DNA of 57,740 bases, taken from the NCBI GenBank assembly GCA_009885285.1, contig VFKX01000060.1, positions 1 through 57,740 of the forward strand, given 5' to 3'. The position numbers were made by a program, and so were the translations under genes. The stretch comes from Candidatus Falkowbacteria bacterium (GTDB lineage Bacteria; Patescibacteriota; Patescibacteriia; Patescibacteriales; UBA12465). A model generated the notes under the pieces. It was given only the letters and a program-made list of their open reading frames with translations, made no database searches and was not told where the DNA came from. Of the stretch, positions 1 through 57,740 are shown in pieces. Every line of letters starts with the position of its first letter. Positions within the stretch are counted from its first letter, which is position 1.

Positions 1-860
1 CCACCAAAACCGCCGCCCGATCCGCCGAAGCCACCACCGTGGCCGCCGCCGAAGAACCAGAGGCTATTGCGCGCTTGCTTGATAGCTGAAGGCTGAGGTA
101 AGACGCGCGAAACCAGAAAATCCAATAATAAGCCAAAAAAACCAATCGCTAGCGGCAAGACAATCAGCATCAAGGAGCTGAAGAAAATCAAAGCGATGAC
201 TAAGCCGATTACTCCTCCCAGAACTCCACCTTGCCACCAACTCTTACTCTTAGCCAGAAAGCGCCACAAGGCTGATAATATGGAGAAAAGAATGATTATA
301 ATAAAAAAAATAGCGTCAAAGCTCATGTTCTTCAGGAAGGACGGGATATTGGCCGTGACTGGTTCAGCCGTATATTCCCCCTGGGTAGCCGCCATGATAT
401 GGTCAACGGCTTGATTAATACCTCCATAGTAATCACTCTGCTGAAAGGCTGGCTTCAAATCTTTATTAATAATCTGAAAAGTGGTGGCGTCTGGCAAGGC
501 ACCTTCGAGGCCATAACCGGTCTCAATGCGCATTTTCCGATCATCCATCGCAATCAGCAAGAGCACGCCATTATCTTTTTTCTCTTTGCCAATTCCCCAG
601 TCCGCAAATAATTTTACGGCGAAATTTTCAATGGTATCGCCCTCCAGGCTCTTAATCAGGACGACCGATATTTCATTCGAGGTCGTGGCGTTAAACTGAC
701 TGAGCTTGGTTTCTAAAGCACTAACCTGTTCCGTCTTCAAAGTACCAGTATAATCACTAACAAAAGAGACCGGCTGGCCCGGGCTATAATAAGCCCGAGC
801 CGACAAGCCGGCCCCTAAAAACACTACTAAACAAATAACAATGAGGATGCGTCGCAACAT
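1..860 (-). CDS. TPM (YgcG-like) domain membrane protein; 3' end lies beyond the window
   Basis: Absent from the ORF track because it runs off the window edge. My minus-strand translation from the ATG at 860-858 gives MLRRILIVICLVVFLGAGLSARA (signal), then ISVVLIKSLEGDTIENFAVKLFADWGIGKEKKDNGVLLLIAMDDRKMRIETGYGLEG (TPM core), TM helices and a GGGHGGGFGG tail. It sits directly downstream of lemA, a common gene pairing. Confidence 0.7.
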   Translation of the reverse strand, partial: MLRRILIVICLVVFLGAGLSARAYYSPGQPVSFVSDYTGTLKTEQVSALETKLSQFNATTSNEISVVLIKSLEGDTIENFAVKLFADWGIGKEKKDNGVLLLIAMDDRKMRIETGYGLEGALPDATTFQIINKDLKPAFQQSDYYGGINQAVDHIMAATQGEYTAEPVTANIPSFLKNMSFDAIFFIIIILFSILSALWRFLAKSKSWWQGGVLGGVIGLVIALIFFSSLMLIVLPLAIGFFGLLLDFLVSRVLPQPSAIKQARNSLWFFGGGHGGGFGGSGGGFG

Positions 861-881
861 AGGCGAAAGTTATTTAGCCTA

Positions 882-1451
882 TTATTTATTCAAGTCCAAA
901 TTTACAGTCGGAGCGACAGCAGCGGCTTCAGCGACTTCAAAGTATGTCTTCTCTGAGAAATTAAACATGCCAGCCACCATATTCATCGGGAAGCGCTTAA
1001 TGATCACGTTAAAGCCTTTAACAGCATCATTGAAGCGACTGCGTTCCACGCTGATCCGGTTCTCGGTACCCTCTAACTGCGCCATTAAAGTCTGGACAGT
1101 TTCAATGGACTTAAGTTGCGGATAGTTTTCCATGATGACGAGCAAGCGGCTCAAAGCGCCCTCAACTTGAGTGGCGGCGGCGGCTTTATCATTAGTGCTC
1201 TTAGCGCCGCTATAGTTGGCGCGGGCATCTGCCAAATCGCCAAAGACCTTCTGTTCCTGGCTCATCGCACCTTTAACAGCACCGACGAGATTAGGAATCA
1301 AATCAAAGCGTCTCTGGTATTGTGTCTCAACTTGTGCCCATTGGCCATCAACGCCTTCACTGGCCACTACTAACTTATTATATGAGCTCCAGAACCAACC
1401 ACCGATAATCACAATCACCGCAATAATGGCGATGAGGATGTTTTTTTTCAT
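882..1451 (-). CDS. lemA: LemA family protein
   Basis: N-terminal TM helix followed by SYNKLVVASEGVDGQWAQVETQYQRRFDLIPNLV and ENYPQLKS, both typical LemA motifs. Confidence 0.85.
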   Translation of the reverse strand: MKKNILIAIIAVIVIIGGWFWSSYNKLVVASEGVDGQWAQVETQYQRRFDLIPNLVGAVKGAMSQEQKVFGDLADARANYSGAKSTNDKAAAATQVEGALSRLLVIMENYPQLKSIETVQTLMAQLEGTENRISVERSRFNDAVKGFNVIIKRFPMNMVAGMFNFSEKTYFEVAEAAAVAPTVNLDLNK

Positions 1452-1574
1452 AGATTTATGAGTATTAATTATTTAAAAAGCGTTCGAAGACGCTTTGAAA
1501 GCTAGGGATATTGTAGCATAAAATATGGAATTTTGCAATTTCATTATAATGTTTTCAATAAGTGAGTGACAATT

Positions 1575-1607
1575 AAAAAGGTCAAACACATTAAATGCGT
1601 TTGACCT
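1575..1607 (-). terminator. Rho-independent terminator after the radical SAM gene
   Basis: 9-bp stem AGGTCAAAC/GTTTGACCT (1579-1607). On the minus strand it is followed by a T-run. Confidence 0.6.
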
Positions 1608-1691
1608 GGATTCGCCTGCTAGTTTACTAACTTGGCTGTTTGTTCTTTAGTACCATAACAACACCCCCTTTCCTAAGACAGATTAACAAAT

Positions 1692-2834
1692 TTACAAAGA
1701 ATTTGCAACATCCTCAATATTATTGCCTTGAATCATAGGATATGGCCCGTTCTTATCTATTAGAGCACAAAAAGCAGCTCTTTCATCATCTCCCAACAAA
1801 GGAAGAATCATTGATTCTATCCTAGGCATCATACAACACGAATTTGGATCTATAACGTTGATATGCCCTAGCCATCTTAAGGCATCGGCGCGACAACCGC
1901 CGCCGCATATTTTAATATAACGGCAGTTTCCACATCCCAAAGAATTCACGGTCACTTCCTTAAACTCTTTAAACCAATTCGAATCACCTACAGCTTCCAT
2001 TATTGACTGATTCTTTACTGAGCCATATTTTGAACCCATGGCCGGACAGAACATTAAGTCCCCATTAGCATTCACGCATAAATGCGTAAAATTATATTCA
2101 CATGGGTGAGCCTTTAAATTCATAGGCGCATAGTCTTCCTTATCTATCCAAGAATAATACACGTTATCAATTCTTAGTAGAAAAGGCTTATTATCATCCT
2201 GGTGCCTCTTAATCACTCCGGAATAAACATCAAACATCTTGTCGTAATCTGAAAAATCTACGATGTGATGATTCTTTTTAGTTCTAACAGTCTTCCAGAG
2301 CTGACTCAAGCGCCAGCAATATATGCCAATCGCCTTTAACTCTTCATAGAGAGGCAGCATTTCAGGAACATTCTGCTCATAAACAACCGTCTGAATCATC
2401 ACTTTTCTATCCGGAAGAGCAGTTTTTAGGCGCTTAATATTTTCCAAAGAAGCCAAATAACTACTTCCGTCACGAATAAGATCATTAACCTTTAGTCCAT
2501 CTAGGCTTGTCCTAAACTCTTTAACTTGTGGAAATTTTGCGATAATTTCCAAGTTTTTCTGAGAAAAATGTTTCCCGTTAGTCGATATGACTACCCGTGA
2601 TTCCTCCCCGCAGGATTCGATAATTTCCGACCAGCGCTTATAGAGAAAAGGCTCTCCGCCGGTGAGAGTAAAATTTTTCACTCCGAGACCATGGCATTCA
2701 GAAATTATTTCCAGCCATCTTTGATGAGATAATTCTTTTTCATAATAGCAAGAGGCGTTCTTTTCTCCCGCATGACAATAAAGACACTTCATGTCACATT
2801 TGCCAGTTAACTCTAATCTTACTGAATCGTACAT
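1692..2834 (-). CDS. Radical SAM protein with C-terminal SPASM-type Cys cluster
   Basis: CDMKCLYC (CX3CX2C) at residues 13-20, GGEPFL, and C-terminal CGNCRYIKICGGGCRADAL. Confidence 0.8.
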   Translation of the reverse strand: MYDSVRLELTGKCDMKCLYCHAGEKNASCYYEKELSHQRWLEIISECHGLGVKNFTLTGGEPFLYKRWSEIIESCGEESRVVISTNGKHFSQKNLEIIAKFPQVKEFRTSLDGLKVNDLIRDGSSYLASLENIKRLKTALPDRKVMIQTVVYEQNVPEMLPLYEELKAIGIYCWRLSQLWKTVRTKKNHHIVDFSDYDKMFDVYSGVIKRHQDDNKPFLLRIDNVYYSWIDKEDYAPMNLKAHPCEYNFTHLCVNANGDLMFCPAMGSKYGSVKNQSIMEAVGDSNWFKEFKEVTVNSLGCGNCRYIKICGGGCRADALRWLGHINVIDPNSCCMMPRIESMILPLLGDDERAAFCALIDKNGPYPMIQGNNIEDVANSL

Positions 2835-2870
2835 TTTATACCCCTTTCTTCTTTAAATTTATACAGATTA

Positions 2871-4304
2871 TTAGTACGCTCTGGCAAATGCCCAGCGCTT
2901 CACTTCTTTAACTTCTTTGCCGCAATTAATACAGGTGTGAGGCCCTACTTCCTCTTCAGCCTCGAAAGGCAAGAATCGACTGACAGCCTTAACCTTTTTC
3001 TTAATGTCAGCTTCACAGTCTTCCTCTCCGCACCAATGCGCAAAGACATAGCCGCCTGTTTTTATGCCATGCTCAAATTCACTCCAAGAAGAAGCGTTCT
3101 TATTGCTAAGATTCCGTTTTTCCTCTGCCCTTAGAAAAAGGTTTTTTTGGATTGATTCCATCATTTCTTGAGCTATCTGGCCGATATTACCTATGGCGCA
3201 ATCCGATTTAATGCCAGTATCTCGACGGACCATAACTACTTTATTATTTTCCAAATCTTTTGGCCCGATTTCAATTCTCAAAGGAACTCCTTTCTTTTCC
3301 CATTCATAATACTTTTCTCCAGGATTAAGATTATCGCGCAAATCAACTTCGACAGAAAGGCCATTCAAGTCAGACTTTATCAGCTTGATCGCATCCAGAA
3401 TAGCTTGATTAGGTCTGATAGGAATAATTACTACCTGTATAGGCGCTATCTTAGGCGGCAAAACCAATCCCTTATCATCGCTATGGATCATTATCAATCC
3501 GCCGATAAGTCTAGTACTAACGCCCCAGCTTGTCTGAAAGACGTTTTTTCTCAGCCCATCTTCGTCAAGAAAAGCAACATTAAAAGATTTAGAAAAATTA
3601 TCCGATAGGTTATGGGATGTGCCCGCCTGCAAAGATCTGCCATCCTGCATCAGTGCTTCTATGCAATAAGTCCTTAATGCACCGGCAAATTTTTCTCCTT
3701 CTGATTTCTGTCCGGTATATACAGGCATTGAAAGATACTCTTCAACAAACTTTTTATAGACTTCATTCAATATCTTAAGCGAATACTGATCAGCTTCTTG
3801 CAAAGACGCATGAGCAGTATGTCCCTCCTGCCAAAGAAATTCAGTAGTGCGCAGGAATAATCTCGGCCGCATCTCCCAGCGGACAACATTAGCCCATTGA
3901 TTAATTATCAAAGGCAGATCTCGATAAGAATTAATCCACTTAGAAAAAGAATCATAAATAATAGTCTCTGAAGTAGGACGAACAACTAGCGGCTCGCTCA
4001 GCTTATTCCCGCCGCCATGAGTAACCACGGCTAACTCAGGAGAGAATCCTTTAACATGTTTCTTTTCTCTTTCCAAGAAACTCTGAGGGATAAACATAGG
4101 GAAATATGCATTCTTTACACCCATTTCTTTTAGCATAGAATCAACTATACTAACAATTTTCTCCCAGATTGCATATCCGTATGGCTTGATTACCATGCAA
4201 CCTCTGACAACTGAATGTTCAGCTAGGTCAGCTTCAGCAATAACATCTAAATACCATTGGGAATAATTTTCTTCTCTTCCAGTTATAGTTTTCATATTTC
4301 TCAA
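2871..4304 (-). CDS. proS: Prolyl-tRNA synthetase, archaeal/eukaryote-like type
   Basis: 477 aa. Contains YSQWYLDVIAEADLAEHSVVRGCMVIKPYGYAIWE, class II motifs, a C-terminal Cys-rich domain and a terminal Tyr. Confidence 0.9.
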   Translation of the reverse strand: MRNMKTITGREENYSQWYLDVIAEADLAEHSVVRGCMVIKPYGYAIWEKIVSIVDSMLKEMGVKNAYFPMFIPQSFLEREKKHVKGFSPELAVVTHGGGNKLSEPLVVRPTSETIIYDSFSKWINSYRDLPLIINQWANVVRWEMRPRLFLRTTEFLWQEGHTAHASLQEADQYSLKILNEVYKKFVEEYLSMPVYTGQKSEGEKFAGALRTYCIEALMQDGRSLQAGTSHNLSDNFSKSFNVAFLDEDGLRKNVFQTSWGVSTRLIGGLIMIHSDDKGLVLPPKIAPIQVVIIPIRPNQAILDAIKLIKSDLNGLSVEVDLRDNLNPGEKYYEWEKKGVPLRIEIGPKDLENNKVVMVRRDTGIKSDCAIGNIGQIAQEMMESIQKNLFLRAEEKRNLSNKNASSWSEFEHGIKTGGYVFAHWCGEEDCEADIKKKVKAVSRFLPFEAEEEVGPHTCINCGKEVKEVKRWAFARAY

Positions 4305-4444
4305 GTTTAAATTTAGAATTATATTTAATTGTTAAAGATACAGAACCTTATTTAAGGGTTCATATCATTTAACATTAATTTTCTAATACTGTCAAGTCTA
4401 AAATTTACATCCTATCCTTTTTATATTATAGGATATAATATACT

Positions 4445-5374
4445 TCATTTACCAAAATTAAGCCACTTAGCAAACTCTTCCCCGCTCCGATTTCCCGGCC
4501 GTAAACGAGTGATCAGCCACGGATTATCTGCCTCATGTTTCGTGCCTGGAATAACGGAAATCGCCCCGAGATAGCCGGCCTCCGCTGTTATTTTCAGAGT
4601 CATGTCATTATGATAGCCATAAGGATAAGCAAAGGTCAAAACCGGCTTTTGTAAAATATCTTCCAAGGTATCCTTACTCCCCTTGATTTCATAATATTGC
4701 GCTGCTTTATCCTTAGTCCGCAAATCGGGATGATTATAAGTATGCGAACCAATTTCTACATGGCCACTAACTGCCATTTCTTTAAGTTGTTCGCTGGTAA
4801 TATAGCCCGGCTTGTCCAAAGCATTAACGATGATATATAAAGTGCCTTTCAAATTATATTTCTTCAAGAGAGGGTAAGCATTAAGATAGAAGTCCTCATA
4901 GCCGTCATCAAAAGTCAGAGTAATAGCCTTATTCTTCAAGTCCGCCCCGTTTCTTATTTCCACCGCTAAGCGCGACATGAAAACAGTTTCATAACCGCCT
5001 TTAACAATCTCTTGCAGCTGGCTCTCAAAGATTACCGGGTCGAGATATAGACCCGGCAGACTGGTTATGGCAGTTGGAGCGGAAATATAATGATACATCA
5101 GAATCGGTGCAGTGAGTGATTGATCGTGCAGGTCACTCGATGATGCCAGCGCTAAACTCAAATCAGGACTGTTCACAGCCTCAATGCCCGCCATAGTCTG
5201 AGCGGCCATTTCTTGAGTACTGGTCGCCGAACTTAAAAAGGCTCCGGACTCGATTACATCGATATTCCGGGTACGAGCATAATAATCGGCTGACCAGAGC
5301 AAGCCGGAAGCCACGATAATAAATATGGTTAACTTAAGCGCTAATATTTTAGCGCTGCGCGTAATCACCAACAT
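4445..5374 (-). CDS. Polysaccharide deacetylase (NodB-type) family protein, membrane-anchored
   Basis: N-terminal TM helix, TFDDGYEDFY and GSHTYNHPDL motifs. Confidence 0.8.
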   Translation of the reverse strand: MLVITRSAKILALKLTIFIIVASGLLWSADYYARTRNIDVIESGAFLSSATSTQEMAAQTMAGIEAVNSPDLSLALASSSDLHDQSLTAPILMYHYISAPTAITSLPGLYLDPVIFESQLQEIVKGGYETVFMSRLAVEIRNGADLKNKAITLTFDDGYEDFYLNAYPLLKKYNLKGTLYIIVNALDKPGYITSEQLKEMAVSGHVEIGSHTYNHPDLRTKDKAAQYYEIKGSKDTLEDILQKPVLTFAYPYGYHNDMTLKITAEAGYLGAISVIPGTKHEADNPWLITRLRPGNRSGEEFAKWLNFGK

Positions 5375-5385
5375 GAGCCGAGAGC

Positions 5386-7170
5386 TTAACGTTTGGCTCT
5401 AACGCGGTCGTTTTCAGTCAAGAACATTTTGCGTAAGCGGATGCTCTTCGGAGTAATTTCTAAATATTCATCTTCATTCATGATGCTCAAAGCGCGTTCC
5501 AAAGTTAATTCTAAAGGAGGAGTCAGTAAAATAGCTTCATCAGATCCAGAAGCACGGACGTTGGTCAACTGCTTACCCTTAATCGGATTGACGTTCATAT
5601 CATTACCTTTGGCAGCGTTACCGATAACCATACCTTCATAAACTTCAGTATTTGGAGAAATATAGATAGCGCCTCTGTCCTGTAAATTCCAAAGAGAGAA
5701 AGCCAAAGCTTTACCGGTGGCCATGGAAACCATAGAGCCCAAACGGTTCTTTTCAATTTCGCCAGCATAAGTCTTGAAGCCAGAGAAATGAGTGCATAAA
5801 ATACCTTCGCCGCGAGTATCAACCACGAATTCGTTACGGTAACCGAGCAAGCCACGAGTCGGCATGTCGAAAATCAAACGAGCTTGGCCATTATGATTCT
5901 TCATATCCACTAAGCGACCCTTACGCTTGGAAATCTTTTCCATGACAACGCCAGTCTGAGCTTCCGGGATATCAATTGTCACTTCTTCATAAGGTTCCTG
6001 CTTCTCACCATTTTCCTCGCGGATAATAACCTGAGGCTGAGAAACCTGAAGTTCAAAATTTTCGCGGCGTAAATTTTCTAAAAGAATAGCGATATGCAAT
6101 TCACCACGGCCGAAAACTTTATAGGAATTCATGTCAGAGAAATCAATCTTCAAACCGACGTTCACTTCCAGTTCCTTCTCCAAGCGTTCCTTAATCTGGC
6201 GGTTGGTAACATACTTACCTTCTTTGCCGGCAAACGGAGAATTATTAACCAAGAAGCTTAAAGAAATTGTCGGTTCATCAATTTTAATAGCCGGTAATGG
6301 AGATTGTTCCGGAACTTCAGCGATAGTTTCGCCGATATAGATGTCAGGGAGTCCTGCCACCATCACGATGTCGCCAGCGACAGCCTCCGCCACTTCCTGA
6401 CGACCAATGCCTTTGAAGGTAAATAACTTAGTTGTCTTGCCTTGGCGTGTCTGGCCATTTAAATTCTCAACATAAACAGTTTGGCCAACCTTAATCTTGC
6501 CTTCATAAACGCGGCAAATAGCCAAGCGGCCCAAGAAGTTATCATAGGCTAAATTGAAAGGCTGAGCGAGTAATTGCTTACCTTCTAAAACTGGGTCGGA
6601 AGAAGGATAAACGTGTTCCAAAACCAAATCTAACAAGGGGAATAAAGAATCGGATTCATCCTCAAGTTTACGCTTTGCAAAGCCTTGCTTAGCAGCGGCG
6701 TAGATAACCGGGAAATCTAATTGTTCATCAGTGGCACCTAAATCTAAAAATAATTCATAAACCATTTCTGCGACCGCTTCGGAGCGGGCGGCCGGCTTAT
6801 CGATTTTATTGATGACGACAATCGGCTTCAAGCCCAATTCTAAAGATTTTTTCAAAACGAATTTGGTCTGAGGCATCGGTCCTTCCTGGGCATCGACGAG
6901 TAAAAGCACGCAGTCAATGGAACGCAAGATACGCTCAACCTCGGAGCTGAAATCGGCATGGCCAGGGGTGTCTACGATATTAATCTTGGTGTCACGGTAA
7001 AAGACCGAAGTATTCTTGGAATAAATCGTAATACCCCGCTCTTTTTCCAGGTCATTAGAGTCCATGCTGGCGCCGGAGTCATTCATGCCAGTCTGTTTCA
7101 TTAAAGCGTCGGTTAAGGTTGTTTTGCCATGGTCAACGTGAGCGATAATGGCGATGTTACGGATTTCCAT
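5386..7170 (-). CDS. typA: Translational GTPase TypA/BipA
   Basis: IAIIAHVDHGKTTLTDALM, DTPGHADF and NKIDK motifs. 594 aa, matching BipA length and architecture. Confidence 0.9.
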   Translation of the reverse strand: MEIRNIAIIAHVDHGKTTLTDALMKQTGMNDSGASMDSNDLEKERGITIYSKNTSVFYRDTKINIVDTPGHADFSSEVERILRSIDCVLLLVDAQEGPMPQTKFVLKKSLELGLKPIVVINKIDKPAARSEAVAEMVYELFLDLGATDEQLDFPVIYAAAKQGFAKRKLEDESDSLFPLLDLVLEHVYPSSDPVLEGKQLLAQPFNLAYDNFLGRLAICRVYEGKIKVGQTVYVENLNGQTRQGKTTKLFTFKGIGRQEVAEAVAGDIVMVAGLPDIYIGETIAEVPEQSPLPAIKIDEPTISLSFLVNNSPFAGKEGKYVTNRQIKERLEKELEVNVGLKIDFSDMNSYKVFGRGELHIAILLENLRRENFELQVSQPQVIIREENGEKQEPYEEVTIDIPEAQTGVVMEKISKRKGRLVDMKNHNGQARLIFDMPTRGLLGYRNEFVVDTRGEGILCTHFSGFKTYAGEIEKNRLGSMVSMATGKALAFSLWNLQDRGAIYISPNTEVYEGMVIGNAAKGNDMNVNPIKGKQLTNVRASGSDEAILLTPPLELTLERALSIMNEDEYLEITPKSIRLRKMFLTENDRVRAKR

Positions 7171-7295
7171 ATTATAAGGCTAAGATTAAATAAAATAAAA
7201 AAAACTACGTGCGCGACGTAATTAAACATTAGGTCTTATGCAATATTACCGTATTTTATGAGAACAGTCAAGGGCAAGATGGGGTAAGATTCCTT

Positions 7296-7324
7296 AAAAA
7301 AACGGACCCCCAAACGGGAGTCCG
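7296..7324 (-). terminator. Rho-independent terminator
   Basis: Hairpin CGGACCCCC/GGGAGTCCG (one mismatch). On the minus strand it is followed by T7. Confidence 0.55.
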
Positions 7325-7348
7325 GGAAGTTAAGCCAATACTACTGTC

Positions 7349-8059
7349 TTATTCAGAAAACCTAAATGATTGAGAGATTCTCTTATCAAAACAATTATCA
7401 AAATTTAAGCCGATCTGGCATTCCTGGCCGGTGTGCCAGAAAGCCACTTTATGACTAGCTGGGCTGTATTTGATATGGTGAGCAGCATTAATAACACAGT
7501 CTGAATTAATAATACCTTTGCCATCACCAATCAAAGAGACATCGAATGTTCCCTTGTATGCACCCTGAACTATGTTATAGGTGCAAGCGGATCCAAATTG
7601 ATGGAGTATAAACCTGTTAAGCTCAGCATCACTGGCAACATCTCTGACATCCATTCTCCAGGCTACTCCGTAATTAAGAGATCCGTCACCATTAACATCG
7701 CTCTTATATTCATAATCAGCTTGTTCAAAACCAATTTTTCCCGCACGAACATAAACGATATTGTCATTTTCTGAAACGGTGGTCGGAATATAAGTATCAA
7801 GATTAGAAACTTCTGGAGAATCATAAGTCCAATACGAATGATAAATGGATTTCTCAGGGTAACTGAAAATGAAACCATTAGCCTGACTTGTATAAGTCAG
7901 CCATCTGATTGGCTCAATTGCGGAAGAACTAGTTACTGGCTGATTAACTATATCGTTCTTATACTTGCAGACCGTTAAAACTACCATTGTCAAAAACACC
8001 GCTAAGAGCAGCAATAGCAAAACAACTAGGTATTTTAATCTTTTCTTCATACTAAACAA
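7349..8059 (-). CDS. Hypothetical signal-anchored protein
   Basis: Long ORF with N-terminal LKYLVVLLLLLLAVFLTMVVL. No recognisable domain. Confidence 0.6.
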   Translation of the reverse strand: MFSMKKRLKYLVVLLLLLLAVFLTMVVLTVCKYKNDIVNQPVTSSSAIEPIRWLTYTSQANGFIFSYPEKSIYHSYWTYDSPEVSNLDTYIPTTVSENDNIVYVRAGKIGFEQADYEYKSDVNGDGSLNYGVAWRMDVRDVASDAELNRFILHQFGSACTYNIVQGAYKGTFDVSLIGDGKGIINSDCVINAAHHIKYSPASHKVAFWHTGQECQIGLNFDNCFDKRISQSFRFSE

Positions 8060-8157
8060 ATACCATAATTATTAATATTTATCAAATCTAGCTCAAAAAT
8101 AAAAGCCCGCTATTTTAGCAGGCTTCTTAAGGGTTGGTCGGATTATTACGACCGTGT

Positions 8158-8868
8158 TTAACTTTCGCTCTTTTTTTTGATTTTTGTCGGAGCCAGACAA
8201 TTTACTTCCCTAAAACACGCTTTAGCTTCGTCAATACTGACTGCTCCCAAAGCTCGGGTATAGGCTTCGCTATAGCTCTGTAGAGTCATAGCGCTGAGTT
8301 TTGCCATCTTTAGTCTGGTAGCAAAACAATTCTGACCCTCAAGTTCCTCAATTTCTTTGAGAAAGGGCTGATAATCATCAGGGCGCGACAAACTCATCAC
8401 TTGAAAGGAATTAGCTATCGCTACCGACAAGGCAGCGTGACCATAGACATCAATACGCTGAATGACACTCTTGTAGTCATCAGGACTGCCGAGCGCAGTA
8501 ATGGGTCGGAGATTGATGACGGCTAAGTCAATGGGTACTATTTTAGTAGCCCCGCCCTTCTCTCCTTCAGTTTGATATCCGCCTCCTACCAGCGAGAAAA
8601 AGACATCGGAGTGTTTAGCCTTATAGGCCCGGCCTCCAGCCGATAGACGACCAATAGTGATAGACGGAACTTTTTTCTTCTTAAGAAAAATCAGCGCCTT
8701 CACGTAGGCATAATTATGGGGCGCCGCATATATGACCGCGCTGGGACAGAGCTCGAGCAGTCCGGAAATGAGCATTTCCAGACCGGCGGTATCATAGACG
8801 GAAATCATCACGTTCCTAATCGGAATGAGATCATCTATCTCATCAATCTTGCTAATTCTTTCTTCCAT
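8158..8868 (-). CDS. Stand-alone PurH N-terminal (MGS-like/IMP cyclohydrolase-like) domain protein, divergent
   Basis: VMISVYDTAGLEMLISGL, PIDLAVINLRP, IDVYGHAALSVAIANSF and ATRLKMAKLSAMTLQSYSEAY align by eye with PurH LLSVSDKAGIVEFAQAL, PIDMVVVNLYPF, IDIGGPTMVRSAAKNH and ATRFDLAIKAFEHTAAYD. Confidence 0.5.
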   Translation of the reverse strand: MEERISKIDEIDDLIPIRNVMISVYDTAGLEMLISGLLELCPSAVIYAAPHNYAYVKALIFLKKKKVPSITIGRLSAGGRAYKAKHSDVFFSLVGGGYQTEGEKGGATKIVPIDLAVINLRPITALGSPDDYKSVIQRIDVYGHAALSVAIANSFQVMSLSRPDDYQPFLKEIEELEGQNCFATRLKMAKLSAMTLQSYSEAYTRALGAVSIDEAKACFREVNCLAPTKIKKKSES

Positions 8869-8994
8869 TATTTAGTTTTAAATTGTTAAAGAAGTTTTTA
8901 TTATATTGGCTGAGTTTCCGCTTGTCAAGAAAAAAGAGCCCGATCCGCCAGCTGGCAGACCGAACTCTTTCTTATCTTTAACTATTGCTAGTCA

Positions 8995-9348
8995 TTACCA
9001 CTCTTTCAAGATGTCTTTATCATCTTTAATAATCTTATAGGCCGTCACTGTACCCGAGGCATTGCGCTCTAGCACCTGCATGCGCGTACCGGTAGCTAAC
9101 TTTTTTTCCGACACATCATTTTCATTCATAAATTCCAAAGGAACAGGTTTCGGCCCGTACTCTACCACTGACACATCAGTCAACGGTTTTCCAAACTCAT
9201 CCAAAGGTATGGCACCCGTCTTTTGGACATCGGGCCGTCCAAAAATCTGCGCGAGCAAACCCTGACTGCGCAGATAATACATCGCCGCCAAGATGATAAA
9301 CAAGAGAATGACAACGATGCTTAAGATTTTAACGCTTTTTTTAATCAT
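8995..9348 (-). CDS. Hypothetical signal-anchored protein
   Basis: 117-aa ORF with an N-terminal TM helix and a terminator-like hairpin downstream. Confidence 0.55.
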   Translation of the reverse strand: MIKKSVKILSIVVILLFIILAAMYYLRSQGLLAQIFGRPDVQKTGAIPLDEFGKPLTDVSVVEYGPKPVPLEFMNENDVSEKKLATGTRMQVLERNASGTVTAYKIIKDDKDILKEW

Positions 9349-9369
9349 ATCAATGTAGCAAAGAAATTA

Positions 9370-10214
9370 TTATGGCGCACAAGTTCCGAGATTAGGAGCG
9401 CCGCCGCAAGCACCGCACTGAGAAGCGTAAGAGGAAGGAGATGTCTGGCAACCAGATGGCCGACAACCATTACTACAGGTGCCATACCAGTTACTCGACG
9501 GACATTTCACGCTATATGTACAAATATTTCCGCTGCAAGTACCAGACGTGGAATTACAGCAAACATTGCTTTGGCAGCCAGTGCAATTACTGTTAGTATT
9601 GCAATTACAATATGTACTCAAAACCGGGCTGCCTCCGACACATCCGGTCGGGTAGCTCGCCGTGACTGATCTGGTCATTGAGTTGCCGCTACAGGAACTC
9701 CAAGCGGTATAACTCCAGCCAGTACAAGTAGCGCAGGCGCCGCAATCCCCCGGACAATTACCACAGGTATCGCTGCCATTACAAGTTCCATCACCGCAAT
9801 ACGGAGCACATTGACCGCAATCATTGGGGCAAGTCGAGCAAGATTCGCTAAACGTATAAGGACAACTCTGGCAGATATTATCGCCACAATCTAAAATATA
9901 GGTGCCAGAGGGACGATGATTTACAAAAGATAGCAGTCGGCATTCGAGGCCGTCGGGATAAAATAGTCAGTTCCAGTAGTATTACAGACTCTAAGACCTT
10001 TGAATACGCCATACGGCCTCATAGACGGAGTAGTTTGATAAGCCAAGGATCGATAACCGGATTCATTAGTTCCTTCCCCAAACACAAGAAAAGGGATGAA
10101 ACATAAAAAAAGCAGGACCGCCAAGCTCAAAAATTTATAATCTTTTAAGATTTTTTTCATCCTTTTAATTAATTTACATTTTTTCATATCCCAGTTCTTA
10201 TAATTATTATACAA
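9370..10214 (-). pseudogene. Cys-rich secreted protein gene interrupted by an apparent -1 frameshift (or an assembly indel)
   Basis: ORF 9921-10214 encodes a signal/TM segment (FLSLAVLLFLCFIPFLVFG) and stops at TAA. The Cys-rich frame (CGDNICQSC..CPNDCGQC..CGDGTCNGSDTCGNCPGDCGAC..) is open from about 9965 to 9370, but its only ATG is at 9678. Confidence 0.5.
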
Positions 10215-10237
10215 TTTATCGAATTCTATAGCAATAT

Positions 10238-10264
10238 AAAAAAAGGGCGCTCATTGCAGCGCCC
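10238..10264 (-). terminator. Rho-independent terminator
   Basis: GGGCGCT/AGCGCCC stem. On the minus strand it is followed by T7. Confidence 0.65.
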
Positions 10265-10272
10265 CATTAACA

Positions 10273-11610
10273 CTAATTTTTCATCAAACGAATACCGGTT
10301 CCTAACTGGAATTTCATAATCTTGCTATATGCGAACTCGCAATTATTGGCATTGATTTCAGCTATGACAGCCCCGGAGCCAAAAGCATCGGAAGACCACC
10401 AATTAGCCGACTTGCCTAGTTCATGAAACTCGGCTATACCTGAATTTCTAGTGAGCTCACCCATACCGCCATTAGGTAAAGCGGTGAAACCTGACTTATT
10501 AGTCGCCACCATAGCTGAATATAGCCAATGGGTAAAACCGACTTCCATTAATTTAATACCAGTCTCTGGGCCGCCCTGACTACATGCACTGCAATTCGGA
10601 ACAGGATCCACTAGTTCTCCTAAATGACTCCATTCCATACCTGTAGGCATATGCCAGCCACTAATCAACCCTCTGGAATCACTAGCCACATACCAGTTAT
10701 ATAAGCCGCCGTAAACCTTACCTATCTCGGCATCGTTATTATACCAGCAATAGGCTGGGGTAGTTAATGCGGCCCAAGTTGTTCCATCAGTGACATTCGG
10801 AATGGGGTCGCCATTAGCAAAATGCGTGCCTTTGAAGTTTTCCTGCAACCAAGTTTGGTCGCCGATCTTAATCGCATGATACATATTGCCATCATAGTCA
10901 GTCACGGCATAAGTGGCAAACTTAGCTACTTCTGTCACTGTTATTCCGGCCACATTCTTCGCTCCAACGGTAAAGGAGTATTCACCTCCCACCTGCAGTC
11001 CGGAAATAGACAAAGAAACGTCAATAGAATCCAAACCTGAATATGTGACTGTCAAAGTGTCGGTAATGGTAGCGGTAGCGTTCTTTAAGCCGTAAGTAAA
11101 CCAGACTTTCGTCCCGTCCTCATTCGGCTTTACTTTTGCATTAAGCTTGGCTGATGTCAGAGTGACATTAGTCACTGGCTTCACAACAACACCGGGTTTA
11201 ACCAACTCTTTGTAAGTAGTGAACCGGCTGGCTGAAGTGATAGGGCTGACACCAGCCCTGTTCTTAGCTCCAGCGGTGTAAACATAAGCTGTACCAGCTT
11301 GCAGTCCGGTAACAGTCAGATAAACATCGACTGAGTCCTGTCCAGAATAAGTAACATCAAGGGTATCGGTAACTGTTGTAGCCAATCCCTCAGCTCCGTA
11401 AGTAAACCAAACCTTGGTACCGTCCTCATGGGGCACGACTTTAGCGTTCAGCGTGGCCGCGGTAAAACTGATAGCGGTAGCTGGTTTAATCACAATCCCG
11501 GCCATAACGGGCGGAATGATTGGGGATATAGGCTCATCAGGATGGCAAGCCGACAAAATGGTTATGGCTATAGCCATAACAGCGAATAATCTAAATAACT
11601 TTGTTTTCAT
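10273..11610 (-). CDS. Lipoprotein with two Fn3-like repeats and a FISUMP (Fibrobacter succinogenes major paralogous) domain
   Basis: Lipobox ILSAC. Two ~95-aa tandem repeats (LNAKV.P.EDGTKVWFTYG...). C-terminal YDGNMYHAIKIGDQTWLQENF...YGGLYNWY...GWHMPT...W motifs. Confidence 0.7.
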   Translation of the reverse strand: MKTKLFRLFAVMAIAITILSACHPDEPISPIIPPVMAGIVIKPATAISFTAATLNAKVVPHEDGTKVWFTYGAEGLATTVTDTLDVTYSGQDSVDVYLTVTGLQAGTAYVYTAGAKNRAGVSPITSASRFTTYKELVKPGVVVKPVTNVTLTSAKLNAKVKPNEDGTKVWFTYGLKNATATITDTLTVTYSGLDSIDVSLSISGLQVGGEYSFTVGAKNVAGITVTEVAKFATYAVTDYDGNMYHAIKIGDQTWLQENFKGTHFANGDPIPNVTDGTTWAALTTPAYCWYNNDAEIGKVYGGLYNWYVASDSRGLISGWHMPTGMEWSHLGELVDPVPNCSACSQGGPETGIKLMEVGFTHWLYSAMVATNKSGFTALPNGGMGELTRNSGIAEFHELGKSANWWSSDAFGSGAVIAEINANNCEFAYSKIMKFQLGTGIRLMKN

Positions 11611-11800
11611 TACTATTTTCTCCTTTTTTATTATTTATTTGTTAAAGAATTTCAGTATTTGTTTATGATTGTATATTGACATTATTATAGTATATTGTCA
11701 AATAATGGAAGATGTTTAGGCTTATTTACTTAATTACTAAGGAAATTACCTGATTAAACTAGCTAATCATGTACAAATTAACGACAGGCTCAAAATAAAA

Positions 11801-11837
11801 AAACCCGCCCACCAGCTGGCGTACAGGTTCTTTTTTT
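11801..11837 (-). terminator. Rho-independent terminator containing a CCAGCTGG core
   Basis: On the minus strand, a hairpin AACCTGTACGCC-AGCT-GGTGGGCGGGTT (with G-U pairs) is followed by T7. Confidence 0.5.
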
Positions 11838-11860
11838 ATACAATTTTTCTCTTGAATCCC

Positions 11861-14239
11861 CTAATCAATCGCCAAAATCGGCTGACCAATATATTTAAAG
11901 AGCTCCTTTAAGGTCCGAATGTGAACTTTCCGTCCGTTAACAATAATATAAATGCGCGGATTGGTGCGTGAGCGAACCAGGGTACCATTGCGGAATGTCT
12001 GAGTGCCTAAAACTTTCTTTATAGGCGTCGAACTAGCGAGACCCGGTTTGCTTAGTGTCTGGAAGCCTAAGCGCTCATCTTCCCCTCCCAGCTGACTACT
12101 GCAGGCCTGCGCGCGAGCCAATTGTTGAGCAGCCGTCATCGAGCAAATAGCCGGCTCTTGAATCAATACATCGCGATATTGGATCACTTGATTAACGCAA
12201 TCACCCCAAGGGCCATAGAAAACAGAGGCACAAGCTGGAGCACTGCCGCCGGAACCGCCTCCGCCTTGATTACCATTCTTCTTCTCCTCTTTGGCCACAA
12301 TGTTTATCGTCCTCGTTACAGTCTTAGCAATATTACCGGCGTCATCTTTGACGTTATAGGCAACAGAATAGGCACCAATCGGACTTGATGATGATATCGG
12401 GTTTTTAGTTACCATGGCTTTTGTAAGATCGCCGTCAACATTGTCTAGCGCCGTGGCGCCGGCGTCCTGATAATCATTTCCGACCATGACATTAACAATC
12501 GTGTTGCCGCTTAGTGTAATAACTGGGGCAGTCTTATCCGCCTCGGTAAAGCTGGTCTGCCAGCGCAGATAAGGATAGCCGTCATTCAGGCTCTCATTGA
12601 TCGCCCAAATACTCTCAAAATCCCAGCCAACAAAGCTAGGCTGAGACTTCATCTCAACGTCCGTCAGGCCATGAGTATTATCGCAATTAGTCCCACCAGC
12701 ATCTGATCCGCACATTCTGGTGTACCCCGAAGTATCTTTATCCCAATAGGAACCGCTTTGACTCCCACCGGCATACTGCCAGCCGATTAAGCCGCCATTG
12801 CCAGAGTAGTCACTAACCTGAACCGTAGAATATGAATTGGTAATCATGCCACCGCTAATCCAATGTTCATTTAAGCCGACGAGGCCGCCGCCCTGGTAGG
12901 TGGTCACACGACCCTTGGTATAAGAATCTTCAATCAGGCCGTCATAATTCTGTCCGGCAATTAAGCCAGCATAACCGCCTTCACCGATCGTCATATCAGC
13001 CCAGCTCTGAGAAATCAGGCCGGAGTTCTGCGAAGCGAAGCCGCCGCATTTGCCGGTACACTGGAGCTTACCGACAATAGAACTCTGGTCAATTGTTCCG
13101 AAGTTTAAATTCGTAATGCCGCCACAATATTGAGAGCCGCAACGAATATCGGCGCGACGGAAATTTACTCCACTGATTTTAGCTCCAGTACCTAAAGTAT
13201 TAAAGACGCCGCTATTGTCACTGACATTTTGATATAAATCAAAAATACTAAAATTATTACCTTGTAGCGAACCGGTAAAGCTTGAGGATGAACCGCCAAT
13301 CGGCAGGAGGCCGTGGCCACTATTCCAGTTCTTGGAATCAGCGCAATCAATATCATTCTTCAGTTCATAGTGCCAGATCATGTGCTGATCAATGTCCTGA
13401 AGTTCTTGGCAATTTGTAATCGGCGCCGGATTACCTAAGGTACCTGGTCCGTAATTATTAATGATGACGGGTAATGTCAAAGTCGCAATATTACCGGTAT
13501 TATCGGTTAAGACGGCATAGAGATTATTTTGGCCATCAGATACGGCAGTGGTGTCCCAGGTAAAGTTAAAGGAGGCGGCATAATTATAGCTATTCCCGTC
13601 GCGTTCGCTTAACGTTAGGCACTTAATACTATTAGCCGGAGTACTAGTACCGTATTGCAGGCAGACATCCTTCACTAAAGATTCGGAATCAGCGGTCGTC
13701 ACATTGATAACTAAGTTTAAACCAGAGATTTCGGCATTGCTCGCTAAGTCGGAAAAATAGCCGGTCGGAGCAGTTATATCCGCACAGCCGTTATCGGTCA
13801 GGCCGTCGCAGTCGTTATCAAGAGAATCGCCGCACACTTCTTTTCCCGTCGCCCTGCACATATAATTGTCGCAGGCATTACCAAGATGGTCACAATCATC
13901 ATCGGCTTGATCGGAATTTGCAACTGAAGCGCAATTATCGCAGCTATCACCCAGATGATCATTATCAGCATCAGCTTGAGTGACGTTAGCTAAGTTCGCG
14001 CAATTATCACAGACATTACCAATACCGTCGCCGTCAACGTCAGACTGATCAGCGTTAGCGAGATTGACGCAGTTATCCAGAGAATCATAAATGCCATCCC
14101 CATCACGGTCGATGTCGCCGGGAATCTCGATGGCGCTAGCAGTTTGAAACACGAAGCAGGTGCCAAGTAACAAGGCGAAAATCAAGAGGGCGAGTTTTTG
14201 TCTAACCAAGGAACGGGTCAAGCTTTGGACTTTATTCAT
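11861..14239 (-). CDS. Large secreted surface protein: thrombospondin type-3 Asp repeats, GLUG-like repeats, Ig-like (DUF5011-type) domain, 4-Cys module, C-terminal repeat
   Basis: Signal peptide. DxDxDGxxDxxDNC repeated about 5 times. GGLVGLN/GGLIGW motifs. APVITLSGN...DNVDGDLT. C-terminal CASVFYGPWGDC...QYRD and GTLVRSRTNPRIYIIVNGRKVHIRTLKELFKYIGQPILAID. Confidence 0.7.
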   Translation of the reverse strand: MNKVQSLTRSLVRQKLALLIFALLLGTCFVFQTASAIEIPGDIDRDGDGIYDSLDNCVNLANADQSDVDGDGIGNVCDNCANLANVTQADADNDHLGDSCDNCASVANSDQADDDCDHLGNACDNYMCRATGKEVCGDSLDNDCDGLTDNGCADITAPTGYFSDLASNAEISGLNLVINVTTADSESLVKDVCLQYGTSTPANSIKCLTLSERDGNSYNYAASFNFTWDTTAVSDGQNNLYAVLTDNTGNIATLTLPVIINNYGPGTLGNPAPITNCQELQDIDQHMIWHYELKNDIDCADSKNWNSGHGLLPIGGSSSSFTGSLQGNNFSIFDLYQNVSDNSGVFNTLGTGAKISGVNFRRADIRCGSQYCGGITNLNFGTIDQSSIVGKLQCTGKCGGFASQNSGLISQSWADMTIGEGGYAGLIAGQNYDGLIEDSYTKGRVTTYQGGGLVGLNEHWISGGMITNSYSTVQVSDYSGNGGLIGWQYAGGSQSGSYWDKDTSGYTRMCGSDAGGTNCDNTHGLTDVEMKSQPSFVGWDFESIWAINESLNDGYPYLRWQTSFTEADKTAPVITLSGNTIVNVMVGNDYQDAGATALDNVDGDLTKAMVTKNPISSSSPIGAYSVAYNVKDDAGNIAKTVTRTINIVAKEEKKNGNQGGGGSGGSAPACASVFYGPWGDCVNQVIQYRDVLIQEPAICSMTAAQQLARAQACSSQLGGEDERLGFQTLSKPGLASSTPIKKVLGTQTFRNGTLVRSRTNPRIYIIVNGRKVHIRTLKELFKYIGQPILAID

Positions 14240-14293
14240 ATGAATGAGTTTGTCTAATGATTCCTCAAAGGAATCGATTAATTATATAATTTA

Positions 14294-14323
14294 AACCTAG
14301 CACATGAGAGCGGGGGCTGTAAA
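14294..14323 (-). promoter_or_regulatory. Candidate sigma70 promoter (TTTACA-N18-TGcTAGGTT) within a conserved element
   Basis: Minus strand reads TTTACAGCCCCCGCTCTCATGTGCTAGGTT. A near-identical element lies at 17399-17427. Confidence 0.45.
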
Positions 14324-14362
14324 CATAATTAATCCCTATATTCTTATGTTTCACTAATCTTC

Positions 14363-14408
14363 AAAACATAAAAGAGTCTGGAATTTCTTCCAGACTCTTT
14401 TATGTTTT
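14363..14408 (-). terminator. Long perfect hairpin terminator
   Basis: 21-bp perfect inverted repeat AAAACATAAAAGAGTCTGGAA/TTCCAGACTCTTTTATGTTTT with a 4-nt loop, 15 nt after the stop of the 952-aa gene. Confidence 0.75.
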
Positions 14409-14422
14409 CTCTTGAAACTATA

Positions 14423-17281
14423 TTATTCAATTTGCATGATTGGTTGACCGGCGTATTTAGCCAATTCAGCCAAGGAGCGGATATGGACCTTAACGCCGTT
14501 TATAATGACGAAGACCTTCTTATCACCCTTGGAACGGACTAAGGTGCCGTTAGTATATTTCTGGCTTCCTAACACTTGGTTATATGAAGCAATAACGCTC
14601 TCGTCAACCGAGATAATCACTTTGCCTTTATATTTGGCTAATTCTTTAAGGCTAGATACATACTTCAAGGTATTTTCGCTCACAACAACATGAATCTTGC
14701 CGTTAAGCTTAGAGCGGAACAAGGTACCGACTGCATATTTCTGAACACCTAATACCTGCTGTCCGCCAACATTCTGTTGACCATTTCCCTGTCCATTCTT
14801 CTGACCGTTGTTTTCTCCGTTATTAACGCCGTTATTACCGTTATCATTATTAGCCTGGCCGCATGTTCGTGAGCGGGCGACTTGCTGTTCAGCTGTTAGC
14901 GAACAAGAAGAAGGAATCTGGCTAGTAATATCTCTATACTGAGTGCCGCCAGCACAATTGCCCCATTCGCCATAAACTACACTTGAGCAAGTCTGAGGAG
15001 TATATGATCCTCCGCCACCGCCAACACTACCTCCCGGATCAAGTGGAGTAACTTTTACAGTCACAACGTAATCTTGAGTTGTGCTGTCACCAGCCACAAC
15101 GGTGTATGTAACAGGGCCACTAAAATCATTGACTGTTACTCCGCTAGACTGAGTAGTAGTCCCTACCTTAACTGACGCTCCGGAAAATGAGAATGAAGCA
15201 AGAAGCGTGCCAACGTTTGTACCGCTGGGCATAGTTATCTTGATTGTCTTATTAGTTTCATTCAGTTCAGTTGCTCCGCTCTGGTTATAGATGGAAAAGG
15301 CGGTGAGAGTGGCTACGTTACTTAAGGTTGTCATCGGCTCATCAATATACCAAGGATTATAGACAACGTTCCCTAAAGTTGAGCTAGCTGTCGGGCCAGT
15401 CACAACACCCCAGTAATTTTCAGTAGCATTAAATGCTCCAGTCATCTCATTTTTAATCTTTAATAAGATCTGGCCATCAATCATATTCATGAATTTATTA
15501 TCATGAATATTTAAAGCACTGCCGGTAAAGTCCGGTTGATTGTCCCAGGTTGTAGCTCCGATTGCAGAATAATATTGGCTATGGAATCCATCTTTATCTG
15601 TCCAGCTCCACACCTTATTACCATCAAATAAATTATGACTAATATCAACAGTCCAATTATCCAAGAAGCTATCAAAAGTAACTCCGGAATTATTGAAGAT
15701 GTTATTTATCACAGTCGCGGTTCTAGAAGAAGTAGCTCGGTTATTATTAAAATAAACACCGGAGCCATACTTAGAAATATCATCACCGTTATAATTATCT
15801 ACATTAGCATACAGAGCTTTTGAAATTGGATTGAACTGACAAGCTTCAGCTCGGAAATTATTTCCCAGCACTTCTATCGCCTTATTCGGTTCAATCTTAT
15901 TCATAATTCCCAAACCTTTGAATGTGACGTTGTCACCAAAAACTGTAATCAAGTTCTGTGAAGCCCAAGAACCATTAGGTGTTTCCTGGGTGCTATAAAT
16001 ATTAGCTGCCACGTCTGATGCTTGAGTAATTTCATTACCACTTGCATCAACACCGACAAAAGTCAGGTTATTTTTAGTGACAGCCATGTACCAACCAGCT
16101 TGGCCTGAAACCATAGTCACATCATCCTTAACTAAATTATAGTCTCCAGGAGCTATTTTAATAGTATCACCATCATGAGCTACTATCAGCGCATCGTGAA
16201 TTGTATAATATTGAACAACCTGCGGTAGCATACTGGCTAAGGCGGTAACAGCTTCTGAGTCAATCTCTGCATATTCATTACTATCAGTATCTAACCAACC
16301 ACCAGTGGTAATAAACACACTTGTGCTAGCTAAGTACGAAGCAGCATCGCTAGCCCGAGAATCAGAAATTAACTTAAGAGATCTTAAAGCATAGGAAGTA
16401 ACTTGAACTTTGCCATCAGTCACTTTTCCATATGATCCTAAATAACCGGCAGCAGTATCAGCTACTAAATTATTGGAAAAAGTAGCAACACTAGCGTCAT
16501 CATTAATTAATTTAGCAGCTTTTAGAGAGGCAGCTAAACCTAAATCATAATTATTAACGGTACTGACAAATGCAGTACTAGTGGCTTCAGCAATAATAGC
16601 ATTAGCAATTTCTGTCGCATGAACAGTATCATTTACTAAAGTTGCATACTCAACATACGGAACTAAATCCCACATCACAATACCATCAGGAGTAGTCACA
16701 GCTCCTCTTTTTATCTTATCTCCAGCCAGTAAACCAGCCGCATCTAAACATCCACTCGCACACATGGTAGATGGTGCAGAATAGATAGCCTGAAAATATT
16801 CAGCGGCTTTGGTGGCATAGCTAGCAACACCAGATTCAGCGGATAATTTCTGCAAGAAAAGGACGTTATAGGCATTAATGTTTTTTGGAGAAGAAGAGTC
16901 AATGTTAGTAATTATATAATCACCAGACTTCTTGGCAGCTTCCAGATATGCCTGGTCGCCGGTAACTTTATAGGCACTAAGCAGTCCTTCAGCCGTGACA
17001 CCAGAGACGTTTAAATAAGTTGCGGCACTTGGACCAGTGGCTCCAGTTACTACCCAATCCCATGATCCGTTACTGTTCTGCAAAGTGACCAGGCGATTAG
17101 CCGTCTTCACGATAGCATTATAGTAAGTGGCGTTAACCGGGCTATTAACAACATTTAACGTTGTTGACATATTAACTGCGTGAGCATCAGATACAAAAAA
17201 ACCGCCTAAAACAATAGCGGTCACAGACATCAAAAGATACTTCATTACACAAAAACGCTGGTTCGCGATAGCTGCTTTCAT
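14423..17281 (-). CDS. Large secreted surface protein: alpha/alpha-toroid-like N-terminal region, beta-helix-like region, cadherin-like beta sandwich, 4-Cys module, Asn/Gly-rich linker, two C-terminal repeats
   Basis: Signal peptide. SNGSWDW. Repeated N-rich beta-helix-like segments. LTAFSI...TYTVVAGDSTTQDYVVTVKV. CSSVVYGEWGNC..QYRD. NNDNGNNGVNNGENNGQKNGQGNGQQN. Two copies of GTL[FV]RSK...SL.ELAKY.G..I. Confidence 0.7.
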   Translation of the reverse strand: MKAAIANQRFCVMKYLLMSVTAIVLGGFFVSDAHAVNMSTTLNVVNSPVNATYYNAIVKTANRLVTLQNSNGSWDWVVTGATGPSAATYLNVSGVTAEGLLSAYKVTGDQAYLEAAKKSGDYIITNIDSSSPKNINAYNVLFLQKLSAESGVASYATKAAEYFQAIYSAPSTMCASGCLDAAGLLAGDKIKRGAVTTPDGIVMWDLVPYVEYATLVNDTVHATEIANAIIAEATSTAFVSTVNNYDLGLAASLKAAKLINDDASVATFSNNLVADTAAGYLGSYGKVTDGKVQVTSYALRSLKLISDSRASDAASYLASTSVFITTGGWLDTDSNEYAEIDSEAVTALASMLPQVVQYYTIHDALIVAHDGDTIKIAPGDYNLVKDDVTMVSGQAGWYMAVTKNNLTFVGVDASGNEITQASDVAANIYSTQETPNGSWASQNLITVFGDNVTFKGLGIMNKIEPNKAIEVLGNNFRAEACQFNPISKALYANVDNYNGDDISKYGSGVYFNNNRATSSRTATVINNIFNNSGVTFDSFLDNWTVDISHNLFDGNKVWSWTDKDGFHSQYYSAIGATTWDNQPDFTGSALNIHDNKFMNMIDGQILLKIKNEMTGAFNATENYWGVVTGPTASSTLGNVVYNPWYIDEPMTTLSNVATLTAFSIYNQSGATELNETNKTIKITMPSGTNVGTLLASFSFSGASVKVGTTTQSSGVTVNDFSGPVTYTVVAGDSTTQDYVVTVKVTPLDPGGSVGGGGGSYTPQTCSSVVYGEWGNCAGGTQYRDITSQIPSSCSLTAEQQVARSRTCGQANNDNGNNGVNNGENNGQKNGQGNGQQNVGGQQVLGVQKYAVGTLFRSKLNGKIHVVVSENTLKYVSSLKELAKYKGKVIISVDESVIASYNQVLGSQKYTNGTLVRSKGDKKVFVIINGVKVHIRSLAELAKYAGQPIMQIE

Positions 17282-17398
17282 AATTTTTTGAAAAATTTAA
17301 TTTATCTTATGATAAATCTTATTTTTTTATTATTTTTTTAAGCTCTATATATAAATATGTCTTTAACAATATTATAAAATATATTTATTGACGCTTAA

Positions 17399-17427
17399 AC
17401 CTTAGCACAGGAGAGTGCTTGTGTAAA
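17399..17427 (-). promoter_or_regulatory. Candidate sigma70 promoter (TTTACA-N17-TGcTAAGGT) within a conserved element
   Basis: Minus strand reads TTTACACAAGCACTCTCCTGTGCTAAGGT. This is homologous to 14294-14323. Confidence 0.45.
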
Positions 17428-17491
17428 TACAAAATATCATTAAATATAGGTTATTTATGCACAAACACGAATCACAAAATCATGTCAAATT

Positions 17492-17524
17492 AAAAAACTT
17501 CTAATTATTTTTAGAAGTTTTTTT
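17492..17524 (-). terminator. Rho-independent terminator
   Basis: AACTTCTAA/TTAGAAGTT stem flanked by A- and T-runs, so it could work in both directions. Confidence 0.6.
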
Positions 17525-17541
17525 ATCTAACTTATCTATAA

Positions 17542-19200
17542 TTAGAACACAATCAACATAATCAACAACCCAATCAGCCCCAAGCCCGACATAATCACAT
17601 GCGGATGCTGCTTGCGGATATTAATAAAGATATTGAGGCCGAGGACGCACATCATCAGACCCAAGAGAATATAGAAATAAGTAGCGCTGGCATCAAAAAT
17701 CTTCCCCAGTCCGGAATTCGGATGCGCCTTAAACAAGCGGTACTGAGCAGCCAGCGAAGTGACTTGCGGCTTCACGCTCTCGGGACTCACCATCACTTGC
17801 GCGGTGTTCCCTGCTTTGTCGGTCGCCACGATACTCGGCGGTACGACAGTCGCCTCGGTTGCCGGCGCATTAGCCACCGCGATTTGCCCGGTCCATAAAG
17901 TTTCGGCTGGTTTAGCCGCTTCGGAGTAGACCGGACTATCACTCACTACTGGAGTCAAAACAATATTTGTATCTTGCACCGAGGCCACCGCACTCTGAGT
18001 TTCACTCGGCAAGAGAGCCTCAACTTTAATCACCTTCTCCGCCGGCTTCCCGGCCGGAGTATCAACCGTAATAGTCGCTTGCTTCGGGGTCAGGAGCGGG
18101 GCTACAGCCACTTTTTTCGGGGCGATGGTCTTCTCGGACAGGACCGCCTGCTGACCAGCCTCCACGGCCTTATCAGGGGCAACTTTCACCACCGGCTTCG
18201 CTGCTTCAGCTTCGACAGTGTTCGGCAAAGCAAAATACTGAGCCATGAAAACCGTGTCAGTATCAGAGTATGTGCCGCCGGCTAAACCGACGCCGATTTG
18301 CGAATAATTTTCATCAATTATATTGGCGTAATGAGTCGGGCTCTTTTTCCAAGCCGCCATCGCTTCCTCGGCGTTAGCATAACCCATCGCCAAGTTCTCG
18401 CCCACGACCGCATAGTCGCGATAGCCGACTAAGGCCAGGAAATGCTCGAGGTCTAAACCGCGCGGCGAGACATGGGCGAAATACTGATTAATGAACATGT
18501 CTTCGACTTTCTTGGCAGCCGCAGCGTTAAGCTTCGGGCTTTCAACTAAGGCCTTAAGAGATAGACTGGATCTTAATTCATTAGTGAGCGCAATAATCTT
18601 CCGGCCTTCCCCGGCCGCGATATCAGGCGTCATCCAGGCTAGCAGTGGGTATGAAGCCACAAACATCACCACCACTAACTTAACCGCAATAGCGGCCACA
18701 GCATGGAAGATCAGGCGACGCGGATGGAGAGCGTGCGGATGGTAATTATTACCAGCGTGAGGAATGAAAAAATCCTTCATCTTCTGGCCGGTGGCCGGAT
18801 TCCGGCCCTGTTTCAACTCTTCCCCGTCAGGCACGCCATCGCCGTCAGTATCAGCGTTATAGGGGTCAGATTTAAAAACATTAACCTCCTCCCAGTCGCT
18901 CAAACCGTCGCCATCAGAGTCAATCAGGAACTTCGGTTCGATTAAAGGCACGACCTTCCCTTTCAGAGTCCGCTTAGCCTTGATTTTATAGACTTTAGTA
19001 GGAGTTTTAGCTTTAACGGCCGGTTTCTTAGGCTTAACCGATGTTTTTACAGCAGTTTTCGCGGTTTTTACCGCTTTAGCCTTAACCTTAGGCTGCGCCG
19101 CTAAAACCGGACGGGTTTTAACCGTCTTTTTAACCGCTTTTATCGTTATTTTAGGCTCAATTTTAGCCTTTTTGACAGCTTTTTTGATAGCTTTAGGCAT
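17542..19200 (-). CDS. CAP/SCP/PR1-like domain protein with Lys-rich N-terminus, TSP3-like Asp repeats and a C-terminal TM anchor
   Basis: DSDGDGLSDWEE and DTDGDGVPDGEE. YFAHVSPRG...VGENLAMGY...AWKKSPTHYANI..YSQIGVG (CAP core). C-terminal hydrophobic helices. Confidence 0.7.
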   Translation of the reverse strand: MPKAIKKAVKKAKIEPKITIKAVKKTVKTRPVLAAQPKVKAKAVKTAKTAVKTSVKPKKPAVKAKTPTKVYKIKAKRTLKGKVVPLIEPKFLIDSDGDGLSDWEEVNVFKSDPYNADTDGDGVPDGEELKQGRNPATGQKMKDFFIPHAGNNYHPHALHPRRLIFHAVAAIAVKLVVVMFVASYPLLAWMTPDIAAGEGRKIIALTNELRSSLSLKALVESPKLNAAAAKKVEDMFINQYFAHVSPRGLDLEHFLALVGYRDYAVVGENLAMGYANAEEAMAAWKKSPTHYANIIDENYSQIGVGLAGGTYSDTDTVFMAQYFALPNTVEAEAAKPVVKVAPDKAVEAGQQAVLSEKTIAPKKVAVAPLLTPKQATITVDTPAGKPAEKVIKVEALLPSETQSAVASVQDTNIVLTPVVSDSPVYSEAAKPAETLWTGQIAVANAPATEATVVPPSIVATDKAGNTAQVMVSPESVKPQVTSLAAQYRLFKAHPNSGLGKIFDASATYFYILLGLMMCVLGLNIFINIRKQHPHVIMSGLGLIGLLIMLIVF

Positions 19201-19324
19201 ATGATATTCTCTGGTCTAAATTTATCATAATTATGGGTAGTGTGTCAAAGATGTTTGACAATACCTCATAATTATTATAATTTAAGAAGGTAAATCTTTC
19301 TTTAACAATCAAATATTTAGACAC

Positions 19325-19789
19325 ATGAAAAATAATGTAATTTTCGGAACACTACTATCAAACAAGAAACATGCAGAAATTGCTATTCTTATCGCCTCCC
19401 TGATCGGGACTGTAGTAATAGTTTTACTCGCAGCGCCCACAGTATTAGCAACAGAAGACCTAAAACATTTTACCTTTCCCGATTGGCAATGGGTCTTACT
19501 CATCTTCCTCATGGTTTTTATCCTCATCTTATTCAGCAAGCATTTTAGTTTGAAATTCTTCAAGGATAAAGATGCGGAAGGTTATCTGGTCGGGCCGATT
19601 ATCAATGGTACGGCCCGCGCCTTATTGTTCGGCATCGCCGCGACCGTTATCACCGTAACCGTCATGAGCATATTATTTGCTCTGCCGCTGATAGGCTTGT
19701 TCATTGGGCTAAGCAGCACCATGGTCGCTATCTACGTCAACAGCCTAGCTGTCTGGTTCATAAACATAGATGATGATGACAATGATTAA
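19325..19789 (+). CDS. Hypothetical 4-TM membrane protein (paralog A)
   Basis: AEIAILIASLIG..., four hydrophobic segments and an acidic DDDDND tail. Paralogous to the next gene. Confidence 0.6.
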   Translation: MKNNVIFGTLLSNKKHAEIAILIASLIGTVVIVLLAAPTVLATEDLKHFTFPDWQWVLLIFLMVFILILFSKHFSLKFFKDKDAEGYLVGPIINGTARALLFGIAATVITVTVMSILFALPLIGLFIGLSSTMVAIYVNSLAVWFINIDDDDND

Positions 19790-19818
19790 TAATTCTTTAA
19801 CATGAAAAATTCGAACCA

Positions 19819-20268
19819 ATGAAAATTGTAAACATTATTTCAAAAATGATGGCCTCCCGAAAAAATTCGGAAATCGCAATTCTCGTGGCCTCTGGAGCTG
19901 GCTTATTCCTTATTTTTATCTCTTGGGTAATACAAAGGTTTATCCCAGAAACTGCGGACAGTACTATCGGCGCCTGGCGATGGTTAGCCATGTGCTTAGT
20001 TATTGTCTTCATTTTATCTGCCTTCTTCAAGCATTATCGCCGGGACAAGCATTTTATGTATGATAAAAATGGTAGCATGATAGCACCGGTAATTGATATG
20101 ACTGCCATTTCTTTAAGAATTTTCGGCATTTTCACGCCGATACTCGCCACAGTCACCTACCTATGGTTTGGTGGTTTCTCTTTCGGACTGTTTCTTGGTC
20201 TCGGCGGAACCTGCATGACAATTTTTGCCACGAGCCTAATAGCCTTGCTAATCGAACGTCCAGAATAA
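19819..20268 (+). CDS. Hypothetical 4-TM membrane protein (paralog B)
   Basis: SEIAILVASGAG... and the same topology and length as paralog A. A terminator follows. Confidence 0.6.
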   Translation: MKIVNIISKMMASRKNSEIAILVASGAGLFLIFISWVIQRFIPETADSTIGAWRWLAMCLVIVFILSAFFKHYRRDKHFMYDKNGSMIAPVIDMTAISLRIFGIFTPILATVTYLWFGGFSFGLFLGLGGTCMTIFATSLIALLIERPE

Positions 20269-20290
20269 AACTACCTCGCCCCTGATTACC

Positions 20291-20319
20291 AAGCCGCTTT
20301 AAATAAGCGGCTTTTTTAC
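20291..20319 (+). terminator. Rho-independent terminator
   Basis: Perfect 9-bp stem AAGCCGCTT/AAGCGGCTT, loop TAAAT, then T6. Confidence 0.8.
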
Positions 20320-20405
20320 TATTAAAATATATATTATTTATAATTTATTTTTTCTTAAGGTGGGAAATTCTATACTAAATACGCATAATTTACATAACTA
20401 TTTGT

Positions 20406-20822
20406 ATGGAGAATAAATCAATAGACAATCAAAAAAAATCAAACTTCATCAAGTGGGCTGAATATAAATCAAAAATACATTTTACAAGAAATACTAATCA
20501 AATATTATTTCACGCTCGCGAAATTTGGTGGGCAAGTCTTGGAATAAATATTGGATATGAGGAAGACGGAAAACATTACCGCCACGAAAGACCAATACTA
20601 ATAATCAAAAAATATAACAAAGACTTGGCATTAGCCGTTCCTTTATCCAGCAAACTTAAAAATAATTTATATTATTACAGCTTTATATTTGAAGATAAAA
20701 AAATATCAGCGCTAATCTCACAGATTAGAATAATCAGTAGCAAACGACTCGTCAACAGAGTCGGGCGCCTCAACCGCAGTATCTATAAATCAGTAATAGA
20801 GAAAATCAAAGATTCTTTCTAA
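20406..20822 (+). CDS. PemK/MazF-like toxin-fold protein; no adjacent antitoxin ORF visible
   Basis: REIWWASLGINIGYEEDG..ERPILIIKK...ALAVPLSSK...ALISQIRIISSKRL..VGRL follows the MazF/PemK motif order. Confidence 0.55.
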   Translation: MENKSIDNQKKSNFIKWAEYKSKIHFTRNTNQILFHAREIWWASLGINIGYEEDGKHYRHERPILIIKKYNKDLALAVPLSSKLKNNLYYYSFIFEDKKISALISQIRIISSKRLVNRVGRLNRSIYKSVIEKIKDSF

Positions 20823-21014
20823 AAAAAGAACTCCCTCGCGGGAGTTCTCAGGGCCTAGTTTAAATGAATAAATAAGGCATTTGTATTTATGATAACATAT
20901 CAATATTTTTACTGCAAGACTGTAAAATTCTTGTATCATTACAATAATTATAACTTACTTGAGGATTTTGTTTATTAACCAAGCGTGGAACGGATTTGAG
21001 ATATCTATAATTTA

Positions 21015-21632
21015 TTATCCTTTTTTTAATGCCTCAATTACATGTCGCACCCAAGAAAAAAAATCATGGTTTTCTGACTCCCACAGGATTAATAATTCCT
21101 TCCTTAAATTAAGATGATGAGGATAGCCGGCATCGTCTGCATCAATCAAATCAGAAAACTCTTCATTGATTATCACTATCACAATTTCCTTTAACTCATT
21201 CTCTTCCTTTGATGAAATGATATCTGATAAATCCTTGATACCATTTTGGGCAAGGAATTCAGCGGTCCTAATATAGTTGCAAAAATATACATGAAATAGT
21301 TCATGAATAATAACTGTGGGGTAGGTAAAAAATTGATGATAGGCGCTAATAGAAATAAACTTATCCTTCGCATTATGCAGTGACACAGGAATAGTATTGA
21401 TGAATAAACCAATATCACTCGCCCCGTACGATAAGCCGGTCATCCTATTTAATCTCAAAAGAATCTCTTCAAGGTGTTTATCTGTATAGTCGTTCAAATA
21501 ATCAATCAAGCTGTTTCTGGTGATAACAAGATCAGTACCATTAGCGACAGTAATCTGCCTGCCCCAGATCTCATCATGCCCCTTAATCATGGCTTGTGAC
21601 CATTCATCTATTTTTTTGTCGTATTGGAACAT
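21015..21632 (-). CDS. Hypothetical protein with HExxH motif (putative metallopeptidase-like)
   Basis: VIIHELFHVYF. Overlaps the HIT gene by 25 nt, so it is probably in the same operon. Confidence 0.45.
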   Translation of the reverse strand: MFQYDKKIDEWSQAMIKGHDEIWGRQITVANGTDLVITRNSLIDYLNDYTDKHLEEILLRLNRMTGLSYGASDIGLFINTIPVSLHNAKDKFISISAYHQFFTYPTVIIHELFHVYFCNYIRTAEFLAQNGIKDLSDIISSKEENELKEIVIVIINEEFSDLIDADDAGYPHHLNLRKELLILWESENHDFFSWVRHVIEALKKG

Positions 21633-22027
21633 AAATATTTTATCAGCTTAGCCTGCATTTCTAGTAGGCCCTGATCGGAAGCCGAAGTAGCCCTGGTGGG
21701 ATTAAGCTCATTACCATTATTAATAGGAACTAGATGGATATGAGCATGCGCCATGCCCAGGCCTTCAATCGCCATCCCGATTGTTCTTGCAGACGTGGCC
21801 TTTTTTAAGGCAGGCACAATCTTCTTGGCGATTAGAAAAATTTCCTGATAATCTTGATCTGGTAAATCAAAAATATACTCATAATGCTTTTTAGGAATTA
21901 ACAGTAAATGACCGGGATTAATCGGCATTTTATCTAAAAATAAAAAAAAGTCGTCGTTCTCCCAAACCTTGAATGAGTTGACTTTACTATTCGCTATCTC
22001 ACAAAAAAGACATTTCATATTATTCAA
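21608..22027 (-). CDS. HIT (histidine triad) family protein
   Basis: CLFCEI, NPGHLLLIPKKH and the histidine triad HAHIHLVP. Confidence 0.85.
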   Translation of the reverse strand: MNNMKCLFCEIANSKVNSFKVWENDDFFLFLDKMPINPGHLLLIPKKHYEYIFDLPDQDYQEIFLIAKKIVPALKKATSARTIGMAIEGLGMAHAHIHLVPINNGNELNPTRATSASDQGLLEMQAKLIKYLCSNTTKK

Positions 22028-22057
22028 ATTTATCTCCTCGAGTTTATATCCGTAACC

Positions 22058-22948
22058 CTAATCCTTCTTCAGCCACTTCTGCATCATCTTCTTCAAAGGT
22101 TCAAAACTCCCATAGAAATTATGCGGCGCCCCAGCCAGTATCTGAACTTCAGCCGGCCGGCCTTTCAGATTATCCTTAAACCAGTCAGCGATCTCTGCAA
22201 TCGGCCGATCAGTGTATTGGTCATTCTCTGCCAGGACATATAAAGTCGGTTTCTTGTTCTTTAAGAGCGTCACTGGCTTCCGCTCTGAAGCATAGCTAAA
22301 TATTTCTTCCACGCTATCTGGCGTATACAAACTGAGCCAGCGCTGGGCGTCACAGGGCATCTGCCAAACATCGGACGGCAAGAGGTCTTGACTCTGACCC
22401 GCCTTCACCATCTTCCGGGCACAAGCCAGCGCCTTACTATAGACCTTCTTGTCGGTAAACTTAACAGTATCAGCATAATCACTCATTGGGGCGAGGAGGA
22501 TCGCTCCTTTAACAGCCGAGTCATTCTTCTTGGCTAGATAATAGGCGCTTTTCTGACAGCCGGTGGAGTGACCGAGCAAATATACATTCTTGGCGCCATA
22601 GGACTTAGCCAGACTAACGGCGCCCGCAATATCATCAACACAATCGGTAAAAACCTCGTGCGCGGCACCAGCGATAATCCTCTCTTTCTCCAGAGGCCGG
22701 CGCGGATTAACTTTAGCTACGTTATTTATGATGCCATGGCCGCGATTACTGAAAGTTAATACTGCCGTCCGGCTATCAACCAAAGACTCCAAGAAATCGG
22801 ACTGAGAAAAAATATTACCACTATAGCCATGAAGATAAACGAAGATAGTTTCGGCTCGTTCGGAACCGAATAATAACCCACGTAGCTGGTAATGTTTGGG
22901 TGTCGTGATGGTGATGATTTTAATCTGAGGGGTTTTCATATATATCAT
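22058..22948 (-). CDS. Alpha/beta hydrolase (DUF1749-like)
   Basis: Nucleophile elbow GHSTGCQ, HGYSGN, and an alpha/beta hydrolase length of 296 aa. Confidence 0.7.
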   Translation of the reverse strand: MIYMKTPQIKIITITTPKHYQLRGLLFGSERAETIFVYLHGYSGNIFSQSDFLESLVDSRTAVLTFSNRGHGIINNVAKVNPRRPLEKERIIAGAAHEVFTDCVDDIAGAVSLAKSYGAKNVYLLGHSTGCQKSAYYLAKKNDSAVKGAILLAPMSDYADTVKFTDKKVYSKALACARKMVKAGQSQDLLPSDVWQMPCDAQRWLSLYTPDSVEEIFSYASERKPVTLLKNKKPTLYVLAENDQYTDRPIAEIADWFKDNLKGRPAEVQILAGAPHNFYGSFEPLKKMMQKWLKKD

Positions 22949-23013
22949 TTATATTAATATAATCAATTATAATGCATTATCTGACATCCTCATAGTCTGC
23001 CCGTTGCTTCCAG

Positions 23014-23094
23014 TTTTCACGATATTAGCTCCATAATCGTGAAAATCAACCAAATTTTACCACTTTTTCACGATAATGGCCTCATAATCGTGAA
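23014..23094. promoter_or_regulatory. Two copies of the inverted repeat TTCACGAT-N12-ATCGTGAA, 51 bp apart (operator-like)
   Basis: Arms at 23016-23023/23036-23043 and 23067-23074/23087-23094. Both lie upstream of the hydrolase-HIT-HExxH operon. Confidence 0.5.
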
Positions 23095-23144
23095 GAAATC
23101 ACAAATATACGGAAAAAATAGACAAAACAATGATACTAGTTATT

Positions 23145-23171
23145 AAAAAGCCCCATATTTTCATACGGGGC
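23145..23171 (-). terminator. Rho-independent terminator
   Basis: On the minus strand, GCCCCGTAT-GAAA-ATATGGGGC is followed by T5. Confidence 0.6.
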
Positions 23172-23195
23172 GGAATCTCTTGATATTTACACTTT

Positions 23196-23423
23196 TTAAA
23201 ATAATTCTGGCCGTTCTTTTTTCAGCAAGTTTTCATATTGCTGGGCAGCGGCATCGCATTTTTTTGTGCCAGGAATGGTTTTATCTAAAATCTCTCCCGC
23301 TTCTTCATGGTCCGAAGTGACCGGCACCAGAGGCTTAGCCGGCCGATCAAACATCGACCAGATCTTCTCGGCCGAGATTCCTAAAATCTCAACTAGCCTC
23401 GCAACTTTCTTATTCGTCATCAT
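23196..23423 (-). CDS. Hypothetical small protein (75 aa)
   Basis: ORF with AAAGGTGA 7 nt upstream of the ATG and a terminator downstream. Confidence 0.5.
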   Translation of the reverse strand: MMTNKKVARLVEILGISAEKIWSMFDRPAKPLVPVTSDHEEAGEILDKTIPGTKKCDAAAQQYENLLKKERPELF

Positions 23424-23667
23424 ATCTTCACCTTTCTAAATTATTCATACTCCGCTTCCGGCTTAATCCTTACCGGTCTGACGTTTTTTTTCGGTTTTCC
23501 TTTTATTTCTAGCTCTACCTTCACGTTTATTAATCTTCTCTAAACTGCGAATAATGGCAGCGATAATGCTGATGCGATTATATCTCATGACTTCTAGGTT
23601 TTAAGTGATTATTAAAGTCCGCCATAATGCGCTTATCGTATAATTTAATTGGGTTTATGTCAAATGA

Positions 23668-23696
23668 TTGACGCCCCAGCACAATTCAAATATAAT
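23668..23696 (+). promoter_or_regulatory. Near-consensus sigma70 promoter TTGACG-N17-TATAAT
   Basis: -35 at 23668-23673 and -10 at 23691-23696, on the strand opposite all neighbouring genes. Confidence 0.6.
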
Positions 23697-23779
23697 AATA
23701 ATGTCTTTAAGTCTTTTAAGAGACTCAAAGGGTTTCACATCCGAGAATCATCTTCCTGTGCTGGAGGGTGATTTTTTTT
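23697..23779 (+). ncRNA. Candidate ~80-nt sRNA (orphan promoter to terminator unit)
   Basis: The promoter above is followed by a hairpin around 23703-23724, then a terminator AUCAUCUUCC-UGUGCU-GGAGGGUGAU (23747-23772) plus U7. Confidence 0.35.
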
Positions 23780-23891
23780 ATACCCTTGCTTTGAACTCTC
23801 CCGCCCAGATATCTTCTTCTAACCTTAAAATATCTACATAACCATCAGCACCGGTTCGCAATTCTTCGGAAATATTATTCTTAAGAATATT

Positions 23892-23919
23892 TAAAAAGCG
23901 CCAAATTTACTCTGGCGCT
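23892..23919 (-). terminator. Rho-independent terminator
   Basis: AGCGCCA/TGGCGCT stem. On the minus strand it is followed by T5. Confidence 0.6.
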
Positions 23920-23936
23920 GTCATACTTTCTCTTGT

Positions 23937-24122
23937 CTAACCTTCTGAAGTCAGCTCTTTTCCTCGTCTCCAAACGCGGAATAAGCGACGACCATTACTC
24001 ATAAAGTTTAAGACGATTTTCTCGAACCCTTGAGCCAGTAACTGGTAATAGGCAGCTTCCTTGCTTTTGGCCTGAAGCACTACTTCCTTGATGTCTTTTT
24101 CAATAATTTGATCTTCATCCAT
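23937..24122 (-). CDS. Small hypothetical protein (61 aa), member of a tandem paralog trio
   Basis: Overlaps the upstream paralog by 8 nt. Shares AKSKEAAYYQLLAQGFEKIVLNF with the paralog motif. Confidence 0.5.
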   Translation of the reverse strand: MDEDQIIEKDIKEVVLQAKSKEAAYYQLLAQGFEKIVLNFMSNGRRLFRVWRRGKELTSEG

Positions 24123-24369
24123 GTTGCTCCCTTTCTGCCGGAACTTCCAGCCGAATAGTTATAATTGTTTTTTTGAATTTGGCGGCCGCTAATTTCCAGC
24201 CGTTAATCGCAAAACTGACGCAGACCTCCACCAGTCCAATTTTTTCTAACTTAGCCTTAGCCTCCTCTTCCGTGCTCGACGTGTCCAACATTATCCGACC
24301 TCGGAATTTAATGACTTTTTCTTCAACCAAGTCTTTCTTCACCTTGACTCTAATTTCATCCATATCCAT
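24115..24369 (-). CDS. Small hypothetical protein (84 aa), member of a tandem paralog trio
   Basis: TSSTEEEAKAKLEKIGLVEVCVSF motif. Confidence 0.5.
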   Translation of the reverse strand: MDMDEIRVKVKKDLVEEKVIKFRGRIMLDTSSTEEEAKAKLEKIGLVEVCVSFAINGWKLAAAKFKKTIITIRLEVPAEREQHG

Positions 24370-24405
24370 TTCTTACAGTTTTTTGGTGATATTATTGTGA
24401 AATTA

Positions 24406-24663
24406 TTAAAATCTTCCTAATCGGAATACCGACTCCTTTTCCTGATTACAAGCGTAGCCCACGCTTAATTTTACTTTCCTGCCTCCATAGACTGCTTCAC
24501 ATAAACCGCGCACTCGCGCGCCAGCAAGCTCAACATATTCAACTTTGACAGCAGCTAAGCCGAGTTCCTCCAAGGACTCAATTGCTTCGGAGCTTGAGCT
24601 GGCCTTAGCGACAATCTCTTTGGCCTTTTGCCTAATTTCCAAATAATCTAGTAAATTTTCCAT
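24406..24663 (-). CDS. Small hypothetical protein (85 aa), member of a tandem paralog trio
   Basis: ASSSSEAIESLEELGLAAVKVEYV motif. Confidence 0.5.
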   Translation of the reverse strand: MENLLDYLEIRQKAKEIVAKASSSSEAIESLEELGLAAVKVEYVELAGARVRGLCEAVYGGRKVKLSVGYACNQEKESVFRLGRF

Positions 24664-24809
24664 GAAAATATTTTTGTTAAATAACTGCTTTTAAGCTATC
24701 ATAATATTGTCTTTTTGTCCAGAGAGATATTTTGAGAGATATTTTGACAAATATAAAAGCACTCAGGTTAAATGAGTGCTGTGCTTTTGACCTTTATTAA
24801 TTAAAAGGT

Positions 24810-25340
24810 TTAATGACTCCCAAATTTTCTGACGATTACCCGAGTCCTTAGTTCACTGTACCAAATACGATTATCCGTAAAGAGATAAGGAAAAATGTAT
24901 AGCCCGGTAATGAATACTCCCACTCTGGCCACGAAATAATTGGGTGCCAGATTTATGAGAAAAAAGTTCTCGCAGGCATCCTGAGCTAAAAACTGCGGAT
25001 ATTTTTCGCAGAAGCAAATAATCTGACTCTGAGTCAACGCCAAAGTGTCGATTCCTTTATGCAATCCGGAAAAAATCTGGTTAAAGTCACCCTTGCCTTG
25101 CATAACATAAACGCCCACCTTTGTAGTCGGCGTAGCCGCTTGCGACTGATTAAGCCCGTCTTTATTAAACCCTGGAGATATATAAGCCGCGAAGGTTTTT
25201 TCCGCACGGATTATAGTAGCTCTTCCGTCTAAGGCATTGAGGGCTAGTGGGACAGGGCCAGAAACAATCTTCAGTTCTAAAATATCTGAGCTGTCTGAGT
25301 GGCCGCAACTGTCTGAATTCTCTATTTTCATTATTATCAA
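24810..25340 (-). CDS. Hypothetical protein (176 aa)
   Basis: Long ORF with a terminator hairpin (AGCACTCA/TGAGTGCT) downstream. No recognisable domain. Confidence 0.5.
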   Translation of the reverse strand: MIIMKIENSDSCGHSDSSDILELKIVSGPVPLALNALDGRATIIRAEKTFAAYISPGFNKDGLNQSQAATPTTKVGVYVMQGKGDFNQIFSGLHKGIDTLALTQSQIICFCEKYPQFLAQDACENFFLINLAPNYFVARVGVFITGLYIFPYLFTDNRIWYSELRTRVIVRKFGSH

Positions 25341-25433
25341 TTTCGTTTCGCATCACCTTAAAATATTGTTAAATTACTACCCCCAAGCTATCACAATGCG
25401 CCGTCCTTGTCTAGACAAAACTGGTTTTAGCCA

Positions 25434-25463
25434 ATAAAAAAGCGCCACTGGGATAGGCGCTTT
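25434..25463 (-). terminator. Rho-independent terminator
   Basis: AAAGCGCC/GGCGCTTT stem. On the minus strand it is followed by T6. Confidence 0.6.
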
Positions 25464-25569
25464 AATGATAATTATTTTGGCTCATAAAAGATGATTCTAC
25501 AAGAAATATCCCGACCGTTTCGGCTCCACTTGAGCTCTTCCGGATATTTTTCACGGAAACATATTTAAT

Positions 25570-25890
25570 TCAATCCTTTTTCTTACGAAGATAGTTGTTG
25601 AAAAAGTCCAATAGCTTATCATATAAATCACGGCCATCAGCTATCTCAACATCACCATCGACATTATTAATCGCTTCTCTAAGCGCCATATTTGTAACCT
25701 CATTAACCACTAACACGGCACCAAGACTGGTTTTCTTGCCTTCGATAGGAATCTCGATCCTCGGATCCTCTTTCTTCTCTACATTTTTCTCAGCTGTTTT
25801 TTTCTTGCCTTTCTCGTCATCGTCTCCAGATGAATTCCATTCATCATCACGATTTTCTTCAAAATAATTACCCACATACTTATTAAACAT
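25570..25890 (-). CDS. Hypothetical acidic/Lys-rich protein (106 aa)
   Basis: ORF with a low-complexity charged N-terminal half. Confidence 0.45.
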   Translation of the reverse strand: MFNKYVGNYFEENRDDEWNSSGDDDEKGKKKTAEKNVEKKEDPRIEIPIEGKKTSLGAVLVVNEVTNMALREAINNVDGDVEIADGRDLYDKLLDFFNNYLRKKKD

Positions 25891-25984
25891 AGTATCAAGT
25901 ATTAAATTGTTAAAGAACTATTGATTATATTTGTCCCGATTTGATCAGGTAGTTATTCCGATAATTCGTGTATCTTTTATACCA

Positions 25985-27436
25985 TTAAACCTTCCCCAGG
26001 TCAAGCTCCTCAGTCATTCTGATCTCCTTCACGAACTCCGGCATATGGCTCACCATAATGATCGGTCCTTCATAGGAATTAATCGCTTCAGCAATCACCG
26101 GGATGTGACGGAAATTAATATGGTTAGTCGGTTCGTCAAGAATCAGAATGCCTGGTTTGAGTAAGCACAGGCGAGCGAAAGCCAATAACCCCTTCTGCCC
26201 TTCTGACAAATCACCAACCTTATGTCCCATCAAGTCACCAGTAATCAAGAACCCGGCCGCCACTGAGCGGATTTCTTGCTCACTCCAGCCGTCTCCGGCA
26301 TTCTTCAAAGAGTCAAAAACATTTTCATTAAAATCTAGCGTGGAAAAATCCTGGCTATAATAACCAACCCGGATATTGGCAGCAATCGTCTGCCCTTCCA
26401 TCTGACCGCCAACCAAGGATCGCAAAAGAGTACTCTTGCCGATACCATTAGGACCAACAATTAAAAGACGGTCCTTCTTGCGAATAACTTTTTCAATATC
26501 TTTAACAATCGGTTCATGATTCTTGATAATCTTCACTTTTTTCAACACGACGATTTCGCCGCTTAAATCAGCCTGAACCTGAATATCAAAGTCACGGATA
26601 GTCTTGTCTTCCTGGCGAACATCAACCATACTGTCTTCCGCTTCTGCCGCTTCGTCCTTTAATTTCTTAGCCAGCTTACGCATCTTACCGCCTTTATGGG
26701 CAAAGAAGTTAACCTTCTCTTTCTTATCCTGAATAGACTTCTCGAGCTGAGCATTCTCGCGCTGCTCGCGTTCGACGCGACGGCTAATTTCTTCAACGAC
26801 AGAATAATAGTCACCGACGTACATTTCGGTCTTATGGGTAAAATTATTCAAATAGATAACGCCTTCCGTAAAGCAATTCAAGAAATCGGCATCGTGAGAA
26901 ATAACTAACACCGTCTTGTCATACATGACCAAGAAGGTGATGAGATGATCAATTCCGTCCTTATCAAGATTATTGGTCGGTTCGTCGAGCAAGAGGATAT
27001 CTGGGTCTGATATCAAAGCATAGGCTAAAAGCAACCGGGCCTGCTGGCCGCCGGATAAACCTCCCACTTTCCGGTCGAGAGGGATATTGAAGTTAACGGC
27101 ATCAAGCACTTTGCTAATGCGGCTCTTGATATTGCCCGGCACTTCAACAAATGCCCGGGAGAAATATTCTTCAATAGTTAATTCAAACAGCTCGCGAGCC
27201 ATCGTCTGGTCAGCGGCGCCGATAGTGGCATCCTTAGACATGGAAATCGCCCCGCCCTTCGGAGTCAATTCTTTCTTAATCAGTCCGAAGATCGTACTCT
27301 TGCCGGCGCCATTCTGGCCCATTAGAGTCATCTTCGCACCTTTGCGCATGCTGAAATCAGCCTCATCAAGGATCGGTTTTTTATGGAGATATTCGAATTT
27401 GACGTTATCAAATCTTAAGACTACTTCTTCGGCCAT
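25985..27436 (-). CDS. ABC-F family ATPase (two ABC domains, no TM domain)
   Basis: Two Walker A motifs (GQNGAGKST, GPNGIGKST), two signatures (LSGGQQ, LSEGQK) and a charged inter-domain linker. Confidence 0.85.
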   Translation of the reverse strand: MAEEVVLRFDNVKFEYLHKKPILDEADFSMRKGAKMTLMGQNGAGKSTIFGLIKKELTPKGGAISMSKDATIGAADQTMARELFELTIEEYFSRAFVEVPGNIKSRISKVLDAVNFNIPLDRKVGGLSGGQQARLLLAYALISDPDILLLDEPTNNLDKDGIDHLITFLVMYDKTVLVISHDADFLNCFTEGVIYLNNFTHKTEMYVGDYYSVVEEISRRVEREQRENAQLEKSIQDKKEKVNFFAHKGGKMRKLAKKLKDEAAEAEDSMVDVRQEDKTIRDFDIQVQADLSGEIVVLKKVKIIKNHEPIVKDIEKVIRKKDRLLIVGPNGIGKSTLLRSLVGGQMEGQTIAANIRVGYYSQDFSTLDFNENVFDSLKNAGDGWSEQEIRSVAAGFLITGDLMGHKVGDLSEGQKGLLAFARLCLLKPGILILDEPTNHINFRHIPVIAEAINSYEGPIIMVSHMPEFVKEIRMTEELDLGKV

Positions 27437-27462
27437 ATGGATATATTGAAATAAATTATAAC

Positions 27463-28599
27463 TTAGTAAATCGCGCTCGCTACTGTTTTCGCCACCTCCG
27501 GATTGAACGGATCAGGCAGAATCATGTCTCTGGTTGGCTCCGGCACTAGCTCGGCTAATTTCTCGGCCGCTCGGACAAGCATCTCATCGCTAATGTCGCG
27601 AACTTTATTGTCGAGCGCTCCGCGGAAAATGCCCGGGAAAGCCAAAACGTTATTAATCTGATTCGGATAATCGCTGCGGCCCGTGGCGACAACATAGGCG
27701 CCCGCCACTTTCGCCTCTTCCGGCATAATTTCCGGGGTTGGATTAGCGAGTGCAAAGACAATCGGATCGGTGTTCATGGACTTAACCATCTCTCCAGTTA
27801 AAACTCCTGGCGCGCTCACACCAATAAAGATATCAGCTCCCTTAATCACATCTTCTAAGTTACCGGCCTTCTTTTCCGGGTTAGTCAGCGCCGCTAGCTT
27901 CGTCTTAGCCGGATTCAAATCTGCCCGGCCCTCATATATCGCTCCTGTTCTATCAATGCAAATGATATTTTTAAAACCATAAATTAGTAAGAGCTTAGCA
28001 ATAGCATCTCCGGCAGCACCGGCCCCGTTAATGATGAGCTGTGCGCTCTCCTTATCTTTGCCGCTCAACTTCAAGGCATTAATCAAACCAGCTAAGACAA
28101 CTGTGGCGGTGCCGTGCTGGTCATCATGCATGACGGGAATATCGAGCTCCGCTTTCAAGCGCTCTTCAATTTCAAAACAGCGCGGGGCCGCAATATCTTC
28201 CAGATTAATACCGCCGAAAACCGGGGCTAGTAATTTAACGGTCCGAATTATTTCTTCCGTGTCCTGAGTATCCAGACAAATTGGGAAAGCATCCACACCG
28301 GCAAAATTTTTAAACAGAGCGCATTTCCCTTCCATTACCGGAATCGCCGCTTCCGCTCCCAGATTACCCAGGCCGAGGATGGCCGAACCATCAGACACCA
28401 CTGCCACGGTATTACCCTTCAAAGTCAGAGCCTTAGCTTCGTTCTTGTCCTCGGCAATCACCCGGCAGACTTCCGCCACGCCCGGAGTATAGGCCAAACT
28501 CAAGTCCCGCTTATTGCCCAAAGGCACTTTACAGGCAACGGCCAGCTTCCCGCCGGACTGACGGTGTAAAGCGACTGATTCTTGATAAATATCGGACAT
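27463..28599 (-). CDS. NAD(P)-dependent malic enzyme (short form)
   Basis: LSLAYTPGVA, FGGINLEDI, HDDQHGTA and GAGAAG motifs. Confidence 0.85.
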   Translation of the reverse strand: MSDIYQESVALHRQSGGKLAVACKVPLGNKRDLSLAYTPGVAEVCRVIAEDKNEAKALTLKGNTVAVVSDGSAILGLGNLGAEAAIPVMEGKCALFKNFAGVDAFPICLDTQDTEEIIRTVKLLAPVFGGINLEDIAAPRCFEIEERLKAELDIPVMHDDQHGTATVVLAGLINALKLSGKDKESAQLIINGAGAAGDAIAKLLLIYGFKNIICIDRTGAIYEGRADLNPAKTKLAALTNPEKKAGNLEDVIKGADIFIGVSAPGVLTGEMVKSMNTDPIVFALANPTPEIMPEEAKVAGAYVVATGRSDYPNQINNVLAFPGIFRGALDNKVRDISDEMLVRAAEKLAELVPEPTRDMILPDPFNPEVAKTVASAIY

Positions 28600-28703
28600 A
28601 GAAATTGATAATAAAAAAGCTTAAATGACAATACCATATTATAAGAAAAGCCCCTACTTGTAAAGGTAAGGGGCTGTGTACGTAGCGTTTTAGGCTAAAT
28701 TTG

Positions 28704-28880
28704 CTAAAGGTGATCACCACCGAAGATAACATGGTCATCATCGGCACGAGGAGCTTCTGAGTGATAAACTCCAAATTCATCATATTGCGGCACAAAGCCT
28801 TTGTTTTGCTTCTCTGACTTAGTAATTTCCCCTAGCACATTCCTGCCTTCGCGTTCTTCATTTCCTGTTTTTCCTGCCAT
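28704..28880 (-). CDS. Possible small protein (58 aa, MAGKTGNEEREG...)
   Basis: My own translation. It is too short for the ORF track. A hairpin plus T-run at 28644-28675 follows. No Shine-Dalgarno sequence is visible. Confidence 0.3.
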   Translation of the reverse strand: MAGKTGNEEREGRNVLGEITKSEKQNKGFVPQYDEFGVYHSEAPRADDDHVIFGGDHL

Positions 28881-28946
28881 TTTGTCTTTTTATAAGTTTT
28901 ACATGTAAAGTACTGATTGATATATTAATACAGATTATTGGATGTG

Positions 28947-29660
28947 TCAATAGGACGGCATCTTGAAAATATCCGGGTCGACTAAGCTGAAACCATCCAA
29001 GAATTTAACATGCTCATCGTATGTGCAGTTTTCTGAAATTATAACAAACAATTCCTTACCCCTAAAGAACGCCGTGGAGTACTCATTAGCCGAGTCGGTG
29101 ATATCATCACGTATAGTTACAGCTTCATGACCTTCAATATTTCCCCGGTTAACAATCACATAATGATTAGAGTTATCTTCCCCATCAGAGAGATCTTCAT
29201 TGATTACTTGTTTATCCATATTCTCAAGCCATTCACCTACAGACGAAACGGATGGGTGTTCGTATAGCTCAACGGAGTTAAATAGAGCTCCATCACCCGA
29301 ATATACCGATGAAAAGTTTACCCCGCCATTTATAATCTCCTGGCGATTGCCAGAAAGCCTTTCTTCCATATTATATATAGTATCCACATCCAGGCCAGTC
29401 TTATACAAAACTGTAAAAAGATGCTGAAAATCATAATAATATGATAATTCCTTATGTTTCTCCGGCGTCACACTCTCTAAATCAGCGACTCTTCTCTGGT
29501 AATAAAGCGCGGAGTTACGATATCTAATGGCAAATAATACTGAGCCAGTTAAAATAGCTGCCACAACCGTGACTGCAAGGACACTAATTACCAGTTTGAA
29601 TTTTACTTTCATATATATCTTAGCTGAGCTAATATTGACACCTTCTATTACAACTGGCAA
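28947..29660 (-). CDS. Hypothetical signal-anchored protein
   Basis: ORF with TM helix LVISVLAVTVVAAILTGSVLFAI. Confidence 0.55.
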   Translation of the reverse strand: MPVVIEGVNISSAKIYMKVKFKLVISVLAVTVVAAILTGSVLFAIRYRNSALYYQRRVADLESVTPEKHKELSYYYDFQHLFTVLYKTGLDVDTIYNMEERLSGNRQEIINGGVNFSSVYSGDGALFNSVELYEHPSVSSVGEWLENMDKQVINEDLSDGEDNSNHYVIVNRGNIEGHEAVTIRDDITDSANEYSTAFFRGKELFVIISENCTYDEHVKFLDGFSLVDPDIFKMPSY

Positions 29661-29723
29661 GCAATTTACTTAAACCCAATAAAAAACCCCTACATTTCTG
29701 CAAGGGGTGAGACATATCATGGC

Positions 29724-29909
29724 CTAGCGCCGGTGACTAATGAACTTATGAGGCGCTTGTTGCATTAACTCGACAAAGCTACCATCGCGGCATTCCGGTC
29801 TATATTGAGACGCGGGTCTTTGAAAAACTATTTCTACGTTTTCTACTGCAATACTACTGAATGCATCACTCACGGATGCCTTTGGGTCACTTCCAATCTG
29901 CTTAAACAT
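29724..29909 (-). CDS. Hypothetical small protein (61 aa)
   Basis: ORF with AAAGGAG 8 nt upstream of the ATG. Confidence 0.4.
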   Translation of the reverse strand: MFKQIGSDPKASVSDAFSSIAVENVEIVFQRPASQYRPECRDGSFVELMQQAPHKFISHRR

Positions 29910-30127
29910 AAGAGCTCCTTTTATTTAAAATTGTTAATTTACTGGGGTAAATAATATAACATATTTAATAATAAGTCAAGGATTGAACATTTTCCTGCAA
30001 TTCAGATTACTTGTAGAAACCGCTAACCATGCTTCACTTGGCTTACTAATATTGACATATACCAAAGATTATGTGAACATATGGCTACCAGTTATTTAAC
30101 AATAGCCAAATAGAAAGGAGCTTAAAC

Positions 30128-31390
30128 ATGAAAACAATCTTTGGATTAGATTTTGGAACCACCAACTCAGCCCTATCAGTACTCAGAAACGATAAGATTG
30201 AAATAGTAAACATCGGTTATCAAGGACAAAACACTGTTCGCTCAATCCTGCTATTTTTCCAAGACAGCGTGCTTATCGGCGAAGAAGCGATTGCCTTTTA
30301 TCTTAATAATCAATTACAGGGGCGCTTCATGCAATCAATCAAGTCTATTCTGCCCAGCGCCAGCTTTGGAGTGACGGAAATAAATTCCCGGCGCTATACG
30401 CCCGAAGAATTAGTGGCCATCATTCTCAAGCATATCAAAGCTCGTGGCGAACTTGTATTGCAGCAAGAAATTGAAGATGTCGTCATCGGCCGGCCAGTCA
30501 TATTTTCGCAAAATCCCGAAAAGAATCAAATTGCCGAAAAAAGATTGGAGAAAGCCGCTCAATTGGCGGGATTTAAAAATGTTAAATTCCAATTGGAGCC
30601 GATTGCAGCCGCCTTAACTTATGAGCAAGCCTTAACAGATAATCAGGAAAAGCTTGTTTTAGTAGGCGATTTCGGAGGCGGAACTTCTGATTTTTCTGTC
30701 ATCAGGCTAAGGAAGAAGAGTCCTCTGCATTTGAGTCGGCAAGGCGATGTCTTGGCGGTCGGCGGTATTCCGCTAGCCGGAGAATCCTTAGACTCGCAAA
30801 TCATGCTCAAGCAGATTGCCAGACATTTCGGCAAAGGATCGACTTACGTCAGTCAGCCGGACAAGACGATAGAATTTCCTGGAGCAATATTTTCCGAACT
30901 CTGCAGCTGGTATAAGATACACCGACTCAAAGCTAAGAAAACCAGAAATCTGATCAGCCAATTGAAAGCTTTCTCTAAAGATCGGCCGGCCATTGAAAAA
31001 TTGGAAAAGCTTATCGATCACGATCTGGGTTTCCTGGTCTTTCGCGCGATTGAAGAAGCCAAAATCAGACTGACATCCGAACAGCAAACGAAGATATCTT
31101 TAGTTAATCAATATTTCTCTATTAAAGAAGATATCACTCAGGAAAAATTCAACAGCTATGTCCAAGGCAATGTCTCGCAAATCAGCGCTTGTCTTGATGA
31201 CACAGTTAAACAGTCGGGTCTAACGCCGCGCCAAATAGATGCCGTTTTTATAACCGGAGGCACATCAAATATTCCGATTATTGAAAACCTATTCATCGAC
31301 CGTTTCGGACAGGAGAAGATTCACCGTCTGAACTCTTTTACCAGCGTTGCTTTAGGACTAGGCATCAGCGCCAATTATCTGTTCGCCTAA
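30128..31390 (+). CDS. Hsp70/actin-fold ATPase, nucleotide-binding domain only (YegD-like)
   Basis: FGLDFGTTNSA and GDFGGGTSDFSV motifs. 420 aa with no substrate-binding domain. AAAGGAG Shine-Dalgarno sequence upstream. Confidence 0.8.
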   Translation: MKTIFGLDFGTTNSALSVLRNDKIEIVNIGYQGQNTVRSILLFFQDSVLIGEEAIAFYLNNQLQGRFMQSIKSILPSASFGVTEINSRRYTPEELVAIILKHIKARGELVLQQEIEDVVIGRPVIFSQNPEKNQIAEKRLEKAAQLAGFKNVKFQLEPIAAALTYEQALTDNQEKLVLVGDFGGGTSDFSVIRLRKKSPLHLSRQGDVLAVGGIPLAGESLDSQIMLKQIARHFGKGSTYVSQPDKTIEFPGAIFSELCSWYKIHRLKAKKTRNLISQLKAFSKDRPAIEKLEKLIDHDLGFLVFRAIEEAKIRLTSEQQTKISLVNQYFSIKEDITQEKFNSYVQGNVSQISACLDDTVKQSGLTPRQIDAVFITGGTSNIPIIENLFIDRFGQEKIHRLNSFTSVALGLGISANYLFA

Positions 31391-31396
31391 AAAAAT

Positions 31397-31428
31397 AACC
31401 GCCAACTTAAACGCTGGCGGTTTTTATT
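31397..31428. terminator. Bidirectional rho-independent terminator
   Basis: AACCGCCA/TGGCGGTT stem flanked by A7 and T5, between convergent genes. Confidence 0.75.
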
Positions 31429-31459
31429 TACAAAATATTCAAGCAAGTCAAACCATGAT

Positions 31460-31852
31460 TTATAATCCGGCAAACTCCTTCTTAATCCATTTGGGGTATT
31501 CTCCATTTATGATTTCCTCCTTAGTCATCCAGCGATAAGCGTCATGCTCTCCACTGAGGCTGATGTCACCGCCAATCAATTCTACTAAATACGTAATGCC
31601 AATCAGCTGGAAATCTTCTTTAACCAGACTCCAAACGCGGGTAGGCTTGATCACCTTAATATCTAGATCGGTCTCTTCTTTAACTTCGCGTACCAAGCAA
31701 GCATCAGGTTCTTCCGCAAATTCGATTCTACCTCCAGGAATATCTATTTCATTCGGGTTGATATCTTCGTCATTGCTCTTAAATAATACTAAAAATTTCC
31801 CTTCGCCATTCTCAATGATCGCTTTTGTGGCTACGCCAAATCTTTTTTCCAT
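31460..31852 (-). CDS. Nudix hydrolase
   Basis: Nudix box GGRIEFAEEPDACLVREVKEETDL. Starts 15 nt after the upstream radical SAM gene. Confidence 0.85.
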   Translation of the reverse strand: MEKRFGVATKAIIENGEGKFLVLFKSNDEDINPNEIDIPGGRIEFAEEPDACLVREVKEETDLDIKVIKPTRVWSLVKEDFQLIGITYLVELIGGDISLSGEHDAYRWMTKEEIINGEYPKWIKKEFAGL

Positions 31853-31867
31853 ATTTTTAATTAGTTA

Positions 31868-32866
31868 TTATCGCAAAATTATCGTACACAGATAATTGCT
31901 ATGAATAAGATCTTTGCCGCCACGCATTTTCTTAAGCTTAATATCCGGCAAGCTCTTATTATTATAATATGGACAATAGGTATCTGGCAATCCGGCCCGA
32001 TCCTCCACTACTCTCCGGCCATAACATCCGCCAACGCATTTTTCTAAATACGGGCAGGTTCGGCAATAATCCAAAACTACTTTTTTCCTAGCGTTAAAAT
32101 CATCCATCGTCTTATCGTCCTTAACATAAACGCAGGATGACACGCTGCCATCGGGATGGATGCGAGCAGAAGATCCGCAACGGGAACCGCCCACCACATC
32201 GTCATACACTAAGGATAATATCGGTTCAGAACAGCTAACCACTTCAAACTCTTGACTAATACCGGAAATAGCCTCCCAGAACTGGTCATAGGTGGGAATA
32301 TACCGATCAGTATTAACCGACTTATAAAGATTAATGCGTAGATTAATATCGTATTGATCCAAAATCTTTTTGAAGCCCACAATATCCGAACAATTATTAG
32401 ACATGAGCACTGAAGCAATCGATATGTTTATTTCATGCTGCCGGCATCTCGTGATTGCCAGCATCGCTTTTTCAAACAAGCCTTTTTCATTCCGCCACTT
32501 ATCATGTTTATCAGCCGTCGGAAAATCCAAAGAGATATCAACGTCTTCAAATTTTTTTAATGTTTCTTCCGCCATGGAATTTATCGACAGACCGTTCGAG
32601 GTGATAGCCAGCTTAATTCCCTGGCTATAGAATAAATCAACTATGTCCTTAAAATCCTTGTTCAATATACTTTCTCCGGTACCGAAATTCACGCATTCTA
32701 GATTAGGAAAAGCTTTGAGCACAGCCTGCATATCTAACAGGCTGAAAGAGTTTTCCGACATCTTGCGCGTATAACAATGAGGACAGTTCAAATTGCATAA
32801 GCTGGTTAAACCAATCCCGATCGTCCTTATCTGAGGAAATATTCCTGACTCTCTTAAAATATTCAT
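31868..32866 (-). CDS. Radical SAM protein with SPASM/twitch-type C-terminal Cys cluster
   Basis: CNLNCPHC (CX3CX2C), and CRTCPYLEKCVGGCYGRR near the C-terminus. ATGA overlap with the upstream gene. Confidence 0.8.
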   Translation of the reverse strand: MNILRESGIFPQIRTIGIGLTSLCNLNCPHCYTRKMSENSFSLLDMQAVLKAFPNLECVNFGTGESILNKDFKDIVDLFYSQGIKLAITSNGLSINSMAEETLKKFEDVDISLDFPTADKHDKWRNEKGLFEKAMLAITRCRQHEINISIASVLMSNNCSDIVGFKKILDQYDINLRINLYKSVNTDRYIPTYDQFWEAISGISQEFEVVSCSEPILSLVYDDVVGGSRCGSSARIHPDGSVSSCVYVKDDKTMDDFNARKKVVLDYCRTCPYLEKCVGGCYGRRVVEDRAGLPDTYCPYYNNKSLPDIKLKKMRGGKDLIHSNYLCTIILR

Positions 32867-34386
32867 GTTATTCCAATTTTTGAGAACAATTTTTCAACTT
32901 GTATCCATAGCGGCAAACACCTTGTCATTTCTGATGCCAAGAATTCGCCGATAAGCAGTTCGGAGCGTCCGAGCCCTACTTGTTTCGCGATTGCCTTAAA
33001 GACTCCCAGATCAATTTTTTTTAACTGCAAGCACAAGGGCAGCAATCGTCTTTCTTGCTCGGGGGTCGTTCGGCGCGGAGCGGTCAACGGTTCAAAAACT
33101 TTATTATACAGTTTCTGATGACTCTGATCCCACGTCTCTATCAATCGCAAAACCATCGCGGCTCGCCAATCTACAATCTTGTATTGATAATTCGGAAATT
33201 TCCGACCCGTTATCAATCCTTCGTTGATTAATTTCTTAGTAATGGCATCATCGGCATGGACATACAGCGGCTTGCTGAGCATGTCTGTCAAAGCTTTGTC
33301 ATTCCTTTCCAGAAAATCAATATTCTGGAAAATTTCCTCAAGCGTCACATAGGGGTCAAAACCTATATAGCCCATTAGCACGATAATATCCAGCTTTTGC
33401 AAAACTTTGAGAGCCTCAAAGTTGAGAGGCACGGTAATCTGCTTATTAAAAGTATCCAGCATTCTCTGCACTCCAGATTCAATGCCGATACTAACTGCAT
33501 ATAAGCCCGCCTCTTTTAGTTTGCGAAAAACTTGCTCGCTGACATTATTAGCCCTGACAGAAATTCTGAATCTGATTTTGATTTCCGATTGAATAATCCT
33601 GTCCGCAATTTCCAAGCCTCTTTTCTCCCAATTCTTCCCTGGTCCGAAAAATGAATCATCCACGAATTTAAAGGAATCATATCCGTATTTTTGATGTAAT
33701 TCCACTAACTCGCTAACAATATTCTGCGGACTCCTTCCCCGCCAAGCCTGTCCGTTTGCTAAACGAAAAATAGAATTGATGCTGCAAAACGAACAATCGC
33801 CATAACAGCCTCGGCCACCGGATATCTGGACTAAAGAACCGCGTCGATACGATTCATCGCTGCCATACCGATCAGGAAAAGGCAGGCAATCCAAATTTTT
33901 AATCAAATCGCGCGGTGGCGTTAAGATGATTCCCTGACTGGAATGCATCGCCAAACCCTTAATATCAGGATTAATCTTTCCTCCTGATGACAGGACGGCC
34001 GCCAGCTCCTGGCAGGTCAGCTCGCCTTCGCCTCTGATAATACTATCGATACTAGAGTGTTTCTCTAACAGCTCAATGGCTGAAGAAGTAGCCAAGTGTC
34101 CGCCCCAGCAAATATGAATGTCTGGTCGTTGCCGCTTAATACTCTCGGTAATTACTAAAGAATTTTCCAAAGAATCAATATACGGCGATACTCCCACAAA
34201 CTTACATAAATGATCAGCGGCAATGGCCTCAATAATCATGTCATTATCCAAACGGAATAAATATCCGTCAAGAATATCAACTTCATGCCCGTCGCTTAAA
34301 AGAATACTTTTAAGATATGACAGGCCTAGATGCTCCTCGGGACTTCTATAAGTCCGGGAAGGTGGATTTACTAGAACAATTCTCAT
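32863..34386 (-). CDS. B12-binding-domain radical SAM protein (class B)
   Basis: N-terminal MRIVLVNPP...ILDG..., a Rossmann-like B12 domain. GGRGCYGDCSFCS (CX3CX2C). 507 aa. Confidence 0.8.
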   Translation of the reverse strand: MRIVLVNPPSRTYRSPEEHLGLSYLKSILLSDGHEVDILDGYLFRLDNDMIIEAIAADHLCKFVGVSPYIDSLENSLVITESIKRQRPDIHICWGGHLATSSAIELLEKHSSIDSIIRGEGELTCQELAAVLSSGGKINPDIKGLAMHSSQGIILTPPRDLIKNLDCLPFPDRYGSDESYRRGSLVQISGGRGCYGDCSFCSINSIFRLANGQAWRGRSPQNIVSELVELHQKYGYDSFKFVDDSFFGPGKNWEKRGLEIADRIIQSEIKIRFRISVRANNVSEQVFRKLKEAGLYAVSIGIESGVQRMLDTFNKQITVPLNFEALKVLQKLDIIVLMGYIGFDPYVTLEEIFQNIDFLERNDKALTDMLSKPLYVHADDAITKKLINEGLITGRKFPNYQYKIVDWRAAMVLRLIETWDQSHQKLYNKVFEPLTAPRRTTPEQERRLLPLCLQLKKIDLGVFKAIAKQVGLGRSELLIGEFLASEMTRCLPLWIQVEKLFSKIGIT

Positions 34387-35671
34387 TTTCTCTATTTTTT
34401 AATTCAATTTTTAAAGTTCGGTATTTATTGATAATTTCTAGCTCGTTATTTATCAACAGTTTTTTATACCATATAATAAAATTTCCGTCAATAATCAAAG
34501 ATTTAAGATCCAAATCTTTTTCTGCCCTTAAAATACCTTCCAATATACCCACTTTTTCACTAAAATTAGACTCTGACCAAATAGCTAGGTCTGCCTTCTT
34601 GCCAACCTCAATACTTCCTGTCTGATCCTGTAGTCCGATAGCTCTGGCCGCATCCACGGTAATCATATCAAAAACTCTCTGCGGCGAAACATGATGCTGG
34701 CCCAATTTCAAAGCGCGCTGATAGACTCTTCTTGCTTCTTCCAAGACACTAAAGGTGCCCGCCGTGCAAACGCCATCGGTCGCTAAACAGACATTAACTC
34801 CGATTTTCATAGCTTGATCAATATCAAGCACTCTGTCGGCCACTTTAAGATTAGAAGAAAGACAGTGAGCGATTGAAGACCCAGCTTTTTTTATCATCCC
34901 TAACTCTTGAGGCGTCAGCCAATTGCCGTGGACAATCAACGCCTGGTCATTTAAAAGATTTTCATCGCTCAACACTGCGATTGAACCACGTCCGAATACT
35001 TGGCAAACTTTTTCTTCTTGCTGTTTCGTCTCCGCAGCATGAAGCATTAATATCCTATCGGGAAAAAATTCAGCCACCTTTTTAACAGCCGTGATTTCAG
35101 ACTGGCCAACGAAACTCAAAGAATGCACGAATGTCGCTAACTTAGTCAGACTATCATGACTGGAGGCTAAAACTTCGGCTGTAAATTTTTCAAAAATATT
35201 CTGAGTCAGTCCCTGGAGCTTGTGGCTGTTCATAATCATATAGCCGGAAATGTTTCTGAGGCCAAGGCGGCTGGAACTTTGACTGACTCGTCCGCCGGCA
35301 ATGGTCGAGGTACCGCTCTTGAGAAGCTGAAGAGCGGAATATTCGGCCACTACCGTCCTAGCGGCTTCAATCATCGGGCTTCTTTTTGATAAATCATTTG
35401 TTATTGACAAATATTCCTCCAAAGAGAAATCCGCAGGCAAAAAATCTTGATAAATTGTTTCTCCCAAGTGGACATGCACATTTATCAAGCCAGGCGTAAC
35501 CATTAGGTCAGCACCATCGATCCGCAAATCAATTTCCGCACCATCTCCCAGATAATCGCCGGCTTCAACTTGCTCAATCAAATCTTCATTAAAAACTATA
35601 AAACCGCGACGAATAATTTCCCGACGCGGATTCTGCGTAATTATTAAAATATTATATAACAATCTTTTCAT
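34346..35671 (-). CDS. Amidohydrolase, MtaD/SAH-MTA/guanine deaminase-like (COG0402-type)
   Basis: PGLINVHVHLGE (HxH), LHAAET, VHGNWL, AHCLSSNLK and LATDG motifs in the family order. Confidence 0.8.
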   Translation of the reverse strand: MKRLLYNILIITQNPRREIIRRGFIVFNEDLIEQVEAGDYLGDGAEIDLRIDGADLMVTPGLINVHVHLGETIYQDFLPADFSLEEYLSITNDLSKRSPMIEAARTVVAEYSALQLLKSGTSTIAGGRVSQSSSRLGLRNISGYMIMNSHKLQGLTQNIFEKFTAEVLASSHDSLTKLATFVHSLSFVGQSEITAVKKVAEFFPDRILMLHAAETKQQEEKVCQVFGRGSIAVLSDENLLNDQALIVHGNWLTPQELGMIKKAGSSIAHCLSSNLKVADRVLDIDQAMKIGVNVCLATDGVCTAGTFSVLEEARRVYQRALKLGQHHVSPQRVFDMITVDAARAIGLQDQTGSIEVGKKADLAIWSESNFSEKVGILEGILRAEKDLDLKSLIIDGNFIIWYKKLLINNELEIINKYRTLKIELKNRENENCSSKSTFPDL

Positions 35672-35705
35672 AAATAATCAAAAAGGGAAGGTTAACTTCC
35701 CTTGT

Positions 35706-36362
35706 TCATTTGGTCCGGCTGCAGATAGCCTGCTGCACAGCCCCGACTCTGCTAAATATTTTTTCTGCGATAGATTCCACCGGTTCAGTTCCGTCCAGAA
35801 CCAGCCAGTCATCAGAAAATTTAGCTAATTCTAAAAATTTACTTCTCTGACTCTCCAAGATTTCCAGGCTCATGCAATCAAATCTAGAAACTTCGTTTTT
35901 TAATTGGCACCGGTCTTGAGAGGTCTGAGGATCTACATCCAATAGGATGGTTAAATCCGGAGGCCTGGCAGTGCATAAGCCATTAAGCTGTTTCAATAAA
36001 TCAACACTCATTCCCAAAATACTGGAATTATAACTGATAAATGATCCAGAGCCTCGATCGCTAATCACATTAACATTGGCTTCCAGGCTGGGCAAAATCA
36101 ACTTTTGATGCACCTGGCTCTTACAAGCCAGAAATAAAAACATTTCCGCACGCGGTACTCCGGCTGTCTCGCTGGCTAACAAGCCTCTAACGGATTGGCC
36201 AAAGCTAGTACTGCTCAACTCTTTAACGATAATCGACCGCTGATTCAAACTCTGAAAGTATTTTTCCAGCTGAAAACACTGCGTTGTTTTTCCAGCCCCA
36301 TCTACACCCTCGATCTCTATATAAATAGCATCAATTGAATTACTTTTTTCAATGAACGACAT
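35706..36362 (-). CDS. dTMP kinase family protein, divergent
   Basis: P-loop IEGVDGAGKTTQ. DRG replaces DRY/F. The usual REPGGT segment reads KELSSTSFG. A LID-like DRCQLKNEVSRFD is present. Confidence 0.7.
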   Translation of the reverse strand: MSFIEKSNSIDAIYIEIEGVDGAGKTTQCFQLEKYFQSLNQRSIIVKELSSTSFGQSVRGLLASETAGVPRAEMFLFLACKSQVHQKLILPSLEANVNVISDRGSGSFISYNSSILGMSVDLLKQLNGLCTARPPDLTILLDVDPQTSQDRCQLKNEVSRFDCMSLEILESQRSKFLELAKFSDDWLVLDGTEPVESIAEKIFSRVGAVQQAICSRTK

Positions 36363-36460
36363 AAAACCTCCTTTTTCTTCATGTTAATGATATATTAAAG
36401 TATTGTCAAGCGTGCATATGCTCGTTTGTTATATTTTGCATTCCTTACTATACTAAACAT

Positions 36461-36961
36461 ATGCAAACTCCCCATCGTAAAAAAGAAACCTATATTAAAC
36501 CAAAGGCCGACCCGAATATCACTCCGGAGAAATTTGCCTTGCTCACCAGCAAACTAAAGAGAATGATTGAAATTGATCGTCCCCGCTTAAGCGAGGAAAC
36601 TAAGCGCCTGGCTGCCATGGGTGACTTCTCGGAAAATGCCGGCTATCAACTCGCCAAGAGCCGCTTACGCGGGCTCAACCAGCGCATTTTAGAAACCGAA
36701 GACCTCCTCAAGCATGCCGAAATTATTGAAATTAATCCTGACAAGAGCCGCGTTGATCTCGGCCATCTCATTACCGTTGAAGTTAATGGCCAGACCAAAC
36801 AATATAAAATCCTTGGCGGCGTCGAAACCGACCCGACGAGCGGTATCATCTCTCATCACTCCCCTTTGGGCGCTGCTTTATTCGGCCATCGCGTCGGCGA
36901 CACCGTGTCCCTCGCCTTAAGCGACCGCAGCGTCGAGTATAAGATTATCAACATTGAATGA
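36461..36961 (+). CDS. greA: Transcription elongation factor GreA
   Basis: MGDFSENAGYQLAK...RILE coiled-coil and C-terminal ISHHSPLGAALFGHRVGD. Confidence 0.9.
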   Translation: MQTPHRKKETYIKPKADPNITPEKFALLTSKLKRMIEIDRPRLSEETKRLAAMGDFSENAGYQLAKSRLRGLNQRILETEDLLKHAEIIEINPDKSRVDLGHLITVEVNGQTKQYKILGGVETDPTSGIISHHSPLGAALFGHRVGDTVSLALSDRSVEYKIINIE

Positions 36962-37641
36962 GCGCCAAACTATCTATCATCATTCCGGTCTATAACGAGG
37001 AGCGGATCATTACGACCTCCCTGCCGCCTATTTTTTCTTTGCCTATCAATAAAGAAGTTATTGTCGTAAATGACGGCTCAAGCGACCACACTTTTGATAT
37101 CCTCTCCAATCTACAAGCACAAAATGACTTTAAGTTAATCAACCAACTAACTAACCGTGGTAAAGGAGCGGCCATCAGACGCGGCCTGGAAAATATCAGC
37201 GGCGATTACTTCATTATCTGCGATGCAGATGGCGAATATGACCCTCAAGATATCGTCATGATGTTTGAAAACATCAGCCAAACAGATAACCAGAAATCCG
37301 CCCTCTACGGCTCCCGTTTTTTAAATAAGCCGTCCTTTAGTTTTCATTACCTCGTTAACTCTTTCCTAACTACACTGACAAATCTCCTCTTCCGCGCAAA
37401 ACTGACCGACATGGAAACCTGCTTCAAGATGATTCCGACTAGCGCTCTTAAAGAAATAACTTTGAGCGGCGAAAGGTTTGAGATTGAGCCGATTATCACT
37501 GCCCAGCTCTTGAAGAATGGTTATGAAATTAAAGAGGTGCCGATTAACTATAAGCGGCGCGGCTACCGGGACGGAAAAAAAATCAGCCCGCGGGACGGAC
37601 TGATAGCAGTGATAACTTTATTCAAACAAAGATTTAATTAA
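36958..37641 (+). CDS. Glycosyltransferase family 2 (Dpm1-like)
   Basis: LSIIIPVYNEE, VVNDGSSD and CDADGEY motifs. ATGA overlap with greA. Confidence 0.85.
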   Translation: MSAKLSIIIPVYNEERIITTSLPPIFSLPINKEVIVVNDGSSDHTFDILSNLQAQNDFKLINQLTNRGKGAAIRRGLENISGDYFIICDADGEYDPQDIVMMFENISQTDNQKSALYGSRFLNKPSFSFHYLVNSFLTTLTNLLFRAKLTDMETCFKMIPTSALKEITLSGERFEIEPIITAQLLKNGYEIKEVPINYKRRGYRDGKKISPRDGLIAVITLFKQRFN

Positions 37642-37652
37642 ACATCCTGAAC

Positions 37653-39707
37653 TTATTCGGCCGGTAATTTCCCGGCCTTTTTTAATTCCTCAACCTGATT
37701 AAGATAATATAAGGCAGAGACGTTATGGCGTTCACGCTTCAAGGCCTGCTCCCAAGCGTCTTGCGCCAAAGTATAATTCCCCAGTTGCCATTGAGCTAAG
37801 CCCAGCTGATTATAAACGCCGGGGAGACGATAGCCAGCATCAAGAGCTGCTTGAAAATAGGAAACAGCTTTTAGATAATTATCCCGACTGCCATAATTGC
37901 TATAAAGACTGCCAAATGCGAAAGCGGTGAACGCCTGCCCTGGATCGGCCTGCAAAATTTCCTGATATATTTCTTCTGCCAGCTCCGGCAGACTGACTAT
38001 TTGAGCTAAACCAGCTAAATGCATTTTATTTTTTAAATTAGCCGTCACGGCCAGTTCCCTAATCCGGCTTTTTATAGCCCATTTATCCAGGCTTAGAGTG
38101 GATGTTTGGGCCGGCCCATATTTTTCCTTATTTATCAGAATCACCGTATATTCATCGAGATAAACCAGCACCCACTTCTCATCGCTTAAAATTCGCTGCA
38201 AGAATTCCTGTGCCCAAGGTGTGCCGTCAGTATGGGTAAAATATATAGTCTTAAAGTTATAGACGCGGGAATACTCTTCCCATTTATCCGCTTCGCTTTG
38301 CAGCGGCTTATAAACATCATTAAAAAAAGCATTAGAATAAGCTTCCGGACGATTATCAACAAAGACTAACTCCTGCGGCCGAAGCCAGAAAATCAAGGCA
38401 CCACCGATGTCATAGTTATTAAAAATCGGGCCACTTAAATTATGCTGTTTGAAATATTCTGCAGACGCTTCATTACCAGAATATAAGCCGAGCCCGAAGG
38501 AATTCTTAATCAGCCTGTTACTACCGCGGGCGTCACTTAGTAGATACGCGAAAGTGCCAATTAGCAAGACACCTAGGCCAAGCAAAATATAAACCCTTTG
38601 CCTTTCAATCGGTTTCTGATAGCGCGCCAAAATCGGCGCCAGGTTAGCGCTAATAATTATTAAGCTGACTAGACCGAATAAAGAGATATTACGCGACGCC
38701 ATTAAGGCCAAAGCACCAATGAATAAAGTGACGAGCAAATCAAAACTACGACGGCGCACACAGCCTAGAATATTTCTGCCGGCATTTCCCCCTTCTTTCT
38801 TCCGGTAAACAAAATAAAGAATCCAGCTGATAGTCAGTAATAGAAAGACAGCTTTAAAGATTAAAAAATTATGATCCACCATCAGATGCTCCAGGAAAAA
38901 AACCGATTTATTCTCCGCGATTTCATAGCCGTAATTATTAAAAATTGTCAAAGGATATAATAATCCGCGCCAAGTATTAGGATTGGCCAAGCAAACCAGG
39001 GCCGATGCACATCCTGCCATTATCCAAATTCGACCGCTACGCCAAGCCGCCTTCCAGTTCGACTGGTTAATCATCACGGACAGTGCCTTAAAAGCAAGCA
39101 AAGCTAAGCCGATAAAAAAATAAATATGGATATTTACCCAGAGCAAAAAGAGCGGCCCAAGCCACCAGAGCCGGCGATATTGCTGCTCCGCTGTGGTTGA
39201 TTCCAGAAGCGAATAAGTGAGAATAATGAAAAGATAAGAAAAGATTTCCGGGCGGACTTCCACGCGCTCGCTTAGCAGAAGGACGACAGGCAAAGACAAA
39301 AGAGCGGCCAGATAATAATAGCTAGCTCCTTCTGACTTAAATATGGCATGAATCGATTTTTCCAGTTTTTTCACGGCTATAAAAAAAGCTAGACTAAAAG
39401 CCGCGAGAATGACCAAAATATTCAAAATTGTCAGAGCCGGAAAACCGCCGAGACGATAGACCTGATAAACGATGACTCCGTATAGCCAATGATGGTTAAT
39501 GAAACGGAAGTCAGGCTCTGTATAAGAATAGGCATTAGTGTATAACAGGCTATGGTTCTGCCATACCTCCCGGCCATTATTCAGATGCCGCCCTAAATCA
39601 GACATCGTCAAATCAATCTGCTGAAAAAATATGACAACAATCAAACCGAGCAGAGCGGCCCAGGTCAGACATTTATCAACTAGCTGCATTTTTCTGTAAA
39701 AAGACAT
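37653..39707 (-). CDS. Polytopic membrane protein with C-terminal TPR repeats (putative glycosyltransferase-C-like)
   Basis: More than 10 predicted TM helices, then a TPR-like AVSYFQAALDAGY..GVYNQLGLAQWQLGNYTLAQDAWEQAL. Confidence 0.6.
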   Translation of the reverse strand: MSFYRKMQLVDKCLTWAALLGLIVVIFFQQIDLTMSDLGRHLNNGREVWQNHSLLYTNAYSYTEPDFRFINHHWLYGVIVYQVYRLGGFPALTILNILVILAAFSLAFFIAVKKLEKSIHAIFKSEGASYYYLAALLSLPVVLLLSERVEVRPEIFSYLFIILTYSLLESTTAEQQYRRLWWLGPLFLLWVNIHIYFFIGLALLAFKALSVMINQSNWKAAWRSGRIWIMAGCASALVCLANPNTWRGLLYPLTIFNNYGYEIAENKSVFFLEHLMVDHNFLIFKAVFLLLTISWILYFVYRKKEGGNAGRNILGCVRRRSFDLLVTLFIGALALMASRNISLFGLVSLIIISANLAPILARYQKPIERQRVYILLGLGVLLIGTFAYLLSDARGSNRLIKNSFGLGLYSGNEASAEYFKQHNLSGPIFNNYDIGGALIFWLRPQELVFVDNRPEAYSNAFFNDVYKPLQSEADKWEEYSRVYNFKTIYFTHTDGTPWAQEFLQRILSDEKWVLVYLDEYTVILINKEKYGPAQTSTLSLDKWAIKSRIRELAVTANLKNKMHLAGLAQIVSLPELAEEIYQEILQADPGQAFTAFAFGSLYSNYGSRDNYLKAVSYFQAALDAGYRLPGVYNQLGLAQWQLGNYTLAQDAWEQALKRERHNVSALYYLNQVEELKKAGKLPAE

Positions 39708-39716
39708 CGCTGTATC

Positions 39717-40193
39717 TTAGCGGTTAAGGACGATAGTCATAAAATTAAGCCAGGAAGCAAAACTAACCCAGATGATATAAGGCATGAGTAACCAGGCCGC
39801 AGCCTTGGAGACATTAAAAAAAGTAATGATATTCAAAAGAATAGAAAACCACAAAAGACTAATCTCAATGAAAGCCAGTAGCGGGCTTTTAAACCCGAAG
39901 AAGATCAGGGGCCAGAAGATATTTAAAGCCAGCTGTCCGGCAAAGACGCCAAGCGCCACCTTAACTTCCGGCCGTCGCCAATCCTCCCGCCAGATGAGAA
40001 ATACTGAAATGCCCATCAAGAAGTAAATCACTATCCACACAGGAGCAAAGATCCATGAAGGCGGAGAAAAAGCCGGCACCACCAAAGATTCATACCAACT
40101 AAGCGCAGGGATAGTGGCCAGCGCTCCGATATTACCGATGAGCTGGACGACAGCAATGGAGACGAAAAACTTAACGGCGTCAATTCTTTTCAT
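39717..40193 (-). CDS. tspO: TspO/MBR family tryptophan-rich sensory protein
   Basis: Five TM helices with PSWIFAPVWIVIYFLMG and WPLIFFG motifs. Confidence 0.85.
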   Translation of the reverse strand: MKRIDAVKFFVSIAVVQLIGNIGALATIPALSWYESLVVPAFSPPSWIFAPVWIVIYFLMGISVFLIWREDWRRPEVKVALGVFAGQLALNIFWPLIFFGFKSPLLAFIEISLLWFSILLNIITFFNVSKAAAWLLMPYIIWVSFASWLNFMTIVLNR

Positions 40194-40213
40194 AGAATCG
40201 TTATTTGATTTGA

Positions 40214-40639
40214 TTAAAGATAATCAGCTACTCCAGTCGGGTAAATAACCTTATTATTTTCCTCATTAATTTCCAGCCAGATAACCCGGCCATCGTCCTC
40301 ACTGTCGAGGATTTTCATCTCCTCAAGGTCATAAAGAGATGAATCCTTGAATTCGGCTTCATACAAGAAAGCAATTTCATGCCCCGGTTGACCGTTAAAC
40401 GTGAAGACATTCTCTAAGGTCCCCAGCAACTTCGGATTTATAATCTGCGTGTCCAGCTCCTCCTTTAACTCACGATGCAGAGCATCAAGCGACTTTTCCC
40501 CGAATTCAATTCCGCCGCCGATGAGACGATAGAAATGATGGTCTTTCTTTGGGTCATAACCAGGAGAAACCAAAACTCGGCCCTTATTTTTGATAATGAC
40601 CACCGTCAAGCCCCTGATACGATCGTTGAAGACGCCCAC
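40214..40639 (-). CDS. Nudix hydrolase
   Basis: GGGIEFGEKSLDALHRELKEELD Nudix box. Confidence 0.85.
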   Translation of the reverse strand: MGVFNDRIRGLTVVIIKNKGRVLVSPGYDPKKDHHFYRLIGGGIEFGEKSLDALHRELKEELDTQIINPKLLGTLENVFTFNGQPGHEIAFLYEAEFKDSSLYDLEEMKILDSEDDGRVIWLEINEENNKVIYPTGVADYL

Positions 40640-40717
40640 AAGATTGATTAATTAGATTATACACTCATTTTAACAAAATATTACGAAAAAGCCTAATATG
40701 CCAGCATTTTGAACTTA

Positions 40718-40745
40718 TTGACATAATCAGGGTATTTGCTAGAAT
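40718..40745 (+). promoter_or_regulatory. Sigma70 promoter TTGACA-N16-TAGAAT upstream of tRNA-Asn
   Basis: -35 at 40718-40723 and -10 at 40740-40745, about 50 nt before the tRNA 5' end. Confidence 0.55.
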
Positions 40746-40832
40746 ATAGACATAAAATGTTTTTAAAGCATTTTTGTTTTTTGAAGACAATTTAATATTC
40801 CCGGGTAGCGCAGCGGTAGCGCAGTTGGCTGT

Positions 40833-41379
40833 GAACTCTTTCTTATCATTTGCTATAATGTACTTATGACAAAAGATAAGAGAAAATATGCCGATCGTGC
40901 TGAGTATTTAAAGAAAGCAGTTGACCGAAGGAGGAAACAAATTCGACAACAAGCGCTTGAGTACAAAGGCAATCGATGTGCAATTTGCGGTTATAATAAA
41001 TGTTTAAAAGCACTGGAATTTCATCATCTTGAATCCGATAAAAAGGATTTTGGTATCTCTGAAAAGGGTTATACCAGAAGCTGGGTGGCGACAAAGAAGG
41101 AGCTTGATAAATGTATATTGTTATGTGCAAACTGTCATCGTGAAGTGCACGAAGGTTCTACGCAGCTTCCTCAGGTAACTGAGGTCGAAAAACGAGGTGA
41201 ATTGCTGGAAGCCTAAATCCGCAAGGATATGGTAATCAGCAGCCAAGGCCTGAAGTTCAGGCAAGGTTCAGAGACTATCCCGAAAGGGAGTACTTCTCTA
41301 TTCAGAGCAGGAAGCGCCTCGCATCCGTTTTGACGGATGATGATATAGTCCACCCCATTAGGAAACTTTTGGATAAGTG
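40833..41379 (+). mobile_element. Group I intron (547 nt) in the anticodon loop, carrying an HNH ORF
   Basis: The 5' exon ends in U and the intron ends in G. Core strings AAGGATATGGTAATCAGCAGCCAAGGCCTGAAG, GGTTCAGAGACTATC and GATATAGTCC match the conserved Tetrahymena/Azoarcus-type P4-P7 and P7-P9.0 sequences as I recall them. Confidence 0.8.
40866..41216 (+). CDS. HNH homing endonuclease (intron-encoded)
   Basis: CAICGYNKCLKALEFHHLE...LLCANCHREVHEG (HNH with a CxxC pair). Lies wholly inside the intron. Confidence 0.85.
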   Translation: MTKDKRKYADRAEYLKKAVDRRRKQIRQQALEYKGNRCAICGYNKCLKALEFHHLESDKKDFGISEKGYTRSWVATKKELDKCILLCANCHREVHEGSTQLPQVTEVEKRGELLEA

Positions 41380-41427
41380 TAACCAATTGGTCGTCGGTTC
41401 GAATCCGACCCCGGGAGCATAGAAAAG

Positions 41428-41450
41428 ACGAGAGTAAAATCTCGTTTTTT
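41428..41450 (+). terminator. Rho-independent terminator after the tRNA
   Basis: ACGAGA/TCTCGT stem, loop GTAAAA, then T6. Confidence 0.65.
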
Positions 41451-41528
41451 CTTTGGAATAATAGCTATTGCCAATAAAAAATCCCCAGCTTCTAAAACTA
41501 GGGACTACTAAATTCACATTTATGAGTG

Positions 41529-41975
41529 CTAATACGGCAATAAACCGCCTTGCGCATCTCTAATTCTCTTCCGAGTTTCATCAACACTCAGAGCTGGCAT
41601 TTCCCGTAACTGATAGATTTTCTTAATCTTACCTTTGTAGCTTATCCCCCAGATTGGCCAACCACGTTCCATTAGCCAACGAGCTTCACCATGTACTCCA
41701 GCTCCATACTGACCATCGGTAAAAGGTAGAAATATTCCGGCGCTGCATTGTGGCAGAACTGATGAATAAAAATAATCCATCGCATTGCCGGTCCTAATCT
41801 TCCAAGCCAAGCACTCATCCTGATGATGCTTATCACCCGGATTATCAACTATCCAGACGCCACCAAGGCCTTGACTTAGCTCCTGGCAATGCGCAGCTAT
41901 CAAGGCTAGTAATAATTCCTCCAGTTCAGTGCCATAAACATTAATCGGGTGCCCGAAGTATATTTTTTTCATCAT
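41529..41975 (-). CDS. Hypothetical protein (148 aa)
   Basis: Long ORF. No motif I can name. Confidence 0.5.
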   Translation of the reverse strand: MMKKIYFGHPINVYGTELEELLLALIAAHCQELSQGLGGVWIVDNPGDKHHQDECLAWKIRTGNAMDYFYSSVLPQCSAGIFLPFTDGQYGAGVHGEARWLMERGWPIWGISYKGKIKKIYQLREMPALSVDETRKRIRDAQGGLLPY

Positions 41976-42144
41976 TTTTCCTCCGTCTTTAAAGTACGTA
42001 TTCCAGCCATATTATACTGGTGATGAGTTCTGAGTGTCAAATATCAATAATTTCATCAGAATATAATCGTATTATTTACAATTATCAATCTTTGTGATAT
42101 GTTTTCTCCAGACAAAATGCATTGTCGAACTTTAAAAACACCAC

Positions 42145-42483
42145 ATGAACAAATTATTGCTAAAAGGCCATGAACTAACCTATGTCGGAGAACCTTTAGA
42201 GGTCATTGTCCTTGATAGAAAAAATAATTGGAGCACCGTCTCAAATTTCCTTCTCGATGGCCAAAAAGAAAAGGAAGTTGAACTAAAGACTCTCCAGGAA
42301 TGTTATGATTACTTAAAATTCTGGGTTAGTCAGCCCCACTTCGTTTTCGGAGTTATTTTAGATTACGGTACTCAGACGGTTTATTTCAATAAATTTGAAG
42401 CCATGGAATGCTATTTCAACTCCCAAGCCAAAGGCGAAGATTTAAGGTCGTATTTCTATAAACGCGAACCAATCAGCTTCTAG
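42145..42483 (+). CDS. Hypothetical protein (112 aa)
   Basis: ORF followed by a clear terminator. Confidence 0.5.
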   Translation: MNKLLLKGHELTYVGEPLEVIVLDRKNNWSTVSNFLLDGQKEKEVELKTLQECYDYLKFWVSQPHFVFGVILDYGTQTVYFNKFEAMECYFNSQAKGEDLRSYFYKREPISF

Positions 42484-42507
42484 CTTTTCAGTATTCATTA
42501 AACAATC

Positions 42508-42534
42508 GGCTCAATTAATTTTGAGCCTTTTTTA
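42508..42534 (+). terminator. Rho-independent terminator
   Basis: GGCTCAA/TTGAGCC stem followed by T6. Confidence 0.75.
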
Positions 42535-42693
42535 TTGGCCGCGCTAAAGTGTTTACAATCAACCGGTATGATTTACTAACAGTGAACAGGAGTACCCGCC
42601 AATCATAATAATTAAACCTTCCCCTTCTAAGCTGACCGCAAAGATAAGTCAATCTAGCGCTCAGATTATATTTTCTCTCCCGAACCACCTCGG

Positions 42694-43446
42694 CTAGTGA
42701 TCTTCCGCCGCCGCTTGATAACTGACGGAGTCAGCATGAACTCGATATTTTATTAAGTCACGATCAATTTTTTCAATTTTCATGCCGTTAGAAACCAGGG
42801 TCAGCCATAAGGTATAATCCTCTGCTCTTGTCGCTAATGGATAAGCAAATTGACAACAAACTGAACGGCGCAGCATCATCGATGACTGCACCAGGCAATT
42901 ACTGATAATTAGCTGTTCTTTAATATCTTCAGCGCTGGTAAGCTTATGAAAGATCGGATAATAATTAATCACCTGATCTTGGTTATCAATAGGCTCGGCC
43001 GTTGTGGCGACAGCAGCACAATCAGGATGAGCTTCAAGATAAGCAGCTTGCTCCGCAAATCGCTCTGGCAGGCAAATATCGTCCCCATCCATTCTCGCGA
43101 TATATAATCCCCGAGCTTTTTTTATACCTTCATTCACGCTAGTCCCAATCCTGGATGCACCATAATTAACAGAGTGCTCCACATAAACAATCCTAGGGTC
43201 ATGATAGCTTTGGATAATTTTCTTGGTGCCATCCGTTGAAGCATCGTTGATAATAATAAATTCAAAATCAGTTAACGTCTGGCTTAGAACACTCTCAATG
43301 GCCGCACGCAAATATTTCTCTGCGTTAAAAACTGTCATCACTACCGAAATAAGAGGTGAACAAGAATTCGCCCCGACCTTGGCCTGAGTGACGTTGCTAT
43401 AGTTTTCGTTGGCCAATAAGCCGTCGCTAAGATAAACCATAAACAC
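42694..43446 (-). CDS. Glycosyltransferase family 2
   Basis: ISVVMTVFNAEKYL, IIINDASTDGT and ARMDGDD motifs. Confidence 0.85.
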   Translation of the reverse strand: MFMVYLSDGLLANENYSNVTQAKVGANSCSPLISVVMTVFNAEKYLRAAIESVLSQTLTDFEFIIINDASTDGTKKIIQSYHDPRIVYVEHSVNYGASRIGTSVNEGIKKARGLYIARMDGDDICLPERFAEQAAYLEAHPDCAAVATTAEPIDNQDQVINYYPIFHKLTSAEDIKEQLIISNCLVQSSMMLRRSVCCQFAYPLATRAEDYTLWLTLVSNGMKIEKIDRDLIKYRVHADSVSYQAAAEDH

Positions 43447-43629
43447 TTATAATTATCTGGATATTATACCATTATTCCCAACTTTCATAGAATATATGTT
43501 CTACTGGCCATTAATTTGGTCTTTATGGATTTCTGGCCGCTAAATGGACAAAGCCCAGTATTTATGATAATTTTCTCCTATCAAGCAGTTCACCGCTCTT
43601 TAAAATAATTTTCACCAATACGACCGATC

Positions 43630-44592
43630 ATGAAAAAAATAAGGAAAATCATACTAGTAATAATACTGGGCTTAATATTATCTGGCTTTAAAAATACCAG
43701 TGAGCCCCAGACACCAGCCGATTACGAATTAAGTAAAGTCGCCGCCTTAAACATTGACGGATTAGCCGCCAAAAAATCCTTGAACCCAGTCGCTCTGATG
43801 CGGCTCATGCAAGGATATATCGATAAGACGATAGCCCGCGAGCGAAATTTGCACGACACCATTCGTGATTATCAGCCTTACTTAGACTCAGCCCTCATCC
43901 TTTTCGGCAAAATTGAAAGCGCCCGGCAACAAGCCGAACGCTTAGTCGGCTCCGCCGGCTATTTACCGAAAATCCAAGCAGAATTCCATTGCAGTCCTGC
44001 CGTTGCCCTTGAGCATCAGCGCGTCAGAGTGGCTAATATTGATATCTCCAATTACCGCTTCGTCTCATCCCAGGAAATGGAATCTTTCAACGAAGAATCC
44101 GTGGGCTCAGTCGCCTACGCCATCCGCGGCACTAATGAAATCCTCTTTGTTTACACAGCTGATAGTGGTGAAGAAAATATCTACACGACAGCCTTGCATG
44201 AATTCCTGCATAAGGCGACAAACTCTCAGGCAGGCTTATCCGACATCACTACCAGCTTATTATCCACCTGGTCATTCCGTACCTATCGTGCGCCAGCCCA
44301 AATCAGTGCCCAAGACAGTAGTCATGTTCAAGAAATGCTAGCTTATAGCGATTATTGCTCTGCAGCAGAAGAAAGATATGTCAGATTTAAAATCCTGGAG
44401 TCAGAGCTGGAAAAATTTGGTATTAAAGAGTTAGGTGAATCTTTCACTCTTATTCATTACGAAAGAATGATGCAGCTCTTCACTTTAGAAGAAATTGATA
44501 GTGGAGCCGGCTGGTTCATCTATTTCACAAAGGGCTACGATAGTCCTTATGGATATCAATACTTTAAGAAATTATTTACTTCGATTGGCTAA
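43630..44592 (+). CDS. Secreted hypothetical protein with HExxH motif (putative metalloprotease-like)
   Basis: Signal peptide KIILVIILGLILSG. TTALHEFLHKA. Confidence 0.5.
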   Translation: MKKIRKIILVIILGLILSGFKNTSEPQTPADYELSKVAALNIDGLAAKKSLNPVALMRLMQGYIDKTIARERNLHDTIRDYQPYLDSALILFGKIESARQQAERLVGSAGYLPKIQAEFHCSPAVALEHQRVRVANIDISNYRFVSSQEMESFNEESVGSVAYAIRGTNEILFVYTADSGEENIYTTALHEFLHKATNSQAGLSDITTSLLSTWSFRTYRAPAQISAQDSSHVQEMLAYSDYCSAAEERYVRFKILESELEKFGIKELGESFTLIHYERMMQLFTLEEIDSGAGWFIYFTKGYDSPYGYQYFKKLFTSIG

Positions 44593-44620
44593 AAAAATTT
44601 CCGGTCAAATACTACGTGCT

Positions 44621-44656
44621 AAGCCCGACACACAATGCCGGGCTTTTATATTTTTT
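44621..44656 (+). terminator. Rho-independent terminator
   Basis: AAGCCCG/CGGGCTT stem followed by a T-rich tail. Confidence 0.65.
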
Positions 44657-44769
44657 AAGTCAACGTCAACTACATTTTAGCGCCGGCGCATAAATAAATA
44701 CCACCAAAAGACCATAAAACCGCATAATTATGGGGCTTTTCTTAATGTATACTTATCCCCCGTCACCCC

Positions 44770-44798
44770 TTGACAAAAGACCATCAATGTTATACAAT
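44770..44798 (+). promoter_or_regulatory. Consensus sigma70 promoter TTGACA-N17-TACAAT
   Basis: -35 at 44770-44775 and -10 at 44793-44798. Confidence 0.65.
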
Positions 44799-44845
44799 AT
44801 AGACATTAATAGAACATTAAAATTTAACTTTTTAAATCTTTAGAG

Positions 44846-45022
44846 ATGGCAGGTTACCAAGATTCAGAAGTCCAAACGGACATCGCCAACACAGTGGAAA
44901 TTCCGACCAATAAACATGCGGATGCCCAAGCTAAGCGTGATTTCTTAAAAGAAAATCCGATTAGTAAAGTTATCACAGGTAAAAAAAACCAAACGCTAAA
45001 AGAAGCGAATGAAGAGGATTAA
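44846..45022 (+). CDS. Possible small protein (58 aa, MAGYQDSEVQTD...)
   Basis: My own translation. It lies downstream of the consensus promoter. No clear Shine-Dalgarno sequence. Confidence 0.3.
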   Translation: MAGYQDSEVQTDIANTVEIPTNKHADAQAKRDFLKENPISKVITGKKNQTLKEANEED

Positions 45023-45102
45023 AAGATAATGGGGTGACACAGAAATAAGTCCCCCATTAAAACAGATAGAGATTTTAAAAAAGAAAACAACACCATATAT
45101 AT

Positions 45103-45175
45103 GCCAACGCTTCCATGAAGCCGCGGACCGATCAACAAAAATAGCCAGCGCTTCTAAGAAGCTTTGGACCGATCA
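45103..45175 (+). repeat. Two 32-nt direct repeats (26/32 identical, 41-bp period), each with a GCTTC-NNN-GAAGC hairpin
   Basis: 45103-45134 is GCCAACGCTTCCATGAAGCCGCGGACCGATCA. 45144-45175 is GCCAGCGCTTCTAAGAAGCTTTGGACCGATCA. Confidence 0.7.
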
Positions 45176-45188
45176 CTAGAATTGCCAG

Positions 45189-45218
45189 GCGGTATTGATT
45201 ACTCAATACCGCTTTTTT
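45189..45218 (+). terminator. Rho-independent terminator
   Basis: Perfect 10-bp stem GCGGTATTGA/TCAATACCGC, loop TTAC, then T6. Confidence 0.8.
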
Positions 45219-45319
45219 CTTAGCAAAGTTTAGGTCGCTACTGGCAGCATTAATAGCTGTGACTTTGTCTTTCGTGCGCTCTTGTGGTATTTTTATAATA
45301 TCATCTCATATAAATAAAT

Positions 45320-45910
45320 ATGGACAAGGTTATCCAAAATTTTGAAAAAGTATTAATAAAGTTTCCCGGCTTAGCTGATGTTTTAACAAAACTAGAAGCA
45401 GCTCACATAAGGTACGGCCTCTATGGCGGCGGCTATGTCGCGCTTCTGACTTCTAACAGAGAGATTAATGATTTGGATTTTTTAGTGGCCGATGATGACA
45501 TGATCAGATTAAAGAAACTTTTCCCGGCAGCTAAAACCAAGAATCAAGGCAAATACGGTCCCTGCTCTTTTTTGATCATCGGCGATGGCGAAGAATTTGA
45601 ATTTGTTTCCGACGTGCACATCAATATCGAACAATCACATTATCGCATTATTCTGAGCGCTGCTTGCTTGAGTCATTCTTCCGCAATCCATCATAATGGG
45701 ATTAAGCTCCGACTGCTCAACAAAGTCGATACAATTATCTTTAAAGCTATACTTCAGAGGGGCTCAGAAGCTGGTAAGCACGATCTAGAGGATATTGCAG
45801 CTATACTTCAACCCGGAGAGATCGATAAGGAATATTTACAGTTCAGACTCCGCGAAACTAAAGCTGACAATAGGCTTTTAAAGGCTTTAGCGCCCTTCCA
45901 ACTAATATAA
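45320..45910 (+). CDS. Pol-beta-superfamily nucleotidyltransferase-fold protein
   Basis: GLYGGGYVALLTSNREINDLDFLV fits the G[GS]-x9-13-D-x-D pattern. Confidence 0.6.
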   Translation: MDKVIQNFEKVLIKFPGLADVLTKLEAAHIRYGLYGGGYVALLTSNREINDLDFLVADDDMIRLKKLFPAAKTKNQGKYGPCSFLIIGDGEEFEFVSDVHINIEQSHYRIILSAACLSHSSAIHHNGIKLRLLNKVDTIIFKAILQRGSEAGKHDLEDIAAILQPGEIDKEYLQFRLRETKADNRLLKALAPFQLI

Positions 45911-45966
45911 AATGCACCCAATATAAAAGGGAGGATTAATTTCCTCCCTTTTTTAAACGAATTCGT

Positions 45967-47154
45967 TTAAACCAAATTGATTTTCCTGGTTAAGTCCATG
46001 CCGCGATTATCTTCAATGATAATAAAGGCCTGCTTAGGGTCTTCAAAGTCCGCCTTTATTTTAACGGCAAAAGCGTTAAAACCAATGAGCGAACCGTTGC
46101 AGATAAAATTTCCGCCATCTTTCAACTGATGAAAGTGGCCAAAAAAGTCCCAGTCCGCGTGTTTACTTTTATTCCACTGAGAAATTGCCTTAAAGGCGGG
46201 AATGAATAAGCCGCCGACACCACCGCCGTACCTGATGGCGTGGCCGTGATGAAAGCGCAAGGAATAATCATAAACCCGTAAATAAGTCAGATACGAGTCA
46301 TTAATGATAAACTTGATTCTTTTTTCATCGGAAAAATATTTTTCCAGTTGACGGTACATCAAAATTTCCAGGGAATTGCCATACTCAGTGGCCACCCTTT
46401 GTTTATCTGTCATACGTCCATGATTACCGGAACAGCAAGGAATAATGAGATCAACATCACTCTCTTGCAAGAGGTACTCAATGCCAGATGCTATTATTTT
46501 CTGCGCCTCCCAAATGGCTTCAGTCGGCTGAATAGAATTCGCCTCCTTCAAATCATCATGAATACTACCGGAAATAAAGTCACCGAGCAGAGCTAAGATG
46601 AGATTATCAATGCGGTATTCTTTCTGATGAATCTTAATCAGCTTGGCAATCAGTCGAAAAAGTTTATCAGCCCGTTCTTGGGCGATCTTGATATTAAACT
46701 CATTCAAGCCGTTAACCTGAGAGCTTTTCACCGGCTCTTCAATGTGCCAGTCAGACAACAAAACCACAACAGTCGCTTGAGAATCAGAACTACCGGGCTC
46801 AGCTTTGATAGTATAGGTGGATACGGGACCGACTTGCAAAAACGCATCACGCTCCGTGGTCACTTTAATCAGCTCTTCGGTTAGCATCTTTATTTTTCGG
46901 CTATTGTCCACGAATTGCCTTTTTTCTAAGGCTTTCTTGACGGCGTCCTGAGCTGTTTCCACCAAATTTTGCTGGATTTGCTCTGCCTTGTCGCCCTTCT
47001 TACTCGTTCTGACCACTATCTGCGCCTTCACGCCCAGCTTTTTAAGCCTTTTCCAGACGGTCTTGCGGGAATAGCCAGTCTCTTGACAAATACCCTTAAC
47101 AGTTAGCTTCTTCGCTAACTTTTTCATTTCATCGCTACTTATTTTGGGTTCCAT
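45967..47154 (-). CDS. HTH domain fused to a calcineurin-like metallophosphoesterase (phage-like)
   Basis: N-terminal KGICQETGYSRKTVWKRLKKLG (HTH). MPE motifs LSDWH, LLGDFISG, GNHG, HHGH and GHFH in the canonical order. Strong AAGGAGGA Shine-Dalgarno sequence. Confidence 0.65.
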   Translation of the reverse strand: MEPKISSDEMKKLAKKLTVKGICQETGYSRKTVWKRLKKLGVKAQIVVRTSKKGDKAEQIQQNLVETAQDAVKKALEKRQFVDNSRKIKMLTEELIKVTTERDAFLQVGPVSTYTIKAEPGSSDSQATVVVLLSDWHIEEPVKSSQVNGLNEFNIKIAQERADKLFRLIAKLIKIHQKEYRIDNLILALLGDFISGSIHDDLKEANSIQPTEAIWEAQKIIASGIEYLLQESDVDLIIPCCSGNHGRMTDKQRVATEYGNSLEILMYRQLEKYFSDEKRIKFIINDSYLTYLRVYDYSLRFHHGHAIRYGGGVGGLFIPAFKAISQWNKSKHADWDFFGHFHQLKDGGNFICNGSLIGFNAFAVKIKADFEDPKQAFIIIEDNRGMDLTRKINLV

Positions 47155-47250
47155 ATTTCCTCCTTTTTTTTAAAATGTAAATGTGCAATTATCCCATATT
47201 GGCAAGCAATATCTATCCAAATTTTTACACACGCCCACCCATTTGTCAAT

Positions 47251-47284
47251 TTAAAAAAGCATCCGGAAATCAATCTGGATGCTT
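47251..47284 (-). terminator. Rho-independent terminator
   Basis: 11-bp stem AAGCATCCAGA/TCCGGATGCTT (one G-U pair). On the minus strand it is followed by T6. Confidence 0.65.
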
Positions 47285-47334
47285 AGCTAAATTCTTAAAA
47301 CTCTCATAACTTTTCTAGCTATTTATGTCAATAA

Positions 47335-47565
47335 TCACTCTGCCCTTTCCCCTTCTTCGCTCGTAAATATGCGCAAATGCGTAATAAAAACGCAGGCGCT
47401 GCGGGCCGCATTGGCGATATCGACCATAAAGTTCGTACAAAGGTTGCGATAGCCGCAAAACTGCTCTTTAGTCATCTTTGTTTGGACGATAAAAGATTCG
47501 CCGCCATAATATACCTCGATTTTTTCTGACGCTGGTTCATATGGCTTTTTCTTCTTTATATCCAT
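47335..47565 (-). CDS. Hypothetical small protein (76 aa)
   Basis: ORF with AAGGAGTGAG upstream of the ATG and a terminator downstream. Confidence 0.5.
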   Translation of the reverse strand: MDIKKKKPYEPASEKIEVYYGGESFIVQTKMTKEQFCGYRNLCTNFMVDIANAARSACVFITHLRIFTSEEGERAE

Positions 47566-47715
47566 ATCTCACTCCTTTCTTATTAAGGTTCGATGTTGAC
47601 TTAATTATCTTCCAGATACGGGCTTTAAGCAATAGGCCGAACATGGATAAATATTGATAATACTGACCAAGCATGATAAGGTACCAAAAGATAAAAGCAC
47701 CTTAAAATATTAATA

Positions 47716-47886
47716 ATGGAAAATAATGATAAAAAAGAGACGGTTAAGAACAAGCAGGAGTCAGGTACTAACAATTCTGACCGCGATCAGCACCTTAGAT
47801 TATTCACTGCTTGTTTCCCTGCCATTCCCTCTATCACTGTTGACGGGGTACAGGTGTGTCCAATCTGCGGTGAAAGAATCGACTAA
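47716..47886 (+). CDS. Possible small protein (56 aa) with C-terminal CPIC
   Basis: My own translation: MENNDKKETVKNKQESGTNNSDRDQHLRLFTACFPAIPSITVDGVQVCPICGERID. I prefer this to the low-complexity N-terminal part of track ORF 47726-48097. Confidence 0.35.
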   Translation: MENNDKKETVKNKQESGTNNSDRDQHLRLFTACFPAIPSITVDGVQVCPICGERID

Positions 47887-47896
47887 GAAAAGCTAC

Positions 47897-48097
47897 ATGG
47901 CACGCAAAAAAACGAACGAAGTGGCTAACGATGGGATTTTGGAGCCAATTGTCTCCACTCCAATTAAACCTAAGATCGTAATTGTAACAGACTGCGCTCA
48001 TTGCCTAGAAATGGTAGAGCCATACGAAGCTCCTCCAGATTCCGGCATAATGTTCATGTGTCCCAGTTGCGGACAGTCAATATCCAAGTACTGCTAA
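47897..48097 (+). CDS. Small zinc-ribbon protein (66 aa)
   Basis: MARKKT start inside the track ORF. CAHC...CPSC. A terminator follows. Confidence 0.5.
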   Translation: MARKKTNEVANDGILEPIVSTPIKPKIVIVTDCAHCLEMVEPYEAPPDSGIMFMCPSCGQSISKYC

Positions 48098-48115
48098 AAA
48101 ATAGCCAAAAACTTG

Positions 48116-48140
48116 AAGCTATCCCCTGGGATAGCTTTTT
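48116..48140 (+). terminator. Rho-independent terminator (stem AAGCTATCC/GGATAGCTT)
   Basis: 9-bp stem, loop CCTG, then a T-run. The same stem sequence recurs at 48814. Confidence 0.75.
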
Positions 48141-48154
48141 AATTTACCCGCCGG

Positions 48155-48183
48155 TTGACAGATAGGCGCCTCTGTGATAAAGT
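48155..48183 (+). promoter_or_regulatory. Candidate sigma70 promoter TTGACA-N17-TAAAGT
   Basis: -35 at 48155-48160 and -10 at 48178-48183. Confidence 0.5.
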
Positions 48184-48217
48184 ACCATAGCTATAAGTTC
48201 ATTAAAAATTCGAGAAA

Positions 48218-48382
48218 ATGTTAGAAAAAACAGTTAAATGCCTAAGTTGCGGACTAATGGTGATAGTCAATCTAATTGCCTACGGCTTCGGCCATATCGC
48301 CACCTGTCCCAAGTGCGGTGAACTAGCCCTAAATGAAACCAGGGCAAATTCATCAATAACTCAGTATTCACTCTTAAAATAA
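48218..48382 (+). CDS. Small zinc-ribbon protein (54 aa)
   Basis: My own translation: MLEKTVKCLSCG...TCPKCGELALNE. Confidence 0.45.
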   Translation: MLEKTVKCLSCGLMVIVNLIAYGFGHIATCPKCGELALNETRANSSITQYSLLK

Positions 48383-48387
48383 GCAAG

Positions 48388-48546
48388 ATGGCAGGAAAAG
48401 AAAAAAAAATCAGCCAAGAGTCCTTTGATGATGACGAAGAAGAAGATATCGTTAATGTGTATCGAAAAAGGTTCAACCCGATATATGAAGTCATTCAGGA
48501 AAAGACTAAAGACTCAGAGTCGGGAAACGAAGAGAACAAAACTTAA
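48388..48546 (+). CDS. Small acidic protein (52 aa)
   Basis: My own translation: MAGKEKKISQESFDDDEEEDIVNVYRKRFNPIYEV... It starts 5 nt after the previous stop. Confidence 0.4.
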   Translation: MAGKEKKISQESFDDDEEEDIVNVYRKRFNPIYEVIQEKTKDSESGNEENKT

Positions 48547-48600
48547 ACCTAATCACAATTTCTGTTAAATCAACATAGTCATAATTTAAAAAGTTAAAAG

Positions 48601-48789
48601 ATGTCAAAAGAAAAAGAATCGGGAGTAAATCCAGACCAGAAAAAACATCTCGTCATGGAGAATATCAACGAAGTAAAGCAGTTATTTCAAGGAACTTGCC
48701 CTAAATGCGGCCAGTATGCCACCTTTACTTTCGTCTTCGTAACTTGTATTGAACAATGTCAATGCGGTAACTGCAAAGAATATGTTTAG
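48601..48789 (+). CDS. Small zinc-ribbon protein (62 aa)
   Basis: CPKCGQ...CQCGNC. Confidence 0.5.
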   Translation: MSKEKESGVNPDQKKHLVMENINEVKQLFQGTCPKCGQYATFTFVFVTCIEQCQCGNCKEYV

Positions 48790-48805
48790 TTGCCTGCAGG
48801 CTGTA

Positions 48806-48841
48806 AAAACCAAAAGCTATCCCCTAAAGGATAGCTTTTTT
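48806..48841. terminator. Bidirectional terminator (stem AAGCTATCC/GGATAGCTT) between the small-ORF cluster and rpoD
   Basis: 9-bp stem flanked by A- and T-runs. Confidence 0.75.
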
Positions 48842-48856
48842 CTTATCAATTGTTTT

Positions 48857-50170
48857 CTAGTAATCCCTCAATTTCTCTAAGCCCTTAAACTTTCTGATCT
48901 TCTCCAAGGACTTCGATTCAATCTGCCGGATACGTTCACGGGTGACTTCAAATTCCTGACCTACTTCTTCTAAAGTATGGGCCACACCGTCAATTAAGCC
49001 GAAGCGCATCTCCAGGATTTTCTGTTCGCGCGGCGAGAGCTGAGCGACGATATTTTTTACATAGTCCTTCAGTAATTGCAAAGCAGCCGCTCTATCAGGA
49101 GTGACGTTTTTTACATCCTCAATGAAATCCTCAAGGGTTGAATCTTCATCATCGTCGCCGATGGTGGTTTCCAGGGATATCGTATCTTGGGAAATCTTCA
49201 TGATATAGCGGACCTTCTCGATAGTCTCCCCCATTTCCGAAGCGATTTCATCAGCTAAAGGCTCGCGGCCTAGTTCCTGAATCAGGTTGCGCTGAATCTG
49301 CTGGAATTTATTGATAGTTTCCACCATATGAACAGGAATACGGATAGTTCTGGACTGGTCGGCTAAAGCGCGGGTGATAGCCTGACGAATCCACCAGGTC
49401 GCATAGGTTGAGAACTTATATCCTTTCCGATATTCAAATTTTTCTACAGCGCGGAATAAGCCGATATTCCCTTCCTGAATAAGGTCAAGAAGGCTCATGC
49501 CTTTGGCACCGGCGAATTTCTTGGCAATGGAAACGACTAATCGCAAATTGGCTTCAATAATCCGCTTCTCTGCTTCCTTATCACCTCTTTCCTTGCGCTT
49601 CGCGAGCTCAACTTCTTCATCACCACTGAGCAAAGCGACTTTGCCGATTTCCTTCAAGTACATCTGAATGGAGTCAGCACTTAATTTTGATAAATCAATG
49701 TTCAAGGCATTCTGGTGAGCCAAGGCTTTGCCGGTTAAAGGTGGTTCGGCTGCTTTCTTTTCGGCAGTATCTAAAATACGGCCGGAGTCCTCCATAATCC
49801 GCACGCCGCTGCGCTGCAAATCGCCTAAAAAAACATCATACTCGTAAACATATTCCTCCACTTCCGGGAATAAATATAAAAGTTCGGTTTCCGTAATGAA
49901 ACCGCGCAAGCGCCCTTTTTCAATCAGCTTCTTCAGCTGCGCTTCAGTCGGCTTAACGACTGGCTTAGCTTCCCGCGGAGGCGAAACTTTGACAATCTTC
50001 GGAGCGTGAGCCACGACGACCGGTTTCTTCACGGATTTATTGGCGACGGGTGCGTGCGGCTTAGCTTTTGGCTTCAGCGGCTCAGCAATCTTCAGTTTCG
50101 GTTTAGACATAGTTTTCGGTACCAGTTTCGCAGCCAATTTTTTAATTTTTTGCTTGGTATTTTTTACCAT
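48857..50170 (-). CDS. rpoD: RNA polymerase sigma factor RpoD
   Basis: Regions 1.2 to 4 are recognisable ([57 protein letters not shown]). Lys/Pro-rich N-terminus. Confidence 0.9.
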
Positions 50171-50213
50171 ATAACGAAGTGGTTATTATTTATAAAAAAT
50201 AATTATCTTCTTT

Positions 50214-52058
50214 TTATGAGGCAGTGGCCTGACCCAGTTCAACCATTAAGGCATTTAGGCGGTCCCTATCACCGGCTTTCTCGGCAATCGCAATCTCATG
50301 CTGCAAAATCTGAACTTGGCGCTGACGCTTGAACATTTTCAAATCGGAAATGATCTTAATTATTTGTACTTTTACAGAGCCGGCATCATAGTCATAGAAG
50401 TCCTTTTCTCCAAAAAGTACGAGCTTATCCAGCATTTTTTCCCCTCCCAGGCCCTCGGCCAGCAAACTAGCCTTATAGGCGGCATAATCTAAAGAAGCAG
50501 CTTTATTATAATAGATAATTAGATTTCTGTAAAACTTAGCCAAAGGACCCTCGTTCAAAATGCTCGGATCAAGATTGCTGACAGCGTAAGAAATAAACTC
50601 AGGAAAACGGAGCAACAACGACATCAAGAGCTCGGCCAGCTTATCTTCCCGGCTCAATTCAACAGCCGGAGCCTCTGTTTTCGGCTTTATTTGGCCATTT
50701 TTGGCATTTCTAGCCGCTTCTACTTGTAGTACGCCGTGTTCTCGCCGCCACTTCATAAACTCCTCCCGGGTGTCAGTTTCCGAGAATCCCAGCTCCTCGC
50801 TCAGCTTTTTAAGCCAATAGCCCTGCTCCATCTTATTGATGACTAGATCGATCATAGCGAACATCTTGGCGCTCACAACTCGCTTATTGTCCAATAGGTT
50901 CAAATCCAGGCCGGCGCTCACTTTCGTAAAATAATACTCCAGCATGGGCTTAGCATTCTGTACAGCCGCCTTAAATTCCTCCGGAGAGTTCTTCAGACAT
51001 TCATCGGGGTCCTTACCAGAGCCCAGGACAATGATTTTCAAGTTCATCTCCTGAGCTAATACTTCCTTAATGCCCCGGTCAGCCGCCATCTGTCCGGCCG
51101 CATCCATATCAAATAGCAAAGCGACGTTATTCGTATAGCGCTTGATTAATGAAACTTGTTCGGTAGTCAAAGCGGTACCCGAGGAAGCCACCACATTCTT
51201 AAAACCATGGTTATAGCAAGAAATAGCGTCCATCTGACCTTCCACCACAATGACAAAATTTGACTCCCTGATTGCATTCTTGGATTTATTCAGCGCAAAC
51301 AAAACGCGGCTCTTGTCATAAACTTTCGTCTGCGGACTATTGATATACTTACCCATCTTTTCCGTCTGTTCCTTAGTCGGATTAACGCGAGCAGTAAAAG
51401 CAATTAAATTATTATTCACGTCCCAAATCGGAAACATGATTCTGTCTCTAAACCGATCATAAAAGCCTCTCCGCCCACTGGCGGACGTCCGATTGCCACT
51501 GTCTTTCTTAATGACGAGTCCCGCCATAGTCATTTCTTCATCGCTATACTTCTTACCAGTAAGCGGTCGAGCTTGTAAAAACTCATATAGGCCGCTCCAG
51601 GAATCCAGGCTATAGCCTAACTGCCATTCAGCGATATCGGCGGCGCTTAAACCGCGCTTGATTAAATACTCCCGCGCTTCCCGGCCTGTCGGCGTGGATA
51701 AGATATGGGCATAATATTTACCGGCTAACTCCATAATGTCGAGCAACCGATTGCGCTCGGAATAATCCTGGGCATTTTCATTCTGCAAAACAACTCCCGC
51801 TTTCGGAGCCAGCAAACGCAGCGTTTCCACAAAGCCTAAGCCTTCCTTTTCCATGACGAAAGCAAAAACATCGCCGCCTCGGGCGCAGCCAAAACAATGC
51901 CAGATCTGCTTCTCCGGAGAAATTACAAAAGACGGGGACTTCTCGTTATGGAAGGGGCAAATCGCTTGAAAATTTGTGCCCACGGCCTTAACGGGAATAT
52001 ATTCCCTAATCACTTCGACGATATCCAGTTTGGCCTTAATGTCGTCTGACTGACTCAT
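50214..52058 (-). CDS. dnaG: DNA primase DnaG
   Basis: Zinc finger CPFHNEKSPSFVISPEKQIWHCFGC and Toprim VVEGQMD. Confidence 0.9.
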   Translation of the reverse strand: MSQSDDIKAKLDIVEVIREYIPVKAVGTNFQAICPFHNEKSPSFVISPEKQIWHCFGCARGGDVFAFVMEKEGLGFVETLRLLAPKAGVVLQNENAQDYSERNRLLDIMELAGKYYAHILSTPTGREAREYLIKRGLSAADIAEWQLGYSLDSWSGLYEFLQARPLTGKKYSDEEMTMAGLVIKKDSGNRTSASGRRGFYDRFRDRIMFPIWDVNNNLIAFTARVNPTKEQTEKMGKYINSPQTKVYDKSRVLFALNKSKNAIRESNFVIVVEGQMDAISCYNHGFKNVVASSGTALTTEQVSLIKRYTNNVALLFDMDAAGQMAADRGIKEVLAQEMNLKIIVLGSGKDPDECLKNSPEEFKAAVQNAKPMLEYYFTKVSAGLDLNLLDNKRVVSAKMFAMIDLVINKMEQGYWLKKLSEELGFSETDTREEFMKWRREHGVLQVEAARNAKNGQIKPKTEAPAVELSREDKLAELLMSLLLRFPEFISYAVSNLDPSILNEGPLAKFYRNLIIYYNKAASLDYAAYKASLLAEGLGGEKMLDKLVLFGEKDFYDYDAGSVKVQIIKIISDLKMFKRQRQVQILQHEIAIAEKAGDRDRLNALMVELGQATAS

Positions 52059-52059
52059 A

Positions 52060-52389
52060 TTATATAAATAGGTCTGGTAATAATAAACTTTTTAAACGCG
52101 CCATTTCATTTTCCACTACCTCACCGTCATACTCGGCGTTATGACGGCTCATACCTTGATAACCTGGTCGCTTCTGATCGAGATGCAAGTTAAAGGTCAC
52201 AAATTCCTGGCCACGGCTGTCCTTCTGTTCGATAAAATAAATATGAAAGCGTGGATAAAAATCCCGACCCAAACGGCGGGCATAGCTTTCTTGTCCGTCT
52301 TCACGCTCCGGAATAAAAACATAGCCGGCACTTCTGAGCCAGATTGGCGGTGGTCCTTGAACCTGTTTCTTATTGACTGTTATTTTCAT
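52060..52389 (-). CDS. Hypothetical protein (109 aa from internal start MKITVNKK)
   Basis: The track ORF extends to 52497, but that overlaps the GtrA gene. The ATG at 52389 abuts the GtrA stop at 52391. Confidence 0.5.
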   Translation of the reverse strand: MKITVNKKQVQGPPPIWLRSAGYVFIPEREDGQESYARRLGRDFYPRFHIYFIEQKDSRGQEFVTFNLHLDQKRPGYQGMSRHNAEYDGEVVENEMARLKSLLLPDLFI

Positions 52390-52390
52390 G

Positions 52391-52864
52391 TTATTTCTTC
52401 TTAAAAACGAAAAATTTATAAACCAAAAAATTCCACACGGCGATAACCAGACTGACAATGATTTGCGCCAGTAAATACCAGACCAAAAACTTTTCAACCA
52501 ATATATGCATCAGATAACCGTTCAAACCGAGACCAATACAGGCATTACCCATATAGACAAATAATTGGCCAACCATCTTATCCTGTCGGCTATCGCGAAA
52601 AGTCCAAAATTTCTGGAGGGCGAAGCTAACTAGGAATGAAAGAATGAAGGCGGCACTCGTCGCGACCAGCAATTCCAGCTTCAGAAGACCGTGAAAAATA
52701 AACAGAAGAGCTAGGTTCAGCCCGGTAGCCGTCCCTCCAGCCAGAATAAACTTTATGATATTCTTATGCCGCTCGCAGGCTCGGTAAAGAGCAGGCCAGC
52801 GGCCGGAAAATATGGCGCGACTTGAAGCATAATAGCGGCGCAACTCGCCGATTAGTCCCCTCAT
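52391..52864 (-). CDS. GtrA family membrane protein
   Basis: Four TM helices, FILAGGTATGLNLALLFIF and LQKFWTFR. Confidence 0.8.
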   Translation of the reverse strand: MRGLIGELRRYYASSRAIFSGRWPALYRACERHKNIIKFILAGGTATGLNLALLFIFHGLLKLELLVATSAAFILSFLVSFALQKFWTFRDSRQDKMVGQLFVYMGNACIGLGLNGYLMHILVEKFLVWYLLAQIIVSLVIAVWNFLVYKFFVFKKK

Positions 52865-53730
52865 TTTGACCAGCTATAATTTGTAAAGACCCAATTCGCC
52901 AAGCTCTTCGTATCCTTAAAGCGGCCGTTCTTATCCTGGCAATTAAGCACAACCGAAATCACTTCCTTGCCCGCCTCATTCTGCAGACGGCCGACAAAGC
53001 AATAGCCGGCTCGCTCGGTGTACCCCGTCTTCCCTCCCAGCACCCTCAACTTTCGGTCTCCTGAATCTGACAAAAGGTTATCAGTCGACTCCATCCTTTT
53101 ATCACGCCCGCTGACGGTTGTAAACTCGTAGACGCTCTTAGTGGTCGCATCTCTGATTTCCTCGCGTTTAAAGGCTGTTTGAGCCATCAGAGCAACCTCT
53201 CGCGCGGTCGACAGGTTATACTCGCTTAAGCCCACCGGATCGCGGAAAGAAGTCTGTTTCAAACCCAAATCCGCCGCGCGCTCATTCATTTTTGAAATGA
53301 ATTCCGACTCGCTCAAACCGCTCGCATGAACCAGGGCTAAGGTCGCTCCATTATCCGAGGCGACTAGACTGGTATAGAACATATCTTTAATCTTCACTTC
53401 GTCACCCAAGAAGAGATTCAAACGTCCGCCCTCAACCTTATCTGCCTCAGTGATGATATAAGTCGTCTCCCAGCCCGGATTATAGTCAAGAAAAACCAGA
53501 GCGGTCATGAGTTTTGTAATACTAGCAATCGGCTGCGGTTCGTCGGCGTTATCGGTAAACAAGAAAAAATGGTCATCAGCCATTAAGACCGCGCTTTTCT
53601 CCGCGCTAATCTTAACTGCCGGAACTCCAGTTTTGAGAACCAGACTATCCGCCCCCGTACTTATCGCTGGCACACCCTGAAAACTGAAAAAGATAATGGC
53701 TATTAAATTGGTGATAATCGTCCAAAACAT
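52861..53730 (-). CDS. D-alanyl-D-alanine carboxypeptidase (S11, PBP5-like)
   Basis: SITK (SxxK), SDN and KTG motifs in order. Confidence 0.85.
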   Translation of the reverse strand: MFWTIITNLIAIIFFSFQGVPAISTGADSLVLKTGVPAVKISAEKSAVLMADDHFFLFTDNADEPQPIASITKLMTALVFLDYNPGWETTYIITEADKVEGGRLNLFLGDEVKIKDMFYTSLVASDNGATLALVHASGLSESEFISKMNERAADLGLKQTSFRDPVGLSEYNLSTAREVALMAQTAFKREEIRDATTKSVYEFTTVSGRDKRMESTDNLLSDSGDRKLRVLGGKTGYTERAGYCFVGRLQNEAGKEVISVVLNCQDKNGRFKDTKSLANWVFTNYSWSK

Positions 53731-53740
53731 GAATTAGTAA

Positions 53741-54286
53741 TTAGTTTTTCTCAGGCGCCGCCATGACCTCGTCAAGAGAGGCAGCGGTATTTAACTTCTC
53801 AAATTCCGGCAACTCTTCAATACTGCCGAGTCCCAGAAAACGGACAAAGTCATGAGTGACTGAATAATAATTCTCTTGCCGGTCTTTCTCAAACTTTTCA
53901 TCAATCAGGCCGCGCATCAGCAAGTTACGAATAATCAGGCTGCAATTAACGCCTCTAATCCGCTCGAGCTCAATTTTAGAAATCGGTCCGCGATAAGCGA
54001 TGATTGTTAAGGCCTCAAGACTCGGCTGTGATAATTCCCCACTGGTTTCATCCTTCAGGAACTCCTGGATAAGGGCGGCGTTATCAGCGGCCGTGGTCAA
54101 CTGGTACTGGCCGTTATTTTTGATAATAGCCAAACCTCTGTCACCGGCGGCATAGTCAGCCATCAGTTCAGTTAAAGCCCCTTCAACCGGCTCGGCTTCA
54201 TTTTTTACAGCCAGAGCCAAGTCCTTCAAAGACAAGGGCTTCAAAGAAACAAATAATAGTGATTCAACTTGTGATTTTAACGACAT
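53741..54286 (-). CDS. scpB: Segregation and condensation protein B
   Basis: VESLLFVS..PLSLKDLA and ALTIIAYRGPISKIELERIRGV. The internal ATG at 54286 lies 4 nt after the scpA stop. Confidence 0.85.
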   Translation of the reverse strand: MSLKSQVESLLFVSLKPLSLKDLALAVKNEAEPVEGALTELMADYAAGDRGLAIIKNNGQYQLTTAADNAALIQEFLKDETSGELSQPSLEALTIIAYRGPISKIELERIRGVNCSLIIRNLLMRGLIDEKFEKDRQENYYSVTHDFVRFLGLGSIEELPEFEKLNTAASLDEVMAAPEKN

Positions 54287-54290
54287 ATAT

Positions 54291-55049
54291 TTATAGCTTA
54301 TTATCTGCCACCGCTTCATCAAGCAATTGGCTGATATGGATTTCACTGAATAACTCATCTTGCTCAAAGAATAATTCTTTCTGCTTCGCCAGCTCGAGAA
54401 TGGCCAAGAAACTGACAATCACTTCAGTGCGCGTAGTCGCGGAAGCCAGTAATTTTGAGAAATTAATCTTGATTCGGCTCAGGAGCATCTCTCGAATGGA
54501 AGCAATCTTATCGTCTATATTTATCTTTGGTTCCAAGGTTTTTTCAGGTAGTACCTCCTCGCGCTGTTTCGCTAATTGCTTCTCAATATTTTCCAGTAAA
54601 GCGGCGAAGCGATCATGAAGTAAAGCGGAGTTAACCTTAGACGGTGGTGAAAAGACCGGTAAGTTAAAGCCGGTACGGCGATTCTTGGTCAAAGGTGGCA
54701 AGAATAAACGGCGGTTAGTCAGAACCAGTTCTTTTACCTTCACGGCCGCAGCTACAAATTCCTTATACATCTTCAGTTGCCTCTCCAAGTCATTAATTTC
54801 CTCTTCCTCTTCGCCGGTATATAGATATGGTAAAAGCGCCTTAGATTTAATGAACAAGAGCTTAGCGGCAATCACCAGGAAATCCGCTAGCTCCTCCGGA
54901 TCAATCCCCTTATTAGCCCGGACATAAGCGACATATTCATCGGCAATTTTCGCCAAGGCAATTTCCGTAATATCCATCTCCTCGCTTTCAATCAGGCTCA
55001 ACAAGATGCCTAAAGGTCCGGAAAATTTTTCAGTGGTAAAATCCATCAT
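54291..55049 (-). CDS. scpA: Segregation and condensation protein A
   Basis: FSGPLGILLSLIESEEMDITEIALAKI and VSFLAILELAK. Confidence 0.85.
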   Translation of the reverse strand: MMDFTTEKFSGPLGILLSLIESEEMDITEIALAKIADEYVAYVRANKGIDPEELADFLVIAAKLLFIKSKALLPYLYTGEEEEEINDLERQLKMYKEFVAAAVKVKELVLTNRRLFLPPLTKNRRTGFNLPVFSPPSKVNSALLHDRFAALLENIEKQLAKQREEVLPEKTLEPKINIDDKIASIREMLLSRIKINFSKLLASATTRTEVIVSFLAILELAKQKELFFEQDELFSEIHISQLLDEAVADNKL

Positions 55050-55051
55050 AA

Positions 55052-56110
55052 TTAATCAATGAGCACCGGCGCTTTTTCAGCTTCAATAGCTTTGGCTGTA
55101 TAAAGGTTACCGCGGAGGCATTGATAGCCCGCGAAATGTTCCTTACTATAAGTATCCATGCCGATATAGGACGCTTGTTTCGCTGCTTCCGCAATGGAAT
55201 CTGTCCGGAAGGTCGCGCATAATTCAAATTCCTTATCACTCAGCTTATTATATATAATTGGCGCCTTTGTTTCTGGATCCATCAAGACATTCTCATTAAA
55301 GTAATTACGCTTATCAGCCTTAAGCTCATCAAGGCTGGCCGGCAATTTTTTATTGGTATCATAATAGCTATTCATGGCATTCTCGATGCTATAAATATTC
55401 TGAACTAAGGCAGAATCTAAACGGCGATTGCGGGCCGTCTTCGGGGACTCCACAAAGAACCAAGCGGCTATAAAAGCAGCCAGGACTAGAGCGGCAGTCG
55501 CGAAGAAAAAGATCTTAACTATCTTATCTTTCTTCTCTGGCTGTTCGCGCTTGATGTCATAGAAATAGAAAGAGAAAGTAATACCGGAAATAAAGAGCAT
55601 AGTGACGGCTTTCAAGATGAAGCGGCCGGTCAATTCACCGGACAGGAAATTATTGATGACGCCAATAAATACTCCCAGAATAATCATGGAAGAAATCAGC
55701 ACGATAAAATAAGTCAGCCAGCGGCGGATAGCTGAATCTTTTTCTAATTCGCCTTTATGCAGACCCTTGTGAATCAGAGTAGAAATGAAATAGAAAATCG
55801 GAGCGGCAATAAAGAGAGCGGAAATCGCGAACTTCAATTGATTGTCGACGTTACTATAGCTGTTTAAGACATCAGGGATGAGCTTGTCGATAATACTGAA
55901 CAGAATCATACCGAACGACAGAGCGGTAAAGATCAGCGCGACGAGCGAGAGGAGGTAATAAAAAGCGTACTTGGCGTTGTGCTTGTTATTCATATTGTTG
56001 TTATATCCTTCCCGTTGGGCTATGACAATCGGAATGATGACTAGCGCGAGAAGGAGTAAAATTATAAACATAGTTATTATAGAACCAGAATAAATACCGA
56101 ACATAGACAT
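55052..56110 (-). CDS. Hypothetical polytopic membrane protein (DUF5671-like N-terminal half)
   Basis: About 6 TM helices followed by a soluble C-terminal domain. Confidence 0.55.
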   Translation of the reverse strand: MSMFGIYSGSIITMFIILLLLALVIIPIVIAQREGYNNNMNNKHNAKYAFYYLLSLVALIFTALSFGMILFSIIDKLIPDVLNSYSNVDNQLKFAISALFIAAPIFYFISTLIHKGLHKGELEKDSAIRRWLTYFIVLISSMIILGVFIGVINNFLSGELTGRFILKAVTMLFISGITFSFYFYDIKREQPEKKDKIVKIFFFATAALVLAAFIAAWFFVESPKTARNRRLDSALVQNIYSIENAMNSYYDTNKKLPASLDELKADKRNYFNENVLMDPETKAPIIYNKLSDKEFELCATFRTDSIAEAAKQASYIGMDTYSKEHFAGYQCLRGNLYTAKAIEAEKAPVLID

Positions 56111-56113
56111 AAC

Positions 56114-57505
56114 CTAGAATTCAGCATTCTTCGGCGTACGCGGGAACGGGATGACATCGCGGATATTAGCCATGCCGGACAAGTACATTATCGCGCGCTC
56201 AAAACCGAGACCGAAGCCGGCGTGCTTAACGGAGCCGAAGCGGCGTAAATCGAGATACCAGCCATAGTCCTTAATATCGAGGCCAAGCTCCTTCATCCGG
56301 GCAACCAGGTTGTCATAACGCTCCTCTCTTTGACTGCCGCCAATAATCTCACCGATTCCCGGAACCAATAGATCCATGGCCGCTACCGTTTTATTATCCT
56401 CATTCAAGCGCATATAAAAGGCTTTGATTTCTTTCGGATAATCAATGACGAAGACCGGCTTCTGATAAACTTTGTCAGTCAGATAACGCTCGTGTTCTGT
56501 CTGCAGATCAATTCCCCATTTCACCGGATAAGTAAACTTTTCTCCTGACTTCTCTAAAATTTCAATAGCCTCGGTATAGGTAATTCGGCCGAAATCAGAG
56601 CCCACGATATTCTGCAAGCGCTCCATTAAAGTAGGGTCAATAAATTTATTAAAAAATTCCATCTCCTCCGGCAATTCTTTCAACACATAGGTAATCAAGT
56701 ATTTCAACATTCTTTCAGCTAAGGCCATGTCATCCTGAATGTCAGCAAAAGCCATTTCCGGCTCCATCATCCAGAATTCTGAAGCATGACGAGTTGTATT
56801 AGAGTTCTCTGCCCGGAAGGTCGGCCCAAAAGTATAAACCTTGTTTAACCCCATCACTAAAGCTTCGGCATTCAATTGTCCGCTAACAGTTAGTCCGGCT
56901 TTCTTGCCGAAAAAATCTTCACTGTAATCAATTTCACCTTTATCGTTCTTAGCCGGATTTTTCAAATCAAGAGTTGTCACTTGAAACATCTCGCCAGCTC
57001 CCTCAGCATCGCTCGTAGAAATAATCGGGGTATGGATATAATTAAAACCTTCTTCCTGGAAGAATTTATGAATCGCATAGCTCAAAGTTGAGCGCAGACG
57101 AAAAACAGCCGAGAAGGTATTGCTGCGGCCGCGCAGATGAGCAATCTCGCGTAAGAATTCAAAACTATGTTTCTTCTTCTGCAGGGGAAAGTCTTCCGGG
57201 GCGCGATTGATGATGGTAATATTTTTAGCCTTCAACTCGAAAGCTTGGCCGGCTGCCGGAGATTCGATAAGCTCGCCCTCGATTTCTAAAGATGAACCGA
57301 CGCTGATATTTTCTACTTCAGAAAAATTCGGCAAAGCGCTGTCAAAAACAATCTGCAAGCTCTTGAAAAATGATCCGTCATTTAATTCAATGAAACCGAA
57401 TTCCTTAGAAGATCGGGCGGTCCGCACCCAGCCGGCGACAGTCATCGTTTTATTCAAATGAGCGGCCGTGTCTTTATATAATGATTTAATGAGAGTGTAG
57501 GACAT
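56114..57505 (-). CDS. asnS: Asparaginyl-tRNA synthetase
   Basis: [21 protein letters not shown] and [12 protein letters not shown] motifs. 463 aa. Confidence 0.9.
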
Positions 57506-57516
57506 AGGATTAGAGA

Positions 57517-57740
57517 TTATTTTTTTATCGGCTTAAGAGTGATATTTAATTCATCAATTAGGGCTACGTCGACTTCAGCCGGAGAATTAGTCATCAAGTC
57601 GCGGCCCTGAGCATCCTTCGGGAAAGCATAGATGTCACGAATTGAGTCCCAATCATTTAAAACCATCAGTAAGCGATCAACCCCCGGGGCATTGCCGCCA
57701 TGAGGCGGAGCACCATATGAAAAAGCATTAATCATCGCTC
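57517..57740 (-). CDS. aspS: Aspartyl-tRNA synthetase, C-terminal part (5' end outside the window)
   Basis: [29 protein letters not shown] is class II motif 3. The reading frame is open to the window edge. Confidence 0.8.

Follow-up and report, generated by a model that had tools for sequence, protein, structure and literature searches.

Among the group I introns of tRNA genes, the ORF-less introns of subgroup IC3 interrupt tRNA-Leu(UAA) in cyanobacteria and plastids, tRNA-Ile(CAU) in Azoarcus and tRNA-Arg(CCU) in Agrobacterium. The intron in the tRNA-fMet gene of Synechocystis is said to have been studied by Biniszkiewicz in 1994 and by Bonocora and Shub in 2001. This cyanobacterial intron (Synechocystis PCC 6803) is cited as encoding the endonuclease I-Ssp6803I (B105 in PMC3984707); the statement in an earlier note on the DNA studied here, that tRNA group I introns are generally ORF-less, thus has to admit a precedent to the contrary. 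Group I introns of phages encode HNH nicking enzymes, including I-HmuI (SPO1), I-BasI (Bastille), I-TwoI (Twort), and I-PfoP3I (PMC3428280, PMC11878797). SegB of phage T4 is a free-standing homing endonuclease in a tRNA gene cluster (PMC2330249), and the cyanophage enzyme F-CphI is encoded beside an ORF-less psbA intron, an arrangement known as collaborative homing (PMC6083498, PMC2790892). Some tRNAs of CPR bacteria have been remarked to contain group I introns, and in circularised CPR genomes a tRNA complement covering every amino acid was reached only with the intron-containing tRNAs (PMC8172020). The literature searched contained no account of a tRNA-Asn gene interrupted by a group I intron.

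Here we analyze a locus from a Candidatus Falkowbacteria bacterium within a 57,740-nt stretch of DNA (the window), the features of which are collected in Table 1. Comparison with related sequences makes it very probable that the locus is a functional tRNA-Asn(GUU) gene into which a mobile, self-splicing group I intron is inserted between U35 and U36, the P1 loop of the intron containing a gene for an HNH homing endonuclease. The HNH-carrying intron is apparently a so far undescribed element of a known kind.

Table 1. Features of the split tRNA-Asn locus and its surroundings (positions are those of the window).
Feature	Position	Strand	Remarks
Predicted sigma-70-type promoter of the tRNA gene	40718..40745	+	TTGACA, 16-nt spacer, TAGAAT; putative function
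5′ exon of tRNA-Asn(GUU), positions 1–35 (...C32 U33 G34 U35)	40799..40832	+	34 nt
Group I intron between anticodon U35 and U36	40833..41379	+	547 nt
Extended −10, candidate internal promoter	40851..40859	+	TGcTATAAT; 6 nt upstream of HNH start codon
HNH endonuclease ORF in P1 loop	40866..41216	+	116 aa
Internal guide sequence (3′ strand of P1)	41161..41166	+	GCAGC invariant in 79 sequences
P2 hairpin, GUAA tetraloop	41169..41184	+	double changes at 6/6 pairs; paired in 97.5% of cells
Catalytic core (P3–P8)	41193..41350	+	RF00028 match, helix covariation
P3	41193–99/41315–21	+	covaries
P4	41203–08/41236–41	+	covaries
P5 and P5a, GCAA loop	41211–33	+	
P6 and P6a	41242–67	+	P6 covaries
P7	41273–77/41346–50	+	invariant
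Extra hairpins between P7 and P3′	41278–41314	+	variable
P8	41322–39	+	covaries
P9.0	41352–53 with 41377–78	+	100% of cells paired, double changes
P9 hairpin, GAAA loop	41355–72	+	paired in 92% of cells
Intron terminal G	41379	+	79/79 relatives
3′ exon of tRNA-Asn, positions 36–73 (U36 A37 A38 ... discriminator G73)	41380..41417	+	38 nt
Hairpin ACGAGA-GTAAAA-TCTCGT, then T run	41428..41452	+	read from sequence
asnS (asparaginyl-tRNA synthetase)	56114..57505	−	NF003037 688 bits, TIGR00457 633 bits

The earlier note had placed the two tRNA halves and the 547 nt between them correctly in every coordinate and string, and its assignment of the joined halves to tRNA-Asn(GUU) agrees with ARAGORN, which reports a 73-nt tRNA-Asn(GTT) with a regular cloverleaf and one G.U pair; CCA is not encoded at the 3′ end. 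The anticodon G34 U35 U36 and the discriminator G73 are identity elements of bacterial tRNA-Asn, and the exons carry both, together with U1-A72. The first intron base is a G that follows the exon U, the last is also a G, and removal of the intron leaves the loop CU-GUU-AA. In the intact window the gene is invisible to ARAGORN in default mode and to the Rfam tRNA model; it can be detected only when the exons are joined or long introns are allowed. With its intron option ARAGORN assumes another intron position and therefore labels the anticodon of the window and its relatives as Thr, Tyr, Ser, or Phe. No other tRNA gene was found within the 57.7-kb window.

The same split tRNA-Asn occurs at 79 of the best 80 loci encoding a homologous HNH protein. 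Their joined exons are tRNA-Asn(GTT) in all 72 evaluable cases, with tRNA stems that differ between phyla by compensatory changes, and the base preceding TAAC, which is the terminal G of the intron, is G in 79 of 79.

The intron itself matches the Rfam group I model RF00028 over 41147–41372 (82 bits, with a gathering score of 50; E 2.4e-19; full-length, over model positions 1–253), which bears out the group I assignment made in advance of any covariance-model search, and 17 of 20 diverse relatives also pass the cut-off. The core strings quoted at that time are present, as is the GCAA-capped helix (41217–41228). Covariation extends over much of the fold: among 34 diverse sequences, 90.8% of cells are paired (30–45% in slid-partner controls), 41 of 55 ribozyme pairs change on both sides, and the covariation score is 0.519, against 0.05–0.11, and reached by none of 500 shuffles. 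P5a and P7.2 gave no reliable scores and the inner two P6a pairs fail on alignment A2, because the MAFFT alignment is uncertain there; P7 is uninformative on covariation either way because it is invariant.

The predicted 5′ splice site is defined by P1, the 3′ strand of which lies after the ORF. A guide sequence was also sought near the 5′ end of the intron and none was found there, the sole conserved candidate being the one downstream of the ORF. It pairs G41162 with U35 (40832), C41163 with G34, A41164 with U33, G41165 with C32, and C41166 with G31, and C41161 pairs with the first intron base, G40833. The U40832.G41162 pair is a wobble at the splice site in the style of group I P1 helices. 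P1 has only four to five exon pairs, for which the invariance of the anticodon loop leaves no scope for covariation; exon base 31 is mismatched in 13 of the 79 sequences. The adjacent pair of intron +1 with guide −1 does covary (GC 44, AU 27, GU 3, CG 1, unpaired 4). A folding from P1 to P10 had been proposed as the way to fix the splice site, and P1 to P9 could be placed; no conserved P10 emerged. GGUU in the window (41154–41157) is able to pair with AACC, and this pairing was dropped as a family feature because it is not conserved among the relatives. The anticodon stem, by analogy with a better known intron, may hold the exons together in place of P10.

Subgroup affiliation is mixed in appearance. 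IC3 introns have a compact P2–P9 core with tetraloop contacts, and hairpins between P7 and P3′ (P7.1/P7.2) are more typical of subgroup IA. Extra hairpins occur at this place in the window and in most CPR relatives and are absent from three loci (L064, L067, L069). The P4-P6-P7 strings resemble those of the Azoarcus IC3 intron, with which the core profile aligns, a likeness that we treat as a lead. Taken together, the covariance-model match, helix covariation, the conserved U.G pair of P1, the conserved terminal G, an intact HNH ORF, and exons that look functional uphold the central claim of the earlier note, that a group I intron with an ORF interrupts tRNA-Asn(GUU).

The 116-aa ORF that had been noted is real and intact, with a CxxC...HH...CxxCH motif and matches to PHROG HNH families (phrog_2255, E 2.8e-28; phrog_3106, E 5e-23); the Pfam HNH model PF01844 scores 20.0 bits, just below its cut-off of 21.4, and no NCBIfam model matches the 116-aa protein. 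Residues C38, C41, H53, H54, C87, C90, H91, and H95, which include the catalytic His-His...His and two CxxC pairs of zinc ligands, are invariant in 19 diverse homologues, and N89 is nearly so. An N-terminal helix (residues 5–32) is strongly conserved and highly basic. The AlphaFold model, inspected for the beta-beta-alpha-metal fold of HNH (His-Me finger) enzymes, has a mean pLDDT of 67, with the C-terminal residues 95–116 below 50; a Foldseek search of the PDB returned nothing significant (top match T4 endonuclease VII, E 0.37), and a sequence search of the PDB gave weak matches to McrA and maturase HNH proteins only. The last ~55 nt of the ORF overlap the guide sequence, P2, P3, P4, and P5. 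In all 79 relatives the ORF encodes at least 101 aa; in 77 it runs past the guide sequence before reaching its stop codon, and 77 retain the CxxC..HH..CxxCH motif.

The predicted promoter of the tRNA gene matches the consensus at 11 of 12 positions, has TG ahead of its −10 box, and is kept, together with the leader, at an intron-less syntenic locus (L321, see below). The hairpin downstream of the 3′ exon is likely the terminator of the tRNA transcription unit, as judged from its stem and T run; a terminator tool reports it for the minus strand only. Inside the intron, the extended −10 element is a candidate promoter that would give a leaderless mRNA for the HNH protein. Such an element lies 4–10 nt upstream of the start codon in 23 of 49 introns that begin with G (the CPR type), in 1 of 30 others, and at 0.02% of control positions, and Shine-Dalgarno-like motifs precede the ORF in just 8 of the 30 non-CPR introns. 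The gene asnS, which had been noted in the same window, is there on the minus strand; it is context only and lies outside the intron element.

Relatives of the HNH protein are encoded at 516 or more loci in species-representative genomes of many phyla (3717 homologous protein clusters), in hosts that include Patescibacteria, Acidobacteriota, Nitrospira, Elusimicrobia, and others; the closest intron-bearing loci are in Falkowbacteria and Patescibacteria genomes. Some third-party assemblies bear labels, for example "uncultured Gammaproteobacteria", that appear unreliable. An HNH-bearing intron in tRNA-Asn had been called unusual, which is true against the literature, but with at least 516 loci it is very common in sequence databases. 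Intron-less alleles, for which a survey of relatives had been suggested, were found as well. An uninterrupted tRNA-Asn junction occurs in at least 120 metagenome contigs, none of which has the HNH gene or the intron core, and 46 of 112 complete intron-less genes from these contigs are identical to the joined exons of the window at 72 of 72 nt. Locus L321 lacks the intron but shares with the window its NUDIX neighbor (65% identity), the 160-nt spacer, and the leader. Since alleles with identical exons are common and one is syntenic, the intron is an insertion that is present or absent. Distances between introns correlate with distances between exons (Spearman 0.62); much of the distribution could therefore reflect vertical inheritance with occasional precise loss, not active homing.

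Most members of the HNH family in phage contigs are encoded by free-standing genes that directly adjoin intact tRNA-Asn genes. The nearest neighbor is a tRNA-Asn within 600 bp at 58 of 80 viral loci, at which tRNA-Asn makes up just 75 of 725 tRNAs, and the HNH gene of phage Bastille (YP_006907301.1) has an annotated tRNA-Asn gene on either side. ORF-less versions of the tRNA-Asn intron (183–243 nt) are present in about 28 viral contigs. In one viral locus (L087) the HNH gene abuts a tRNA-Asn that contains an ORF-less intron; in another (L203) the intron carries instead an ORF of the PD-(D/E)XK type (Pfam PF11645). Three states of the HNH lineage can be told apart: free-standing next to intact tRNA-Asn in phage tRNA arrays, free-standing and abutting a tRNA-Asn with an ORF-less intron (L087), and embedded in the P1 loop of the intron in bacteria of many phyla. 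That these free-standing, abutting, and embedded states form a natural series of mobile-intron assembly, in which a ribozyme and a nuclease with a common target are brought together by a lineage specialized on tRNA-Asn(GUU), is a doubtful interpretation that we put forward tentatively.

Set beside the described systems, the element shares with the tRNA-fMet intron a sporadic distribution and an ORF for a homing endonuclease (a putative one here) directed at the anticodon region of the uninterrupted gene. It differs in its host (tRNA-Asn instead of tRNA-fMet), its enzyme (HNH instead of PD-(D/E)XK), and its range, the tRNA-fMet intron being known from a few cyanobacteria whereas the tRNA-Asn intron is found in hundreds of species of many phyla. 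Like the ORF-less IC3 tRNA introns, it sits in the anticodon loop, forms a short P1 with anticodon-loop bases, and has the anticodon stem available, and its ORF-less viral versions are about the size of the IC3 tRNA introns; unlike them, it interrupts another tRNA, is inserted at 35/36, bears an ORF in the P1 loop, and has the extra P7–P3′ hairpins. With phage introns of the I-HmuI type it has in common an HNH enzyme inside a group I intron and a mobility that presumably follows a nick or cut, but those introns sit in protein-coding genes (e.g., DNA polymerase), not in a tRNA gene, and their enzymes are larger, with NUMOD or I-HmuI-type DNA-binding domains, whereas the 116-aa protein comprises a basic N-terminal helix and a predicted zinc-bound HNH core and matches other PHROG HNH families (phrog_2255). 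The phage relatives resemble SegB and F-CphI in being free-standing, in tRNA arrays next to tRNA-Asn, and the arrangement at L087 is the one proposed as a precursor of mobile introns (cf. the collaborative homing of F-CphI). SegB, however, belongs to the GIY-YIG enzymes and F-CphI to the Endo VII type, both with targets other than tRNA-Asn, whereas here the free-standing, abutting, and embedded stages are seen, in sequence data alone, for one enzyme family and one target gene.

From these data a pathway can be proposed. The tRNA gene would be transcribed from its own promoter (40718–40745), and the intron would fold so that exon bases G31–U35 pair, across the ~330-nt ORF, with GCAGC (41162–41166), a pairing borne out by conservation and covariation. 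The U35.G41162 wobble would mark the 5′ splice site, where an external guanosine, as in the group I family at large, would attack; P9.0 and the terminal G41379 would set the 3′ splice site. The tRNA anticodon stem probably keeps the exons together, by analogy with the Anabaena pre-tRNA-Leu intron, and exon ligation would regenerate the loop CU-GUU-AA. The HNH protein would be made from the leaderless mRNA of the internal extended −10 promoter, or else from the precursor or the excised intron. A cut or nick made by this protein in intron-less tRNA-Asn genes, close to the insertion site, would then be repaired with an intron-bearing copy as template, by which the intron would spread. The presence of an endonuclease ORF inside the intron, together with the occurrence of the gene both with and without the intron in related genomes, argues for such mobility, and the association of the HNH family with phage tRNA-Asn genes indirectly favors cleavage of the intron-less allele.

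Whether the locus yields this tRNA at all can be questioned in two ways. Splicing as CU / GUGAAC...AUAAG / UGUAACC would give tRNA-Thr(UGU) with the loop CUUGUAA, and in the window a U precedes and a G ends the intron in this register too; the rule of U before and G at the end is obeyed at the site claimed in the earlier note, but the note had missed that a second register also satisfies it. The intron option of ARAGORN reports this register for the window, as tRNA-Thr(tgt) i(33,547), and likewise for many relatives. It was nevertheless rejected on comparison of the 79 relatives: its terminal G is T, C, or A in many of them (e.g., L039, L047, L048), the conserved P1 pairs U33 with an A and not with a wobble-forming G, and the covarying P9.0 stands directly before G41379. 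Bacterial tRNA-Thr has G1-C72 and A73, so that by textbook tRNA identity U1-A72 and G73 fit Asn and not Thr, and we hold the Thr register to be extremely improbable. Nearly as implausible is a locus in decay, in which a dead intron would sit in a tRNA pseudogene and Asn would be decoded by another tRNA-Asn gene. The window has no other tRNA, and such a gene may lie elsewhere in the genome, but the exons are identical throughout to those 46 uninterrupted genes, all helices and the HNH ORF are intact, as are the predicted promoter and terminator, and 79 species-level genomes keep the exon cloverleaf by compensatory changes while the ribozyme covaries; the dependence of circularised CPR genomes on intron-containing tRNAs for a full set (PMC8172020) points the same way.

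Two further alternatives accept a splicing intron and concern what maintains it. The HNH protein might no longer home and be kept as a maturase-like helper or a general nuclease, with inheritance essentially vertical. Such a role would suit the correlation of intron-core with exon divergence, the physical overlap of the ORF with the ribozyme, and the conserved basic N-terminal helix, which could bind RNA as well as DNA; we consider it unlikely, however, because presence and absence of the intron are polymorphic with identical exons, including at a syntenic locus, the same intron is found in distant phyla and in phage contigs, and the free-standing relatives adjoin tRNA-Asn genes without an intron to assist. 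ORF-less versions of the intron exist besides, so its core is not obviously protein-dependent. It has also been considered, at a similarly low probability, that the intron is retained as protection, splitting the recognition site and thereby giving immunity to related phage HNH nucleases. Phages do carry free-standing members of the family beside their own tRNA-Asn genes, and some phage tRNA-Asn genes contain an ORF-less copy of the intron; but that phage enzymes cut host tRNA-Asn genes is conjecture, and every homing system automatically protects intron-plus alleles, for which separate selection is unnecessary. A mobile, homing intron remains the preferred reading; under the tentative interpretation of the three states as a series, the insertion may in addition shield the host tRNA-Asn gene from phage nucleases.

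The family adds tRNA-Asn to the tRNAs with group I introns and apparently adds phage tRNA genes to the places where such introns occur. It is also a compact system in which to test how homing endonucleases and ribozymes come together, with the same enzyme family and the same target in three arrangements and a second enzyme family, PD-(D/E)XK, occupying the same intron in one phage contig. The 116-aa enzyme, as read from its sequence, would rank as very small for a site-specific nuclease, and its 72-nt target would be defined. Because ARAGORN by default and the Rfam tRNA model miss the split gene, intron-bearing genomes appear to be without tRNA-Asn, which affects estimates of completeness and translation capacity for hundreds of genomes of Patescibacteria, Acidobacteriota, Nitrospira, Elusimicrobia, and others. 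Should these small genomes have no tRNA-Asn gene besides the split one, their decoding of every asparagine codon would depend on a ribozyme.

The interrupted gene lies where the earlier note placed it: 5′ and 3′ halves of a tRNA flank an insert of 547 nt that is preceded by U and both begins and ends with G, and the joined halves are called by ARAGORN as a 73-nt tRNA-Asn(GTT) with a regular cloverleaf, a U1-A72 pair and discriminator G73. ARAGORN called no tRNA in the intact window, in which RF00028 (group I intron) was the sole Rfam family matched. With its long-intron option, ARAGORN chose an alternative register (...CU/GUGAAC...AUAAG/UGUAACC), which likewise leaves U as the last base of the upstream exon and G as the last intron base and which would make the gene a tRNA-Thr(UGU). 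This register was rejected: TAAC is preceded by G in all 79 related loci, the final intron base of the tRNA-Thr register is variable among them, P9.0 covaries immediately before G41379, and the guide G faces U35, not U33, in the conserved P1. On sequence grounds, the gene is a tRNA-Asn gene interrupted between U35 and U36; joined exon pairs of relatives were tRNA-Asn(GTT) in 72 of 72 evaluable cases.

Features of the split tRNA-Asn gene and its surroundings (window coordinates)
Feature	Position	Strand	Remarks
tRNA promoter, TTGACA-16 nt-TAGAAT	54 nt upstream of tRNA	+	11/12 consensus positions; strong
tRNA-Asn 5′ half	40799-40832	+	34 nt; from sequence
Extended −10, TGcTATAAT	40851-40859	+	inside intron; ends 6 nt before HNH ATG
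HNH ORF	40866-41216	+	116 aa
Guide sequence GCAGC	41162-41166	+	about 330 nt 3′ of 5′ splice site
Two small hairpins between P7 and P3′	41278-41314	+	variable; missing in some members
tRNA-Asn 3′ half	41380-41417	+	38 nt; from sequence
Hairpin and T run after tRNA	41428-41452	+	read from sequence
asnS	56114-57505	−	within window

The proposed group I identity of the insert was confirmed by Rfam, with a match of 82 bits to RF00028 that covers the whole model (41147-41372; cut-off 50 bits; E 2.4e-19); 17 of 20 diverse members of the intron family also passed this cut-off. Helices P2-P9 and P9.0 were named from the window sequence, and their pairs were counted in an alignment of 34 diverse ribozyme sequences (A2). 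Standard pairs filled 90.8% of cells for the named structure, compared with 30-45% when partners were slid by 1-3 columns; both sides had changed in 41 of 55 pairs (19-23 with slid partners), the covariation score was 0.519 (0.05-0.11 with slid partners), and 0 of 500 shuffles attained the observed values. P7 is invariant in this alignment, and the P4-P6-P7 strings show a tentative likeness to those of the Azoarcus IC3 tRNA intron. The guide pairs with exon bases G31-U35, a pairing that spans the ORF and so places it in the P1 loop. These exon bases are unable to covary; the first intron base does covary with the base 5′ of the guide (GC 44, AU 27, GU 3, CG 1 and mismatched 4; n = 79). Group I membership, the ribozyme fold, the pairing in P1 and both splice sites are shown in silico.

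The intron ORF, described earlier as an HNH endonuclease, scores slightly below the cut-off for Pfam HNH (20.0 against 21.4 bits) and is clearly matched by PHROG HNH families (phrog_2255, E 2.8e-28); C38, C41, H53, H54, C87, C90, H91 and H95 are invariant among diverse homologues. All 79 related introns have an ORF of at least 101 aa, the metal-binding and catalytic motif is kept in 77 of them, and in 77 of 79 introns the reading frame terminates 3′ of the guide. Selection both on the tRNA-Asn exons and on the HNH ORF is shown in silico. The final 55 nt of the window ORF also encode P1-3′, P2, P3-5′, P4-5′ and P5-5′, and the C-terminal 22 residues, which overlap the ribozyme helices, are predicted to be disordered (pLDDT <50); this prediction fits a protein tail shaped by the needs of the RNA, not of the protein. 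In an Acidobacteriota relative (L066), a stop codon seems to break the HNH frame, with a new start of the ORF 95 nt inside the intron; this copy may be decaying, in a set of ORFs that are otherwise intact.

Within the intron family, an extended −10 element 4-10 nt before the HNH start is found in 23 of the 49 introns that begin with G (CPR-type introns), vs. 1 of the 30 non-CPR introns and 0.02% of positions in the control; equivalents of TGnTATAAT occur in loci L003-L005, L007-L009, L014, L017, L018, L020, L024, L026, L029, L035, L038, L051, L070, L073 and others. The position of this element directly before the start codon suggests that, in the CPR lineage, the HNH enzyme may be expressed from a leaderless transcript that begins within the intron. 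The earlier note correctly placed asnS in the same window. In a Candidatus Aerophobetes locus (L047, 1-2735), the split tRNA-Asn gene immediately follows the 23S and 5S rRNA genes and, given this position, probably belongs to the rRNA operon transcript.

Intron-less alleles, for which the earlier note had proposed a survey of relatives, do exist. The uninterrupted 29-nt junction was found in at least 120 metagenome contigs, in all of which both the HNH gene and the ribozyme core are absent, and 46 of 112 complete intron-less tRNAs in these contigs show no difference from the window's joined exons over 72 nt. One such locus (L321) has an intact tRNA-Asn and shares with the window an upstream NUDIX gene (65% identity), a 160-nt spacer, and promoter and leader sequence. 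These comparisons establish in silico that the intron is an insertion with a present/absent polymorphism. Distances among intron cores are correlated with those among the exons (Spearman 0.62), which indicates that vertical descent within lineages is also important.

Judged by homology, the split tRNA-Asn gene belongs to a family of very large size. At E 1e-3 or better, 3717 protein clusters are homologous to the HNH protein, and many of these come from Patescibacteria. When each species was represented by a single genome, at least 516 loci were found to encode a relative; among the best 80 of these, 79 have the ORF within a split tRNA in the same architecture. Hosts named in the records include Falkowbacteria, Magasanikbacteria, Parcubacteria, Uhrbacteria, Nealsonbacteria, Peregrinibacteria, Saccharibacteria, Pyrinomonadaceae, Blastocatellia, Nitrospira, Elusimicrobia, Omnitrophota, Aerophobetes, Acetothermia and others.

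In IMG/VR viral contigs, most homologues of the HNH protein (50-65% identity) are encoded by free-standing ORFs within tRNA arrays; L081 has the window-type arrangement. An intact tRNA-Asn(GTT) gene is the closest neighbor within 600 bp of the HNH gene at 58 of 80 viral loci, where tRNA-Asn accounts for only 75 of 725 tRNAs; in Bacillus phage Bastille (NC_018856.1, 5857-6685), the RefSeq order is tRNA-Asn, HNH endonuclease, tRNA-Asn. An association of this enzyme family with tRNA-Asn genes is thereby documented at the level of gene order. In about 28 viral contigs, a pattern scan located tRNA-Asn(GUU) genes within tRNA arrays that carry an ORF-less intron, 183-243 nt long, at the U35/U36 site seen in the window (including L165, L166, L175, L191, L192, L200, L213, L227, L233, L238, L250-L252, L258, L261, L269 and L270). 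In these introns P1 is a compact hairpin with the same GCAGC guide, and they are related to the core of the window intron (nhmmer E down to 4e-35); 3 of 12 viral loci checked passed the Rfam cut-off (L166, 96 bits; L270, 79 bits; L256, 59.5 bits). Viral locus L087 (520-1149, on a contig shared with L200) is, by its gene order, an intermediate arrangement: the end of an HNH homologue (520-878) falls within the 5′ exon of a tRNA-Asn gene, whose ORF-less intron of 206 nt (906-1111) has the compact P1 hairpin GCUGU/CCAGUUG/GCAGC. A further viral tRNA-Asn intron, of 598 nt (L203, 3496-4168, minus strand), encodes, in place of the HNH, a 184-aa PD-(D/E)XK endonuclease (PF11645, 70.9 bits); PD-(D/E)XK is also the family of the endonuclease encoded in the tRNA-fMet intron.

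Other observations were made in the viral contigs. In L261, a GOLLD RNA (RF02032, 155 bits; 312-770) lies about 140 nt upstream of the intron-containing tRNA-Asn (910-1226). ARAGORN with long introns called further split tRNAs in phage arrays (L256 1300-2073, L184 3427-3740, L194 4176-4448 and L211 7586-7866), namely Leu(taa) with 689 nt in L256, Ser(tga) with 224 nt, and "His" and "SeC" with about 197 nt. The intron-core profile matches L184, L194 and L211 at the positions of these calls; in L256 it matches an adjacent "Tyr" call (2402-2670), outside the Leu call. Either misreading of tRNA-Asn genes or the presence of group I introns in further phage tRNAs may account for these calls.

The locus is best explained as a functional tRNA-Asn gene with a mobile, putatively self-splicing group I intron, whose P1 loop contains the gene for an HNH homing endonuclease. 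The intron would splice itself out, and the HNH enzyme, expressed perhaps by the leaderless route, would cleave intron-less tRNA-Asn DNA and lead to homing. Bacterial tRNAs for Leu, fMet, Ile and Arg are known to carry group I introns in the anticodon loop, the tRNA-fMet intron being endonuclease-carrying, and group I introns encoding HNH enzymes are known in phage protein-coding genes. The literature searched as full text, the coverage of which is incomplete, yielded no report of a group I intron in tRNA-Asn, of a tRNA intron that encodes an HNH enzyme, or of a phage tRNA gene interrupted by a group I intron; an earlier description elsewhere is possible. Group I introns in some CPR tRNAs are the subject of a brief remark (PMC8172020), fMet and Ile2 are the only ones mentioned in the tRNAscan-SE 2.0 paper (PMC8450103), and all phage introns known by 2014 were in protein-coding genes according to a review (PMC3984707). 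The interest of the tRNA-Asn intron is raised by its breadth, by its consequences for annotation, and by the context of a family in which the HNH gene occurs in three states: free-standing, abutting and embedded.
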